In this document: positions 1-32,000 of the stretch, one piece after another
How the letters are laid out: every line of letters starts with the position of its first letter
Position numbering within the stretch: position 1 is the first letter of the stretch
DNA from: Candidatus Hadarchaeota archaeon
GTDB lineage: Archaea > Hadarchaeota > Hadarchaeia > Hadarchaeales > Hadarchaeaceae
Reading direction: 5' to 3'
DNA: 32,000 bases
Assembly: GCA_964514965.1 (NCBI GenBank)
Contig: CAZETV010000002.1
Location: 1-32,000 of the forward strand
The notes under the pieces: generated by a model
What the model was told of the DNA's origin: nothing
Database searches by the model: none
What the model saw: the letters and a program-made list of their open reading frames with translations, nothing else
Position numbers and translations under genes: made by a program

Positions 1-254
1 AAGCCACTATCGTGTTGCAAAAGTAGGGGGTGATGAAGACTTATTCAACAAAGCCACCGCTATCGAAACCTTTATAAGAGAATTAAGGAGTCGCGCTAGT
101 TCATCAGCAGTTACCTCTCGTTTATTAGGGGTTTTGTCGAGAATTCAGTGACGAGGGGCATGAAGTTTGGAATGGTGATAGTGGCAGTTTTGCTGTTGGG
201 GTTCTCGTAGTGATTTTTTTGCTCATTAAAATACGATATTAGCAGAGAATGCTC

Positions 255-1076
255 TTAGAATCGCCTCGGGTATGAGCCGAGCACTTTAAGCATTGCCGTC
301 TTCCGCTTTACGCCCTCCAGCACCTTTCTCACCTCGATATCCTCACGGTGCCCCTCGAAGTCGATGAAGAAGAGATAATCGCCGAGCGCCTTCTTTGACG
401 GACGGGACTCAATCTTCGTCAGGTTTATGTTTCGGACTGCAAACTCGCCCAATATCTTGTGAAGGATACCCGGCCTGTCCCGGGCAGTGTAAAAAACGAT
501 TGAGGTCTTGTCGCGGCCCGTGGGTTTGCCATCCTCCTTCGCGAGGCATAGAAAGCGGGTGGTGTTCATCCCGCCCGACTGGATATCATCATGAAGCACT
601 TCCAGGCCGTAGAGGTTCGCGAGCGCCTTTGGCCCAATCGCTGCCATGTGGGGCTGCTTGAGTTCACCAACCTGCTCCGCTGCTTTGGCGGTGCTCGTCA
701 TCTCGATGAGTTCCGCTTTCGGCAAGTTCTTCCGCAGGAACTCGCGGCACTGGGCCAGCGCCTGAGGGTGGGAGAGCACCTGGGTGATTTTCACGAGCTT
801 AGCCCCGGGCACCCCAAGCAAGGAATGCGAGACCGGAACGACCACCTCGGCTTGGATTTTGGCATCTGCCCACGCGATCACATCGAGCGCCTCCCCCACG
901 GAACCCTCCCGCAAGCTCTCAATCGGGATGACGCCTGCCTGAACATCCCCGCGCGCCACGGCTTCAGCAACATCAGTAATCATAGGATAGAGTACCACCT
1001 CAACTTTCTCCCCGAACTGGGAGAGTGCAGCCAGTTCAGCGTATGTACCCCTGGGCCCGAGAACCCCAACCTTCAT
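255..1076 (-). CDS. pheA: Prephenate dehydratase with C-terminal ACT domain
   Basis: 273-aa ORF. Has the TRF catalytic motif (NTTRFLCLAKE) and the ESRPSK motif of the ACT regulatory domain. Its start overlaps the tyrA stop by 4 nt (1073-1076). Confidence 0.9.
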   Translation of the reverse strand: MKVGVLGPRGTYAELAALSQFGEKVEVVLYPMITDVAEAVARGDVQAGVIPIESLREGSVGEALDVIAWADAKIQAEVVVPVSHSLLGVPGAKLVKITQVLSHPQALAQCREFLRKNLPKAELIEMTSTAKAAEQVGELKQPHMAAIGPKALANLYGLEVLHDDIQSGGMNTTRFLCLAKEDGKPTGRDKTSIVFYTARDRPGILHKILGEFAVRNINLTKIESRPSKKALGDYLFFIDFEGHREDIEVRKVLEGVKRKTAMLKVLGSYPRRF

Positions 1077-1933
1077 TTTTTATTCTCCTCGAATATTTTA
1101 TAAATCTTTTTGTATGCATTTTTGGCTTCAGCCGATCCCCATGGAGCTAGGGCCTCTTTGAAAATTGCTCGAACGCTTTTGGCATCTCCAGCTGAGAAGG
1201 CGATATCCAACGAACGACAAGCTTCAAGGAGCGAACTCCGCACGACCCGCGAGTATCGGTTGCGCACCTGAAGTCCACCGTATAGCTCAGGGTTCCCCGC
1301 GAGCACGGATTTAGCTAGATTGAGTAACGTCGCGAACATCGGGGTACGAAGCTTTTCCGCTTGTTTAAGCCCCTTCATCGACTTGAGCGCGTCGAGGTAG
1401 GCGAGCAGCACGAAATGAGTCATGCATTGGATTATCGCCATCAAACGATCGTGCTCCTCCGCTTCCATCTCAGTGACTCGCGCGCCCAGCTCGATTAGGC
1501 GGTTTTTGAGCGCGGCGTAGCGTTGACCGGGCCTTACTGGCACCACCACGAAATCCTTCCCCTTGACGCTCGTCGCCCCCGGTCCGAAGAGGGGATGGAG
1601 CGACACAAGCTCGACTTTTGCTTCTACAGTTCGCATTACTTCAACGACATCGCTCTTCACCGAGGTGATATCTGCGAGCAATGCCATCCGCCTGACTTGC
1701 CCCGCGAGCAATTTGATGACCGCAGGAGTTTTGGAAATCGGTACAGCGATTAGCACGAGCTCAGCTTCTGCAGCAGCCTCAGCGACCGACTTAGAGCTTA
1801 CGCCCAATTCTCTTGCCACCTGCTCAGCCTTAGCTGCGCTGGCATCTGCGACTACAACCTCACCCAAATTTTGTTTGGCGAAGCTAGCCAACCATTTTCC
1901 CATCGCGCCCGTTCCGATGACGGCGACTTTCAC
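1073..1933 (-). CDS. tyrA: Prephenate dehydrogenase
   Basis: 286-aa ORF. N-terminal Rossmann motif MKVAVIGTGAMG and a C-terminal helical PDH domain (HDRLMAIIQCMTHF). Has 4-nt overlaps with both neighbours. Confidence 0.85.
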   Translation of the reverse strand: MKVAVIGTGAMGKWLASFAKQNLGEVVVADASAAKAEQVARELGVSSKSVAEAAAEAELVLIAVPISKTPAVIKLLAGQVRRMALLADITSVKSDVVEVMRTVEAKVELVSLHPLFGPGATSVKGKDFVVVPVRPGQRYAALKNRLIELGARVTEMEAEEHDRLMAIIQCMTHFVLLAYLDALKSMKGLKQAEKLRTPMFATLLNLAKSVLAGNPELYGGLQVRNRYSRVVRSSLLEACRSLDIAFSAGDAKSVRAIFKEALAPWGSAEAKNAYKKIYKIFEENKK

Positions 1934-2790
1934 CTACTTCCTCCTCTCAACTCCCGTTTTGCTGCAGCCCTCATAATATTAATGGGTGCACGCCTGCCAG
2001 TCCAAATCTCGAATGCTAGCGCACCTTGATGCACGAGCATTTCTAACCCGTCGATAATCTTTACCCCTGCTCGACTCGCCTCTCGCAACAACTTCGTCCG
2101 GAGAGGTTCGTAAACGATATCGTGGACAACGAGCCCGCGACGCATCATGCTCGCACGCACTAGGGTTTTCTCTGTCTTGGGGTACATTCCTGCTGATGTG
2201 GCGTTGATCAGGACATCCGCATTTTCGAGAACCTTTGTGAGTTCGGCGCGGTTTAAGGCGGTTACTTCCACATTTACTCCCAGCTTTTGCTCGATTGTCG
2301 ACGCCAGCGCTCGCGCCCTTGGGACGGTGCGGTTGGCGATTGTAATCCTCGCACGTGTTTTAGCTAATGAGAAAGCAATGGCGCGGGCAGCTCCCCCTGC
2401 ACCCAAGAGCACCACTTCTTTCCCCTTGACGGAGCCAATCTTTCCCTGGAGCGCTCGAAGGGCACCCTCCCCGTCTGTGTTGAACCCGATGAGTTTCCCT
2501 CGATCGTTTTTGACTGTATTGACCGCGCCCACCAAGCTCGCAGACTCATCGAGCTCATCAAGCAGGCTGACGATACTTATCTTGTGAGGGATGGTGACAT
2601 TGAGTCCAGCAATATCCAGCGCCCGGACGCCAGCAATTGCGTCGGCAAGCGTGGGCTTTAGCACGCGGAGAGCGATGTAAACATAGTTAAGCCCAAGAGC
2701 TTGGAAGGTGGCATTGTGCATGGCTGGCGAGAGGCTTTGTTCGACTGGGTCGCCTATCAGAGCGAAGAGTTTGAGCTTCGCCAAGTTCAT
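1930..2790 (-). CDS. aroE: Shikimate 5-dehydrogenase
   Basis: 286-aa ORF. Has the SLSPAMHN substrate motif, NTD, and a GAGGAARA NADP-binding loop. Confidence 0.9.
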   Translation of the reverse strand: MNLAKLKLFALIGDPVEQSLSPAMHNATFQALGLNYVYIALRVLKPTLADAIAGVRALDIAGLNVTIPHKISIVSLLDELDESASLVGAVNTVKNDRGKLIGFNTDGEGALRALQGKIGSVKGKEVVLLGAGGAARAIAFSLAKTRARITIANRTVPRARALASTIEQKLGVNVEVTALNRAELTKVLENADVLINATSAGMYPKTEKTLVRASMMRRGLVVHDIVYEPLRTKLLREASRAGVKIIDGLEMLVHQGALAFEIWTGRRAPINIMRAAAKRELRGGSR

Positions 2791-3566
2791 CTTTTCTCCT
2801 TGAGAATCAACTCATGCAACAAGCGTTTCATAGTCGCGATATCGAGCTGTCCAGGTGCGGTTGCCTTGCCCGCAGACGCATAAACGATTGGTGAACCTAA
2901 CATCGGGGCAACAATGCGCGTTATCTTGCCTGCATCTCCCATTGCGAAGGCTATTATTGGCACCGCTACTTCATCCTGCACCTGAGCTAGGAAGTCAAGC
3001 ATGCGGAGCGCATCCCGTGTGTCCTCTGCGAATGTCACAATTTTCGCGATGTCGCACCCAGCGCCCACTAAACGCTTCGCAGTGTCTATCATACTTTCGA
3101 TAGATGGCGTTATGGAAAAATCGTGATATGACATTACCACCGAGACGCCGGATTTTTTAGCCTGCGACACCACCCGCTCGCGCAGGGGCTCAGAGGTCGA
3201 GAATTCGATGTCGATGCAAGAAACCCCCCTCGCGATACCTTGGAGCAGCACCTCGATGCGCTTATTTTCATTTCCCCTAAAGCCGCCTCCCTCGCGCTCC
3301 AAGCGGTTCGTCAGGATCACCGGTACTTTAACTGGCAGCAATTTATCCCAGCCAGTGGGATCATGCAATCCGTCGATACGGAGCTCAATCAAGTCCGCAC
3401 CTTGATCGATTGCCCCAGCTACACTTGCGCGCATTGTTTCGATATCTTGGTCGATTACAACCCCGCAGATAGCGGGCGTTCGCACCTCATGCTCACCTAG
3501 TTTGAGCGTTCCCACAGAGTTTACGCTCCTATTAATCGGTTGACACTCCTGCCAACTACCTTTCAA
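2787..3566 (-). CDS. aroD: 3-dehydroquinate dehydratase, type I
   Basis: 259-aa ORF with an ELRID(G)L motif and TIM-barrel-like pattern, in the expected operon position. The N-terminal ~20 aa may be over-extended, since there is an 11-nt overlap with aroB'. Confidence 0.8.
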   Translation of the reverse strand: MKGSWQECQPINRSVNSVGTLKLGEHEVRTPAICGVVIDQDIETMRASVAGAIDQGADLIELRIDGLHDPTGWDKLLPVKVPVILTNRLEREGGGFRGNENKRIEVLLQGIARGVSCIDIEFSTSEPLRERVVSQAKKSGVSVVMSYHDFSITPSIESMIDTAKRLVGAGCDIAKIVTFAEDTRDALRMLDFLAQVQDEVAVPIIAFAMGDAGKITRIVAPMLGSPIVYASAGKATAPGQLDIATMKRLLHELILKEKR

Positions 3567-4680
3567 TTACTGTCTCATCAACCTTAACACCGAAGTGTCG
3601 TCCAGCTCGCTCAATGTGCACGAGCACCTCGTCACCTGGCTTAAGCTTAGCTACCGAGATCGGCTTTCCACCTTTGTCGACGAGATTTATTGTTTCAGCA
3701 TTCTGGAGCAGCGTTTTGAATTTTTCTCCCTCGCACTCGGCCTCAACGAGCAACATCGGCCGACGCTCTATCTTTACTCGTCCGACCACACCCACCCGGG
3801 TCTCTCCCTTAGCGTTTACGAGCAGTACCTCGTCGCCCGCGCCTAGCTCCGACATGTATTTCGTCTTTCCTCCAGGCAATCGGATGTAAGCGTGCACTGC
3901 CCCCGCGTTCACCCGAAATGGGCGAGGCTCGACGAACTCACTTAGCAGCGACTCTGAATGAACCAAGAACATGCCACCTGCCTGACTCCCCACCAGCATC
4001 CCCTCGCCAACGCTCATGAGTGATGTGGTATCAACGCAGGCTCGATCGCCCATACCCACGGGACGAACTGTGGTGACCTTCGCTGGCACAAGCTCAAGTT
4101 TTTCAAGCGCGAACATTTCGAATGCCTCACACACTTTTCGGATTTCTCCAGTCCCACGCTCTCGCGAGTCAAGCAATACACCGGCAGCACCGATTTCGAG
4201 TGTCTCTATCGCGACCTTGGCTTCCTCGGCGTCTTTCACCCCAGTCAAAACTTTGACTTCAGCGCTTTGGAGTTCAGCGATTAAGTTCTCGAGTGGAATC
4301 ACTTTCCAATCAGGCGTAATTGCGATTAAGAAGTCAGCTACTTTTCCAGCCTTGACGGCGGCGCGCTCAAGTTCTTTATTCGCTACCTCGACAAGTACCG
4401 CAACCTTTTTTTCTTGTTTGTGCAAAGCCTCAACTTGCTTGATTGCTTGTTTGACCTCTGCGGTGCTTCGAGCGCTCAACATCACCACGCCAACACTCGG
4501 CGCCAGCTCATTTGTCGAGATGGTGACAGTTCCGAGCTTAAGTGCTTCTTGAACCTCCTTGGGCTTAACCAGCACGACATCCGCGCCGGCCTCAATCGCT
4601 GCGTTGATGAATGGTTTCCGCTTTTCCCAAGGCTCTTCCCAGTCAGCCCTGACCCAAACAAGCTTGCGCAATTTTTTCAC
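3556..4680 (-). CDS. aroB': 3-dehydroquinate synthase II (archaeal type, MJ1249 family)
   Basis: 374-aa ORF. The C-terminal half matches my memory of MJ1249 closely ([13 protein letters not shown]..., [16 protein letters not shown]..., LQNAETI...). Confidence 0.88.
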
Positions 4681-5477
4681 CGCTTGAGTTCACGCATCGC
4701 CCGCTCGACCGAGACTCCTCCGTGTACGATCTGCACCAGCGCTCGAGTCATTCCAGTAGGGTTTCGGTGCTGGAAAATGTTGCGCCCTATCGAAACCCCT
4801 AGTGCTCCAGCTTTGACTGCTTCATTCGCCATCTCAAGCACATCCCGTTCGGTCACCATCTTCGGACCACCAGCAATCACCACTGGCACAGGGCAGCCCC
4901 GGACAACCTTTCGGAAAGAGTTGATGTCTCCAGTGTAAGATGTCTTAATTATGTCAGCCCCCAGCTCCGCTCCGACCCGTGCTGCATGCGCAACTAACTC
5001 GGGATCATGCTGATTCTTTATTTTTGGGCCGCGCGGGTACATCATCGCAAACAGAGGCATGCCCCAGTTCGCGCATGTCTCAGCAACATCCCCTAACGCC
5101 AGAAGCTGTTCCGGCTCGTTCGCCGCACCCACATTGACGTGAACCGAGACGGCGTCCGCGCCCAAGCTGATTGCCTCCTCAACTGTCGCTATTGGAACCT
5201 TACTGTTAGGGTCAGGCCCCAGCGAGGTGCTCCCCGAGAGGTGGATGATAAGCCCGACATCCTTTCCGTATCCTCGGTGCCCGGCGCGAACGATACCTTT
5301 GTGTAGCACAACGGCGTTTGCCCCGCCGTCAGCTACCTTGTTTATAATTGATGCCATGTTTTCGATACCTGCAATAGGCCCCATGCTCAAGCCATGATCC
5401 ATAGGTACAATCACTGTTCGCCTTGTTTTCCGGTCGATTATTCGCTCAAGCCTCACGCGTTTTCCAACTTCGGACAA
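4677..5477 (-). CDS. aroA': 2-amino-3,7-dideoxy-D-threo-hept-6-ulosonate (ADH) synthase, DhnA-type class I aldolase (MJ0400 family)
   Basis: 266-aa ORF. Matches [40 protein letters not shown] and [13 protein letters not shown] start at 5477 is preceded by a strong SD (AGGAGGT) 7 nt upstream. Confidence 0.88.
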
Positions 5478-5504
5478 TCACACTACCTCCTTATGTGATA
5501 TACT

Positions 5505-5526
5505 GCACACACATTAAAAAGTGTGC
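5505..5526. promoter_or_regulatory. Inverted repeat GCACAC-N10-GTGTGC bracketing an A/T-rich TATA-like element in the divergent aro promoter region
   Basis: Read directly: GCACAC (5505-5510), spacer acattaaaaa, GTGTGC (5521-5526). It lies ~35-40 nt upstream of the aroA' TTG start on the minus strand. Confidence 0.35.
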
Positions 5527-5683
5527 CAAAAAGCGTAAATTTGCTTGATCTAGGTATGACTGCTCTGACGATAAAGGCAATTACCGCCATCGCATCTCAT
5601 CTGGTTTTCCATACCTTACACCAGATATTCCCCCCGCCTCAAATCCTTATTAAACCTTTCGGAGATTGTTTAGCGGGAACCCC

Positions 5684-6970
5684 ATGACATTTTTGAAAGT
5701 TAAGCCCTCAAAACTGGAAGGAGAGGTTAAAGCACCTCCTTCGAAAAGTTACACTCACCGCGCTTTCATGGTTGCGTTGCTGGCGAGGGATAAAAGCAAG
5801 GTTATCAACCCACTTTTAAGTTTTGACACCGAAGCGACAATCGAAGCAGCTCAAACTCTCGGCGCGGAAATCAGCCAAGAAGGTAATGTTTGGCAGGTCT
5901 CAGGTACCGCTGGCGAACTCAAACCCCGTACTGATACCATCAATGCTCGCAACTCAGGCACAACTATTCGTTTGATGAGTGCAATCGCTGCGCTTTCACC
6001 CAATCTCGTACGTTTAACTGGCGATGAATCAGTCCGTGCTCGCCCCATTGGGCCATTAATCGAGGCGCTTACCAAGTTGGGGGCCACAGCACACTGCGAG
6101 GGGCCCCATGGCAGGCCTCCGGTAGTTGTGGGTAGAGGGTTAAATGGGGGTGAGGTGGAAATAACAGGCACGATAAGTTCACAATTCATCTCAGCACTGC
6201 TGCTAGCTTCTCCTTACGCGAAAGAGAACGTCGAGATAACAGTAACCGAAGAGCTACGATCCAAGCCCTACATCGAAATCACGCTTGAGTTGCTCGACGA
6301 GGCTGGGGCCAGAATCAAACGCGACCGTGGCCTCATGGAGTTCAAAATCCCTGGTGGGCAGGTATTAAAAGCGATAGATTTTGATGTCCCCGGCGATTTC
6401 TCTTCAGCAGCTTTCATGCTCGCAGCAGCCGCGCTCACGGGGGGGACCGTTCGGGTGAACAACCTTAATGTAAAAAGCGCCCAAGGGGACAAGCGGATTA
6501 TTGAATTGCTCCGAGAATTTGGGGCAGATACGAAGGTGAAAGGCAAGACGGTAGAAGTCTCGGGCGACGGGAGGCTCTCAGGCATCGAGGCCGATTGTGG
6601 CGATAATCCGGACTTGGTGCCCGCGCTCGCTGTGCTCGGCTCAGTTGCCGAAGGTCGGACTAGGCTCCTAAATATCCCCCATCTCCGGCTCAAAGAGACT
6701 GATCGTATCCACGCGCTAGCAAGCGAACTTCGAAAGCTGGGAGCTGAAGTGGAGGAGCGGACGGACGAACTCCGCATTCGAGGAGTAAAACGGCTCAAAG
6801 GCGCAAAACTTACTTCCTACGGAGATCACCGCATGGCGATGGCTTTCACGGTAGCTAGCTTAGCCGCGTTAGGGGAAACCATTATAGACGGTGCAGAGAG
6901 CATTAGCGTGTCATACCCAAGCTTTGTCGAAGATATACGAAAGTTGGGGGGCAAAGTGGAGTTGGTTTGA
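5684..6970 (+). CDS. aroA: 3-phosphoshikimate 1-carboxyvinyltransferase (EPSP synthase)
   Basis: Has [10 protein letters not shown] (the PxSKS.t.R motif), NSGTTIRL, and LKETDRI...LRKLGA. I prefer the ATG at 5684 over the TTG at 5666 in the ORF track. A TATA-like ttattaaa lies ~30 nt upstream. Confidence 0.9.
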
Positions 6971-8067
6971 TGGCCGGCAATACATTCGGGAAGGTATTTA
7001 AGGTTACAACTTGGGGCGAGAGCCATGGTCTTTCCGTCGGCGCGATTGTCGATGGTGTCCCAGCTAGCTTACCGCTGAGCGAGGTGGATATACAACACGA
7101 ACTCGACAGGCGGCGCCCTGGCCAGTCAATTCTTGCGACACCACGCAGAGAACGCGACCGAGTCGAAATCCTCTCCGGGGTTTTCCAATGCAAGACGCTC
7201 GGCACGCCGATATGCATGCTCGTCCGCAACATCGATGTCGATTCGAAACCATACGAAGAAATCAAAACTAAGCCTAGGCCCGGTCATGCTGACCTCGCTT
7301 ACTGGCTCAAGTTCGGTCATACTGACTACCGGGGAGGGGGGCGAGCCTCGGCACGAGAAACTGTTGGACGAGTCGCAGCTGGGGCGATCGCGAAGAAGCT
7401 ACTCGCAGCTCACGGAATCGAGATTCTAGGTCACACCATCGAGGCCGCGAAAATAGCGGTCGAGCGGGAAGTGAAGTCTGAGGAAATCCGCAAAAACGTA
7501 GAGCGGAATCCTATGCGGTGCGCTGACCCAAAGGTGGCTGAACGGATGAAGCAAGCAGTATTGCACGCGAGTATAGATGGTAATAGTACTGGTGGAATAG
7601 TTGAGGTTCGGGCACTCAACATCCCTTCCGGGTTGGGCGAACCCGTTTTCGACAAGCTTGATGCAGAGATAGCTCATGCTCTGATGTCGGTGGGTTCAGT
7701 CAAAGGCGTTGAAATCGGTGCTGGCTTCAAAGCATCTAGAATGCTCGGCTCTGAGATGAATGATCCCTTGACGCTTCGTGGGCGCAAGATAATGAGTGCG
7801 ACGAACAACGCTGGGGGCATCCTCGGCGGCATAAGCACAGGCATGCCGATTGTCGCCCGGATAGCAGTCAAACCTACCCCCTCTATAACCCAACCGCAGC
7901 AAACTGTCGACATCGCCCGAATGAAAGAAGTTGAAATCAAGCTCAAGGGAAGATTCGACCCAAACATCTGCCCGCGCATTGTGCCCGTGGCTGAGGCGAT
8001 GCTCGCACTGGTGCTCGCGGACCACATGCTGCGCGCTGGAAAAGTTAATCCTACCCGTTTAAAGTAA
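6970..8067 (+). CDS. aroC: Chorismate synthase
   Basis: Has GESHG, RPGHAD and GRFDP motifs. The ATG at 6970 overlaps the aroA TGA by 1 nt (TGATG). Confidence 0.9.
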
Positions 8068-8076
8068 ATTTTAGAG

Positions 8077-8967
8077 GTGTGGATTCTGGCTAAACGTCGA
8101 GGAACTGCTTCGGCGTGCGGCTCCGCTACCGTTGTTAACGCGATAGCTACGGGCAAAGGAGCCGCATTCGGGGTCGAGCTTCGAGTTAGAGCGAGTTGCG
8201 AGCTTACCGGCAGGCCAGGGGAGATTATCGGGCGAGTGGTTGATGACCCCACTGAAAGCCCTCGACTGATTGAGATATGTGTGCAAAAAGTTCTCAAACA
8301 TTTCAAGCTTGAACGAACCTACGGCGCACGAGTGCAGACAAGGTCTAAAGTCCCGATTGCCATGGGGCTTTCGAGCAGTTCCGCTGCTGCTAACGCTGCG
8401 GTGCTCGCTACTTTCGCGGCGCTTGGCCGAAAACCAAACCCAAAACTTGTACTGGACTTGGGTATCGATGCCGCATTTGAGGCAGGTGTCACCATAACCG
8501 GAGCACTTGATGACGCAGCGGCTTCATTTTTTGGTTTCGGTGTAATAACAGACAACATCAAACGACTGGTGCTTCAACGATTCAAACTAAATCCGAAGCT
8601 CACCGTGCTAATTTATGTGCCACCGACGAAGTTCCACACTTCGCAGATAAACATGACTCGGGTAAAGTCACTTCAGAAGGGCGTCAAGGTCGCACACGAT
8701 CAAACTATACTAGGAAATGTCTTCGGTGCCTTAACGCTCAACGGCTTGCTCTACTCGAGCGCGCTCGGCTACGACCCAATGATAATGCTAGATGCTTTGG
8801 CCGCGGGTGCGCTCGCAGCTGGCCTTACAGGTACTGGTCCAGCGGTAGTAGCAATAGCTAAATCGAATAACGTCGAGAGTATAAAGAAGTCTTGGCGATG
8901 GAGACCCGGGAGAATAATCACCACCAAGCCGGCCACGGAGGGCGCACGAATCGAGAGATATCTATGA
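8077..8967 (+). CDS. aroK: Shikimate kinase, archaeal GHMP-kinase type
   Basis: Has a GHMP motif (PIAMGLSSSSAAANA) and an N-terminus (GSATVVNAIATGKGAAFGVEL) resembling my memory of the M. jannaschii archaeal shikimate kinase. GTG start. Confidence 0.8.
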   Translation: MWILAKRRGTASACGSATVVNAIATGKGAAFGVELRVRASCELTGRPGEIIGRVVDDPTESPRLIEICVQKVLKHFKLERTYGARVQTRSKVPIAMGLSSSSAAANAAVLATFAALGRKPNPKLVLDLGIDAAFEAGVTITGALDDAAASFFGFGVITDNIKRLVLQRFKLNPKLTVLIYVPPTKFHTSQINMTRVKSLQKGVKVAHDQTILGNVFGALTLNGLLYSSALGYDPMIMLDALAAGALAAGLTGTGPAVVAIAKSNNVESIKKSWRWRPGRIITTKPATEGARIERYL

Positions 8968-9752
8968 GTGAGAAAAAGTTGCAGATGCTAAGGCAGGAAA
9001 TAGACGATATTGATGAACGGGTCATCTTATTGCTCGCGCAGCGGTTGAAACTAGCAGACGATCTCGTGGCGCTGAAACGGAAACTCAAGATAGGAATCAG
9101 AGACATGACAAGAGAACGAGCAGTCATCAACCGTGCTAGAAAGCGGGCAAAAAGTGAGGGGCTGGAACCCGCGTTCATCGAGAGCGTGATGCGGTTGGTG
9201 ATAGCGCACATGGCTGGAGTGGAGCGCGAGTTCGTAGGCGGCGCGGGGATGTGGACGAAAATTCAGGACGCCTTCGCTAATTTTCCAGCTCAGCTCAACG
9301 TTGCGCGGACACTGTTCAAATATGGGCTTCGAGTACGGGAGAATGGAGAAATTGCCTGCGGCGATATCCGGATTCCCGCTGTCCAGATAGCAGGGGAAGT
9401 AGGCGTTGACCGGCGCGTGGTCGATGCTACCGCCCAGACTATTTTGAAAAATGATGAGCTGCGTGGGATATTCGAAAACCTTGAGCCCATAGCCTACTTG
9501 AAGGGTGTGGCCCAGCAGATCGGGATGGGGGTAATCGAGATTTTGCCGAAGAACGCAACCGAGCCCGGCATAATAAGCGAGGTGGCGGGCACCATCTCAC
9601 GCTTTAAGATAAGCATCCGCCAAGCAGTTGCGGAAGACCCTCACTTCGTGCCTCAACCCAAGTTGACTTTAATCACTGACGAGCCAGTGCGTGGCGACGT
9701 GATCGAAGCACTGAGAAAGTTGCCGAGCGTACAAAGCGTTGTCGTTTATTAG
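8964..9752 (+). CDS. AroQ-type chorismate mutase fused to a C-terminal putative HTH + ACT regulatory module (COG2150-like)
   Basis: The N-terminal ~95 aa (LQMLRQEIDDIDERVILLLAQRLKLADDL...RERAVI) is a typical AroQ helical CM. The C-terminal ~160 aa contains an HTH-like stretch (IPAVQIAGEVGVDRRVV) and an ACT-like beta-alpha-beta region. The ATG at 8964 overlaps the aroK TGA (ATGA), so the track start at 8892 is rejected. Confidence 0.75.
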   Translation: MSEKKLQMLRQEIDDIDERVILLLAQRLKLADDLVALKRKLKIGIRDMTRERAVINRARKRAKSEGLEPAFIESVMRLVIAHMAGVEREFVGGAGMWTKIQDAFANFPAQLNVARTLFKYGLRVRENGEIACGDIRIPAVQIAGEVGVDRRVVDATAQTILKNDELRGIFENLEPIAYLKGVAQQIGMGVIEILPKNATEPGIISEVAGTISRFKISIRQAVAEDPHFVPQPKLTLITDEPVRGDVIEALRKLPSVQSVVVY

Positions 9753-9755
9753 TGG

Positions 9756-9761
9756 TTTTTT
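9756..9761 (+). terminator. Oligo-T tract immediately after the chorismate mutase stop codon (possible archaeal intrinsic terminator)
   Basis: A T6 run begins 4 nt after the TAG at 9750-9752, at a convergent gene junction. Confidence 0.35.
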
Positions 9762-9795
9762 ATTAGGGTTGATTACATCAGCTGTTGCTCCGAGT

Positions 9796-10086
9796 TCAAA
9801 ACCTGAAGAGCTGCGCGTGTGGGATATCTTGAATTTTGATGACATTTGCGCTTTCGATGATTCCGACTTTAACTGCGTGCCACACTATCGACCCCACGAG
9901 GTTTGCAATCGTGGCTTCGCGCAGCGCTGTGAGACACTCCTCGACGCTAGCTTCGGTTCCCCGATAAAATGATTCTTTGATTTCAAGCTTCAGTTCACCC
10001 TGCTTAAATTTCTTCCCAAGTAGCTCTGGGTCACAAACGACGACGAGTACCTCGCCCTGAGTTCGGATTACTCTGAGGGAGGGCAA
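9796..10086 (-). CDS. DUF424-family archaeal protein
   Basis: VVVCDPELLGKKFKQGELKLEIKESFYRG matches my memory of the DUF424 pattern. The track start at 10131 would overlap aIF-2 beta by 43 nt. The in-frame TTG at 10086 lies 2 nt after the aIF-2 beta stop. The start remains uncertain. Confidence 0.55.
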   Translation of the reverse strand: MPSLRVIRTQGEVLVVVCDPELLGKKFKQGELKLEIKESFYRGTEASVEECLTALREATIANLVGSIVWHAVKVGIIESANVIKIQDIPHAQLFRF

Positions 10087-10088
10087 GA

Positions 10089-10499
10089 CTAAACGCTCCT
10101 CACAGACGCTCTGGCGCCGCACGCCTCGCACCGTAGAATGTAAATTCGTTCGTGCCGCTCGAGCTTAGTGTCAGGCTTTCCACACTCGCGACAGAACACG
10201 AACTCCTCGACATAACGTTGGATTCGCTCGTTCACCGCCGTATTCAAAAATTTTCCCTGAAAAACAACCTGAGTCCCCTCGATGTTGCCAGCTACCCCCA
10301 GCTCTCGGAGTAGATATTTTATGAGATGTTCAGGCTCGCGGTTGAGGGCGCTTGCGATGCTTCGAAAGTTCTGGAGGATTGTGCGGTTTCCAACAATCGC
10401 AACTTCTGCCTCGGGAATCTGGAAGCGAGAACTCTCGAACACCGCTTTAGGTACCTGCTCGAGAGCGCGGTCGAGCAGTTTTTCGTAATCTTCACTCAT
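10089..10499 (-). CDS. eif2b: Translation initiation factor aIF-2 beta subunit
   Basis: 136-aa ORF with a C-terminal zinc ribbon (CRECGKPDT...LRCEACGA) and a typical aIF-2 beta core. Confidence 0.9.
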   Translation of the reverse strand: MSEDYEKLLDRALEQVPKAVFESSRFQIPEAEVAIVGNRTILQNFRSIASALNREPEHLIKYLLRELGVAGNIEGTQVVFQGKFLNTAVNERIQRYVEEFVFCRECGKPDTKLERHERIYILRCEACGARASVRSV

Positions 10500-11233
10500 C
10501 CTAATCGCCTGAACCTGCCAGTACGAGGCTCGAATATTTCGCTTTCCACGAGCAGCACTCGGAGAGCATCCTCTAAATCGGCTCGGTGAATGTCAAGCTC
10601 AGCTGCTATGTCAGCGGGCGCTGCTCCTTCGCCCTTGTCGAGCTTCTCGATCGCTAGGATTACCCGCTTTTTAGTCTCGTCGGGCACCTCGGGCAACGGA
10701 GGCACTTCTGTCTCCTCTATGGTCTCAACGGTTGGCTCCACCTCTGAAGATACAGGGGATAACTCTATCTGCAGCCGCCGTGGCTCGAGCGTTGCCTCTC
10801 GCTTTGGCTGCGGTCGTACCCCCTGTGCTAAGGCTAGCCTCCGCACGCGTAGAATCTCGAGTTCTCGCACAAGTTCCCAGTTTGAGTCTTCAACACGAAA
10901 GATGAAATCGGGCACGAGGTATACTTCCCCCTCGAACTCCCGCACGCGCCCTATGATATCGATGAGATCCCCCACATTGAAGCTCGCAAGTTCTGGCACA
11001 CCTTCCCGCCAAGCTCGAAGGCTTATGGTCTCGCTTCCATCATCGAGCCGAAGCGTAGCATAACCCTGGTCATCTCTCACAAATTTATCCACCACTGTAC
11101 CTAACACGCGGGCGCGGGGGATGCGCTGGCCCCAAGGGGTAAGCAAGTAACTTGGCTCGGTACCCTCAGGTGAGCGGACATACTGGCCACGCACTAAGTC
11201 CTCAATCTTGAGCTTATATGCGGTTGAGAGCAT
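10496..11233 (-). CDS. OB-fold nucleic-acid-binding protein with C-terminal winged-helix domain (RPA32/RPA2-like)
   Basis: OB-fold pattern (ARVLGTVVDKFVRDDQGYATLRLDDGSETISLRAW...GDLIDIIGRVREFEGEVYL), an acidic linker, and a C-terminal WH-like segment. ATG at 11233, with an upstream TTG at 11257 as the alternative. Overlaps aIF-2 beta by 4 nt. Confidence 0.5.
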   Translation of the reverse strand: MLSTAYKLKIEDLVRGQYVRSPEGTEPSYLLTPWGQRIPRARVLGTVVDKFVRDDQGYATLRLDDGSETISLRAWREGVPELASFNVGDLIDIIGRVREFEGEVYLVPDFIFRVEDSNWELVRELEILRVRRLALAQGVRPQPKREATLEPRRLQIELSPVSSEVEPTVETIEETEVPPLPEVPDETKKRVILAIEKLDKGEGAAPADIAAELDIHRADLEDALRVLLVESEIFEPRTGRFRRLG

Positions 11234-11287
11234 TTTATCAGTGAATATTCGAGGCAAATCCTTAAAGAACCTTCTATGGTGTTGGGT

Positions 11288-11833
11288 ATGTTTGAGCTAA
11301 GGGGTGTGTTCGGCAAGCGCGTCGTGGAGGTGGTCGGTGGACAAGCTAGAGTGGATGATGTCGACGAATTTTTGAGAAAGCTTGCCAAGATAGACAGGGA
11401 AAATCGAACTACCAACCAAGTGTTCGACGCTTCGAGCATAGCCGGCAAAGAGCACTTGGTGCACGCTACTCGCCTTGCCATCATCGCTCACGCCACAAAA
11501 AAGAACTTCGCTAGCTCGATGAATATCGAACTCGTCTGCTGGGCGGCCGCTGAGCGGCAGATCACGCGGGCATTTGAGAAGGTTGGGTTGCGCAAGAATA
11601 GCAAAGACTTAGCAATTCTAACTTTGGGGGACTCGCGTGCACGAGTAAATCAGGCATCAATCAACATCCGTCACGAATTGAGCTTAAAGCGTGCCGATGA
11701 TGTACTCGATGTGACGCGAGAGAAGGTTTCAAAGCTGCTTAAGGTTTTCTCGATACAAAATGATGAACTGAAAATTGCACCAATTCAAAAACTTGTGCTC
11801 GAACGGATAGCGCTCTTAACCCTGGAAAAATAG
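11288..11833 (+). CDS. cgi121: KEOPS complex subunit Cgi121
   Basis: FDASSIAGKEHLVHATRLAI...ELVCWAAAERQITRAFEKVGL fits my memory of the archaeal Cgi121 pattern. The ATG at 11288 lies ~24 nt downstream of a TTAAAG TATA-like element. The ATG at 11276 is the alternative. Confidence 0.6.
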   Translation: MFELRGVFGKRVVEVVGGQARVDDVDEFLRKLAKIDRENRTTNQVFDASSIAGKEHLVHATRLAIIAHATKKNFASSMNIELVCWAAAERQITRAFEKVGLRKNSKDLAILTLGDSRARVNQASINIRHELSLKRADDVLDVTREKVSKLLKVFSIQNDELKIAPIQKLVLERIALLTLEK

Positions 11834-11836
11834 GCT

Positions 11837-12124
11837 TTACTCAAGGAGCTTTTCTAATCCCTCATCTTTAAGTATGGTAGTAATTTTGGCGCACGCAGGC
11901 ATGATCGGTTTTTCTGAAGTCACGAGTTTGCCTTCTTCATCGATTGACACATATTTAGCTTTCAATAGTTCTTTTATCTCGGATACAATGCACAGGAGTT
12001 CCGCCTCGGTGCCGGTATAAACGTAGTAATAATGCTTGCCCTTGAGATTGAGGTAGAACAGCCACCCTTGACTGCGCGCGATATTCACTACGTCCTCAAG
12101 GTCCTTACACCACAAGATTTTCAT
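11837..12124 (-). CDS. Hypothetical small protein (95 aa), family not recognised
   Basis: Clean ORF with an ATG start. It overlaps the 3' end of the upstream PhoU/RCK_C gene by 20 nt, so it is probably co-transcribed. Confidence 0.4.
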   Translation of the reverse strand: MKILWCKDLEDVVNIARSQGWLFYLNLKGKHYYYVYTGTEAELLCIVSEIKELLKAKYVSIDEEGKLVTSEKPIMPACAKITTILKDEGLEKLLE

Positions 12125-13289
12125 GTTTTAACCCCGCGGCTGCCTTCTGCACATTTTGAACACCACGCTGAGAACCTCGTATGATTAACAAATCCCCGAC
12201 ACGAATTCGGGTGCGCCTGCTCGGATCGAACTTATAATGTTTACCCCGCTTAATCAACAGCACGTATGCCCCCATTGTTGTCCATAGATTAAGCTCTTTT
12301 AGAGATTTCCCCACAAAATATGACCTTTCCGCAACATTGACTCTCCCTATTTGCTCATCGGCTTCAGATAGAGCTCTGGAGAACACCGGATGCAACTCGA
12401 CTCCCCGGGTCACCACATCCGCAATCGAAACAGCTGCATCGGATATTTGCTCGATTGACCTGACCATCTGTAACAAGCCGTTGAGTCTTGCCACGTTTCG
12501 TTCCAACTTTGCTGCTTTAAGCGTGGCAATCCAGAGCTTATAGCTGAGCTTATCGAATTTTTCTTCTGCCTCCATTACTTCCTCGGCGATATCGCTGGAA
12601 CCAAACAAAATCGATGAATACGCCATGTCAACCATTAAACTGCTTAGATCGCGCATCTCGGCTAGGGCTTTCCGGACCGACGATAATCGCCGCTTGGGAA
12701 CCCGAACTTCTCTGTGCGCCCCAGCCATCTTACATAGAATTGCGATGCCGTCTGGGGGCCCCTTCACAACGAGCGCATCACCAACATGCACTTCGGTGCC
12801 CTTTTGCGGGGGAACTATCCATAATTTGCCACGTTTTATGGCGAACGTCCAAATGCCTATACTCGAAGGCAACTTCAGCTCGTAAAATTTCTTGCCGACG
12901 AGTACCGAGCCTTCACTTACGTCAATCCAAACGATCTTCTCATCAGCCGTTCGGAGGGCATCGCATGCCACGGGGTGAATTTCAATCCCCAGTCGAACCA
13001 AGTCAGCGATGTCACCAGTAGCGTTTGAGACCGCTTCCGCTGCACCTGCAACTTGAAGGATTCCAGTTATTTTTCGAGCTTCACGAACGTCCCGCGTCAC
13101 GACTGCGGCAATAGTTCTGATTTGATACATGAGGCTATCCATTCGCGTTTCAAGTTCGTGAACATGATCCGCAAGCTCATCACTCCCGAAAAGCACCGCC
13201 GCGTAAGAGAGATCTATCATAAGGTCTGAAACATCTTTCATCTCGGTTAAGAGCTCTCGCACACTCTTGGGTTTAAACGATTTTGACAT
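12105..13289 (-). CDS. Cytosolic regulatory protein with duplicated PhoU-like + TrkA-C (RCK_C) modules (COG3273-like)
   Basis: 394-aa ORF with an internal duplication. Each half has a PhoU-like helical region (EMKDVSDLMIDLSYAAVLFGS / EMRDLSSLMVDMAYSSILFGS) followed by an RCK_C-like beta domain (GSVLVGKKFYELKLP / RSYFVGKSLKELNL). Confidence 0.7.
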   Translation of the reverse strand: MSKSFKPKSVRELLTEMKDVSDLMIDLSYAAVLFGSDELADHVHELETRMDSLMYQIRTIAAVVTRDVREARKITGILQVAGAAEAVSNATGDIADLVRLGIEIHPVACDALRTADEKIVWIDVSEGSVLVGKKFYELKLPSSIGIWTFAIKRGKLWIVPPQKGTEVHVGDALVVKGPPDGIAILCKMAGAHREVRVPKRRLSSVRKALAEMRDLSSLMVDMAYSSILFGSSDIAEEVMEAEEKFDKLSYKLWIATLKAAKLERNVARLNGLLQMVRSIEQISDAAVSIADVVTRGVELHPVFSRALSEADEQIGRVNVAERSYFVGKSLKELNLWTTMGAYVLLIKRGKHYKFDPSRRTRIRVGDLLIIRGSQRGVQNVQKAAAGLKHENLVV

Positions 13290-13293
13290 GCTT

Positions 13294-13854
13294 CTACACT
13301 CCGAATATTATTATTGCCACCAATAAACACGTTACGCCCAGCACATCTCCGACTGAGGTTATAATCGGTATTACCACATTATCTGGGTCTAATCCACCTC
13401 TAAATGAAATGAAAGCCAATATAATCGTTGCTAAAACTACGGCGACGGTTAAAGCTATGCCTGCAGTGAAGAATGCGAACGATAGGGAAAGCGAACGAAC
13501 GAGTGGTATACCTGACACATACGCGATCGTGAAAAATATCACACCGATGAATGAAAATATTATGAAGCTGACCATTGCCGAAGCAACCATGTTCCTCCGT
13601 AGCACTCGCTGCCCTCTCAGTCTCGGCTCTAATGTTCCTAGGTGAAGTGCAGAACTTAGCCGGGCGCCGAGGATACTTCCTATGTTCCCTCCCAAACCGT
13701 TTATCGGTGGGATCATCATCAAAATTATTGGTAGCTCAGATATTTTTTGAATACTTGAGTTCAGCATGTAGCCCGCAACGAGTGATATAATCATAGATGC
13801 TATTAGCACCGGAAAGCTCTCAAGCACTATTCGTTTAACATGGTAAACAGCCAT
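13294..13854 (-). CDS. MgtE/SLC41-like divalent-cation transporter, membrane domain only (COG1824-like)
   Basis: 186-aa polytopic ORF with GLGGNIGSILGARLSSALHLG and DPDNVVIPIITSVGDVLGV motifs, as in MgtE transmembrane domains. Confidence 0.7.
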   Translation of the reverse strand: MAVYHVKRIVLESFPVLIASMIISLVAGYMLNSSIQKISELPIILMMIPPINGLGGNIGSILGARLSSALHLGTLEPRLRGQRVLRRNMVASAMVSFIIFSFIGVIFFTIAYVSGIPLVRSLSLSFAFFTAGIALTVAVVLATIILAFISFRGGLDPDNVVIPIITSVGDVLGVTCLLVAIIIFGV

Positions 13855-13857
13855 TTT

Positions 13858-14442
13858 TCACACCACCAAGAACACAGCCAAGTAAATGCAGGCGATTGTC
13901 ACCAAGTCCCCAATCGTCGCCATCATCGGGCTCGTGATATTATCAGGATCCCAACCCCGCGCGTAGGATGTTACTGCCACAAAAACGGTCATTAGAGCGA
14001 GAATTAATCCAGAAAGAAATCCGGCAAAGACGGCTATCGCTGTTAATTTTATCATTAGCTCTAACAAGCCAATAGTGGGGGCGCTGGTTAACAAATTCAC
14101 CCCGAAGGAAAGTAACCCGATAGTCGCAGGCGCGATAATGCTGAGGATCAAAGAAGAAATTAAATTGACCTTGATTTCGGCGGACAACTTAAGGCGAGGT
14201 TCGATCAATCCAGCATTTAGTGCTGTCCCAAGGCGAGAGGCTAGAGCACCATTGATGTTTCCCCGAAGATCGAGTAGGGGCGGAACCATCACAATGAGTC
14301 CGGGAAGTAGATTGACAAAGTACCCCCGCATCTCCTCAAACACCCCGCCAGCACTGAGTTCAATGAGGGCGCACAAGAACAAGATTGAAATTCCTTGCAA
14401 CACGATGGAGCGAATGCTTAACTCTCGGGCCATCATTCTCAC
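13858..14442 (-). CDS. MgtE/SLC41-like divalent-cation transporter, membrane domain only (paralogue of the downstream gene)
   Basis: 194-aa polytopic ORF with DLRGNINGALASRLGTALNAG and DPDNITSPMMATIGDLV motifs. Confidence 0.7.
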   Translation of the reverse strand: MRMMARELSIRSIVLQGISILFLCALIELSAGGVFEEMRGYFVNLLPGLIVMVPPLLDLRGNINGALASRLGTALNAGLIEPRLKLSAEIKVNLISSLILSIIAPATIGLLSFGVNLLTSAPTIGLLELMIKLTAIAVFAGFLSGLILALMTVFVAVTSYARGWDPDNITSPMMATIGDLVTIACIYLAVFLVV

Positions 14443-14670
14443 CGAAAGTCCTTGGCTGCTTTCCTATAAAAGGGAAAACTTATGTTTCGCTAATTAGGTT
14501 TTGTGTAGCGAAAAGAGTTTTGGCCCTAGATTGAAAAAAAGAACAAGTTATCGACATCAAAATGGTGCGCATATAACCTTACTCGGCCCGAAAATGTTTA
14601 GATTTGAATAATGCACGATACTGGCCCTGCATTTATTTATTGATGGTAAGTAACCTTCCTTAGGAGACAT

Positions 14671-15471
14671 ATGAAAGTTGTTCACATATCCGACTTGCAT
14701 TGCGGAGAAAATCCATACGCCCCTCAGAAGCTTGAGATGGCTATAAGAGAGATAAACAACATGAAGCCCGATGTTGTAGTGCTTACCGGAGACCTAACTT
14801 GGAACGGACTCTTAGAGGAGTACAGCCTGGCGAAGGAGTACCTCGAAAAACTTGAATGCAAGCATCTCCTCATAGGCGGGGGAAATCACGACTATAAACT
14901 CACGGGCTTTTTGCTCCTAAACAAATTTTTCCCTAGACCTGAAGTTCTAGTGACGGAAGACGCGGTGGTCTGTTACATCTCAACCTCAAGGCCCGACAGA
15001 GATGACGGCGAGGTCGGACACCGGCAACTCCTTTGGATTCGGGAAATTATGAAGAAATACAAAAATAAGTTCAAGGTAGTCGCCATGCATCATCACTTGG
15101 TGCCTATTCCTGACACGGGGACTTCACAGAATCTAGTCTTAGATGCTGGAGACGTGCTCAAAGTATTAATTGAAAGTGGCGTGAACTTGGTTCTGTGCGG
15201 GCATAAACATAGACCGTGGAAAACGAAAATTGAAGATATGCACATACTTAACGCGGGTAGCGTTTCTTCTCGAAGATTGCGCGGATTTTTTTCCAACTCT
15301 TACAACACTATAAATATAAAAGCAAATTCCTTCCGCGCAGAGTTAAAGATTGTCGGAAAGAGGAAAATGAGTTTCGAAGAGATATTGCGAGGTTATGATG
15401 GCATTTCACCTCGGGAAATTAAACCACTCCCCACCGGCTACTCCCATCACAAAAAGAAAGAGCAAAGTTAA
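14671..15471 (+). CDS. Calcineurin-like metallophosphoesterase
   Basis: Has the DLH, GDLT, GNHD, HHH and GHKH metal-ligand motifs in canonical order. An SD (GGAGA) lies 3 nt before the ATG. The gene is visibly more AT-rich than the flanking genes. Confidence 0.75.
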   Translation: MKVVHISDLHCGENPYAPQKLEMAIREINNMKPDVVVLTGDLTWNGLLEEYSLAKEYLEKLECKHLLIGGGNHDYKLTGFLLLNKFFPRPEVLVTEDAVVCYISTSRPDRDDGEVGHRQLLWIREIMKKYKNKFKVVAMHHHLVPIPDTGTSQNLVLDAGDVLKVLIESGVNLVLCGHKHRPWKTKIEDMHILNAGSVSSRRLRGFFSNSYNTINIKANSFRAELKIVGKRKMSFEEILRGYDGISPREIKPLPTGYSHHKKKEQS

Positions 15472-15621
15472 GGGTACCGTAATAATGCTGTGTAATACAT
15501 TTGAAACCATTTGTTACCATTCTGCGGTTATAGATAATTTCAAACCCGCCTTGATTCAGATAATTAAGTTTAATTTTTAAATAGACGATTCCGAAATGGA
15601 TATCTTAAGAGGTAAATAAAA

Positions 15622-15804
15622 ATGATGGGTTTTAAAAAAGCGATAGCAATAGTCATTTTCACTACAATCGTGGCAGGTTTAGCAGAATACATCAATATAC
15701 TTGCACATCCAAATCTTCAGCCATTATTGACGATATTCATAATTACTATGACAACTTTGACAAATGGATTGTCTGTGTGGTATTATTGCCATAAAAAGTC
15801 TTAA
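15622..15804 (+). CDS. Hypothetical small membrane protein (60 aa, two hydrophobic helices)
   Basis: ATG preceded by GAGGT 9 nt upstream, and two TM-like segments. Very AT-rich, and no recognisable family. Confidence 0.35.
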   Translation: MMGFKKAIAIVIFTTIVAGLAEYINILAHPNLQPLLTIFIITMTTLTNGLSVWYYCHKKS

Positions 15805-15898
15805 CGTCGCCTCTGTGTGTTGTAGTGTAATACTTGGATGGGACTTATTCAAAAGCTGGTTTGATGTTGCAACCTGTTTTACACGCTTATTTAACAAC

Positions 15899-15927
15899 TG
15901 GTGCGGGGGAGGGGATTCGCACCCCTG
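15899..15927 (-). repeat. Orphan copy of the 3' end of tRNA-Leu (C48 plus T-arm, acceptor 3' strand, A73 and CCA); direct repeat of 21000-21028 (candidate att site)
   Basis: tggtgcgggggaggggattcgcacccctg versus tggtgcgggagaggggattcgaacccccg gives 26/29 identical in the same orientation. No remaining tRNA structure follows it. Confidence 0.7.
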
Positions 15928-16121
15928 TTTACTAGTAAATTAAGATTTTAAATCAGTTTTTTTACTCTTGATGGCTCATCTCAAGCCATCTAACTCGAAC
16001 ACGGTGCACGTGCCAATTACTAACTAATACCTCGGGGCTAAAATTCGACCCCAAACGTCTAATACACTATGCCTCTAGAGCCTCCTTTACTTTCCTCAGC
16101 GTTAACCATCGTGCGTCAGGC

Positions 16122-16154
16122 TTAAATAGTAGTTCAAATAATTTTGAAATACTA
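16122..16154 (+). promoter_or_regulatory. TATA-like box (TTAAATA, 16122-16128) plus a 28-bp imperfect palindrome (16127-16154) reaching the permease start codon; candidate ArsR operator
   Basis: TAGTAGTTCAAATA|ATTTTGAAATACTA has 11/14 half-site positions symmetric. The core is TTCAAA-taat-TTTGAA and the outer arms are TAGTA/TACTA. The ATG is at 16154. Confidence 0.45.
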
Positions 16155-17248
16155 TGTACGACATTATCGGATCCGGCTTGAACGCCCTGATGGAGTACCT
16201 CTCGGCGCACGTGCTCACCTGCCTAGTACCGGCTTTCTTCATCTCGGGGGCGATAGCAGTTCTGGTCAGCAAGGGAACCGTCATCAAATACTTCGGGGCG
16301 GGGACCAAGAAGTGGCTGTCCTACAGCGTCGCCTCTGTATCCGGGACAATCTTGGCCGTCTGCAGCTGTACCATCCTGCCCATGTTTCAAGGCATCTACA
16401 AAAGAGGGGCCGGCATTGGGCCGGCCACCGCCTTCCTGTTTTCAGGTCCGGCAATCAACGTGCTGGCGATAGTGTTCACCGCCGGCATACTGGGCTTCGA
16501 TCTGGGGATTGCCAGGGCCGTGGCCTCGATCTCCATGTCGGTGATAATCGGCTTGGTCATGGCCGCAGTTTTCGAGAGGGGCAAGAGGGCGGGGGCCGCG
16601 GCCGTTGCTCCGGCAGTCGCCCAGGTAGAGGCCACTGGGACGCGCCCCAGATATATCTCCCCAGCGTTCTTCGCCCTGCTGGTCACGATACTGCTAGTCG
16701 GCGCTTCTGGCCTGATCTCCCTAGAGTTCAGGCTGGCGGTCGTGTATTTGCTCACCATAGCGGTCGCCGTGATATTGATATTCTACTACTCTAGGGACGA
16801 GGTCAAAAGCTGGGGCCGCGAGACCTGGTGGGTGGTGAAAAGGATATTCCCGATCCTTCTGGTCGGAGTTTTTATAGTTGGGGCCATCGGGGGCGTCGCC
16901 GCTAATTTCTCGCCGTCGCACGACCCGTCGACCGCAGTGGGCGAGCTGACTAGGCCCTACCTCGGCAACAACTCACTCCTCGCCTGCCTGCTGGGGTCCG
17001 TCATCGGGGCGCTCCTCTATATGCCGACGCTGCTCGAGGTCCCGATAGTGGGGACGTTTTTCGGCTACAGCTCCAGGCTCATGGCCGCCGGGCCCGCCCT
17101 CGCCCTGCTGCTGGCCGGACCGGCCATAAGCCTGCCCAGCATGATCGTGATTGTGAGGATGATCGGGTGGAGAAAGGCCAGCGTTTACATTACGCTGGTG
17201 GTCACCGTCGCCACGGCGATGGGCATAATCTACGGTGGATTGGCATGA
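16154..17248 (+). CDS. Permease of the COG0701 / ArsP-like family with a vicinal CxC motif
   Basis: 364-aa polytopic ORF. ILAVCSCTILPMF (Cys-Ser-Cys within a TM helix) and GPATAFLFSGPAINV are typical of this family, which is commonly found next to thioredoxin-like and ArsR genes. Confidence 0.8.
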   Translation: MYDIIGSGLNALMEYLSAHVLTCLVPAFFISGAIAVLVSKGTVIKYFGAGTKKWLSYSVASVSGTILAVCSCTILPMFQGIYKRGAGIGPATAFLFSGPAINVLAIVFTAGILGFDLGIARAVASISMSVIIGLVMAAVFERGKRAGAAAVAPAVAQVEATGTRPRYISPAFFALLVTILLVGASGLISLEFRLAVVYLLTIAVAVILIFYYSRDEVKSWGRETWWVVKRIFPILLVGVFIVGAIGGVAANFSPSHDPSTAVGELTRPYLGNNSLLACLLGSVIGALLYMPTLLEVPIVGTFFGYSSRLMAAGPALALLLAGPAISLPSMIVIVRMIGWRKASVYITLVVTVATAMGIIYGGLA

Positions 17249-17315
17249 TCGCCTCAACGTTCGAACCTCCAACATACTGAGGTCTGCCCACGAAAAAACA
17301 TCCGAAGGGTCAAAC

Positions 17316-19736
17316 ATGGAACAGGGATTTGAGACGAACCTAGAAGACGGCTTGGACGCGCAGGAGGTCCAGAGGAGGCTGGCCAAGTACGGGTACAACG
17401 AGGTTCCCGAGAGGCGAGTGAGTTTTTGGGCGAGACTGGGCAAACGTTTCTGGGGCATGGTGCCGTGGATGTTAGAAGCCACCGCCATCGTCACAATAGT
17501 TCTGGGCAAGTACCCGCAGGCACTCGTTATCGTGTTCCTCCTCCTGTTCAATGCGGGAATGTCGCTGTGGCGTGAGGGTAGGGCAAAGACGGCGATGACC
17601 AAGCTGAAGCAGAGGCTGAGAATAGAAAGCCGGGTAAGAAGGGATAGAAAATGGTCCACCGTCCCGGCTAGGGAGCTGGTTCCAGGGGATGTCGTCAGGG
17701 CCAGGATCGGCGATCTCCTGCCGGCGGACGTAAAGATCGTTGACGGTTCCCTCGGCCTGGACCAATCGGTGCTCACCGGCGAATCCGGAATCGTGGACAA
17801 GCTACCCGCGGAGATAGCCTATTCGGGGTCAGCGATCAAGCGAGGCGAGGCCACAGGCGTGGTGGTTGCCACGGGAACAAAAACCTATTTTGGCAGAACC
17901 ATCTCCCTGCTTGAACTGGCAAAGCCAAAGCTCCACATGGAAGAGGTCACGGTTAAAATTGCTCGCCAGCTTGCGATGCTGGTTGTAGCTTCTCTCCTTG
18001 TCGTCTTTGTCTACGCAGCGCTGACGGGTTTTGAGTTCGCCGTCCTGCTGCCCCTCGCCAGTGTGTTGCTCATAGCCGCTGTGCCAGTCGCCATGCCCAC
18101 AATGTTCACCATAAACATGGCGCTCGGCTCGGCGGTACTGGCCAAGCATGGCATCCTTGTCACAAGGCTCAGCGCCTCCGAAGACGCAGCAACCATGGAT
18201 GTCATATGTGTAGACAAAACGGGCACGATAACCATGAACAAGCTCTTCGTGGAGGAAGAAACACCGCTGAACGGATTCAGCGAGGGCGACGTCGTGTTGT
18301 ATGGCGCACTTGCATCAAAAGAAGCCAATCAGGACCCAATCGACATGGCCTTCCTAACGGCCGCAAAACAAGCAAACCTGACCCTAGACGCTTACTCACA
18401 AGCAGATTTCGTTCCCTTCGACCCCAAAACCAGGATGACCGAAGCCACGATCAACAAAGCGAGCGAAAAATTCTTCGTGGGAAAAGGCTCGTTCGACATA
18501 ATATGCGCTGCCTGCAACGTTCCCGAGGATGAAGCCAAGACAATGCTCAAGTTCGCTGAGGAGCTTTCTGCAAGGGGATTGAGGGTAATCGCCGTTGCCA
18601 AGGGCGAGGATAGAGGCAAGCTGGAGTTTGTCGGCCTCGCGGGCATTGCCGATCGGATAAAGGAGGATTCGCGCGAGATACTCGACCAGATCCGGGGATT
18701 GGGCGTAGAGGTGAAGATGCTCACGGGCGATTCGATTCCGATCGCCAAAAACATCGCACACCAAGTGGGATTGGGCAATAATATCACCACTATGTCAGAG
18801 ATTCAGGAGGCTGAAACCGAAAACACGCCCGTTGACTCGGTGATTGAGGAGAGCCACGGCATCGCCCAGATTTATCCCGAGGACAAGTTCAGCATAGTTA
18901 AGGCTCTCCAGCGCATGGGACACGTGGTGGGAATGACTGGGGACGGCGTGAACGACGCCCCTGCTCTGGGGCAGGCGGAAGTCGGCATCGCGGTGAAGAA
19001 CGCGACGGATATCGCCAAAGATTCTGCTAGTGCCGTGCTCACGGTTGAGGGCCTCGGCGGAATAGTGGGCATGATCAAGACGTCGAGGACGATCTACCAG
19101 AGGATCTACAGCTGGGCGCTGATGATGGTCGCCCGAAAGCTGGATATCGCCGGCTACATCGTCATCATGCTGTTTCTCACCCACTCATTTCTGCTGTCAA
19201 TAACCAGTACGGTGTTGATGCTCTTCCTGGGCGACTTCGTTTCGATGGCCATATCGACAGACAATGTACGCTCCTCTCTCAAGCCTGACACCTTCGACAT
19301 GCGCCGCCTGTTTGGGGTCAGCGGATTACTGGGTTTACTGATGATTATCGAGGGCGTGATCTTCACCGTGCCCGCCCTATTGTACTTTGGGTTGATCGGC
19401 AACGTGGATAAAATCTACACCTTCGGGTTTGCTTATCTCAACTTGGCGGGCATATCCACGCTCATGATAGTTCGTGAGCGGAATCACTTCTGGAAGTCAA
19501 AGCCCAGTAGGTTCTTGAGCGTCATGGTTCTGGCCGAAGTCCTGTTCGTGATTGTCGTCTCCGTCTTTGGCGTTCTAGAGCTTGCGCCGCTCGGCTTCGC
19601 GCCCGTGCTCGCGATTCTCGGCTTCGCGCTGGCAACGACGTTCGTAATCAACGATCCGATTAAGGTATACTTAATACGCAAATTCAAGACTAGCGTAACC
19701 AGTCATCCAAAAGGTTTAAATAATAATTTCAAATAA
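17316..19736 (+). CDS. P-type ATPase, type IIIA-like (plasma-membrane H+-ATPase family)
   Basis: Has DKTGTITMN (phosphorylation site), TGES, MLTGD and MTGDGVNDAPAL. The TM4 motif is AAVPVAMPT (P3A-like) rather than the CPC of heavy-metal P1B pumps. I prefer the ATG at 17316, because the GTG at 17235 would overlap the permease gene. Confidence 0.85.
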   Translation: MEQGFETNLEDGLDAQEVQRRLAKYGYNEVPERRVSFWARLGKRFWGMVPWMLEATAIVTIVLGKYPQALVIVFLLLFNAGMSLWREGRAKTAMTKLKQRLRIESRVRRDRKWSTVPARELVPGDVVRARIGDLLPADVKIVDGSLGLDQSVLTGESGIVDKLPAEIAYSGSAIKRGEATGVVVATGTKTYFGRTISLLELAKPKLHMEEVTVKIARQLAMLVVASLLVVFVYAALTGFEFAVLLPLASVLLIAAVPVAMPTMFTINMALGSAVLAKHGILVTRLSASEDAATMDVICVDKTGTITMNKLFVEEETPLNGFSEGDVVLYGALASKEANQDPIDMAFLTAAKQANLTLDAYSQADFVPFDPKTRMTEATINKASEKFFVGKGSFDIICAACNVPEDEAKTMLKFAEELSARGLRVIAVAKGEDRGKLEFVGLAGIADRIKEDSREILDQIRGLGVEVKMLTGDSIPIAKNIAHQVGLGNNITTMSEIQEAETENTPVDSVIEESHGIAQIYPEDKFSIVKALQRMGHVVGMTGDGVNDAPALGQAEVGIAVKNATDIAKDSASAVLTVEGLGGIVGMIKTSRTIYQRIYSWALMMVARKLDIAGYIVIMLFLTHSFLLSITSTVLMLFLGDFVSMAISTDNVRSSLKPDTFDMRRLFGVSGLLGLLMIIEGVIFTVPALLYFGLIGNVDKIYTFGFAYLNLAGISTLMIVRERNHFWKSKPSRFLSVMVLAEVLFVIVVSVFGVLELAPLGFAPVLAILGFALATTFVINDPIKVYLIRKFKTSVTSHPKGLNNNFK

Positions 19737-19754
19737 AATTGAAATGGTGTTCAC

Positions 19755-20015
19755 TTGAAGATAAGGGTTTTCGGCACGGTACCGCCCTGCGTGAAGTGCA
19801 AGGCAGCCGAAGCGGCAGTGAAGGAAGCCGTGAAGGAGCTCGGCTACAGCGATATCGAGGTGTCCAAAGAGGACGCGCTGTCGGAGGAGGCCGGAAAACT
19901 GGGCATAATGATGACGCCGACGGTGATGATAGACAGCAAAGTTATCAAGGTCGGGGGCGTCCCATCCAAGGACGAAGTTAAGCGGGCCATAGAAGGAACC
20001 AGGAAAGGCGGTTGA
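19755..20015 (+). CDS. Thioredoxin-fold protein (redox-active disulfide protein 2 / Thioredoxin_3-like), CVKC active site
   Basis: 86 aa. MKIRVFGTVPPCVKCKAAE... with a cis-Pro loop (MTPTVMID). TTG start with GGTG 9 nt upstream. Confidence 0.75.
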   Translation: MKIRVFGTVPPCVKCKAAEAAVKEAVKELGYSDIEVSKEDALSEEAGKLGIMMTPTVMIDSKVIKVGGVPSKDEVKRAIEGTRKGG

Positions 20016-20270
20016 ATGGTAAGGCTGGAGGTCTTCACGGCCGAGCCGCCGTGTCCGGGCTGCTTGAAACTACTTGAACTTGCCGACAGGATGAAGGAAG
20101 AATACAGTGACAGGGTCGAGGTCGTGAAGCACATCGGACCCTGCGACGAGTTAGCGAAGTATGGCATAACGGTGGTTCCGGCGACGGTTATCGACGGCAG
20201 GATAAAGCTGATGGGTGTCTGCCCCAGCGAGAGAACGCTCAGGACAGCCCTGTGGGAGGCGGGAGCGTGA
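20016..20270 (+). CDS. Thioredoxin-fold protein, CPGC active site plus two extra Cys
   Basis: 84 aa. The ATG immediately follows the upstream TGA (TGAATG). Has PPCPGC, a cis-Pro loop (VVPATVIDG), and extra Cys in GPCDE and GVCPS. Confidence 0.7.
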   Translation: MVRLEVFTAEPPCPGCLKLLELADRMKEEYSDRVEVVKHIGPCDELAKYGITVVPATVIDGRIKLMGVCPSERTLRTALWEAGA

Positions 20271-20524
20271 AGCTGCTGGTCGAAGTGTTCGTTTCCTTGC
20301 CGCCGTGCTCCGGGGGTAGGATGGTTAAGAAGATGATGGTGGAGATCGTGGAAAAGTACGGGGACCGCGTCGAGATCAAGACATACGAGGGAGCCAACGA
20401 AAAGACCAAGGAATATGGCATCGAAACGACCCCCGCGATTGTCATCGACAAGGACATCAGGATCACCGGCGTCGCTCCGAGCATGGAGACCTTGGAGAAC
20501 GCCTTGAAGGAAGCCGGATTATAA
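20267..20524 (+). CDS. Thioredoxin-fold protein, degenerate CSGG site (monothiol paralogue)
   Basis: 85 aa from a GTG at 20267 that overlaps the upstream TGA (GTGA). A clear paralogue of the preceding gene (EVF..PPC.G...Y.DRVE...YGI...PA.VID...GV.PS..TL..AL.EAG). Confidence 0.65.
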   Translation: MKLLVEVFVSLPPCSGGRMVKKMMVEIVEKYGDRVEIKTYEGANEKTKEYGIETTPAIVIDKDIRITGVAPSMETLENALKEAGL

Positions 20525-20548
20525 GAACCTGAAGGGCTAGTAAAGCTA

Positions 20549-20926
20549 GTGGTAGACTTGAAAAGGAGCGCAAAGGGGACAGGGCCCGTCAGACTTCGAG
20601 ACAAGATATCCGGGGCCTACGACATCTCGGAGGAATCTCTGAAACGTGCGGATAAAGAGATTCGCGCGGACACCAAGGAAGCAATAAAGTTTTTGGAAGC
20701 CTTGGACCACCCAACAAGGTTGCGCATCCTCAGGGCGCTGAGAACGGGGGAACTGTGTGTTTGCGTGTTTGTCGCGTTAATGAAGATTAAACACTCGAAG
20801 CTATCCTACCACCTAAAACTGTTGAAGAACGCGGGACTGGTTGATTCCAGGAAGGATGGATACTTCGTAGAATACAGGATCACCGATTTGGGAAGAAGAA
20901 TGTTGGAGAATATCGAGGGGCATTAA
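20549..20926 (+). CDS. arsR: ArsR/SmtB-family metalloregulator with ELCVC motif
   Basis: Winged-HTH core ALDHPTRLRILRAL..GELCVCVF......SKLSYHLKLLKNAGLV. GTG start at 20549, with an in-frame TTG at 20558 as the alternative. Confidence 0.85.
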   Translation: MVDLKRSAKGTGPVRLRDKISGAYDISEESLKRADKEIRADTKEAIKFLEALDHPTRLRILRALRTGELCVCVFVALMKIKHSKLSYHLKLLKNAGLVDSRKDGYFVEYRITDLGRRMLENIEGH

Positions 20927-20999
20927 AGTCTAACACTTCCCTTGACTGGGGACGCCTTCGGCTAGCTCTTTTGATTCCGCCTCTGACGTCATTAAAAAA

Positions 21000-21102
21000 T
21001 GGTGCGGGAGAGGGGATTCGAACCCCCGAACTCCTTCGAGGCCAGATCTTGAGTTTCGCCCTTTCGCGACTGGCGCCTTTGACCTGACTTGGCTACCCCC
21101 GC
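21000..21102 (-). tRNA. tRNA-Leu (anticodon CAA), class II, with a 15-nt insertion/intron (21055-21069) and genomically encoded CCA
   Basis: Hand-folded. Acceptor GCGGGGG/CTCCCGC, D-arm GCC-AAGTCAGGTCAAA-GGC. After removing TCGCGAAAGGGCGAA the anticodon arm is CCAGA-CTCAAGA-TCTGG. Long variable arm CCTCGAAGGAGTTC, T-arm GGGGG-TTCGAAT-CCCCT, then A73 and CCA. Confidence 0.8.
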
Positions 21103-21163
21103 AGGTGAAAATCTTGAGTTGAAGTTATTAATCGTTTGTACTCAGTTAAAGCAGGGGGAGTCA

Positions 21164-22330
21164 ATGACCGGATTCGAATCCCGTCGCGCTTTCGAACACC
21201 TCGACAAGCTGGCCTACGAGATTGGGCCTCGGTTGGCCGGCACGCGGGGCGACGGCATGGCTGCGGATTATATCCAAACGCAGCTCGAGAGTTACGGGAT
21301 CAAGACGCGGGTGCAGGAGTTCAAGTTCGTGGATCGCGCCGCTCGGGCCAAAGCCACCGCGTGCATCCTCGCCGCAGCTTTCATCACTTTTCTTTTCCTC
21401 CCACCCGAAGCTTCTTTGCTTGTCTGGATTTTGGCACTCATGGTCTGGCGCTCGCTCGATTGGCTCATGCCCAAGCGGAAGAGCCAAAACATCATCGGCA
21501 CTCTCGGGGCGCGAGAGTCGAAGAAGGGGGCCGCGATAACTGCCCACTATGACTCTGCACCTTGCATGGTGAGCTACAAGCTGCACCTATCCGTTAAGTT
21601 CACCTTTGCTCTGGCTCTCGCCCTCATCACCCTCGCCCTAGCTCTCAGGACGTTCAGTTTGCTCCCGGCGTGGTCGGTCGCATGGACAGTACTCGCGATT
21701 GTTTTCATGCCCGTTTGCGTCGGCATGTTTGTTGCAGCGAGCAGCCGGCACGTATCGCCAGGTGCTGATGACAACGCTTCAGGGGTTGTGGTAATGCTAG
21801 AAGCGGCGCGCGTGGCTGCAGAGTCCCCACCTGCTGATGCTAGGTTAACTTTCATCGCACTCGGGGCAGAAGAGCAGGGACTCGTGGGTGCGCGCAGGCT
21901 CGTGGCGAGCAAGGCGCTACCCAAAGACACGATGGTGCTTAATCTTGACATGGTTGGAGCCGGCTCACACGCTTACATCATCGAAGGCAACGGTATCTTT
22001 CTGAGGAGGAGAACTTCGCCCGAGCTCAACGAAAGACTCGCCAACTGTGTCAAAAATGTCGGGCTAAACCCGAAGTTCTGGTGGGCAGCGCTCGCCGGGC
22101 ACGACCACATCCCGTTTGTGCGGGCCAAGATGCAGGCGACTACTTTTTCAATCAGCACTCATGACCAAGACAAGCTCGGCAACTTCATCACGAGGATGTT
22201 CGGGTTGACCAATGCTAAGACAATCGGATATCGCTACATTCACACGCTTGAGGATACTCCCGAGCGGGTTGAGCTGGCTAACATCGAGCGAGCTGGCGCG
22301 GTGGTACTCGAGTTCGTTAAAACAATTTAA
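21164..22330 (+). CDS. M28-family zinc metallopeptidase with inserted transmembrane hairpins
   Basis: M28 ligand motifs occur in order: AHYDS, GADDNASG, GAEEQGLVGA, LNLDMVG, HTLEDT. The ATG at 21164 has a GGGGGAG SD 4 nt upstream. The track start at 21089 overlaps the tRNA gene and is rejected. Confidence 0.75.
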   Translation: MTGFESRRAFEHLDKLAYEIGPRLAGTRGDGMAADYIQTQLESYGIKTRVQEFKFVDRAARAKATACILAAAFITFLFLPPEASLLVWILALMVWRSLDWLMPKRKSQNIIGTLGARESKKGAAITAHYDSAPCMVSYKLHLSVKFTFALALALITLALALRTFSLLPAWSVAWTVLAIVFMPVCVGMFVAASSRHVSPGADDNASGVVVMLEAARVAAESPPADARLTFIALGAEEQGLVGARRLVASKALPKDTMVLNLDMVGAGSHAYIIEGNGIFLRRRTSPELNERLANCVKNVGLNPKFWWAALAGHDHIPFVRAKMQATTFSISTHDQDKLGNFITRMFGLTNAKTIGYRYIHTLEDTPERVELANIERAGAVVLEFVKTI

Positions 22331-22355
22331 CCCGCTCGATAAATAACGACTTGGG

Positions 22356-22856
22356 GTGATTCAGTTGAAAATTGGGTTAATGTCCGACACACACGATAAT
22401 ATCGACGCGGTGGAGCGGGCGATAGATTTATTCAACCGGACCGGAGTCGAGCACGTCTTGCATGCAGGCGACCTTGTCTCGCCTTTCGTGGCTCCGAAGT
22501 TCGCGAAGCTGAAGGCTAAGCTGCACTATGTTTTGGGAAACAACGAAGGTGACCGAGAGCATGTCCGCATCAAGTTCGGAGAAGTTGAGGTGAAGCCCCT
22601 CGGGAACTTCGCGGCGCTGGAACTGGATGGGCGGAAAATAGCGCTGTTGCACGGCGCCCACGAAGAAATCGTCGGGGCCCTCTTGAGGTCGGATAACTTT
22701 GATGTGGTCGTCCGAGGGCACACCCATCGTGCCGAAGTTCGTGATGGCAAAACACTTCTCGTCAACCCGGGCGAGGTTTGCGGGTATCTGAGCGGACGCC
22801 TGACGGTTGCCATGCTCGACTTGGCCGAACTACGCGCGGAAATTTTAGAGTTATAG
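22356..22856 (+). CDS. MJ0936/YfcE-family metallophosphoesterase (phosphodiesterase)
   Basis: KIGLMSDTHDN, HAGDL, GNNEGD and RGHTH motifs. The start is either the GTG at 22356 or the TTG at 22365, which has GGGGTGA upstream. Confidence 0.8.
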   Translation: MIQLKIGLMSDTHDNIDAVERAIDLFNRTGVEHVLHAGDLVSPFVAPKFAKLKAKLHYVLGNNEGDREHVRIKFGEVEVKPLGNFAALELDGRKIALLHGAHEEIVGALLRSDNFDVVVRGHTHRAEVRDGKTLLVNPGEVCGYLSGRLTVAMLDLAELRAEILEL

Positions 22857-22900
22857 TTCACTATTTTAGTATGCGCGATTAACTCGGCTCAGGGAGAAGA

Positions 22901-23911
22901 TTGATTGAGCTCATCACGATAGTCGCACTGCTCGCTGGTTTTTACTTAGTGGTTTGGAACATCGGCGCGAATGGTTCCGCTAATTGCGTGGGGACAGCGG
23001 TTGGCGGGAGGATTTTGTCATATCGCCGCGCAATCGCGATCGTGATACTGTTTGTCCTCTTGGGTGTGGTCCTAGAGGGTTGGAAAAACATGAAAACCGT
23101 GGGAGATGCCATCGTGATCGGGGCGGGCGGCGTAAATCCTCTTTCCAAAATTCCCCAGGCCACAATTGCCGCATTGCTTGCAGTCGGGATATGGGTCACG
23201 ATAATTACTGTAAAAGGTATACCTGTTTCCACTTCACAGGCCACAGTAGGTGCGGTTGTTGGGGCGGGTTTGCTGATATCTTACACGCAGGCAGGCATTG
23301 GTGCGAGCGTTCAATTCGATGTACTTGGCACTATTATCGTGGCTTGGGTGTTAAGTCCCTTTATTGCAGCCATTCTCGCTTTTATCTTGTTAAAAGTCTT
23401 CGGTCCTCCACTGCGGAAAATAAAGGATATCGTATTGCTCAACCAAATCCTAACCATCCTTGTCATTGCGGCTAGCGCGTTTGTCGCCTACACTCTCGGC
23501 GCCAACGATGTGGGCGCGTCCACCGGAGTGGTTTACGCGTTTTTTGGAGGGAATGGGCTAGACTTCAGGCTCATCGGGCTGTTCGGCGGGGTTGCTTTGG
23601 CGGTCGGCGTGTTGACTTACAGCCACAAGGTGATGCATACGGTGGGTACGGGGATAACCAAGCTCGACGCCTTGACCGCTTTCGCTGCTCAACTGGGGGC
23701 GGCCCTCACGGTCTGGTCGTTCGTACAATTTGGAATACCTGTGTCTACAACGCAGGCTATTGTTGGTGCTGTGATTGGGGCAGGACTCGTGAAAGGTGTA
23801 GCTGCCGTGAGCGGAAAAAAAATTGGCAATATAGGAGTGGCTTGGGCCTTGACTCCAGCTATCACATGCACGCTTTCGTTCTTACTCGGATGGTTGTTAT
23901 TGATTGTGTGA
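22901..23911 (+). CDS. Inorganic phosphate transporter, PiT (PHO4) family
   Basis: 336-aa polytopic ORF with the duplicated GANGSAN / GANDVGA signature motifs. TTG start preceded by AGGGAG. Confidence 0.85.
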   Translation: MIELITIVALLAGFYLVVWNIGANGSANCVGTAVGGRILSYRRAIAIVILFVLLGVVLEGWKNMKTVGDAIVIGAGGVNPLSKIPQATIAALLAVGIWVTIITVKGIPVSTSQATVGAVVGAGLLISYTQAGIGASVQFDVLGTIIVAWVLSPFIAAILAFILLKVFGPPLRKIKDIVLLNQILTILVIAASAFVAYTLGANDVGASTGVVYAFFGGNGLDFRLIGLFGGVALAVGVLTYSHKVMHTVGTGITKLDALTAFAAQLGAALTVWSFVQFGIPVSTTQAIVGAVIGAGLVKGVAAVSGKKIGNIGVAWALTPAITCTLSFLLGWLLLIV

Positions 23912-23931
23912 AAAATGTAAAAAAATAAAAA

Positions 23932-24648
23932 CTATGCTCTGAGCGTGTACGCGACGATTGATATTACATCGCTCGCGTCTTCAGCACGGTCGGGGATATC
24001 ACCTATCCCGTGGATGATGTTATTCAACTGAAATACACTGACAGGATCCAGTAGCTTTTCGTACGTAAAAACATCTGCAAGTAGAGATTGTTCCATAATG
24101 TCGGAGGCGTGCTCTAACTTGTCGGCTTCATTAGCCCTCGCTGTTGCGGCATCGATGTTCGACTCTAAGGAATCGATTGAGGACTTTAAAGTTTCTACTG
24201 TTTGAGTGGCTAGCCCAGCTATCTTGATCAGCCCCTCCCGGATAACTTTCGCTTTTCTTTCTCTTTTTTCTGCTTTCATGAGAGTACCGAGAAGCTTCTC
24301 CCTTAGCAAAACTGTGCGCGTTACCCCCTCAGCAGCATCAGCCACATTGTCGACTTGTTCCGCTAACCTTGCTAAGTCGCCCCTGAATGCAGGCAAAAAT
24401 GCCCCTTTGCTGAGATAAGAAGCGAACTTCCTCCTGCCCACATCTGCTTTCGTCTCAAGCGCGGAAACTTGCCTACCGAGGATTTGCGCTTTTTTCATAT
24501 CGCGTTCGGAGAAAAGAGCGTTGATCATTTCTTCAAATTTCTTCACTGTGTCTACAACAGCCCCCGCATTTTCCCTGAGAATCTTGAGCGTTTCTTTTTC
24601 CCTTCCCCCACCAATCCGCGAAATGCCAATCATCAGAATTTCTTTCAC
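23932..24648 (-). CDS. DUF47 / PhoU-like phosphate-transport regulator (TIGR00153-like)
   Basis: 238-aa all-helical ORF convergent with the PiT gene. The PiT + DUF47 pairing is widely conserved. Confidence 0.7.
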   Translation of the reverse strand: MKEILMIGISRIGGGREKETLKILRENAGAVVDTVKKFEEMINALFSERDMKKAQILGRQVSALETKADVGRRKFASYLSKGAFLPAFRGDLARLAEQVDNVADAAEGVTRTVLLREKLLGTLMKAEKRERKAKVIREGLIKIAGLATQTVETLKSSIDSLESNIDAATARANEADKLEHASDIMEQSLLADVFTYEKLLDPVSVFQLNNIIHGIGDIPDRAEDASDVISIVAYTLRA

Positions 24649-24687
24649 AGCCTCCCCTACGGTATTTCGACGGGGCGTCTTAAAACT

Positions 24688-25182
24688 TCACCTTCTAGGC
24701 CTCCGGACCAACATAGAGCCGCATATCTCACATCGGGAAGTCGCCGGCGTATACTTGCGATTGCAGGCGGGGCAGACCATCTCCCAACGCAACACCTCCT
24801 TTATCCCAGGCATGACGATGCGGTGGTAAAGAAGACCGAACAAACTCGCCAAATTCTGAATAGCATAATCGTCGGTCACGAGTTCCGGTTCTTCGCCCGC
24901 CTGTTTGAGATCCAACGCAAGTGCGAGCAACTTGATATCCACGGTCGAAACTAAATCTCCGGTTTTGGCGACTTTTTCCCTGATTTCTTTCAAGGTCTCT
25001 CTCAAAGGGTCAACAACCTTTACCTTGCCCGCAGCTACCGCCGTCTCGAGTTCGAGTTTCGAGCACAAATCCCTGGCCTCCTCAAGCACCTCCTGCACAG
25101 TCACCTGTTCTGCCTTGGCCAACCCGGGCACAAATCCTGCTATCACGGCGGAGGTGTCCAAAACATATACCTTGCGCGGCAC
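24688..25182 (-). CDS. nob1: Nob1-like PIN-domain endonuclease with C-terminal zinc ribbon (16S rRNA 3'-end maturation)
   Basis: N-terminal PIN motif (VYVLDTSAVI, ...VTDDYAIQN) and C-terminal CPACN...CEICGS. Confidence 0.7.
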   Translation of the reverse strand: MPRKVYVLDTSAVIAGFVPGLAKAEQVTVQEVLEEARDLCSKLELETAVAAGKVKVVDPLRETLKEIREKVAKTGDLVSTVDIKLLALALDLKQAGEEPELVTDDYAIQNLASLFGLLYHRIVMPGIKEVLRWEMVCPACNRKYTPATSRCEICGSMLVRRPRR

Positions 25183-25983
25183 TTACAGCTTCTCCCTCAC
25201 CTTGCAGTAGAATTCGCCCCACTCGAAGAAACGTGCTGGTTTATCCGAGCGATGGAATTTGGCTTTTCCCCCAGGCTTAAGTTTAGCCGCAATTTGGCCG
25301 TCCACGATTACGAATGCCCCGCGTTCCGGTCTGGTGGGTTCTATCTCGATACGGCTGTCTATGGGCACTACCAACGGGTTAGGGTTGAGGTAAGACGGAC
25401 ATATGGGCACAATCACAAAGACCTTAAGCCGTGGGTCAATTACAGGACCGCCAGCGGCTAATGCGTAGGCCGTGCTTCCGGTGGGGGTCGCCAAGATAAT
25501 GCCGTCCCCTTTAACGTCCGAAGTCAATTTGCCGTCAACGGATACTCTCAACGTAAGAGTTTTCCCAACTTTGGCAGAATACACCACTACATCATTCAGT
25601 GAGTCAGGCAATTTTTTACCCGCAGCTTCTCCAACTAACTTTTCTCGCTCTACGATTGGCAGTCTGCCCGTGACCAACATTCGAAGCGCCCGTTGAGCTT
25701 CAGTTGGCTTGACATCTGCCAGAAAGCCCCTCCCCCCGAGATTTATACCAAGTATCGGGGTTTCCGGTGCTTGTCGTTGAGCGAATAAAATTGTTCCGTC
25801 GCCGCCGATTGCTACAATTGCATTTGCCTTTTGAAGTGCCCGCGCAGTCACTCCACGCTTACCAAGTTTCCTAGCGACCTTCTGCTCAAGCAGGACCTCT
25901 TCTTTACTCAAGAACCCCAGCACACTTCGCACGAGTTTCAGGGCCCCTGGGACTTCCGTACGGGCGATTATTCCTATCCGCAA
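25183..25983 (-). CDS. nadK: NAD kinase
   Basis: GGDGT motif (AIGGDGTILFA), NLGGRGFL, and TPTGSTAYALAAGGP. Confidence 0.88.
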   Translation of the reverse strand: MRIGIIARTEVPGALKLVRSVLGFLSKEEVLLEQKVARKLGKRGVTARALQKANAIVAIGGDGTILFAQRQAPETPILGINLGGRGFLADVKPTEAQRALRMLVTGRLPIVEREKLVGEAAGKKLPDSLNDVVVYSAKVGKTLTLRVSVDGKLTSDVKGDGIILATPTGSTAYALAAGGPVIDPRLKVFVIVPICPSYLNPNPLVVPIDSRIEIEPTRPERGAFVIVDGQIAAKLKPGGKAKFHRSDKPARFFEWGEFYCKVREKL

Positions 25984-26083
25984 GTTTTCACCAGCTCAAG
26001 TTTTTCCTCCAAGGATTTAACGTTAAAGGTTTAGGCGACATCAAATTTTTAAGTGTGAGCTTAGATAATCAAGAGGTGTTTCA

Positions 26084-26476
26084 GTGACGAAAGAAATGAT
26101 CGAGATAGGCAAGCTTAAGGAGGGACGCTTCGTGATCGTTGACGATGAGCCCTGTCGCATCGTGGGTTTCTCCACTTCAGCTCCTGGAAAGCACGGGCAC
26201 GCGAAAGCGAAGGTCGACGCGATCGGCATTTTTGACTCGCAGAAGCGAAGCATAGTTCGCCCCACTAGCGCTAAGGTGGAGGTGCCAATAATCGAGCGGG
26301 GTGGTGCCCAAGTGCTCGCAATCATAGCGAATAATGCCCAACTCATGGATTTGACGACTTATGAGACATTTGAGCTTCCTATTCCAATGACTCTCCGCGG
26401 TGAGGTTCGCGAAGGCGTTGAGGTCGAGTACATTCAGGCGTTGGGTAGAAGAAAAATTGAACGGGTAAAAGGATAA
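26084..26476 (+). CDS. eif5a: Translation initiation factor 5A (aIF-5A)
   Basis: Hypusination loop STSAPGKHGHAKAKV. GTG start at 26084 with GGTG 6 nt upstream, and the ATG at 26096 as the alternative. Confidence 0.9.
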   Translation: MTKEMIEIGKLKEGRFVIVDDEPCRIVGFSTSAPGKHGHAKAKVDAIGIFDSQKRSIVRPTSAKVEVPIIERGGAQVLAIIANNAQLMDLTTYETFELPIPMTLRGEVREGVEVEYIQALGRRKIERVKG

Positions 26477-26523
26477 CTAAAAAAATAAAAGAGGGACGAT
26501 ATTAAAAATAAAAATTAACGTGC

Positions 26524-26688
26524 TTAAACATCGACCCTTCTTAAAGTCTTTCTTCCATTTCCTTTCGCTCTTTCTACAGCTCTCTTGCACCTTCGCTTTA
26601 TCAGCGCATCCAATTCATTAAAGAAATCGTCGCTTGCCCTCATGCCTTTGATCAAATCCCTAACGGCGGATTTTACGATGTAGGCCAT
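26524..26688 (-). CDS. Small DUF1931-like (histone-fold-like) protein, 54 aa; absent from the supplied ORF track because it is under 60 aa
   Basis: My own translation: MAYIVKSAVRDLIKGMRASDDFFNELDALIKRRCKRAVERAKGNGRKTLRRVDV*. GGAGGTG lies 5 nt upstream of the ATG, TTTAAATA lies further upstream, and T-runs follow the stop. Confidence 0.55.
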   Translation of the reverse strand: MAYIVKSAVRDLIKGMRASDDFFNELDALIKRRCKRAVERAKGNGRKTLRRVDV

Positions 26689-26759
26689 TCATACACCTCC
26701 GATTTGTTTATTTATTTTGAATTTACAGGCTATTTAAACGTAGTTATTTGGGGTCTAAT

Positions 26760-27611
26760 TCATCGTTTGCGCTTGAATTCGATGAATAGTTTTCGCATCT
26801 CCTCGCGCGGCATTTCATAACTGTGCTTCAATGTCGGAAATTTGCCAGTCTTGACTTCCCGTTTAAAATCCCCCAGTGCTTTCATCACCGCATCGTCGAG
26901 CTTTGTATAGCGCTTGACGAACTTCGGTACGCTAGGGCCAGTTAAGCCGAGCAAATCATGGATCACGAGCACTTGGCCGTCACAGTAGGGTCCCGCACCG
27001 ATTCCTATCGTGGGAACCTCTATCTTTTCGGTGATGAGCTTCGCCAGCTGCCAGGGAATGCATTCAATCACCAAGCTGAACACCCCCGCCCGCTCCAACC
27101 TTTGCGCGTCCTTGAGAATTGCATATGCGTTGGACTTGGTTTTTCCGCGAACCTTAAAACCGCCGAACTGATGAACCCACTGGGGTGTCAGGCCGAGGTG
27201 CCCCATGACCGGGATACCTGACTGGATGATTGCTTTAACTTTTTTGACCATGCCGAGGCCGCCCTCCACCTTCACAGCTTCTGCGTGGCCCTCTTTTATG
27301 AAGCGGCCGGCGTTCCTAATTGCATCCTCCACGCTCGCTTGGTATGACATAAATGGCATATCACCGACCACTAGGGCGTGTTTCACTGCCCTCGTTACTG
27401 CTTTCGTGTGGTGGATCATCTCGTCCATGGAGACGGCAAGTGTATCTTTATAACCGAGCATGACGTTGGCTAATGAGTCCCCGACCAAGATTGCGTCTCC
27501 TCCCGCCTCGTCTACCATGCGGGCGGTTGGATAGTCATATGCCGCCAACATGACCACGCGTTCACCGCGGTCTTTCATTTCCCGAATGACGGTCGTCGTG
27601 ATTTTCTCCAT
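26760..27611 (-). CDS. panB: 3-methyl-2-oxobutanoate hydroxymethyltransferase (ketopantoate hydroxymethyltransferase)
   Basis: MLAAYDY, ILVGDSLANVMLGY, VVGDMPF and VKVEGG motifs. I prefer the ATG at 27611 (MEKITT...) over the extended track start at 27686. Confidence 0.85.
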   Translation of the reverse strand: MEKITTTVIREMKDRGERVVMLAAYDYPTARMVDEAGGDAILVGDSLANVMLGYKDTLAVSMDEMIHHTKAVTRAVKHALVVGDMPFMSYQASVEDAIRNAGRFIKEGHAEAVKVEGGLGMVKKVKAIIQSGIPVMGHLGLTPQWVHQFGGFKVRGKTKSNAYAILKDAQRLERAGVFSLVIECIPWQLAKLITEKIEVPTIGIGAGPYCDGQVLVIHDLLGLTGPSVPKFVKRYTKLDDAVMKALGDFKREVKTGKFPTLKHSYEMPREEMRKLFIEFKRKR

Positions 27612-27748
27612 CTTTGATTCCTCAAATCGTTCACATGTAAGTTGGTAACATCGAATAAAAAAACTGCGGCTGGAACCCAACCACAAACATATTTTTTGCC
27701 AACAGGTGTATTTACATCCAGATTTAACTTTTTTCTTCTAAGCGATTT

Positions 27749-28522
27749 TCACAGGTCGCGGACGAGTTTTAGGGTATTTTTATGAACCCTCCCGTTGGAA
27801 AAGACTAAGTCAGACTTTTCAGTCTTCCATACTCGGCCCCTGAAATCGGTGACCTTGCCTCCAGCCTCTCGAACCAACAGCACACCGGCAGCGACATCCC
27901 AAGGTTCGATCTCTGTGGTGATGTAGGCGTCTCCCCTCCCGCAGGCGACCCATGCGGACTCCAAGCCAGCCGAGCCCAACTTTCGGAGATCCCTCACCTT
28001 TGGATAAATCGCGCCGTTTATCTCGCTTGTCCTAAGCCTGTTTTTTTCTCCCCCTTCACAGGAGTAGACGTAACATTTCCCCAGCTTCTCAGTGGTGGAA
28101 ACCGAAATTCTCTCTCGGTTTAAGAAAGCGCCCTTATCCTTTTCCGCGATGTAGAGCTCGTTAATGGTTGGGGCATAGGTTACCCCCAAGATAGGCTCGT
28201 TTTTCCTCAAGAGTGCGAGGGTCACGCAATAGAGCGGGTTGCCGGAGGCGAAATTCACCGTTCCATCGAGCGGGTCAACTATCCACGTGTATTCGGAGTT
28301 TCTGTTGATAACCCCGCTCTCCTCGGTCCAGATATTGTAAGCCGGGTATTTTTCCGAGATGGTCTTGACAATCAATTTATCTGATTTCTTGTCGTGCTCT
28401 GTGATGATCCCCTTAACTGTTTTACGGAGGCTGAGCAGCTTCCGATCCTTCCTGAAGTAGGCGGCCAACTCTTTCCCTGCTTGCGTGGCCAGTTCGACAG
28501 CAAATTTTTGATCTGATCCCAT
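27749..28522 (-). CDS. suhB: Inositol monophosphatase / fructose-1,6-bisphosphatase family protein
   Basis: TEESG, WIVDPLDGTVNF and WDVAAG motifs. Confidence 0.8.
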   Translation of the reverse strand: MGSDQKFAVELATQAGKELAAYFRKDRKLLSLRKTVKGIITEHDKKSDKLIVKTISEKYPAYNIWTEESGVINRNSEYTWIVDPLDGTVNFASGNPLYCVTLALLRKNEPILGVTYAPTINELYIAEKDKGAFLNRERISVSTTEKLGKCYVYSCEGGEKNRLRTSEINGAIYPKVRDLRKLGSAGLESAWVACGRGDAYITTEIEPWDVAAGVLLVREAGGKVTDFRGRVWKTEKSDLVFSNGRVHKNTLKLVRDL

Positions 28523-28674
28523 TTTGCCATGCTCCCTGCTAGCCTAACATTTACCAAAACTAGATGATTGTACTTCCTCTAAAACTTTGCACGTTCTACT
28601 TTTGCAGTGAGGGCGAACTGCATTGGACTATCCCAATTGCAGCCCACATTTTTTAATATTCAGTATATACTTAA

Positions 28675-28703
28675 TTTTCAGAAAAGTTTAAATACTCTGA
28701 AAA
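28675..28703 (+). promoter_or_regulatory. 8-bp perfect inverted repeat TTTTCAGA-N13-TCTGAAAA bracketing a TTTAAATA TATA box upstream of the AbrB-like gene
   Basis: Read directly. The arms are at 28675-28682 and 28696-28703, the TATA-like element at 28687-28694, and the ATG at 28728. Confidence 0.45.
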
Positions 28704-28727
28704 TTAGTACTTGACAGGTGATACGAA

Positions 28728-29000
28728 ATGCCCAAGAAAGGGTCTTACCACGTGCCGACGAACGAGGAAACCGGCTGCTGTAAAGCTGAGTCATTAATAA
28801 CAGTAGATGGACGGGGACAGATGGTGCTTCCCAAAGAGATAAGGGACAGGGCAAAAATTCGTCCAGGTGATAAACTAGCCATTGTAAGCTTGGAAAAAGA
28901 CGGGGAAATATATTACATCTATTTAATTAAAGCTGAGAAAATCGCAGAAATGTGTAAGAGTTTACTCGGCCCCGTGATGAAAGAAATAATCTCAAAATGA
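28728..29000 (+). CDS. AbrB/MazE/SpoVT-type DNA-binding protein with an N-terminal vicinal Cys-Cys motif
   Basis: Looped-hinge-helix core VDGRGQMVLPKEIRDRAKIRPGDKLAI, preceded by EETGCCKAES. Lies 31 nt upstream of arsM on the same strand. Confidence 0.75.
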   Translation: MPKKGSYHVPTNEETGCCKAESLITVDGRGQMVLPKEIRDRAKIRPGDKLAIVSLEKDGEIYYIYLIKAEKIAEMCKSLLGPVMKEIISK

Positions 29001-29031
29001 TGATGGCAAATAACTCTGGAGATGACCAAGA

Positions 29032-29862
29032 ATGAATAATGAAAAAATAAAGAAACCCGTAAGGGAATACTACGCTAAAGTAGCGAAACAGAGCTGCTCA
29101 TGCTACATCCCTGTAAAATCGCAGTGCGGTGTGTGTGGCTCAACACAGGATATGATGGGGTACACCGATGAAGAACTTAAAGGAGTCCCTGAAGGTTCAA
29201 TTTTGGAACTTGGTATTGGAAACCCTGTTGCCCCCGCGTCTTTAAGAAAAGAGGAGATAGTCCTTGACCTTGGTTCAGGCGCAGGACGTGATTGTTTTAT
29301 CGCCGCCAACAAAGTTGGTAAGAGTGGAAGAGTTATCGGCGTAGATATGACACCAGAGATGATCGACAGAGCAAGAAAAAACGCGGAGAAGAGTAACTAC
29401 AAAAATGTTGAGTTCAGGCTCGGAGAAATCGAAAACCTACCGGTTGCCGACAATTCCGTTGACGTAGTCATCTCAAATTGCGTTATCAACCTTGTGCCTG
29501 ACAAAAGAAGGGTCTTAAGGGAGATGTTCAGAGTGATGAAGCCTGGAGGAAGGTTCGTAATCTCAGATGTAATTCTGCTGAAGGAACTTCCCGATTTCGT
29601 GAAGAACTCTGTTGAGGCATATGCTAGTTGTCTTGCGGGAGCGGTCATGAAGAACGAATTTATGGAAGCGATAAATGCAGCGGGCTTTCAGGACGTTAAA
29701 GTGATCGACGAGGTATCATCCCTTACGGAGAGTGTGCTCGACCATCCAACCGCAAAGACAATCATCACAAATTCCAAAATACCACTTAAAAAAGTAAAAG
29801 ATATGGTAATCTCTGCTGGAAGAATAAGAGTTTACGGTGTTAAACCAAACGACAAAATTTAA
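29032..29862 (+). CDS. arsM: Arsenite S-adenosylmethionine methyltransferase
   Basis: SAM motif VLDLGSGAGRDCF, DVVISNCVINL and YASCLAGA (the two conserved catalytic Cys contexts), and an N-terminal Cys cluster CSC...CGVC. Confidence 0.8.
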   Translation: MNNEKIKKPVREYYAKVAKQSCSCYIPVKSQCGVCGSTQDMMGYTDEELKGVPEGSILELGIGNPVAPASLRKEEIVLDLGSGAGRDCFIAANKVGKSGRVIGVDMTPEMIDRARKNAEKSNYKNVEFRLGEIENLPVADNSVDVVISNCVINLVPDKRRVLREMFRVMKPGGRFVISDVILLKELPDFVKNSVEAYASCLAGAVMKNEFMEAINAAGFQDVKVIDEVSSLTESVLDHPTAKTIITNSKIPLKKVKDMVISAGRIRVYGVKPNDKI

Positions 29863-29871
29863 ACTAAATCT

Positions 29872-30984
29872 TTAACGCTTACTCAGAAACTCCTGCCCTT
29901 CGACTTCCTTGAGCTTCGCAGGCATGTATTCATTGACCACATACGCCAAGCCGTACTTCGCGAAAGCCTGCTGCTCTGCTTTTCTCCCGAGCTCGAGCAT
30001 CTTCTTGATTTCGGACTGCCAGAACTCGGTGTTGTAGCGCGGGTCCTTAAGCAGCTGCTTTAGACGCGCGATATCGAGCTCGCGTAGTTTGTCGGTCGGG
30101 AGCTTGTAGTTAACGATATCGCTCGCTGTGACTCCCAAGTACTTCGCGTCTGGAACCGCCAGCTCGTGGTTGATGTAGGCAAGCTTCGCGCTGCCAGAGA
30201 TAATCACCATTGCGATATGAAAGCCGAAAGGATCTCCATCACAGTTCAGGTATACCGGTAGCCCCAGCTCCTCGTTTGCCTTCTTAAGGAACCGTCTAGT
30301 CGCGCGAGCTGCCTGACCCTTGAGCCCGACTATCAGCGCGTCGAACTTCTTCCACGCTTGTTCCTGCACGAGACGGTGGTACATACCCATGGTCTCAACC
30401 GCGATCACTTGCTTCGCTTTGCACTTGATGAATTCAACATCGTCTATGGTCGGCGGGATGGTGTACCCTGCACGTCCTGCCTTGGTCGCGTCTATTACAA
30501 CTCCATCTTCGTCGACCACCAGCTTACCATAGACTGCTGCTCCATCTTCTTCGGGAGTCAAGCCCAAATCTTCGCGCTTGAGACTGAAGGCCGCCTCTAA
30601 ATCCTCTATGATTGCGTCAGATTCTCCTTGATCATAGAATGGACCAACCTCCCAACCCTCGGCTGTATAATACATCTCCCTGAGGGTCGCGAATTTCCCT
30701 TGTTCGATGAGTTCCTTCGCGAAGTCAGCCGTGCATAAAAGTTGAGCGAATTTCTTCACCTGTTTCATACTCCCTGCTGAGCGCACTCCCCAGCGCGGTC
30801 CGAGCACGAAGTACCGGTGGGAATTGTCATAGATGATGTTAGAGGTGCTTCGCGAGGGGATTTTTAACTTGGGAGGGTGGGCATTCGTAATATCATTCAC
30901 TACATCTTGACCCATATCGGTGAGCTTTTTTGACGCCTTCTGCCTGTGCCCCTGCCCCCGCGCTGTTTTAACTTTCTTCGGCAT
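29872..30984 (-). CDS. top6A: DNA topoisomerase VI subunit A (Spo11-like)
   Basis: [11 protein letters not shown] region (the catalytic Tyr context) and a Toprim region ([13 protein letters not shown], ...[13 protein letters not shown]). The ATG at 30984 has GGTG 8 nt upstream, and the GTG at 30996 is the alternative. Overlaps the top6B 3' end. Confidence 0.9.
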
Positions 30985-32000
30985 TATCGACACCACTTAC
31001 CTTTTTCAATAAAGGTTTAATATCCGGTTCCTTCACCCTTGCTAAACTCGCGGCCTTTTGAGCAATTATCGGCAAGTACCGCTCGAACACCCCCGCTCGC
31101 TCCTGTCGCTCCTTAATCTTTATCTTTCGATAGAGGAACTTTCTGAGTTCGCGCGCAACCTCCATAATCGCTGTTCTTATTTCATCCAAGACTTCCGGCT
31201 CATCGGCTATCGACTGCTTGCCCGCCGATGTGTAGGGAACGTAGGCCGAGGCGACGTTCACGAAAAGGGTTAATTGGGCCGTCGCTGGGTCGACCCCATA
31301 GCGGCGCCAATCGATGTTCCGCATAGCCGTAGTTATCGCACACCCGCCTTGATCGAAGATGAGGGGCGCGCGATTAGCAAATCGTATCAATTCCATCCCG
31401 GCTTCGCCTTCATCATTCCCTGTTGTTTTGCCAGCACTTCCACCATATGCGATACCAGCTTCGACTATGAATGGTAAACCACCGCGGTATACCTTCGGGG
31501 GACGATTGATCGCGTGGACGAACTCAGGGTTCAGAATCTGCTTCATGCCACTCTCGATGTCGGCTGCCCCTATCGGTCGTAGTCCAGATGTGGGTGGTGC
31601 ATACAGCTTGACCTGTTTGAAAGCGGAAACTATGCGCTCAGCCTCTTCCCATATCAGTTCGGAAGGTTTCTTGTTAAGGGGGAGGTTAACAAGCTTGCAT
31701 ACCTCTTCAGCTTTTCGCTTACTCACTCGGGATAGCTCTGCCGCGAGGAAACTGACAACGTTCCGGCTTTTGGTATGTTTCGCCAGGATCAACAAATCAT
31801 CAGACATTATGCCCCACGGGTGGAGCGGCATGGGTTTTGGGCGCTCAGGAACTTTTTCGGTGGCGGGTTCTAAAATGGTGAGTGTTCCATCAGGCTCAAT
31901 GAAGGTTATATGGACATGGGGGTTTGCTATGGCGGTCATTCGTAAGTAGTTGTATGGGCCATAGCGAGAGCGCATGTAAGCGACATCCTTTACTTCGACT
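30968..32000 (-). CDS. top6B: DNA topoisomerase VI subunit B, C-terminal part (N-terminus lies beyond the window end)
   Basis: Transducer-domain-like sequence upstream of top6A. The reading frame stays open to the window edge. The GHKL ATPase N-terminus is not in the window. Confidence 0.85.

Follow-up and report, generated by a model that had tools for sequence, protein, structure and literature searches.

How a compact group of six co-directional genes came to lie between a tRNA-Leu(CAA) gene and a displaced copy of the 3' end of that same gene is the question raised by this hadarchaeal locus, which was analysed within a 32-kb stretch of DNA (hereafter the window) belonging to a MAG contig of 245 kb. 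Trapped elements lacking an integrase have been described as 'gene capture in archaeal chromosomes' (She et al. 2001, cited in PMC8371274), integrases targeting tRNA-Leu are known in archaea (PMC5495485), and archaeal integrated elements have been surveyed by Cortez et al. 2009 (PMC2718499) and, as 'cryptic integrated elements', by Krupovic et al. 2019 (PMC6563490). For Hadarchaeota, a literature search found no description of integrative elements. The segment at 15928-20999 (~5.1 kb) is best read as a decayed integrative islet of the 'gene capture' type, a known kind of feature that is newly seen in this phylum; we hold with moderate confidence that it entered the 3' end of tRNA-Leu(CAA) in the host, an uncultured Hadesarchaeon, by site-specific recombination of the tyrosine-recombinase type.

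The tRNA-Leu(CAA) gene (21000-21102, minus strand) has its CCA encoded and carries a 15-nt intron at about 21055-21069, in a non-canonical position 5' of the anticodon. It is matched by Rfam RF00005 (41.5 bits, 21003-21102, minus strand); a default ARAGORN run did not detect it, and the intron mode (-i) returned tRNA-Leu(caa) i(36,15), with a cloverleaf once spliced. The last 29 nt of the gene, that is, the working 3' end or proximal att copy (21000-21028, minus strand), recur on the same strand at 15899-15927 as a distal, attR-like remnant with 26/29 identical positions. The preliminary description of the locus had claimed this direct repeat, and its existence is well founded: no match was obtained in 100 shuffles, and ungapped extension raises it to 31/35 (15891-15925 against 20992-21026). 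As also claimed, no tRNA structure was found at 15899-15927, and the segment lies on the expected side, downstream of the tRNA 3' end. The repeat is not dispersed within the window, where no core copy beyond these two was found (up to 5 mismatches in 21 nt; blastn-short). The attL/attR-type footprint is real.

The remnant consists of a 21-nt core (15899-15919) followed by a divergent part (15920-15927); its departure from the tRNA sequence is confined to position 22 and further inward. Its core is identical (21/21) to the tRNA 3' end of two related genomes, L002 and L004. The working tRNA, on the other hand, is derived at repeat position 10: all the relatives' tRNAs have a G there, and the A at 21009 results in a G:U pair in the acceptor stem. 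An ancestral remnant facing a derived working tRNA fits the pattern predicted by hybrid att sites, but the comparison involves only three polymorphic positions, and the same would be seen if the dead copy had simply decayed and a single neutral substitution had arisen in the tRNA.

Four related MAGs can be aligned to the window at 86-89% identity, and all these alignments open precisely at the 3' end of the tRNA (20999), the tRNA itself being ~98% conserved across species. L002 and L004 have a conserved flank directly against the tRNA and no insert between them, whereas L003 (DG-33) bears a different insert of 0.68 kb at the same nucleotide position and with the same polarity, accompanied by its own remnant and by the conserved outer flank: a clean occupied/empty pair. 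As DG-33 acquired its insert independently at this very point, the tRNA-Leu 3' end is a recurrent integration site. Moreover, a small inverted repeat on the inner side of the core, GTTTAC-TA-GTAAA (15927-15939), has a counterpart in L003 at equal offset, GTTTAC-CG-GTAAA. The similarity of the inner arms of window and L003 gives p~0.05-0.08 in an anchored test, and the motif is suggestive of an element arm or recombinase-binding site of which it may be a relic. The other side of the locus behaves differently: nothing left of the tRNA, out to 21 kb, matches the left flanks of the four relatives, the window left of 15899 has no counterpart there even by tblastx, and the gene nearest to the remnant on the left was seen in four genomes with different neighbours every time. 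Therefore, the tRNA 3' end is also a synteny breakpoint. The empty-site check proposed in the preliminary description therefore fails on the left side: L002 and L004 lack the segment at the tRNA, but no relative showed the window's own left flank joined directly to the tRNA.

The foreign composition suspected for the segment is borne out by both GC3 and arginine codon usage, which separate the six islet genes from 32 flank genes. GC3 ranges from 0.63 to 0.81 in the islet genes, against 0.57 pooled over the flanks (Mann-Whitney p=1.6e-5), with pooled ArsP, thioredoxin-like and ArsR genes at 0.76 and the ATPase at 0.69. Arginine AGR:CGN counts are 53:25 in the islet and 145:387 in the flanks (Fisher p=9e-12); leaving out the ATPase, the operon has 31:8, or 80% AGR versus 27% in host genes. 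Both flanks are CGN-type (left 19-31% AGR, right 37%), and those immediately to the left of the remnant, at 31%, resemble the host in this respect. At the native loci of the operon, used as a control, its GC3 is not above that of the flanks (0.67/0.63, 0.53/0.54 and 0.53/0.59); the operon does not carry the anomaly as a property of its own, since none is seen where it is native. The closest relatives L003 and L004 are CGN-type (29-31% AGR), and Hadarchaeum-type loci have 50-63% AGR. The runs of AGR codons in the ATPase, previously offered as a foreign mark, turn out to be uninformative: the gene has AGR:CGN 22:17 here and also in its stand-alone homologue in L036, and other homologues have 18:19 (L040) and 23:16 (L050). 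The contrast in bulk GC is modest (0.548 vs 0.507), and the markedly AT-rich left side (GC 0.36-0.39) corresponds to a 680-bp intergenic stretch.

The islet begins with a non-coding end of 193 nt (15928-16120) that has no counterpart in native operon loci and whose ORFs gave no family match; homology to L044-L051 starts at 16121/16122. The promoter region of the first unit, conserved in the native operon, follows (16121-16150, plus strand, as all the islet genes), with a TATA-like CTTAAATA and then the palindrome TTCAAATAATTTTGAAAT at 16133-16150, 4 nt ahead of the ATG of an ArsP-family permease of 364 aa (16154-17248; Pfam PF03773, 217 bits). One membrane segment of the permease bears a vicinal Cys pair (AVCSC), which we take to be the defining mark of organoarsenical ArsP; the protein does not reach the thresholds of the closest curated equivalogs in NCBIfam (SaoE, SO_0444), and its nearest relatives are from Hadarchaeum/Hadesarchaea (85/83/79/75%). 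The second gene (17316-19736, 806 aa) encodes a P-type ATPase of the P3A type (plasma-membrane proton-efflux type), which passes the cut-off of the curated equivalog NCBIfam TIGR01647 (677.8 bits against 615.5); its start is at 17316 in public records, and the ORF may open as early as 17235. This gene fills the variable middle of the operon, and its protein is closer to stand-alone genes (88-89%, L036/L040) than to the in-operon gene (73%, L050/L051).

From 19703 onward the sequence is again homologous to the native operon, and a second promoter region (19714-19745, plus strand) overlaps the ATPase stop codon, with TTTAAATAATAA and then the palindrome TTCAAATAAAATTGAAAT at 19728-19745. Three thioredoxin-like proteins and a regulator follow. 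Protein 1 (19755-20015, 86 aa, CVKC motif) is 81% identical to its L044 orthologue and is best matched by NCBIfam TIGR00412 (MTH895/ArsE-type) at 56.4 bits, under the cut-off of 62; an overlapping ORF, 19739-19981, was considered as the third gene and rejected as spurious from its GC1/GC3 pattern, the true frame being 19755-20015. Protein 2 (20016-20270, 84 aa, CPGC; Pfam Thioredoxin_3) is 87% identical to its L044 orthologue, and protein 3 (20252-20524, ~85-90 aa; Pfam Thioredoxin_3) 84-86% to those of L044/L045; the motif of the latter is CSGG, so its second Cys is missing. The last gene (20549-20926) encodes an ArsR/SmtB metalloregulator (NCBIfam NF033788, 79.9 bits, cut-off 55) with an ELCVC metalloid-binding motif and 58-62% identity to orthologues; its true start may be later, because these have 117 aa. 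A non-coding end of 73 nt (20927-20999) completes the islet and closes with a run of A directly against the 3' end of the tRNA.

The segment had been described as a single six-gene co-directional operon: the six genes are indeed co-directional, but they more likely form two transcription units, since the same TATA-like box and palindrome head each of them. The palindrome pattern occurs only twice, at the two unit heads, with 0.17 occurrences expected by chance, and TTCAAATAATTTTGAAAT is a candidate ArsR operator. In each unit, ArsR would probably bind the palindrome TTCAAATAAWWTTGAAAT, placed downstream of the TATA-like box and ahead of the start codon, and a thiol-reactive metalloid at ELCVC would release it, allowing the permease to carry out efflux, the thioredoxin-like proteins redox handling, and the ATPase ion pumping or energisation of the membrane. 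The operator and the substrate carried are both predicted, and the operon appears to be of the ArsR/SmtB-regulated metalloid-efflux type. It resembles ars operons in its ArsR/SmtB repressor with a CVC site, its PF03773 permease with a Cys pair and its CxxC thioredoxin-fold partners; unlike them, the islet holds no ArsB/Acr3, ArsC or ArsA and has a P3A-type ATPase embedded.

Elsewhere in Hadesarchaea, the operon occupies a conserved, tRNA-free chromosomal locus, with orthologues 75-85% (ArsP), 72-87% (thioredoxin-like) and 58-62% (ArsR) identical to the islet proteins. Its middle is a swap zone, occupied by the ATPase in the islet and by DUF169/radical-SAM genes in other genomes. As judged by sequence, the cargo is a lineage-typical chromosomal operon of the Hadarchaeum type with no recognisable mobile element: all six genes fall into transport, redox or regulator classes, with chromosomal orthologues. 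The reported absence of an integrase holds, no recombinase domain being found in the annotated ORFs of the 32-kb window or in the junction ORFs. Furthermore, no integrase pseudogene or fragment was found in the window, the junction ORFs having no Pfam or PHROG match; no int(N)/int(C) reads across the att sites, where the ORFs over the remnant end within 5 codons; no backbone genes for replication, conjugation or virion were found in the window; and collections of viruses, plasmids and phages yielded no parent element, whether free or integrated. The initial proposal of a decayed or trans-mobilised element thus keeps its footprint, its foreign composition and its lack of integrase, but the element has no mobile-element genes and its cargo comes without a vehicle.

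Three other explanations have been weighed. The locus could be the product of a rearrangement, in which the tRNA 3' end recombined with an att-type remnant elsewhere and inverted or translocated a large block, bringing the whole left side of the window with the operon up to the tRNA, either by an integrase acting in trans or by homologous recombination between att scars; the 5.1 kb would then not be a discrete insert, and the remnant would be an older scar carried along with the block. The exact coincidence of the synteny break with the tRNA 3' end in the comparison with four relatives is in line with such an origin, as are the heavily scrambled gene order of Hadarchaeota and the position of tRNA-Leu genes exactly at inversion borders in Thermococcales, where a tRNA-Leu-targeting integrase catalyses inversions (PMC5495485). 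We nevertheless consider it unlikely: the copies form a direct repeat with a spacing of only 5.1 kb, as insertion gives, and the outer part of the remnant is the ancestral 3' end of the very same tRNA (21/21). Moreover, the codon usage of the operon is foreign to both flanks while the left genes are host-like, so that a purely intragenomic move leaves the composition unexplained. Rearrangement and insertion are not exclusive, because the former could precede the latter.

Quite unlikely, in our view, is a two-step composite history, in which an old element at tRNA-Leu, possibly pre-dating the split from DG-33, decayed to a scar, and the ars-like operon came later, settling in that decayed DNA or taking its place through illegitimate or homologous recombination, the repeats then not marking the operon's own mode of entry. 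That the remnants of window and L003 depart from the tRNA at the same point, both with GTTTAC-nn-GTAAA, would agree with a common scar, but the similarity of the shared arms is not significant, and L002 and L004, as near to the window as L003, have clean empty sites; an ancestral scar would therefore need precise loss in both lineages. The lack of vehicle genes, the unrelated non-coding DNA that parts the operon from the repeats on both sides and the swap zone within the operon itself also suit a second step, of which no mechanism or junction signature is visible at the locus. Finally, the source is a MAG contig and the tRNA is nearly identical between species, which invites the suspicion that contigs of two co-occurring Hadesarchaea were joined at the conserved tRNA-Leu by assembly or binning, so that no single genome would carry islet, tRNA and right flank together. 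A separately assembled Logan contig, from a different assembler, repeats the left junction at 100% identity over 13.9 kb and exactly reproduces 2.6 kb of the islet; it ends at 18521, and the right junction (ArsR-tRNA) is backed by the source assembly alone. As the flanks on both sides share the CGN-type arginine usage, and as even a mis-join in the tRNA would leave remnant, operon and tRNA-Leu 3' end contiguous and the islet standing, such an artefact is highly improbable.

Taking up again the favoured reading, a site-specific insertion, recombination would have taken place inside the ~21-nt core, which begins at the CCA end and reaches the T-loop (TGGTGCGGGGGAGGGGATTCG). The tRNA would have received its new 3' end from the incoming DNA, including the G-to-A change with its tolerated G:U pair, and the original 3' end would have been displaced 5.1 kb downstream and kept as a non-functional remnant. 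The integrase and the rest of the vehicle would have been deleted after integration, or never linked in cis. We infer this recombinase mechanism, as well as the donor and the direction of transfer: the operon would have come from another Hadesarchaeon with AGR-rich and GC3-rich codon usage, which is not among the sampled genomes, none of which has a GC3 as high as 0.76.

Several known systems share parts of this picture. As in decayed archaeal elements at tRNA genes, a direct repeat of the tRNA 3' end surrounds DNA of foreign composition, the tRNA appears to have been rebuilt by incoming sequence, and recombination functions have been lost, leaving an immobile cargo; unlike in those elements, the islet has no integrase pseudogene or split int(N)/int(C), and its cargo is one chromosomal operon of the same phylum rather than viral or plasmid genes or ORFans. 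The 3' part of tRNA genes, tRNA-Leu among them, is likewise the target of pTN3/TKV4-type and SSV-type ('suicidal') integrase elements (PMC5495485, PMC7253208, PMC8371274), and in these Thermococcales and Sulfolobales elements, too, the tRNA gene coincides with a synteny breakpoint; they keep integrase fragments at both ends and plasmid or virus backbones, whereas the window has neither. Bacterial tRNA-linked islets and metal-resistance islands also show an att duplication around a resistance-type operon with atypical codon usage, but the present case differs in its archaeal host, its intron-containing tRNA and the very small size of an islet of pure cargo.

The locus leaves current concepts unchanged: it is a tidy but ordinary case, which adds one more phylum to those with 'gene capture' at tRNA genes. 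It offers a nucleotide-resolved route for the exchange of adaptive operons in an uncultured deep-subsurface archaeal phylum, by which a metalloid-handling module would have moved whole between Hadesarchaeal lineages at a tRNA gene, with tRNA-Leu(CAA) as both recurrent integration site and synteny breakpoint in Hadarchaeota. A bolder possibility, to which we give little credence, is that the tRNA-Leu(CAA) 3' end of Hadesarchaea serves as a reusable dock, where short integrase-less cassettes (0.68 kb in DG-33, 5.1 kb in the islet) are inserted and swapped by a trans-acting recombinase, whose gene may lie at another place in the genome or on a helper element; GTTTAC-nn-GTAAA beside the core may then be the cassette-side recombination signal. 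If true, this would amount to integron-like or satellite-like transfer of ordinary chromosomal operons between archaeal species. As regards the cargo itself, the transport function of prokaryotic P3A pumps has been reported as undetermined (PMC10654040), and a P3A-type ATPase placed under an ArsR-type regulator, beside an efflux permease, provides a hint on that function.

The DNA between 15928 and 20999 is best labelled a decayed, integrase-less islet of a known kind, and its origin lies probably, though by no means surely, in an integration into the 3' end of tRNA-Leu(CAA) that was followed by decay. Only one tRNA gene is found in the window: the Rfam tRNA model places it at 21003-21102 on the minus strand (41.5 bits) with a long insertion in the anticodon region, and ARAGORN in intron mode reports a tRNA-Leu(caa) at 21000-21102 (-) with a 15-nt intron, the spliced 88-nt product folding as a normal class II cloverleaf with CCA encoded. 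The intron (21055-21069, minus strand) interrupts the anticodon stem on the 5' side of the anticodon, and it is because of this non-canonical position that the default ARAGORN run reports no tRNA in the window. Introns at non-canonical tRNA positions are an archaeal trait, and the same 15-nt intron is present in three related Hadesarchaea/Hadarchaeota contigs (L002-L004), with one substitution in L003, which belongs to Hadesarchaea DG-33.

A second copy of the terminal 29 nt of the gene (21000-21028, plus-strand coordinates) is found at 15899-15927, likewise oriented and with 3 mismatches, coordinates and counts that the preliminary description had given correctly; 100 dinucleotide shuffles produced 0 matches, and ungapped extension brings the repeat to 31/35. 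No tRNA-like structure was found around this second copy, the remnant. A dispersed repeat, the condition under which the earlier proposal was to be abandoned, is not what the window contains, since only two copies of the 21-nt core (search sequence TGGTGCGGGGGAGGGGATTCG) were detected in 32 kb, either by a scan allowing up to 5 mismatches or by blastn-short with the whole tRNA. In the remnant, an A-to-C change at position 22 yields a perfect 6-bp hairpin stem (GGTGCG...CGCACC, 15900-15923), followed by CCTGTTTAC; it was flagged as terminator-like by the scan and could be either a chance or a co-opted structure.

The state of this tRNA 3' end in related genomes was established on four contigs (L001-L004), retrieved with the M28 peptidase of the right flank at 85-86% protein identity, which match the window at 86-89% nucleotide identity across 2.6 to 7.6 kb. 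In all of these relatives the alignment begins at window position 20999, adjacent to the tRNA 3' end (L001 reaches only as far as 21066, where its contig stops), and neither blastn nor tblastx, run in both directions, found a match in them left of the tRNA. The tRNA 3' end of L002 and L004 adjoins the conserved flank directly ('...cccaccgggtcagccta|TGGTGCGGGGGAGGGGATTCGAACC...') and a HAD-hydrolase gene follows, while in L003 the order is the same conserved flank, a degenerate copy of the tRNA end (TGGTGGGGGGGAGGGGATTTCG...), some 680 bp of inserted DNA (1238-1917 of LQHI01000067.1) and the tRNA. L003 and L002/L004 are a textbook occupied/empty pair, which shows that the 3' end of tRNA-Leu is a recurrent insertion point, used repeatedly in Hadarchaeota and with the polarity seen in the window. 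The L003 insert holds a single ORF of 146 aa, Cys/His-rich near its C-terminus (motif WKCCICHE...THVEEMH); the insert was discarded as a clue to any known element, the ORF having no Pfam or PHROG match and no relative in viral contigs. Furthermore, the start of the M28 peptidase coding sequence, some 150 nt upstream of tRNA-Leu, includes a T-arm-like palindrome within its first codons, in the window (21168-21183, CCGGATTCGAATCCCG), in L002 (~3806-3819) and L003 (~2083-2096; both GAATTCGAACCCCG) and in L004 (~777-790, GAATTCGAACCTCG); the palindrome could be coincidental or an old relic derived from a tRNA.

The tRNAs of the relatives also provide the ancestral 3' end (TGGTGCGGGGGAGGGGATTCGAACCCCCG), with which the remnant agrees across the outer 21 nt, differing at positions 22 and 28 only, on the inner side; the working tRNA of the window has changed at position 10 from G to A, converting an acceptor-stem G:C pair into G:U. 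During integration, the 3'-terminal part of the tRNA-proximal att site would be supplied by the incoming DNA, the distal site would combine a 3'-terminal part from the host with an inner part from the element, and the crossover would fall between positions 11 and 21. The differences in both copies are those which integration predicts, but the informative positions are three only, and they could also have arisen by decay of the remnant and a single neutral change in the working tRNA. Moreover, the remnants of the window and of L003 depart from the tRNA sequence at the same point and both then read CACC..GTTTAC-nn-GTAAA, a small inverted repeat. Free local alignment of the two inner arms recovered nothing shared and the anchored test gave p~0.05-0.08, the inverted repeat being a hint of a common inner arm.

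The outer left flank is made up of core archaeal genes (the aro operon, aIF2-beta, Cgi121, PhoU/TrkA-C, MgtE and a metallophosphoesterase) and differs from the flank beside tRNA-Leu in the relatives, and the exact empty site for the window's genome was not found among the relatives compared. As regards an empty site in related genomes, the tRNA 3' end is unoccupied in L002 and L004, but the window's left flank is absent beside it. The metallophosphoesterase (14671-15471) is 75-86% identical across four Hadesarchaeal genomes, in four unrelated neighbourhoods (L029, L032 and L035 among them), and its homology stops at the gene edges; it behaves like a single-gene shuffled unit within a lower-GC tract (11.8-15.9 kb). 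As a probe for the left-flank empty site it gave, in a metagenome scan, only distant homologues (28-30%), and its orthologues (86, 76 and 75%) each lie in another neighbourhood with no usable synteny. The PHO4/PhoU genes by the L035 orthologue were rejected as a tie between left and right flanks, PHO4 being 44% identical (a paralogue) and homology ending at the gene edges. The idea that the tract at 11.8-15.9 kb is an older island in tandem with the islet was also rejected, in view of the lack of further eroded att copies and of the host-like Arg usage of the tract, which is equally found, together with the lower GC, at 11.3-15.5 kb.

Because the left flank is unlike that of the relatives and the metallophosphoesterase neighbourhood is shuffled, the tRNA-Leu 3' end is both a synteny breakpoint and an insertion point. 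A rearrangement that preceded simple insertion or took its place has to be considered a serious alternative, as integrase-driven inversions with tRNA-Leu genes at their borders are described in Thermococcales (PMC5495485); on its own, however, it would leave the foreign codon usage and the direct, closely spaced repeats unexplained. As regards the assembly, a Logan contig from a separate assembly, though probably of the same sample as the window, matches it at 100% identity through the left flank and the remnant and on into 2.6 kb of the islet, and ends before the tRNA, the support for the right junction (islet-tRNA) coming from the source assembly only.

The islet comprises six co-directional genes: an ArsP-family permease with an AVCSC cysteine pair (16154-17248; PF03773, 217 bits), a P-type ATPase (17316-19736) which passes the curated equivalog TIGR01647 for P3A plasma-membrane proton-efflux pumps (678 bits, cut-off 615), three thioredoxin-fold proteins (19755-20015, 20016-20270 and 20252-20524), two with CxxC and one with CSGG, whose best matches, to the MTH895/ArsE and MJ0307 families, are under the cut-offs, and an ArsR/SmtB metalloregulator with an ELCVC motif (20549-20926; above cut-off). 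The third gene as first drawn, an 80-aa ORF at 19739-19981, is spurious, with an inverted GC1/GC3 pattern, the real gene being 19755-20015 in another frame. The palindrome TTCAAATAAWWTTGAAAT occurs twice in the window, against 0.17 occurrences expected by chance. One copy (16133-16150) precedes ArsP, the other (19728-19745) the first thioredoxin gene, each with a TTAAATA TATA-like box upstream and a start codon immediately downstream. From this twin arrangement we infer two transcription units under one putative ArsR-type operator, in place of the single six-gene operon of the preliminary description, of which the common direction stands; the candidate operator would sit where an archaeal repressor would block the promoter. 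Apart from 193 nt at the left end and 73 nt at the right end, all of the DNA within the repeats belongs to the operon. None of the window ORFs or junction ORFs matches a recombinase, virus or plasmid family, in agreement with the initial statement that no integrase is present.

In related genomes, the closest permeases are those of Hadarchaeum/Hadesarchaea (85, 83, 79 and 75%); permeases from other archaeal orders come next, at ~67%, and the left-flank gene shows the same decay of identity (86, 76, 75, then 60%). The native arrangement, found at Hadesarchaeal loci L044-L048, L050 and L051 in a conserved neighbourhood, consists of ArsP, a variable middle and three Trx_3 genes, the stretch analysed of L050 and L051 covering only the first of the latter. 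GCV_T and FrhB-like genes lie upstream, and on the other side of the Trx genes (86/84/85 aa) L044-L048 carry, in this order, ArsR, SBF, another ArsR, a luciferase-like gene, CofE, CofD and CofH; an RNA-gene scan of L044, L045 and L047 showed no tRNA. The window is homologous to the native operon at 16122-17249 and 19703-20919, both promoter/operator regions included, and only the middle differs, with DUF169 and radical-SAM/B12 genes in most relatives versus the ATPase in the window. Rather than a mobile element, the cargo is a chromosomal operon typical of the lineage. In the Hadarchaeum genome of L044, an rve-family (IS-type) transposase (8811-9689) separates the GCV_T and FrhB-like genes from the native ArsP operon, immediately upstream of the latter, and an agent of this type could mobilise or rearrange the operon.

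The middle of L050 and L051 also contains an 806-aa P-type ATPase, 73% identical to that of the window; higher identity (88-89%, the closest ATPases) is seen with genes that stand alone, in contexts with no relation to the operon. Over 100 protein clusters are 74-89% identical to the window ATPase; three are labelled Bathyarchaeota or Chloroflexi, and a cross-phylum transfer is not claimed on three MAG labels. A P3A-type ATPase inside an ArsR-controlled permease/thioredoxin operon is present in several Hadesarchaea (window 17316-19736, L050 16322-18742, L051 6532-8952). Since the transport function of P3A pumps in prokaryotes has yet to be established according to PMC10654040, their association with such an operon may be a clue to what they do.

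The description of the islet as compositionally foreign holds for codon usage, and the rise in bulk GC is modest (0.548 vs 0.507). The operon genes (ArsP, the three Trx and ArsR) have a GC3 of 0.76 and an Arg AGR:CGN ratio of 31:8, compared with 0.57 and 145:387 in 32 flank genes; for all six islet genes the difference reaches p=9e-12 in Arg codons (Fisher) and p=1.6e-5 in GC3 (Mann-Whitney). The AGR codons of the ATPase (GC3 0.69), which had been put forward as a sign of foreignness, carry no signal, their ratio being near 1:1 in every context examined (22:17 in the window and likewise in the stand-alone gene of L036). The Hadarchaeum-type genomes of the native loci use AGR for 50-63% of Arg codons genome-wide, and L003 and L004, the window's nearest relatives, for 29-31%, like the window flanks. 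Since the operon is rich in AGR and GC3 against a CGN-type host, while at native loci its GC3 is not above that of its flanks (0.67/0.63, 0.53/0.54 and 0.53/0.59), it appears to have been imported into a host that uses CGN from a Hadarchaeum-like donor that uses AGR and is rich in GC3.

The islet resembles tyrosine-recombinase integration at tRNA 3' ends in footprint, repeat and composition but, unlike tyrosine-recombinase integrative elements, has neither integrase nor backbone genes. It is a case of 'gene capture' in the sense of She et al., as cited in PMC8371274, and has parallels in the cryptic integrated elements known from surveys of other archaea (PMC2718499, PMC6563490); in the literature searched, no integrative elements are described in Hadarchaeota. 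Its particular traits are the apparent movement of a whole chromosomal operon between lineages of one phylum and the fact that this phylum is Hadarchaeota. An integron-like, trans-acting cassette system at tRNA-Leu, for which two cases and one weak shared motif could be adduced, seems very improbable. The search for a parent element or attP gave nothing relevant in viral contigs, plasmids and phages: 27-mer attP matches in viral/MGE contigs were dismissed as phage tRNA arrays and a high-GC bacterial fragment, the remnant-plus-arm 22-mer had no match in the same contigs, and a search of plasmid and phage records with the whole 5.1 kb brought up nothing beyond generic P-type ATPase motifs.

Finally, the window carries at 28593-29878 a 1.29-kb insertion with respect to L004, L003 being without a larger stretch (27835-29884). 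It lies between convergent genes with no flanking repeats, and has a low GC (0.42-0.45) and an Arg AGR:CGN ratio of 15:3. Its genes code for an AbrB-type 'HgcAB-associated protein HgcC' (28728-29000, above the NCBIfam cut-off) and the arsenite methyltransferase ArsM (29032-29862; 315 bits, cut-off 263). The insertion forms a second accessory metalloid islet at a distance of 8 kb from the one at tRNA-Leu.

Follow-up and report, generated by a model that had tools for sequence, protein, structure and literature searches.

Introduction

Operons of the arsR-arsP-arsE type are the closest described counterparts of the locus reported here, and one of them (operon C of strain ND132) is induced by arsenic in Pseudodesulfovibrio mercurii. 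A profile search of the Trx proteins of our locus returned the NCBIfam name "MTH895/ArsE family". PF03773 permeases form the Organo-Arsenical Exporter family of TCDB, whose characteristic activity is efflux of MAs(III) or trivalent roxarsone. The CxC pair is reportedly essential in ArsP methylarsenite efflux permeases, and the ArsE of ArsEFG is a further example from organoarsenical resistance. In the ATP-driven arsenite pump ArsA-ArsB, the P-loop ATPase ArsA makes direct contact with ArsB, and ArsD is a Trx-fold metallochaperone. P3A H+-ATPases include AHA2 of plants, PMA1 of fungi and, in archaea, MJ1226 of Methanocaldococcus jannaschii. For the related efflux families SaoE and SO_0444, CSC is the most conserved common motif (Haft preprint).

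The six-gene locus varies on an arsenic-resistance cassette that is already known and that comprises a repressor, a cysteine-bearing exporter and small thioredoxin-like proteins. The original prediction had presented the module as a candidate undescribed one, which for its core cannot be upheld given that arsenic-induced operons of this kind have already been named.

Results

Organization of the locus

The locus lies in a 32-kb window, the whole stretch of hadarchaeotal DNA that was analysed, and all six ORFs of the module are carried on the + strand. ORFs and profile matches confirm all six genes together with their motifs and spacing, with one correction to the gaps: the first, put at 68 nt in the original prediction, is 67 nt, and the following four are 18, 0, -4 and 24 nt as given there. 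The features of the window are as follows.

15891–15925, no strand: left copy of a 35-nt direct repeat, attL-like and displaced from the tRNA 3′ end that it duplicates, 89% identical to 20992–21026
16122–16150, + strand: predicted promoter P1, with TATA box TTAAATA (16122–16128) and putative operator O1 TTCAAATAATTTTGAAAT (16133–16150), from sequence
16154–17248, + strand: ArsP_1-family permease (PF03773), 364 aa, with CSC motif (C70, C72)
17249–17315, + strand: GC-rich spacer of 67 nt, in which an RBS-like GAAGGG lies 8 nt ahead of the ATPase start codon (ATG), from sequence
17316–19736, + strand: P3A-type P-type ATPase (TIGR01647), 806 aa, in the cargo slot
19715–19745, + strand: predicted promoter P2, with TATA box TTTAAATA (19715–19722) and putative operator O2 TTCAAATAAAATTGAAAT (19728–19745), from sequence
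19755–20015, + strand: Trx-fold protein 1 (trx1), Thioredoxin_3, MTH895/ArsE-like, CVKC, TTG start (PF13192, 60.8 bits)
20016–20270, + strand: Trx-fold protein 2 (trx2), CPGC, extra cysteines C43 and C69 (PF13192, 42.6 bits)
20267–20524, + strand: Trx-fold protein 3 (trx3), single-cysteine CSGG (PF13192, 37.5 bits)
20549–20926, + strand: ArsR/SmtB repressor (NF033788, PF01022), 125 aa, with a Cys-free N-terminal extension of 45 aa
20992–21102, - strand: tRNA gene (21003–21102) whose 3′ end is the right repeat copy (20992–21026) (RF00005, 41.5 bits)
28728–29862, + strand: separate insertion with a MazE/AbrB-like protein (TGCC cysteine pair) and arsM (NF008823)

Position 16122, from which the operon had been taken to start, belongs to the TATA box of P1. 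Both ATPase junctions are reproduced at 100% identity in an independent Logan assembly of run SRR14802574, which rules out an assembly chimera. One Logan contig (L106) contains the left flank together with the permease and residues 1–402 of the ATPase; on another (L105) lie the 3′ end of the ATPase gene, the three trx genes, arsR and the tRNA. The contigs were recovered via the M28 and permease proteins, and an exact look-up of the ATPase protein matched no record.

Permease, thioredoxin-fold proteins and repressor

The permease matches PF03773 (ArsP_1) with 217.2 bits (cutoff 32.3) over profile positions 5–293 of 294, and the Cys-x-Cys pair anticipated in AVCSCTILP is present as C70 and C72, in a hydrophobic and putatively membrane-spanning segment. 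Its nearest homologues belong to Hadarchaeum/Hadesarchaea and are 75–85% identical.

All three Trx-fold proteins exceed the gathering cutoff of PF13192 (Thioredoxin_3, 24.8), and they are family-like with respect to TIGR00412, scoring 56.4, 34.3 and 31.1 bits for trx1, trx2 and trx3 under a cutoff of 62 bits. The best solved-structure match of trx1 is MTH895 (1ILO). The redox motif CxxC reads CVKC in trx1 and CPGC in trx2, and trx3 has CSGG instead. In L078, the trx1 orthologue is 79% identical and the trx2 and trx3 orthologues keep CPGC and CSGG, respectively; single-cysteine forms also occur in L102 (CAGG) and L074 (CSTS). Hadarchaeota relatives encode the same trio with CxxC, CPGC and CSGG, usually followed by Acr3. 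The triplication with graded active sites, singled out earlier as a distinguishing trait, is thus real but is a conserved feature of Hadarchaeota and not peculiar to this locus.

The repressor scores 79.9 against NF033788 (cutoff 55) and 53 against PF01022 (cutoff 22). It carries the ELCVC motif that had been reported for it, at residues 68–72 in the DNA-binding region, and C70 and C72 are its only cysteines.

Promoters and operators

A palindromic operator, TTCAAATAAWWTTGAAAT, accompanies a TATA box twice, before the permease and before trx1. At P1 and P2 alike, the palindrome TTCAA-N6-TTGAA, a putative ArsR operator, separates the TATA box from the start codon. Within the 32 kb the motif is found only at these two promoter sites, with 0.17 matches expected by chance. 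P1 stops 3 nt before the permease ATG, and the permease transcript is therefore probably leaderless or nearly so.

Both promoters recur in relatives. The P1 motif is kept in register in all 11 of 11 Hadarchaeota-type permease loci, and P2 is conserved in six loci, whatever cargo lies between P1 and P2. The operator before trx1 in L078, a locus without ATPase, is identical to O2, and those of L107 and L109–L111 are near-identical to it. P2 overlaps the ATPase stop codon upstream of trx1 and is predicted to drive arsR too, in keeping with autoregulation. This second TATA box and operator contradict the single transcription unit that had been proposed from the gene spacing, and the locus comprises two predicted ArsR-operated promoters. 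In the spacer at 17249–17315 between permease and ATPase, no TATA box was found.

The last ATPase codons overlap the TATA box and operator of P2. An origin of this tail by insertion was considered and set aside as not diagnostic, the tails of orthologues after IRKFKT varying from 2 to 14 residues.

Native core module and variable cargo slot

The core, consisting of the ArsP_1 permease, three Thioredoxin_3/ArsE-like proteins and a CVC-type ArsR, is of the known arsR-arsP-arsE kind and is native to Hadarchaeota. As the original prediction had supposed, the combination of permease, Thioredoxin_3 protein and ArsR is a recurrent module, and we found it across relatives. Acr3 (TIGR00832, 337; cutoff 283) follows arsR in L078, L107 and L109, and an ArsC-like gene adjoins a permease homologue of 85% identity in L108; beside the module of the window, neither Acr3 nor ArsC was found. 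A metalloid reading, also proposed before, fits this context, with Acr3 after the module in relatives and a genuine arsM in the window.

The stretch from the permease to P2 is a variable cargo slot. One relative has nothing in it, others have DUF169 and B12-radical-SAM genes there, and in the window it is filled by the ATPase. An ATPase of a different subclade occupies the same slot in a second Hadarchaeota lineage (L112/L113), and the ATPase of L112 is preceded by the same RBS and start context as that of the window. Two Hadarchaeota lineages have captured the ATPase from different subclades; over the N-terminal 259 residues, the identity is 77% between the window and L112, 88% between the window and L097, and 90% between L112 and L009.

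Derivation of the window form from an L112-like operon by deletion (DUF169 through the B12-binding gene) was examined and rejected: the similarity of the spacers does not exceed that of shuffled controls (p about 0.4), and the two ATPases fall into different subclades.

The P3A-type ATPase

The ATPase is a genuine P3A-type pump, for which proton export is predicted. It scores 677.8 against TIGR01647 (P3A H+-ATPase; cutoff 615.5) over profile positions 1–754 of 755, and its best solved-structure matches are AHA2 and PMA1, with full-length alignment (E = 1e-121). The catalytic motifs TGES154, DKTGT300 (D300) and GDGVND542 are present. N79 (TM2) and D640 (TM6) align with N106 and D684 of AHA2, and both are conserved together with PVAMPT257. 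The only cysteines (298, 397 and 400) lie in cytoplasmic domains, and none is transmembrane. An altered ion site in the ars-linked clade was also considered and gained no support, as the TM2 Asn, TM4 PVAMPT and TM6 Asp are identical in ars-linked and unlinked P3A pumps. Homologues at 84–89% identity are mostly from Bathyarchaeia.

The ATPase clade in arsenic-resistance islands

Neighbours within 5 kb were compared between 44 ATPase loci at ≥60% identity (the clade, mostly Bathyarchaeia) and 35 P3A loci below 60%; because many of the 44 are related Bathyarchaeia, counts over them represent non-independent events. A CVC-ArsR adjoins the ATPase in 27 of the 44 clade loci; within 5 kb, ArsR is present in 27 clade loci compared with two of 35 distant P3A loci (Fisher test, 1e-7). 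ArsC-like genes (15/44 versus 0/35), ArsM (9/44 versus 1/35) and Acr3 (7/44 versus 1/35) occur within 5 kb, and at least one of these three is present in 23 clade loci and in two distant ones. The pump family to which the ATPase belongs sits regularly inside arsenic-resistance islands of uncultured archaea, and the gene-neighbourhood survey suggested with the original prediction thus shows the ATPase link to be co-conserved, with the clade embedded in ars/metal islands. No description of an ars-island link of P3A pumps was found in the literature searched.

In native islands, the ATPase lies directly behind, or divergent from, a CVC-ArsR. The ArsRs adjoining clade ATPases carry GEKCVCE, and the palindrome AGCAATATTTAAATATTGCT overlaps the TATA box in their intergenic regions; the operator motif of the window is absent upstream of the ATPase orthologues, which use this other, TATA-overlapping palindrome. 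Pairing of Trx and permease with the ATPase is a minority pattern (four of 44 clade loci). Gene order is trx-perm-orf-ATPase in a Bathyarchaeon (L013) and arsR-perm-trx-orf-ATPase-acr3-arsC in an ars operon of Chloroflexia (L015). The position of the ATPase, flanked by the permease gene and the redox genes, is unusual, as had been claimed; the link itself is not unique and recurs in L112/L113, L013 and L015.

tRNA-associated islet and arsM insertion

The 5.1-kb operon sits in what the sequence indicates to be a tRNA-Leu-integrated islet. The tRNA is probably tRNA-Leu(CAA) with a 15-nt intron, anticodon and intron having been assigned by hand; it was found by the Rfam search and not by ARAGORN, which missed it because of the intron. 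The M28 gene of L103, L104 and L105 has this same tRNA ahead of it. Related genomes lack the islet segment at this tRNA, and the composition of the segment is shifted. The left repeat keeps the ancestral acceptor sequence CCCCCGC, which matches the native tRNA 3′ ends of L103 and L104, whereas the tRNA of the window has CTCCCGC instead. A search of the 32-kb window for an integrase found none, and the islet may be either a remnant or mobilised in trans.

The arsM gene (29032–29862) scores 315 against the NF008823 arsenite methyltransferase model (cutoff 263). The inserted cassette that carries it is missing from the syntenic L103 and L104 and has a GC3 of 0.45; the same MazE/AbrB-like and arsM pair occurs in L036. 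The arsM noted in the original prediction as a nearby source of methylarsenite is thus genuine but part of a separate, strain-specific insertion.

Discussion

Proposed function

We lean towards reading the locus as a horizontally acquired, tRNA-integrated and ArsR-controlled efflux cassette of the arsR-arsP-arsE type for trivalent (organo)arsenicals or a similar thiol-reactive compound, to which a proton pump has been added. The analysis itself establishes gene identities and motifs, the duplicated and conserved operators, the architecture with its cargo slot, the statistical and recurrent association of the ATPase clade with ars genes, and the structure of the islet; inducer and substrate, the task of the three Trx proteins and a need for proton pumping behind the presence of the ATPase are inferred. 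Without inducer, an ArsR dimer would occupy both near-identical palindromic operators. Binding of As(III), MAs(III) or Sb(III) to C70/C72 of ArsR would release both promoters together, P1 then serving the permease and the ATPase and P2 serving trx1-trx2-trx3-arsR. The ArsP_1 permease might export the substrate via its membrane CSC site, powered by the proton-motive force, and the ArsE-like Trx trio (two dithiol, one monothiol) might maintain either the substrate or the thiols of the permease in the reduced state; alternatively, it might pass thiol-bound substrate on to the permease. The P3A ATPase would pump protons out at the expense of ATP, upholding the membrane potential and cytoplasmic pH. 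In an energy-limited anaerobe, a proton-coupled exporter would consume the gradient that the ATPase replenishes, an indirect, ATP-powered boost analogous in effect to that of ArsA on ArsB.

A broader proposal, which we advance with less than even confidence, is that the P3A clade constitutes a dedicated, ArsR-controlled arsenic-resistance component that feeds ATP-derived proton-motive force to the secondary exporters ArsP and Acr3, both in anaerobic archaea that are uncultured and in some Chloroflexi. The clade would then be an unrecognised functional counterpart of ArsA, under selection strong enough for at least two independent captures into the Hadarchaeota slot.

It is unlikely, in our assessment, that the ATPase is a passenger, that is, an acid-tolerance proton pump of mobile islands which landed in a permissive slot and is unlinked to the permease and Trx proteins. 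MAGs of bog, fen, palsa, peat and soil supply the overwhelming majority of its homologues, so acid tolerance alone could explain selection of the pump, and the acidophile Nitrosotalea has a homologue of 62% identity without ars neighbours. The same holds for plasmid P3A pumps of acidophiles and lichen-associated bacteria, which lack an ars context; those on proteobacterial plasmids, whose surroundings relate to acid or energy stress and contain no ars genes, were rejected as ars-linked comparators. A passenger would also suit a slot that accepts unrelated cargo (DUF169 and radical SAM genes) and an unchanged ion site. However, the pump was captured twice into this slot from different subclades, and it has no promoter of its own, being placed behind the predicted ArsR-controlled P1. 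Native islands likewise place it next to a CVC-ArsR with a TATA-overlapping operator, and ArsR, ArsC-like and ArsM genes are strongly enriched relative to distant P3A loci, the same kinds of genomes included.

The stressor could be a soft metal (Cu/Zn/Cd/Hg-type) since SO_0444-type ArsP_1 proteins export Cu/Zn, CVC occurs in Cd/Pb/Zn sensors and P1B heavy-metal ATPases with CopZ-like proteins are found in 21 of the 44 clade islands. CVC is also used by CadC-type sensors. The module would then combine efflux and buffering, with a SO_0444/SaoE-like permease, a thiophilic-cation sensor and Trx metal chaperones. SaoE and SO_0444 (Cu/Zn efflux) are indeed the best NCBIfam matches of the permease and have CSC in common, but the permease falls far under both curated cutoffs (80.3 versus 325 and 69.8 versus 300, respectively). 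The ArsR sequence contains neither N-terminal cysteines nor an alpha-5 metal site, only the CVC pair; the immediate flanks of the module in relatives are Acr3 and ArsC-like genes instead of metal pumps, and the window genome has also acquired arsM. We consider soft metals a rather poor candidate.

A thiol-redox or disulfide-stress relay, with the Trx trio as main actors, a permease that moves a thiol compound and an ArsR that senses oxidation, appears improbable. The conserved trio with CxxC, CPGC and CSGG is suggestive of a relay, and some ArsR-family members sense sulfur or redox state; BigR and MsvR are among the weak matches of our ArsR, but far below their cutoffs, and the consistent neighbours are arsenic genes, with ArsE, the named family member, tied to organoarsenical resistance. 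Export of a metalloid-thiol adduct or cation by the P3A-like ATPase itself, fed by the permease and Trx proteins, is most improbable: the ATPase is tightly co-located with ArsR-controlled genes, yet it scores above the cutoff of the P3A equivalog model, retains the Asp and Asn of the proton site, lacks transmembrane cysteines and has an ion site indistinguishable from that of P3A pumps without ars link.

Should the pump really belong to the arsenic response, as in our preferred reading of an arsenical efflux cassette with an added proton pump, it would represent a new energising strategy for ars determinants, with indirect ATP coupling via the proton gradient. It would also suggest, in a form open to testing, how anaerobes that are short of energy and lack ArsA drive the efflux of metalloids. 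The modular design, in which two putative operators bracket a swappable cargo slot, may be mined for more arsenic-handling genes, and the DUF169 and B12-radical-SAM sets of relatives are obvious candidates for anaerobic carbon-arsenic chemistry. In MAGs of Bathyarchaeia and Hadarchaeota, a "plasma-membrane proton-efflux ATPase" is better read in the context of its resistance island than as housekeeping pH homeostasis.

Comparison with known systems

As in islands integrated at tRNA genes, the islet has a shared repeat of the tRNA 3′ end at its far boundary and is absent in relatives; unlike the usual ones it is very small (5.1 kb) and without integrase. The locus permease belongs to the same Pfam family as SO_0444/SaoE and has the same conserved CSC motif (Haft preprint), and SaoE likewise pairs with a small Trx-like protein, SaoT. 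In contrast to SAO systems, the locus contains no other SAO genes and no selenocysteine codons, and its permease scores far below the curated cutoffs of both families. Compared with R773 ArsR, the locus ArsR has the ELCVC pair but lacks the third Cys.

The ATPase shares DKTGT, TGES, GDGVND, the TM6 Asp and the TM2 Asn with the P3A pumps AHA2 and PMA1, whereas it lacks a C-terminal regulatory domain and sits behind a predicted ArsR-controlled promoter. With the arsR-arsP-arsE operons (P. mercurii ND132 operon C, Campylobacter jejuni ArsP), the locus shares ArsR, a PF03773 permease with CxC and PF13192 Trx. It differs from them in having three graded Trx proteins instead of one, two predicted operator-bearing promoters and a slot with P3A cargo, and in its archaeal host. 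With respect to ArsA-ArsB with ArsD, the logic may be the same, ATP energy being joined to a secondary exporter and Trx-fold Cys proteins under ArsR; the proteins are unrelated, and this is an analogy without homology, in which any coupling would be indirect, via the proton gradient.

Gene content of the locus

ORF analysis of the window revealed six genes in the region, all of which are co-oriented, with successive intergenic gaps of 67, 18, 0, -4, and 24 nt:

16154-17248, + strand: ArsP_1 permease (PF03773, 217 bits)
17316-19736, + strand: P-type ATPase (TIGR01647, the curated P3A proton-pump model, 677.8 vs cutoff 615.5)
19755-20015, 20016-20270, and 20267-20524, + strand: three Thioredoxin_3 proteins (Trx1, Trx2, and Trx3; profile match)
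20549-20926, + strand: ArsR/SmtB regulator (profile match)

Every motif quoted in the original prediction for these proteins was found in the sequence: the permease contains AVCSCTILP with cysteines C70 and C72, the Trx proteins carry CVKC, CPGC, and CSGG sites, respectively, and ArsR carries ELCVC, in which C70 and C72 are its sole cysteines. The arsM gene proposed at 29032-29862 likewise passed its model (NF008823, 315 vs 263). Both ATPase junctions are 100% identical in an independent Logan assembly of run SRR14802574 (pieces L106 and L105), which indicates that the gene order is not chimeric. This assembly breaks within the ATPase gene, from residue 402 to roughly 720, while both flanks assemble cleanly; closely similar ATPase genes in organisms that live together, or variation among strains, may account for the break. 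The ATPase sequence encoding the final transmembrane segment contains an imperfect, tandem-like direct repeat of 23 nt (window 19580-19629; 83% identity, 27-nt spacing), which codes for a repetitive LAPLGFAPVLAILGFAL stretch and is probably trivial.

Predicted promoters and operators

The 18-nt palindromic motif TTCAAATAAWWTTGAAAT occurs at only two sites in the 32-kb window (chance expectation 0.17 matches), each copy preceded 4-5 nt upstream by a TTAAATA TATA box:

16122-16150, + strand: first TATA box and palindrome, ending 3 nt before the permease ATG
19715-19745, + strand: second TATA box and palindrome, overlapping the ATPase stop codon and preceding the trx1 TTG start

The operators of archaeal repressors usually lie between the TATA box and the start codon. 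The permease-side arrangement is kept in register in 11 of 11 Hadarchaeota-type permease loci recovered, and the trx1-side arrangement is kept in all relatives with that region available. We infer from this pattern that one ArsR would control both predicted promoters, P1 serving the permease and downstream cargo and P2 serving trx1-trx2-trx3-arsR. The operon had been proposed as a single transcription unit, which the second TATA box and operator before trx1 replace with two predicted promoters. The 67-nt spacer before the ATPase contains an RBS-like GAAGGG and no TATA box, suggesting that the ATPase depends on P1.

The core module and its variable cargo slot

The window encodes Topo VI, aIF5A, and CGI-121 and is therefore archaeal; its M28 peptidase and its permease have homologues with Hadesarchaea or Candidatus Hadarchaeum annotations. 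The host phylum is also the native setting of the core module, which occurs there in an arsenic context:

Gene content of related permease loci (permease identity in brackets)
L078 (75%): Trx-like DF-family protein, permease, three trx, arsR, Acr3
L107 (83%): permease, two DUF169, orf, B12-radical-SAM, orf, three trx, arsR, Acr3-like (SBF), arsR
L109-L111 (79%): permease, two DUF169, B12-radical-SAM, three trx, arsR, Acr3-like (SBF), arsR
L108 (85%): ArsC-like gene adjoining the permease

Since Acr3/ArsC-like genes adjoin the core module in these relatives, the metalloid interpretation first proposed is reasonable. The Acr3 of L078 scores 337 against a TIGR00832 cutoff of 283, and its Trx paralogues carry CTKC, CPGC, and CSGG, which makes the graded Trx trio a conserved feature. 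In Pseudodesulfovibrio mercurii, an arsR-arsP-arsE operon (ArsE being PF13192) is arsenic-induced; ArsP has been described as an MAs(III)/roxarsone(III) efflux permease, and TIGR00412 is named "MTH895/ArsE family" by NCBIfam. To call the module wholly undescribed was too strong, because its core belongs to this known, partly characterised arsR-arsP-arsE kind.

What varies is the slot from the permease stop codon to P2. It is empty in L078 (permease-trx1 distance 51 nt), holds DUF169 and radical-SAM genes in L107 and L109-L111, combines such genes with an 806-aa P-type ATPase in L112/L113, and contains the ATPase alone in the window. These spans (L107:7152-10403, L109:7151-10197, L112:7231-12301) include two DUF169 genes and a B12-binding radical SAM enzyme; L112/L113 additionally encode a further radical SAM/SPASM enzyme and a protein that binds B12. 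All of these would lie under the ArsR-controlled P1 and are candidates for anaerobic organoarsenical chemistry. DUF169 is also found in 7 of the 44 Bathyarchaeal ATPase islands.

The L112 ATPase shares its MEQ.F start and RBS with the window ATPase. Over the N-terminal 259 residues, the window ATPase is 77% identical to that of L112 and 87-88% to those of L097, L005, and L098, and the L112 protein is 86-90% identical to those of L009, L013, L011, and L027, indicating that the two ATPases are from different subclades. Two independent captures would be the simpler reading of this partial-length, unbootstrapped comparison. Origin of the window form by deletion from an L112-like operon was considered and rejected, the spacer similarity being no better than in shuffled controls.

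Arsenic and metal islands of the ATPase clade

Homologues of the ATPase number in the thousands; the closest (75-89% identity) are mostly from Bathyarchaeia of peat, fen, bog, and soil, with some from Chloroflexi and Nitrososphaeria; none of these closest homologues shares the flanking genes of the window. Neighbors within 5 kb were clustered for 79 loci.

Loci with the named neighbor within 5 kb, for ATPases of at least 60% identity (of 44) and below 60% (of 35); the counts include related genomes and are thus not independent events
ArsR: 27/44; 2/35
Small 2x[4Fe-4S] ferredoxin: 27/44; 1/35
P1B heavy-metal ATPase: 21/44; 0/35
ArsC-like LMW phosphatase: 15/44; 0/35
ArsM: 9/44; 1/35
Acr3: 7/44; 1/35
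Any of ArsC-like, Acr3, or ArsM: 23/44; 2/35

The proposed association of the ATPase with the module is therefore not unique to this genome, the survey revealing that it is co-conserved, and the variety of arrangements and phyla argues against a single inherited island. A typical order is Acr3< ArsR< / Fdx> ATPase> ArsC>; L015 (Chloroflexia) has arsR-permease-trx-orf-ATPase-acr3-arsC with arsM nearby, L013 has trx-permease-orf-ATPase, and in L097, which holds an 89% ATPase orthologue, arsM (326 vs 263) directly follows the ATPase.

ArsRs adjoining the clade ATPases carry GEKCVCE. Upstream of arsR in L009, L027, and L030, and between arsR and fdx in L022, L026, and L042, lies the palindrome AGCAATATTTAAATATTGCT, perfect or nearly so, which overlaps the TATA box and has a TTTAAA TATA-like element at its centre. 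It differs from the TTCAA-N6-TTGAA operator of the window and is likely the operator of these GEKCVCE-type ArsRs.

The ferredoxin is usually co-transcribed with the ATPase in the Bathyarchaeal islands (27/44). Among L001-L076, these islands also encode conserved proteins with no Pfam/NCBIfam match, of ~110 aa (18/44), ~198 aa (membrane-like, 17/44), and ~109 aa (11/44), for example at L024:7249-7882, L028:6858-7842, and L021:10638-11234. P3A proton ATPases 37-43% identical are found on plasmids (NC_009467.1 and NZ_CP049320.1) of acidophilic or lichen-/soil-associated bacteria (Acidiphilium, Caballeronia, Methylocella), where the neighbors are DUF3141, acetate kinase, polyphosphate genes, and IS elements or integrases rather than ars genes.

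A probable insertion at a tRNA gene

Rfam detects a 100-nt tRNA, missed by ARAGORN, on the minus strand at 21003-21102, with its 3' end facing the operon. Read by hand, it is a tRNA-Leu(CAA) whose variable arm is long, whose discriminator is A73, and whose gene encodes the CCA; a 15-nt intron interrupts it at position 30/31, a non-canonical site. If taken from its longest ORF (start 21089), the M28 gene would overlap this tRNA; homologues and gene calls place the real start at 21164. A 35-nt direct repeat of the tRNA 3' end (15891-15925 and 20992-21026) brackets exactly the 5.1-kb operon. The displaced left copy has the acceptor strand CCCCCGC, as in the intact tRNAs of L103 and L104, and the functional tRNA of the window ends in CTCCCGC; an ancestral left copy with an altered functional tRNA is what would be expected had the tRNA received its new 3' end from an incoming element. 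L103 (M28 85%) and L104 (81%) share the right-hand synteny of tRNA, M28, phosphoesterase, and PHO4, onward to Topo VI, and carry unrelated genes beyond the tRNA. GC3 of the operon (0.63-0.80) is above that of most flanking genes. No integrase was found in the window; the islet would therefore be a remnant or have relied on mobilisation in trans.

The tRNA-Leu(CAA) site appears to be an integration hotspot. In L103, its own partial tRNA-end repeat (L103:6030) brackets genes for an MMPL transporter and a MazE-like protein; defence-like genes (one for a Cap4 nuclease, one Mrr-like) come next. L104 has a TIR-domain protein at the same tRNA. In the window, the region between the phosphoesterase gene and the operon (15472-16153) is of low GC (0.37) and holds a 60-aa hydrophobic ORF (15622-15804); to the right of the left repeat, roughly 200 nt lack coding sequence and may be what is left of an att site or an element.

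The MazE/AbrB-like and arsM pair at 28728-29862 (low GC; GC3 0.45), absent from the syntenic L103 and L104, is a second insertion. L036, a Bathyarchaeal ATPase island, has this pair too, its two genes overlapping there, and MazE-like genes are present in 8 of 44 ATPase islands. The MazE/AbrB-like protein of the window, whose gene lies directly upstream of arsM, contains two vicinal cysteines (TGCCKAE) and may be an AbrB-type arsenic-responsive regulator.

Possible role of the proton pump

Alignment to AHA2 from plants and PMA1 from yeast covers the full length of the ATPase (E = 1e-121); its phosphorylation and nucleotide motifs are retained, as are the TM2 Asn (N79), TM4 PVAMPT, and the TM6 Asp (D640). 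Its cysteines are all cytoplasmic, and the site residues are the same in P3A pumps without an ars link; motifs, site residues, and cysteines give no hint of a new substrate. The most economical mechanism may be that an arsenic-induced proton pump would uphold the membrane potential and pH gradient that proton-coupled exporters (ArsP-like, Acr3) would consume in fermentative, energy-limited archaea.

The main competing explanation would have the pump serve acid tolerance and travel as a hitchhiker with resistance islands, as the acidic habitats and the acidophile plasmid P3A pumps without ars context would suggest; this is opposed by the promoter-less placement of the ATPase behind the ArsR-controlled P1, by the predicted ArsR operators in native islands, and by repeated capture. 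A module for soft metals rather than arsenic is possible, given the SO_0444/SaoE-like permease and nearby P1B pumps, but this reading is weakened by the sub-threshold SO_0444/SaoE scores, by the minimal sensor (CVC only), and by the Acr3/ArsC neighbors of the core module.

Three features appear to be new: foremost that a P3A proton pump has been recruited repeatedly, and in association with ArsR, into arsenic-resistance loci, together with the two-operator, cargo-slot architecture and the conserved Trx trio. The literature searched yielded no report that connects P3A pumps with ars clusters, an absence of evidence from partial coverage. A pump sustaining the exporter gradient would be similar in effect to the boosting of ArsB by ArsA, but would act via the gradient, without direct contact.

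Follow-up and report, generated by a model that had tools for sequence, protein, structure and literature searches.

The three consecutive thioredoxin-like genes of this Hadarchaeota locus, hereafter Trx1, Trx2 and Trx3, probably encode, by a modest balance of the evidence, a thiol-protein accessory set for the ArsR-controlled efflux, through an ArsP_1-type permease, of a thiol-binding metalloid, which is most likely to be trivalent arsenic in inorganic or methylated form. The locus, found within a window of 32,000 nucleotides (the whole stretch of DNA that was analysed), is a three-thioredoxin variant of a known but poorly studied module, ArsR-ArsP-thioredoxin-like. The association of an ArsP permease with a small thioredoxin-like neighbour is among the commonest of the modules controlled by ArsR and among the least understood, and an extended, strictly ordered cassette that includes a pair formed by a Cys-rich (Trx2) and a monothiol (Trx3) mini-thioredoxin is present in many uncultured archaea, among them Bathyarchaeia, Hadarchaeota, Methanomethylicia and alkane- or methane-oxidizing lineages. 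If the trio binds or relays arsenicals, it would explain the safe movement of a metalloid to its exporter in anaerobes devoid of glutathione, and would provide further marker genes for the arsenic cycle in metagenomes from the subsurface and from hot springs.

The three genes lie on the forward strand. Trx1 (positions 19755-20015) has a TTG start and encodes an 86-residue Cx[KR]C mini-thioredoxin of the MTH895/ArsE type, the translation of which begins with MKIRVFGTVPPCVKCK and contains the active-site motif CVKC and the cis-Pro loop MTPTV. Trx2 (20016-20270; ATG start, 84 residues) is a C[AP]GC mini-thioredoxin with the additional cysteines Cys43 and Cys69, displaying the motifs PPCPGC, GPC43, VVPAT and GVC69PS in translation, and Trx3 (20267-20524; GTG start, 85 residues) is a monothiol CSGGR mini-thioredoxin with the motifs PPCSGGR, TTPAI and GVAPS. 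A CxxC pair is therefore present in Trx1 (CVKC) and Trx2 (CPGC) and missing from Trx3 (CSGG). The TGA codon of the first gene (20013-20015) abuts the ATG codon of the second (20016-20018), the TGA codon of which (20268-20270) is in turn overlapped by the GTG codon of the third (20267-20269); renewed reading of the sequence reproduced the open reading frames, junctions and motifs as given in the earlier note. The annotated start codons are supported by the orthologues from a related genome (G023), which start likewise, with ATG at the same start position in gene 1 and an ATG within an ATGA overlap in gene 3. Candidate Shine-Dalgarno sequences were recognized by inspection upstream of the starts of gene 1 (GGTG) and gene 3 (GGAGG).

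All three proteins score above the gathering cut-off (24.8 bits) of the Pfam family PF13192 (Thioredoxin_3), with 60.8 bits for Trx1, 42.6 for Trx2 and 37.8 for Trx3, and Trx3 is 42% identical to Trx2 and 27% identical to Trx1. The proposal that these proteins adopt a thioredoxin fold was borne out for Trx2 and Trx3, which are confidently predicted to do so: their AF2 models (pLDDT 93.3 and 94.5, respectively) both display the element order E-H-E-H-E-E-H, and their best Foldseek matches are thioredoxins (TM 0.75-0.81). The fold of Trx1 is assigned from its sequence, which aligns to the solved mini-thioredoxins 1ILO and 1NHO. None of the three proteins reaches the curated cut-off of TIGR00412 (MTH895/ArsE; cut-off 62 bits, scores of 56.4, 34.3 and 31.3 bits for Trx1, Trx2 and Trx3) or that of TIGR00411 (MJ0307 thioredoxin; cut-off 92.75 bits, scores of 40.7, 42.7 and 35.1 bits). 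Despite its sub-cut-off TIGR00412 score, Trx1 clusters with MTH895 in the tree (support 96/95), while Trx2 and Trx3 form sister clades (joint support 99/89), in agreement with the paralogy of genes 2 and 3 put forward previously. In a natural fusion protein of 245 residues, a Trx1-type and a Trx2-type domain are combined. The C-x-x-x-R arrangement of Trx3 was also compared with ArsC, whose motif in the plasmid R773 protein is CGTSR; this likeness was dropped, a basic residue at position i+4 being normal in thioredoxins and also found in Trx1, and an ArsC/Spx identity was set aside since the Foldseek search with Trx3 returned thioredoxins and no ArsC or Spx proteins.

Comparison among archaea indicates that each active-site motif defines its own old and conserved subfamily and is not the product of recent local divergence. 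The Cx[KR]C motif of Trx1 is kept in 52 of 52 sequences; Cys13, Cys16 and Cys69 of Trx2 are found in 70 of 70 sequences and Cys43 in 67 of 70; and Cys14 of Trx3 is present in all 75 sequences, none of which has the second active-site cysteine. The earlier description of a graded series of diverging active sites thus holds for the motif differences (CVKC, CPGC and CSGG are real), but not for a recent divergence at this locus; nor did the suggested triplication within this operon stand, as all three types are ancient and keep together from one archaeal phylum to another. In the orthologue comparison, pN for the genes of the trio ranged from 0.09 to 0.30 with pS saturated, a pattern indicating that all three are under purifying selection and, because pN is well below pS, that gene 3 is not a pseudogene. 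The alternative that gene 3 is degenerating or is not translated, the trio reflecting ordinary redundancy of housekeeping thioredoxins, is accordingly given hardly any credence: although the Methanothermobacter Trx3 gene contains two frameshifts at poly-A runs, identical in two assemblies, an intact CSGGR motif occurs in 71 of 73 Trx3 sequences from several phyla, and the cassette has a patchy, island-like distribution rather than that of a core function. An idea drawn from Methanothermobacter, in which the two features coincide, that loss of Cys43 in Trx2 tracks the decay of Trx3, was abandoned, given that two loci (L056 and L089) lack Cys43 and yet have an intact Trx3.

The recurrence of the trio and of its CSGG member in homologous loci, raised as a question in the earlier note, was found in a survey of 68 loci carrying a CSGG Trx3 and belonging to Hadarchaeota, Bathyarchaeia, Methanomethylicia, Nezhaarchaeota, ANME and Methanoperedens. 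A Trx2 gene (C[AP]GC, with three or four cysteines) is located directly upstream of Trx3 in 64 of these loci, mostly with gaps of -7 to +5 nt. Trx1 is found near Trx3 in 51 loci, ArsP_1 in 46 and ArsR in 55, with Trx2, Trx1, ArsP_1 and ArsR all present in 42. Two layouts were observed: ArsR, ArsP_1, Trx1, Trx2 and Trx3 in this order and orientation, or divergent units with Trx1 and ArsP_1 on one side and ArsR, Trx2 and Trx3 on the other. In the genomes with an isolated Trx2-Trx3 pair, ArsP_1 is encoded elsewhere in five out of five, and is adjoined by Trx1 in three of them. The picture given by gene order is that of a conserved, mobile and old cassette composed of ArsR (CVC), the permease (CSC), Trx1, Trx2 and Trx3, in which Trx1 travels with the permease whereas Trx2 and Trx3 constitute a tightly abutting, obligate pair that travels with ArsR. 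Physical pairing of the Trx2 and Trx3 proteins is putative and suggested by this gene order; no described counterpart of the pair was found in a literature search. In the window, a 35-nt direct repeat has its left copy at 15891-15925, which matches the 3' end of a tRNA gene and is 89% identical to the right copy at 20992-21026, carried by the 3' end of that tRNA gene (21003-21102, reverse strand). The tRNA was detected by Rfam (RF00005, 41.5 bits against a gathering cut-off of 29) and missed by ARAGORN, which reported no tRNA in the window.

The permease gene (16154-17248, forward strand) encodes an ArsP_1-family protein (PF03773, 217.2 bits) with a LAVCSCT motif, whose CSC is shared by all 23 cassette permeases compared, and thereby combines, at the level of sequence, the ArsP-type features of a PF03773 domain and a vicinal cysteine pair in a CSC-type motif. 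Just upstream of its start lies the palindrome TTCAAATAATTTTGAAAT (16133-16150), a candidate ArsR operator of the form TTCAAA-n4-TTTGAA. A second copy, TTCAAATAAAATTGAAAT (19728-19745), precedes the start codon of Trx1 by 10 nt; these are the only two matches in the window, against 0.01 expected by chance, and in seven other loci TTCAAAnnnnTTTGAA is found at the corresponding position ahead of the ArsP_1 gene. The second copy suggests that the trio and arsR may be served by a regulated promoter of their own. Between the permease and Trx1, a gene on the same strand (17235-19736) encodes a P-type ATPase of the plasma-membrane H+-efflux type (IIIA/P3A; TIGR01647, 677.6 bits against a cut-off of 615.5), which appears in only one of the 68 surveyed loci. 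Since this H+-pump type is found only here, the ATPase is regarded from the survey as a locus-specific insertion and not as a conserved partner of the cassette, and the role of As(III) recipient once envisaged for it is not plausible.

Downstream of the trio, an ArsR/SmtB regulator (20549-20926, forward strand; start codon uncertain) scores 79.9 bits with NF033788, above the cut-off of 55, and its ELCVC motif places the CVC in the first helix of the HTH of an HTH_5 domain, as in the alpha-3 thiolate class of ArsR/SmtB proteins; the two cysteines are found in 57 and 59, respectively, of 59 cassette regulators. In ArsR/SmtB proteins, a CVC site can respond to Cd, Pb or Zn as well. The cassette might handle another soft metal or reactive sulfur (Cd, Zn, Cu, Hg, Pb or persulfide) instead of arsenic, with the thioredoxins as chaperones or buffers, a reading that we consider improbable. 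The permease exceeds the cut-off of none of the curated transporter models and is equally distant from the nearest two, SaoE (80 bits) and the SO_0444 Cu/Zn exporter (70 bits), while the regulator is weakly similar to the BigR and CmtR models, but all four scores are far below the respective cut-offs. In one locus (L028) a ZnuABC-NikR set adjoins the Trx2-Trx3 pair, and most loci have no arsenic genes nearby: a canonical arsenic gene occurs within 6 kb in only about one fifth of them, which was counted against the arsenic reading. On the other hand, the recognizable resistance genes that do recur beside the cassette are arsenic-related, namely ArsM (5 of 68 loci), Acr3 (5), an ArsC-like LMW phosphatase (4) and an ArsA-like gene. 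Indeed, an ArsM arsenite methyltransferase (29032-29862, forward strand; NF008823, 315 bits against a cut-off of 263) is encoded 8.5 kb downstream of the present cassette, another ArsM adjoins the cassette of locus L030 and Acr3 adjoins that of G023. Among 41 related genomes, no clear association of Trx3 with ArsM was found (ArsM in six, Trx3 in four, both in two). Taken together, the CVC of ArsR, the CSC of the permease and the recurrence of ArsM and Acr3 nearby support the link to a thiophilic metalloid that had been proposed from the window.

For the favoured role as accessory set to arsenic efflux, the following course of events may be envisaged. The metalloid would release ArsR from the TTCAAA-n4-TTTGAA operators, so that the proteins would be produced at a constant ratio. 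Cys14, the single nucleophilic cysteine of Trx3, could then form an S-As or mixed-disulfide adduct with the substrate or with a protein thiol; the cysteine cluster of Trx2 would take over or resolve this adduct, and the Trx1 dithiol would serve the CSC site of the permease, either keeping it reduced or handing the substrate over. To our knowledge, anaerobic archaea of this kind lack glutathione; if this is so, the trio may replace glutathione-based handling. Some distant relatives have no active-site cysteine and retain only that of the GxCPS motif; the conserved function may therefore differ from the one proposed for Cys14. As a natural 'trapping mutant' thioredoxin, Trx3 would make its partners experimentally accessible.

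The same dithiols could instead sustain a pure thiol-disulfide relay that binds no metal, in which TrxR would reduce Trx1, Trx2 or both, and these would maintain cysteines in the permease, ArsR or ArsM in the reduced state, or would act as reductants of pentavalent or thiolated arsenicals; Trx3 would be a partner akin to monothiol glutaredoxins, with an ancestral resolving cysteine in its GVCPS motif. We regard this as possible but rather unlikely. Canonical CxxC dithiols are retained in Trx1 and Trx2, TrxR is encoded in the genome, at C1:379272-380147, and the ancestral Trx3 would have contained both Cys14 and Cys70, the latter being present in 60 of 75 sequences and replaced by alanine in the Trx3 of this locus. 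By alignment to E. coli thioredoxin, Cys70 occupies what we take to be the position of the semi-conserved cysteine of glutaredoxins, GGC(D), which was counted in favour of the relay. In addition, genes for redox-active disulfide protein 2 have been found in ars operons, which also speaks for the accessory-set reading, and a redox role for such proteins was proposed by Castillo and Saier (PMC2963123). However, the genome already contains a CPYC glutaredoxin-like gene adjoining a TrxR-like gene, as well as one TrxR above the cut-off, and this redoxin/TrxR pair is a separate housekeeping system outside the cassette. Moreover, the single-cysteine Trx3 of this lineage cannot complete a reduction alone, and the invariant third cysteine of Trx2 (Cys69, 70 of 70 sequences) would be superfluous in a plain dithiol reductase.

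Within the preferred accessory-set reading, a more specific proposal is advanced only tentatively and is itself unlikely: a Trx2-Trx3 heterodimer might be a dedicated carrier of the metalloid, equivalent in function to ArsD but built from two proteins, with a composite thiolate site formed by Cys13, Cys16, Cys69 and usually Cys43 of Trx2 together with Cys14 of Trx3. Such a carrier would capture As(III) or methylarsenite in glutathione-free anaerobes and hand it to the permease-linked Trx1, which would in turn deliver it to the CSC site of the ArsP-type permease; if true, this would be a complete thiol bucket brigade for arsenic that consists of proteins only. ArsD itself has a thioredoxin-type fold with a three-cysteine cluster near the CxxC position, and the As(III) that it binds is transferred to a pump. 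Trx2 resembles it in having three invariant cysteines, two of which are at the CxxC position, but none of the three proteins matches the ArsD family (PF06953) at E <= 0.01, and ArsD delivers to the ArsA ATPase, whereas the cassette has no ArsA and the local ATPase is of the H+-pump type (TIGR01647).

Monothiol glutaredoxins (CGFS; for instance, yeast Grx5) have a single active-site cysteine and, ancestrally, a second one after the last strand that can serve as the resolving cysteine. Trx3 shares the lone active-site cysteine and the ancestral second cysteine after the last strand, but has no CGFS motif and no match to a glutaredoxin family in the Pfam search, and the glutathione-binding context is probably absent from the archaea concerned. 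Closer in size and fold are MTH895 (1ILO), MTH807 (1NHO) and MJ0307 (1FO5), the best sequence matches of the trio among solved structures, which have about 80 residues and the same minimal beta-alpha-beta-alpha-beta-beta-alpha fold; these are single dithiol redoxins, whereas two further conserved cysteines are found in Trx2 and, of the active-site pair, the second cysteine has been lost from Trx3. The SaoT/SaoE and TsoX/TsoC systems likewise combine small thioredoxin-like (seleno)proteins, with non-canonical Cys/Sec motifs, and an ArsP-family CSC exporter, and contact with heavy metals has been proposed for them (Haft, bioRxiv 10.1101/2022.07.06.499078). The cassette resembles these systems in its small thioredoxin-like proteins with non-canonical motifs beside a CSC exporter, and relatives of Trx3 carry precomputed TsoX (PF26315) matches, but the scores obtained here are far under the cut-offs (TsoX 24.5 against 52 bits, SaoT 20.5 against 65, SaoE 80 against 325), selenocysteine is absent and the operon content is different.

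The ArsEFG proteins of Shewanella putrefaciens 200 are said to form an organoarsenical module, in work ascribed to Chen, Zhang and Rosen in 2019. A similar function here, with an ArsE-like thioredoxin and the nitroreductase ArsF reducing aromatic arsenicals at their nitro group ahead of export, is very improbable, even though Trx1 falls within the broad MTH895/ArsE group and a DGC-domain protein follows Trx3 in one genome (G038): neither ArsF (NF040494) nor a DGC-domain gene (PF08859) was found in the genome of this archaeon, which is 94.5% complete, DGC-like genes occur in at most three of the 68 loci, and synthetic nitro-aromatic arsenicals would be an implausible source of selection on uncultured archaea that probably inhabit the subsurface or hot springs. 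In Pseudodesulfovibrio mercurii ND132, arsenic induces an ArsR5-ArsP-ArsE(PF13192)-DGC operon (bioRxiv 10.1101/2022.10.17.512643), which was counted in favour of the accessory-set reading. Compared with ArsEFG and the ND132 operon, the present genome has no ArsF or DGC partner, and Trx1 falls just under the TIGR00412 cut-off (56.4 against 62 bits). ArsR-ArsP-ArsE(-DGC/ArsF) modules nevertheless resemble the Hadarchaeota cassette in that a single unit encodes an ArsR-family repressor together with a PF03773 permease that has vicinal cysteines and with a small thioredoxin-like protein of PF13192; the cassette is set apart by having three thioredoxin-like genes of three distinct types.

The three mini-thioredoxin genes follow one another on the forward strand. 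Trx1 (19755–20015; 86 aa, CVKC) starts with TTG; Trx2 (20016–20270; 84 aa) starts with ATG and combines a CPGC site with Cys43 in a GPC motif and Cys69 in a GVCPS motif; and Trx3 (20267–20524; 85 aa, CSGG) starts with GTG. The Trx2 start directly abuts the Trx1 stop (TGAATG, 20013–20018) and the Trx3 start overlaps the Trx2 stop (GTGA, 20267–20270), confirming the tandem arrangement, junctions and active-site motifs described in the earlier note. The unusual TTG and GTG start codons are supported by the orthologues, which begin with ATG at equivalent positions, including an ATGA overlap for Trx3; judging from these, the 86-aa TTG start of Trx1 is the correct one. The public gene call for Trx1 is a 74-aa product from an internal GTG at 19791, which loses strand 1 and the first active-site cysteine (Cys12).

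All three proteins score above the 24.8 bits that Pfam sets for Thioredoxin_3 (Trx1 60.8, Trx2 42.6 and Trx3 37.8 bits), and MTH895, MTH807 and MJ0307, all archaeal mini-thioredoxins, are the solved structures closest to them in sequence. None reaches the curated cut-off of the NCBIfam MTH895/ArsE family (56.4 for Trx1 versus 62) or of the MJ0307 family. Monomeric AlphaFold2 models of Trx2 and Trx3, built from family alignments, display a minimal thioredoxin topology (pLDDT 93.3 and 94.5, respectively) and matched thioredoxins in Foldseek with TM scores of 0.75–0.81, in agreement with the fold proposed for these two genes.

True orthologues of Trx3 were found in only three of 40 relatives of the same order as the source genome, a 1.28-Mb Hadarchaeota MAG, with partner genes present in all three. 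A scan of GTDB species representatives yielded 67 further loci, or 68 including the window, which were annotated with HMMs made from our own alignments rather than with curated models. A Trx2-type gene lies directly upstream of the CSGG Trx3 in 64 of the 68 loci, mostly at a spacing of −7 to +5 nt; three of the other four are at a contig edge and the fourth is locus L041. Within 6 kb, a Trx1-type gene is found in 51/68 loci, an ArsP_1 permease in 46/68 and an ArsR regulator in 55/68, and all four partners (Trx2, Trx1, ArsP_1 and ArsR) are found in 42/68. Judging from this recurrence, both of the CSGG variant and of the trio, the latter is a conserved cassette and not the local triplication in one operon envisaged in the earlier note. 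The order ArsR>ArsP1>Trx1>Trx2>Trx3 is seen in Methanomethylicia and Methanoperedenaceae, and also in Hadarchaeota, but there with ArsR at the end, while Bathyarchaeia display <ArsP1<Trx1 followed by the divergent ArsR>Trx2>Trx3. The two layouts therefore indicate that Trx1 goes with the permease and the Trx2–Trx3 pair with the regulator. Five genomes had shown the pair alone; all of them encode ArsP_1 elsewhere, and in three of them Trx1 is its neighbour.

In a maximum-likelihood tree, whose short alignment (85 columns) makes it reliable for deep, well supported splits only, Trx2 (100/80) and Trx3 (97/92) form sister clades with a joint support of 99/89, as expected for the paralogues that they had been taken to be; this joint clade excludes MTH807 and a CPYC redoxin of the same genome, and Trx1 groups with MTH895 (96/95). 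The active sites are strongly conserved: Cx[KR]C in 52/52 Trx1 sequences, C[AP]GC in 67/68 Trx2 sequences and CSGGR in 71/73 Trx3 sequences, in which a second active-site cysteine was never seen. Trx2 retains Cys69 in 70/70 and Cys43 in 67/70 sequences, and position 70 of Trx3 (GVCPS) is cysteine in 60/75 and alanine in a clade that includes the window. Comparison with orthologues gave a pN of 0.09–0.30 for all three genes against a saturated pS of 0.7–1.0, and therefore Trx3 in the window is not the decaying copy whose possibility had been raised.

In Methanothermobacter (L031 5258–5521, and L032), two frameshifts, one at an A8 and one at an A7 tract, break up the Trx3 gene so that its parts lie in three different frames. 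Both independent assemblies show the same two shifts, and the gene is a pseudogene or else homopolymer-dependent. Methanoperedenaceae carry a fourth tandem gene after Trx3 (L033 5524–5928), whose 134-aa product is of the Trx1 type and contains ∼40–50 inserted residues, and in a 245-aa metagenomic family (P0151) such an inserted Trx1-type domain is fused to a Trx2-type domain, which supports a putative joint function of the two types. Searching 1.84 billion representatives with a profile delineated a small family: 192 matches reach E ≤ 0.001, and 40 of these also reach E ≤ 1e-10. The close Trx3 family looks archaeal in a pattern-based scan; the wider Trx2/Trx3 clade includes bacteria, with more distant monothiol relatives such as CSGGV (an Anaerolineae MAG) and CTGM (Desulfofundulus). 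Five distant relatives (P0159, P0169, P0172, P0175 and P0180) have lost both active-site cysteines, and four of them keep the GxCPS cysteine (P0169 has GVVPS), so the cysteine of this loop may be more important than the CxxC site. In our own alignment, which is not coordinate-based, Cys69 of Trx2 falls at what we take to be the equivalent of Gly92 of Escherichia coli thioredoxin, in the substrate groove beside the active site.

Upstream of the trio, on the same strand, lie an ArsP_1 permease gene (16154–17248; PF03773, 217 bits; motif LAVCSCT) and a P-type ATPase gene (17235–19736) that shares its first 14 nt with the end of the permease gene and scores 677.6 bits against a curated cut-off of 615.5 for plasma-membrane H+-efflux pumps (TIGR01647). 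This H+-type ATPase is confined to the window among the cassettes (1/68); in related Hadarchaeum loci its place between the permease and Trx1 is taken by two genes of the DUF169 family together with one for a B12-binding radical SAM protein. DUF169 (PF02596) genes lie no more than 6 kb from the cassette in 14/68 loci (for example, L026 10270–11936), spanning Hadarchaeota, Methanomethylicia and Bathyarchaeia. Downstream of the trio, also on the forward strand, is an ArsR/SmtB regulator gene (20549–20926) with an ELCVC motif.

The window contains two copies of an 18-nt palindrome of the pattern TTCAAATAAnnTTGAAAT (TTCAAA-n4-TTTGAA), with 0.01 expected by chance; one directly precedes the permease start (16133–16150) and the other is 10 nt before that of Trx1 (19728–19745). 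As TTCAAAnnnnTTTGAA, it also precedes ArsP_1, at the equivalent place, in seven other loci of several lineages (L036, L037, L039, L041, L042, L044 and L108). Being rare in the window and kept upstream of the permease, the palindrome may well be the ArsR operator. The extra copy before Trx1 is seen in the window only, and a separate, regulated promoter may serve the trio and arsR.

The permease–ATPase–Trx–ArsR unit is bracketed by a 35-nt direct repeat (15891–15925 and 20992–21026; 89% identical), the right copy of which overlaps the 3′ end of a reverse-strand tRNA gene (21003–21102) detected with Rfam; in this match 37 nt stand in place of 13 in the model, and ARAGORN did not find a tRNA at these positions. 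The layout is consistent with what a site-specifically integrated island without an integrase would leave. The three Trx genes of the window group with their counterparts in another Hadarchaeum genus and in Methanophagales, Alkanophaga and Methanoperedens, and all three of the congeneric genome G006 (locus L025) group with Bathyarchaeia/Nezhaarchaeota versions, which indicates a separate acquisition of the latter cassette. As far as these groupings tell, the cassette is transferred between lineages as one unit.

A pure redox relay is a possible role for the trio, in which Trx1 and Trx2 retain dithiol sites. The genome also encodes, outside the window (contig C2, 55896–57005), a CPYC glutaredoxin-like gene directly beside a TrxR-like gene, which at 298 bits falls short of its 343-bit cut-off; the two are probably a housekeeping redoxin pair. 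Another TrxR scores over the cut-off. The trio is therefore specialized. In the proposed mechanism, the lone nucleophilic cysteine of Trx3 would capture a substrate or protein thiol, the cysteine cluster of Trx2 would then take over from it and Trx1 would serve the permease.

Among known arsenic systems, Trx1–3 were not found to belong to ArsD, and the ArsEFG nitroreduction model is a poor match, as searches of the genome, which is 94.5% complete, gave no ArsF (NF040494) and no DGC-domain gene. An arsenite methyltransferase gene, arsM (NF008823, 315 bits versus 263), lies 8.5 kb downstream of the cassette in the window and an Acr3 gene is present elsewhere in the genome; ArsM also adjoins the cassette at locus L030, and Acr3 and a second ArsR adjoin that of genome G023. 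Among the 68 loci, ArsM was found in five, Acr3 in five and an ArsC-like phosphatase in four. The cysteines of the cassette are nearly invariant in ArsR (CVC, 57/59 and 59/59) and invariant in the permease (CSC, 23/23). Another soft metal is a possible substrate. The probable target is a thiophilic metalloid, with arsenic as the likeliest candidate, given the thiolate-site regulator, the CSC exporter, the neighbouring arsenic genes and the comparison with the bacterial ArsR–ArsP–ArsE(PF13192)–DGC operon of P. mercurii ND132, which is induced by arsenic (bioRxiv 10.1101/2022.10.17.512643).
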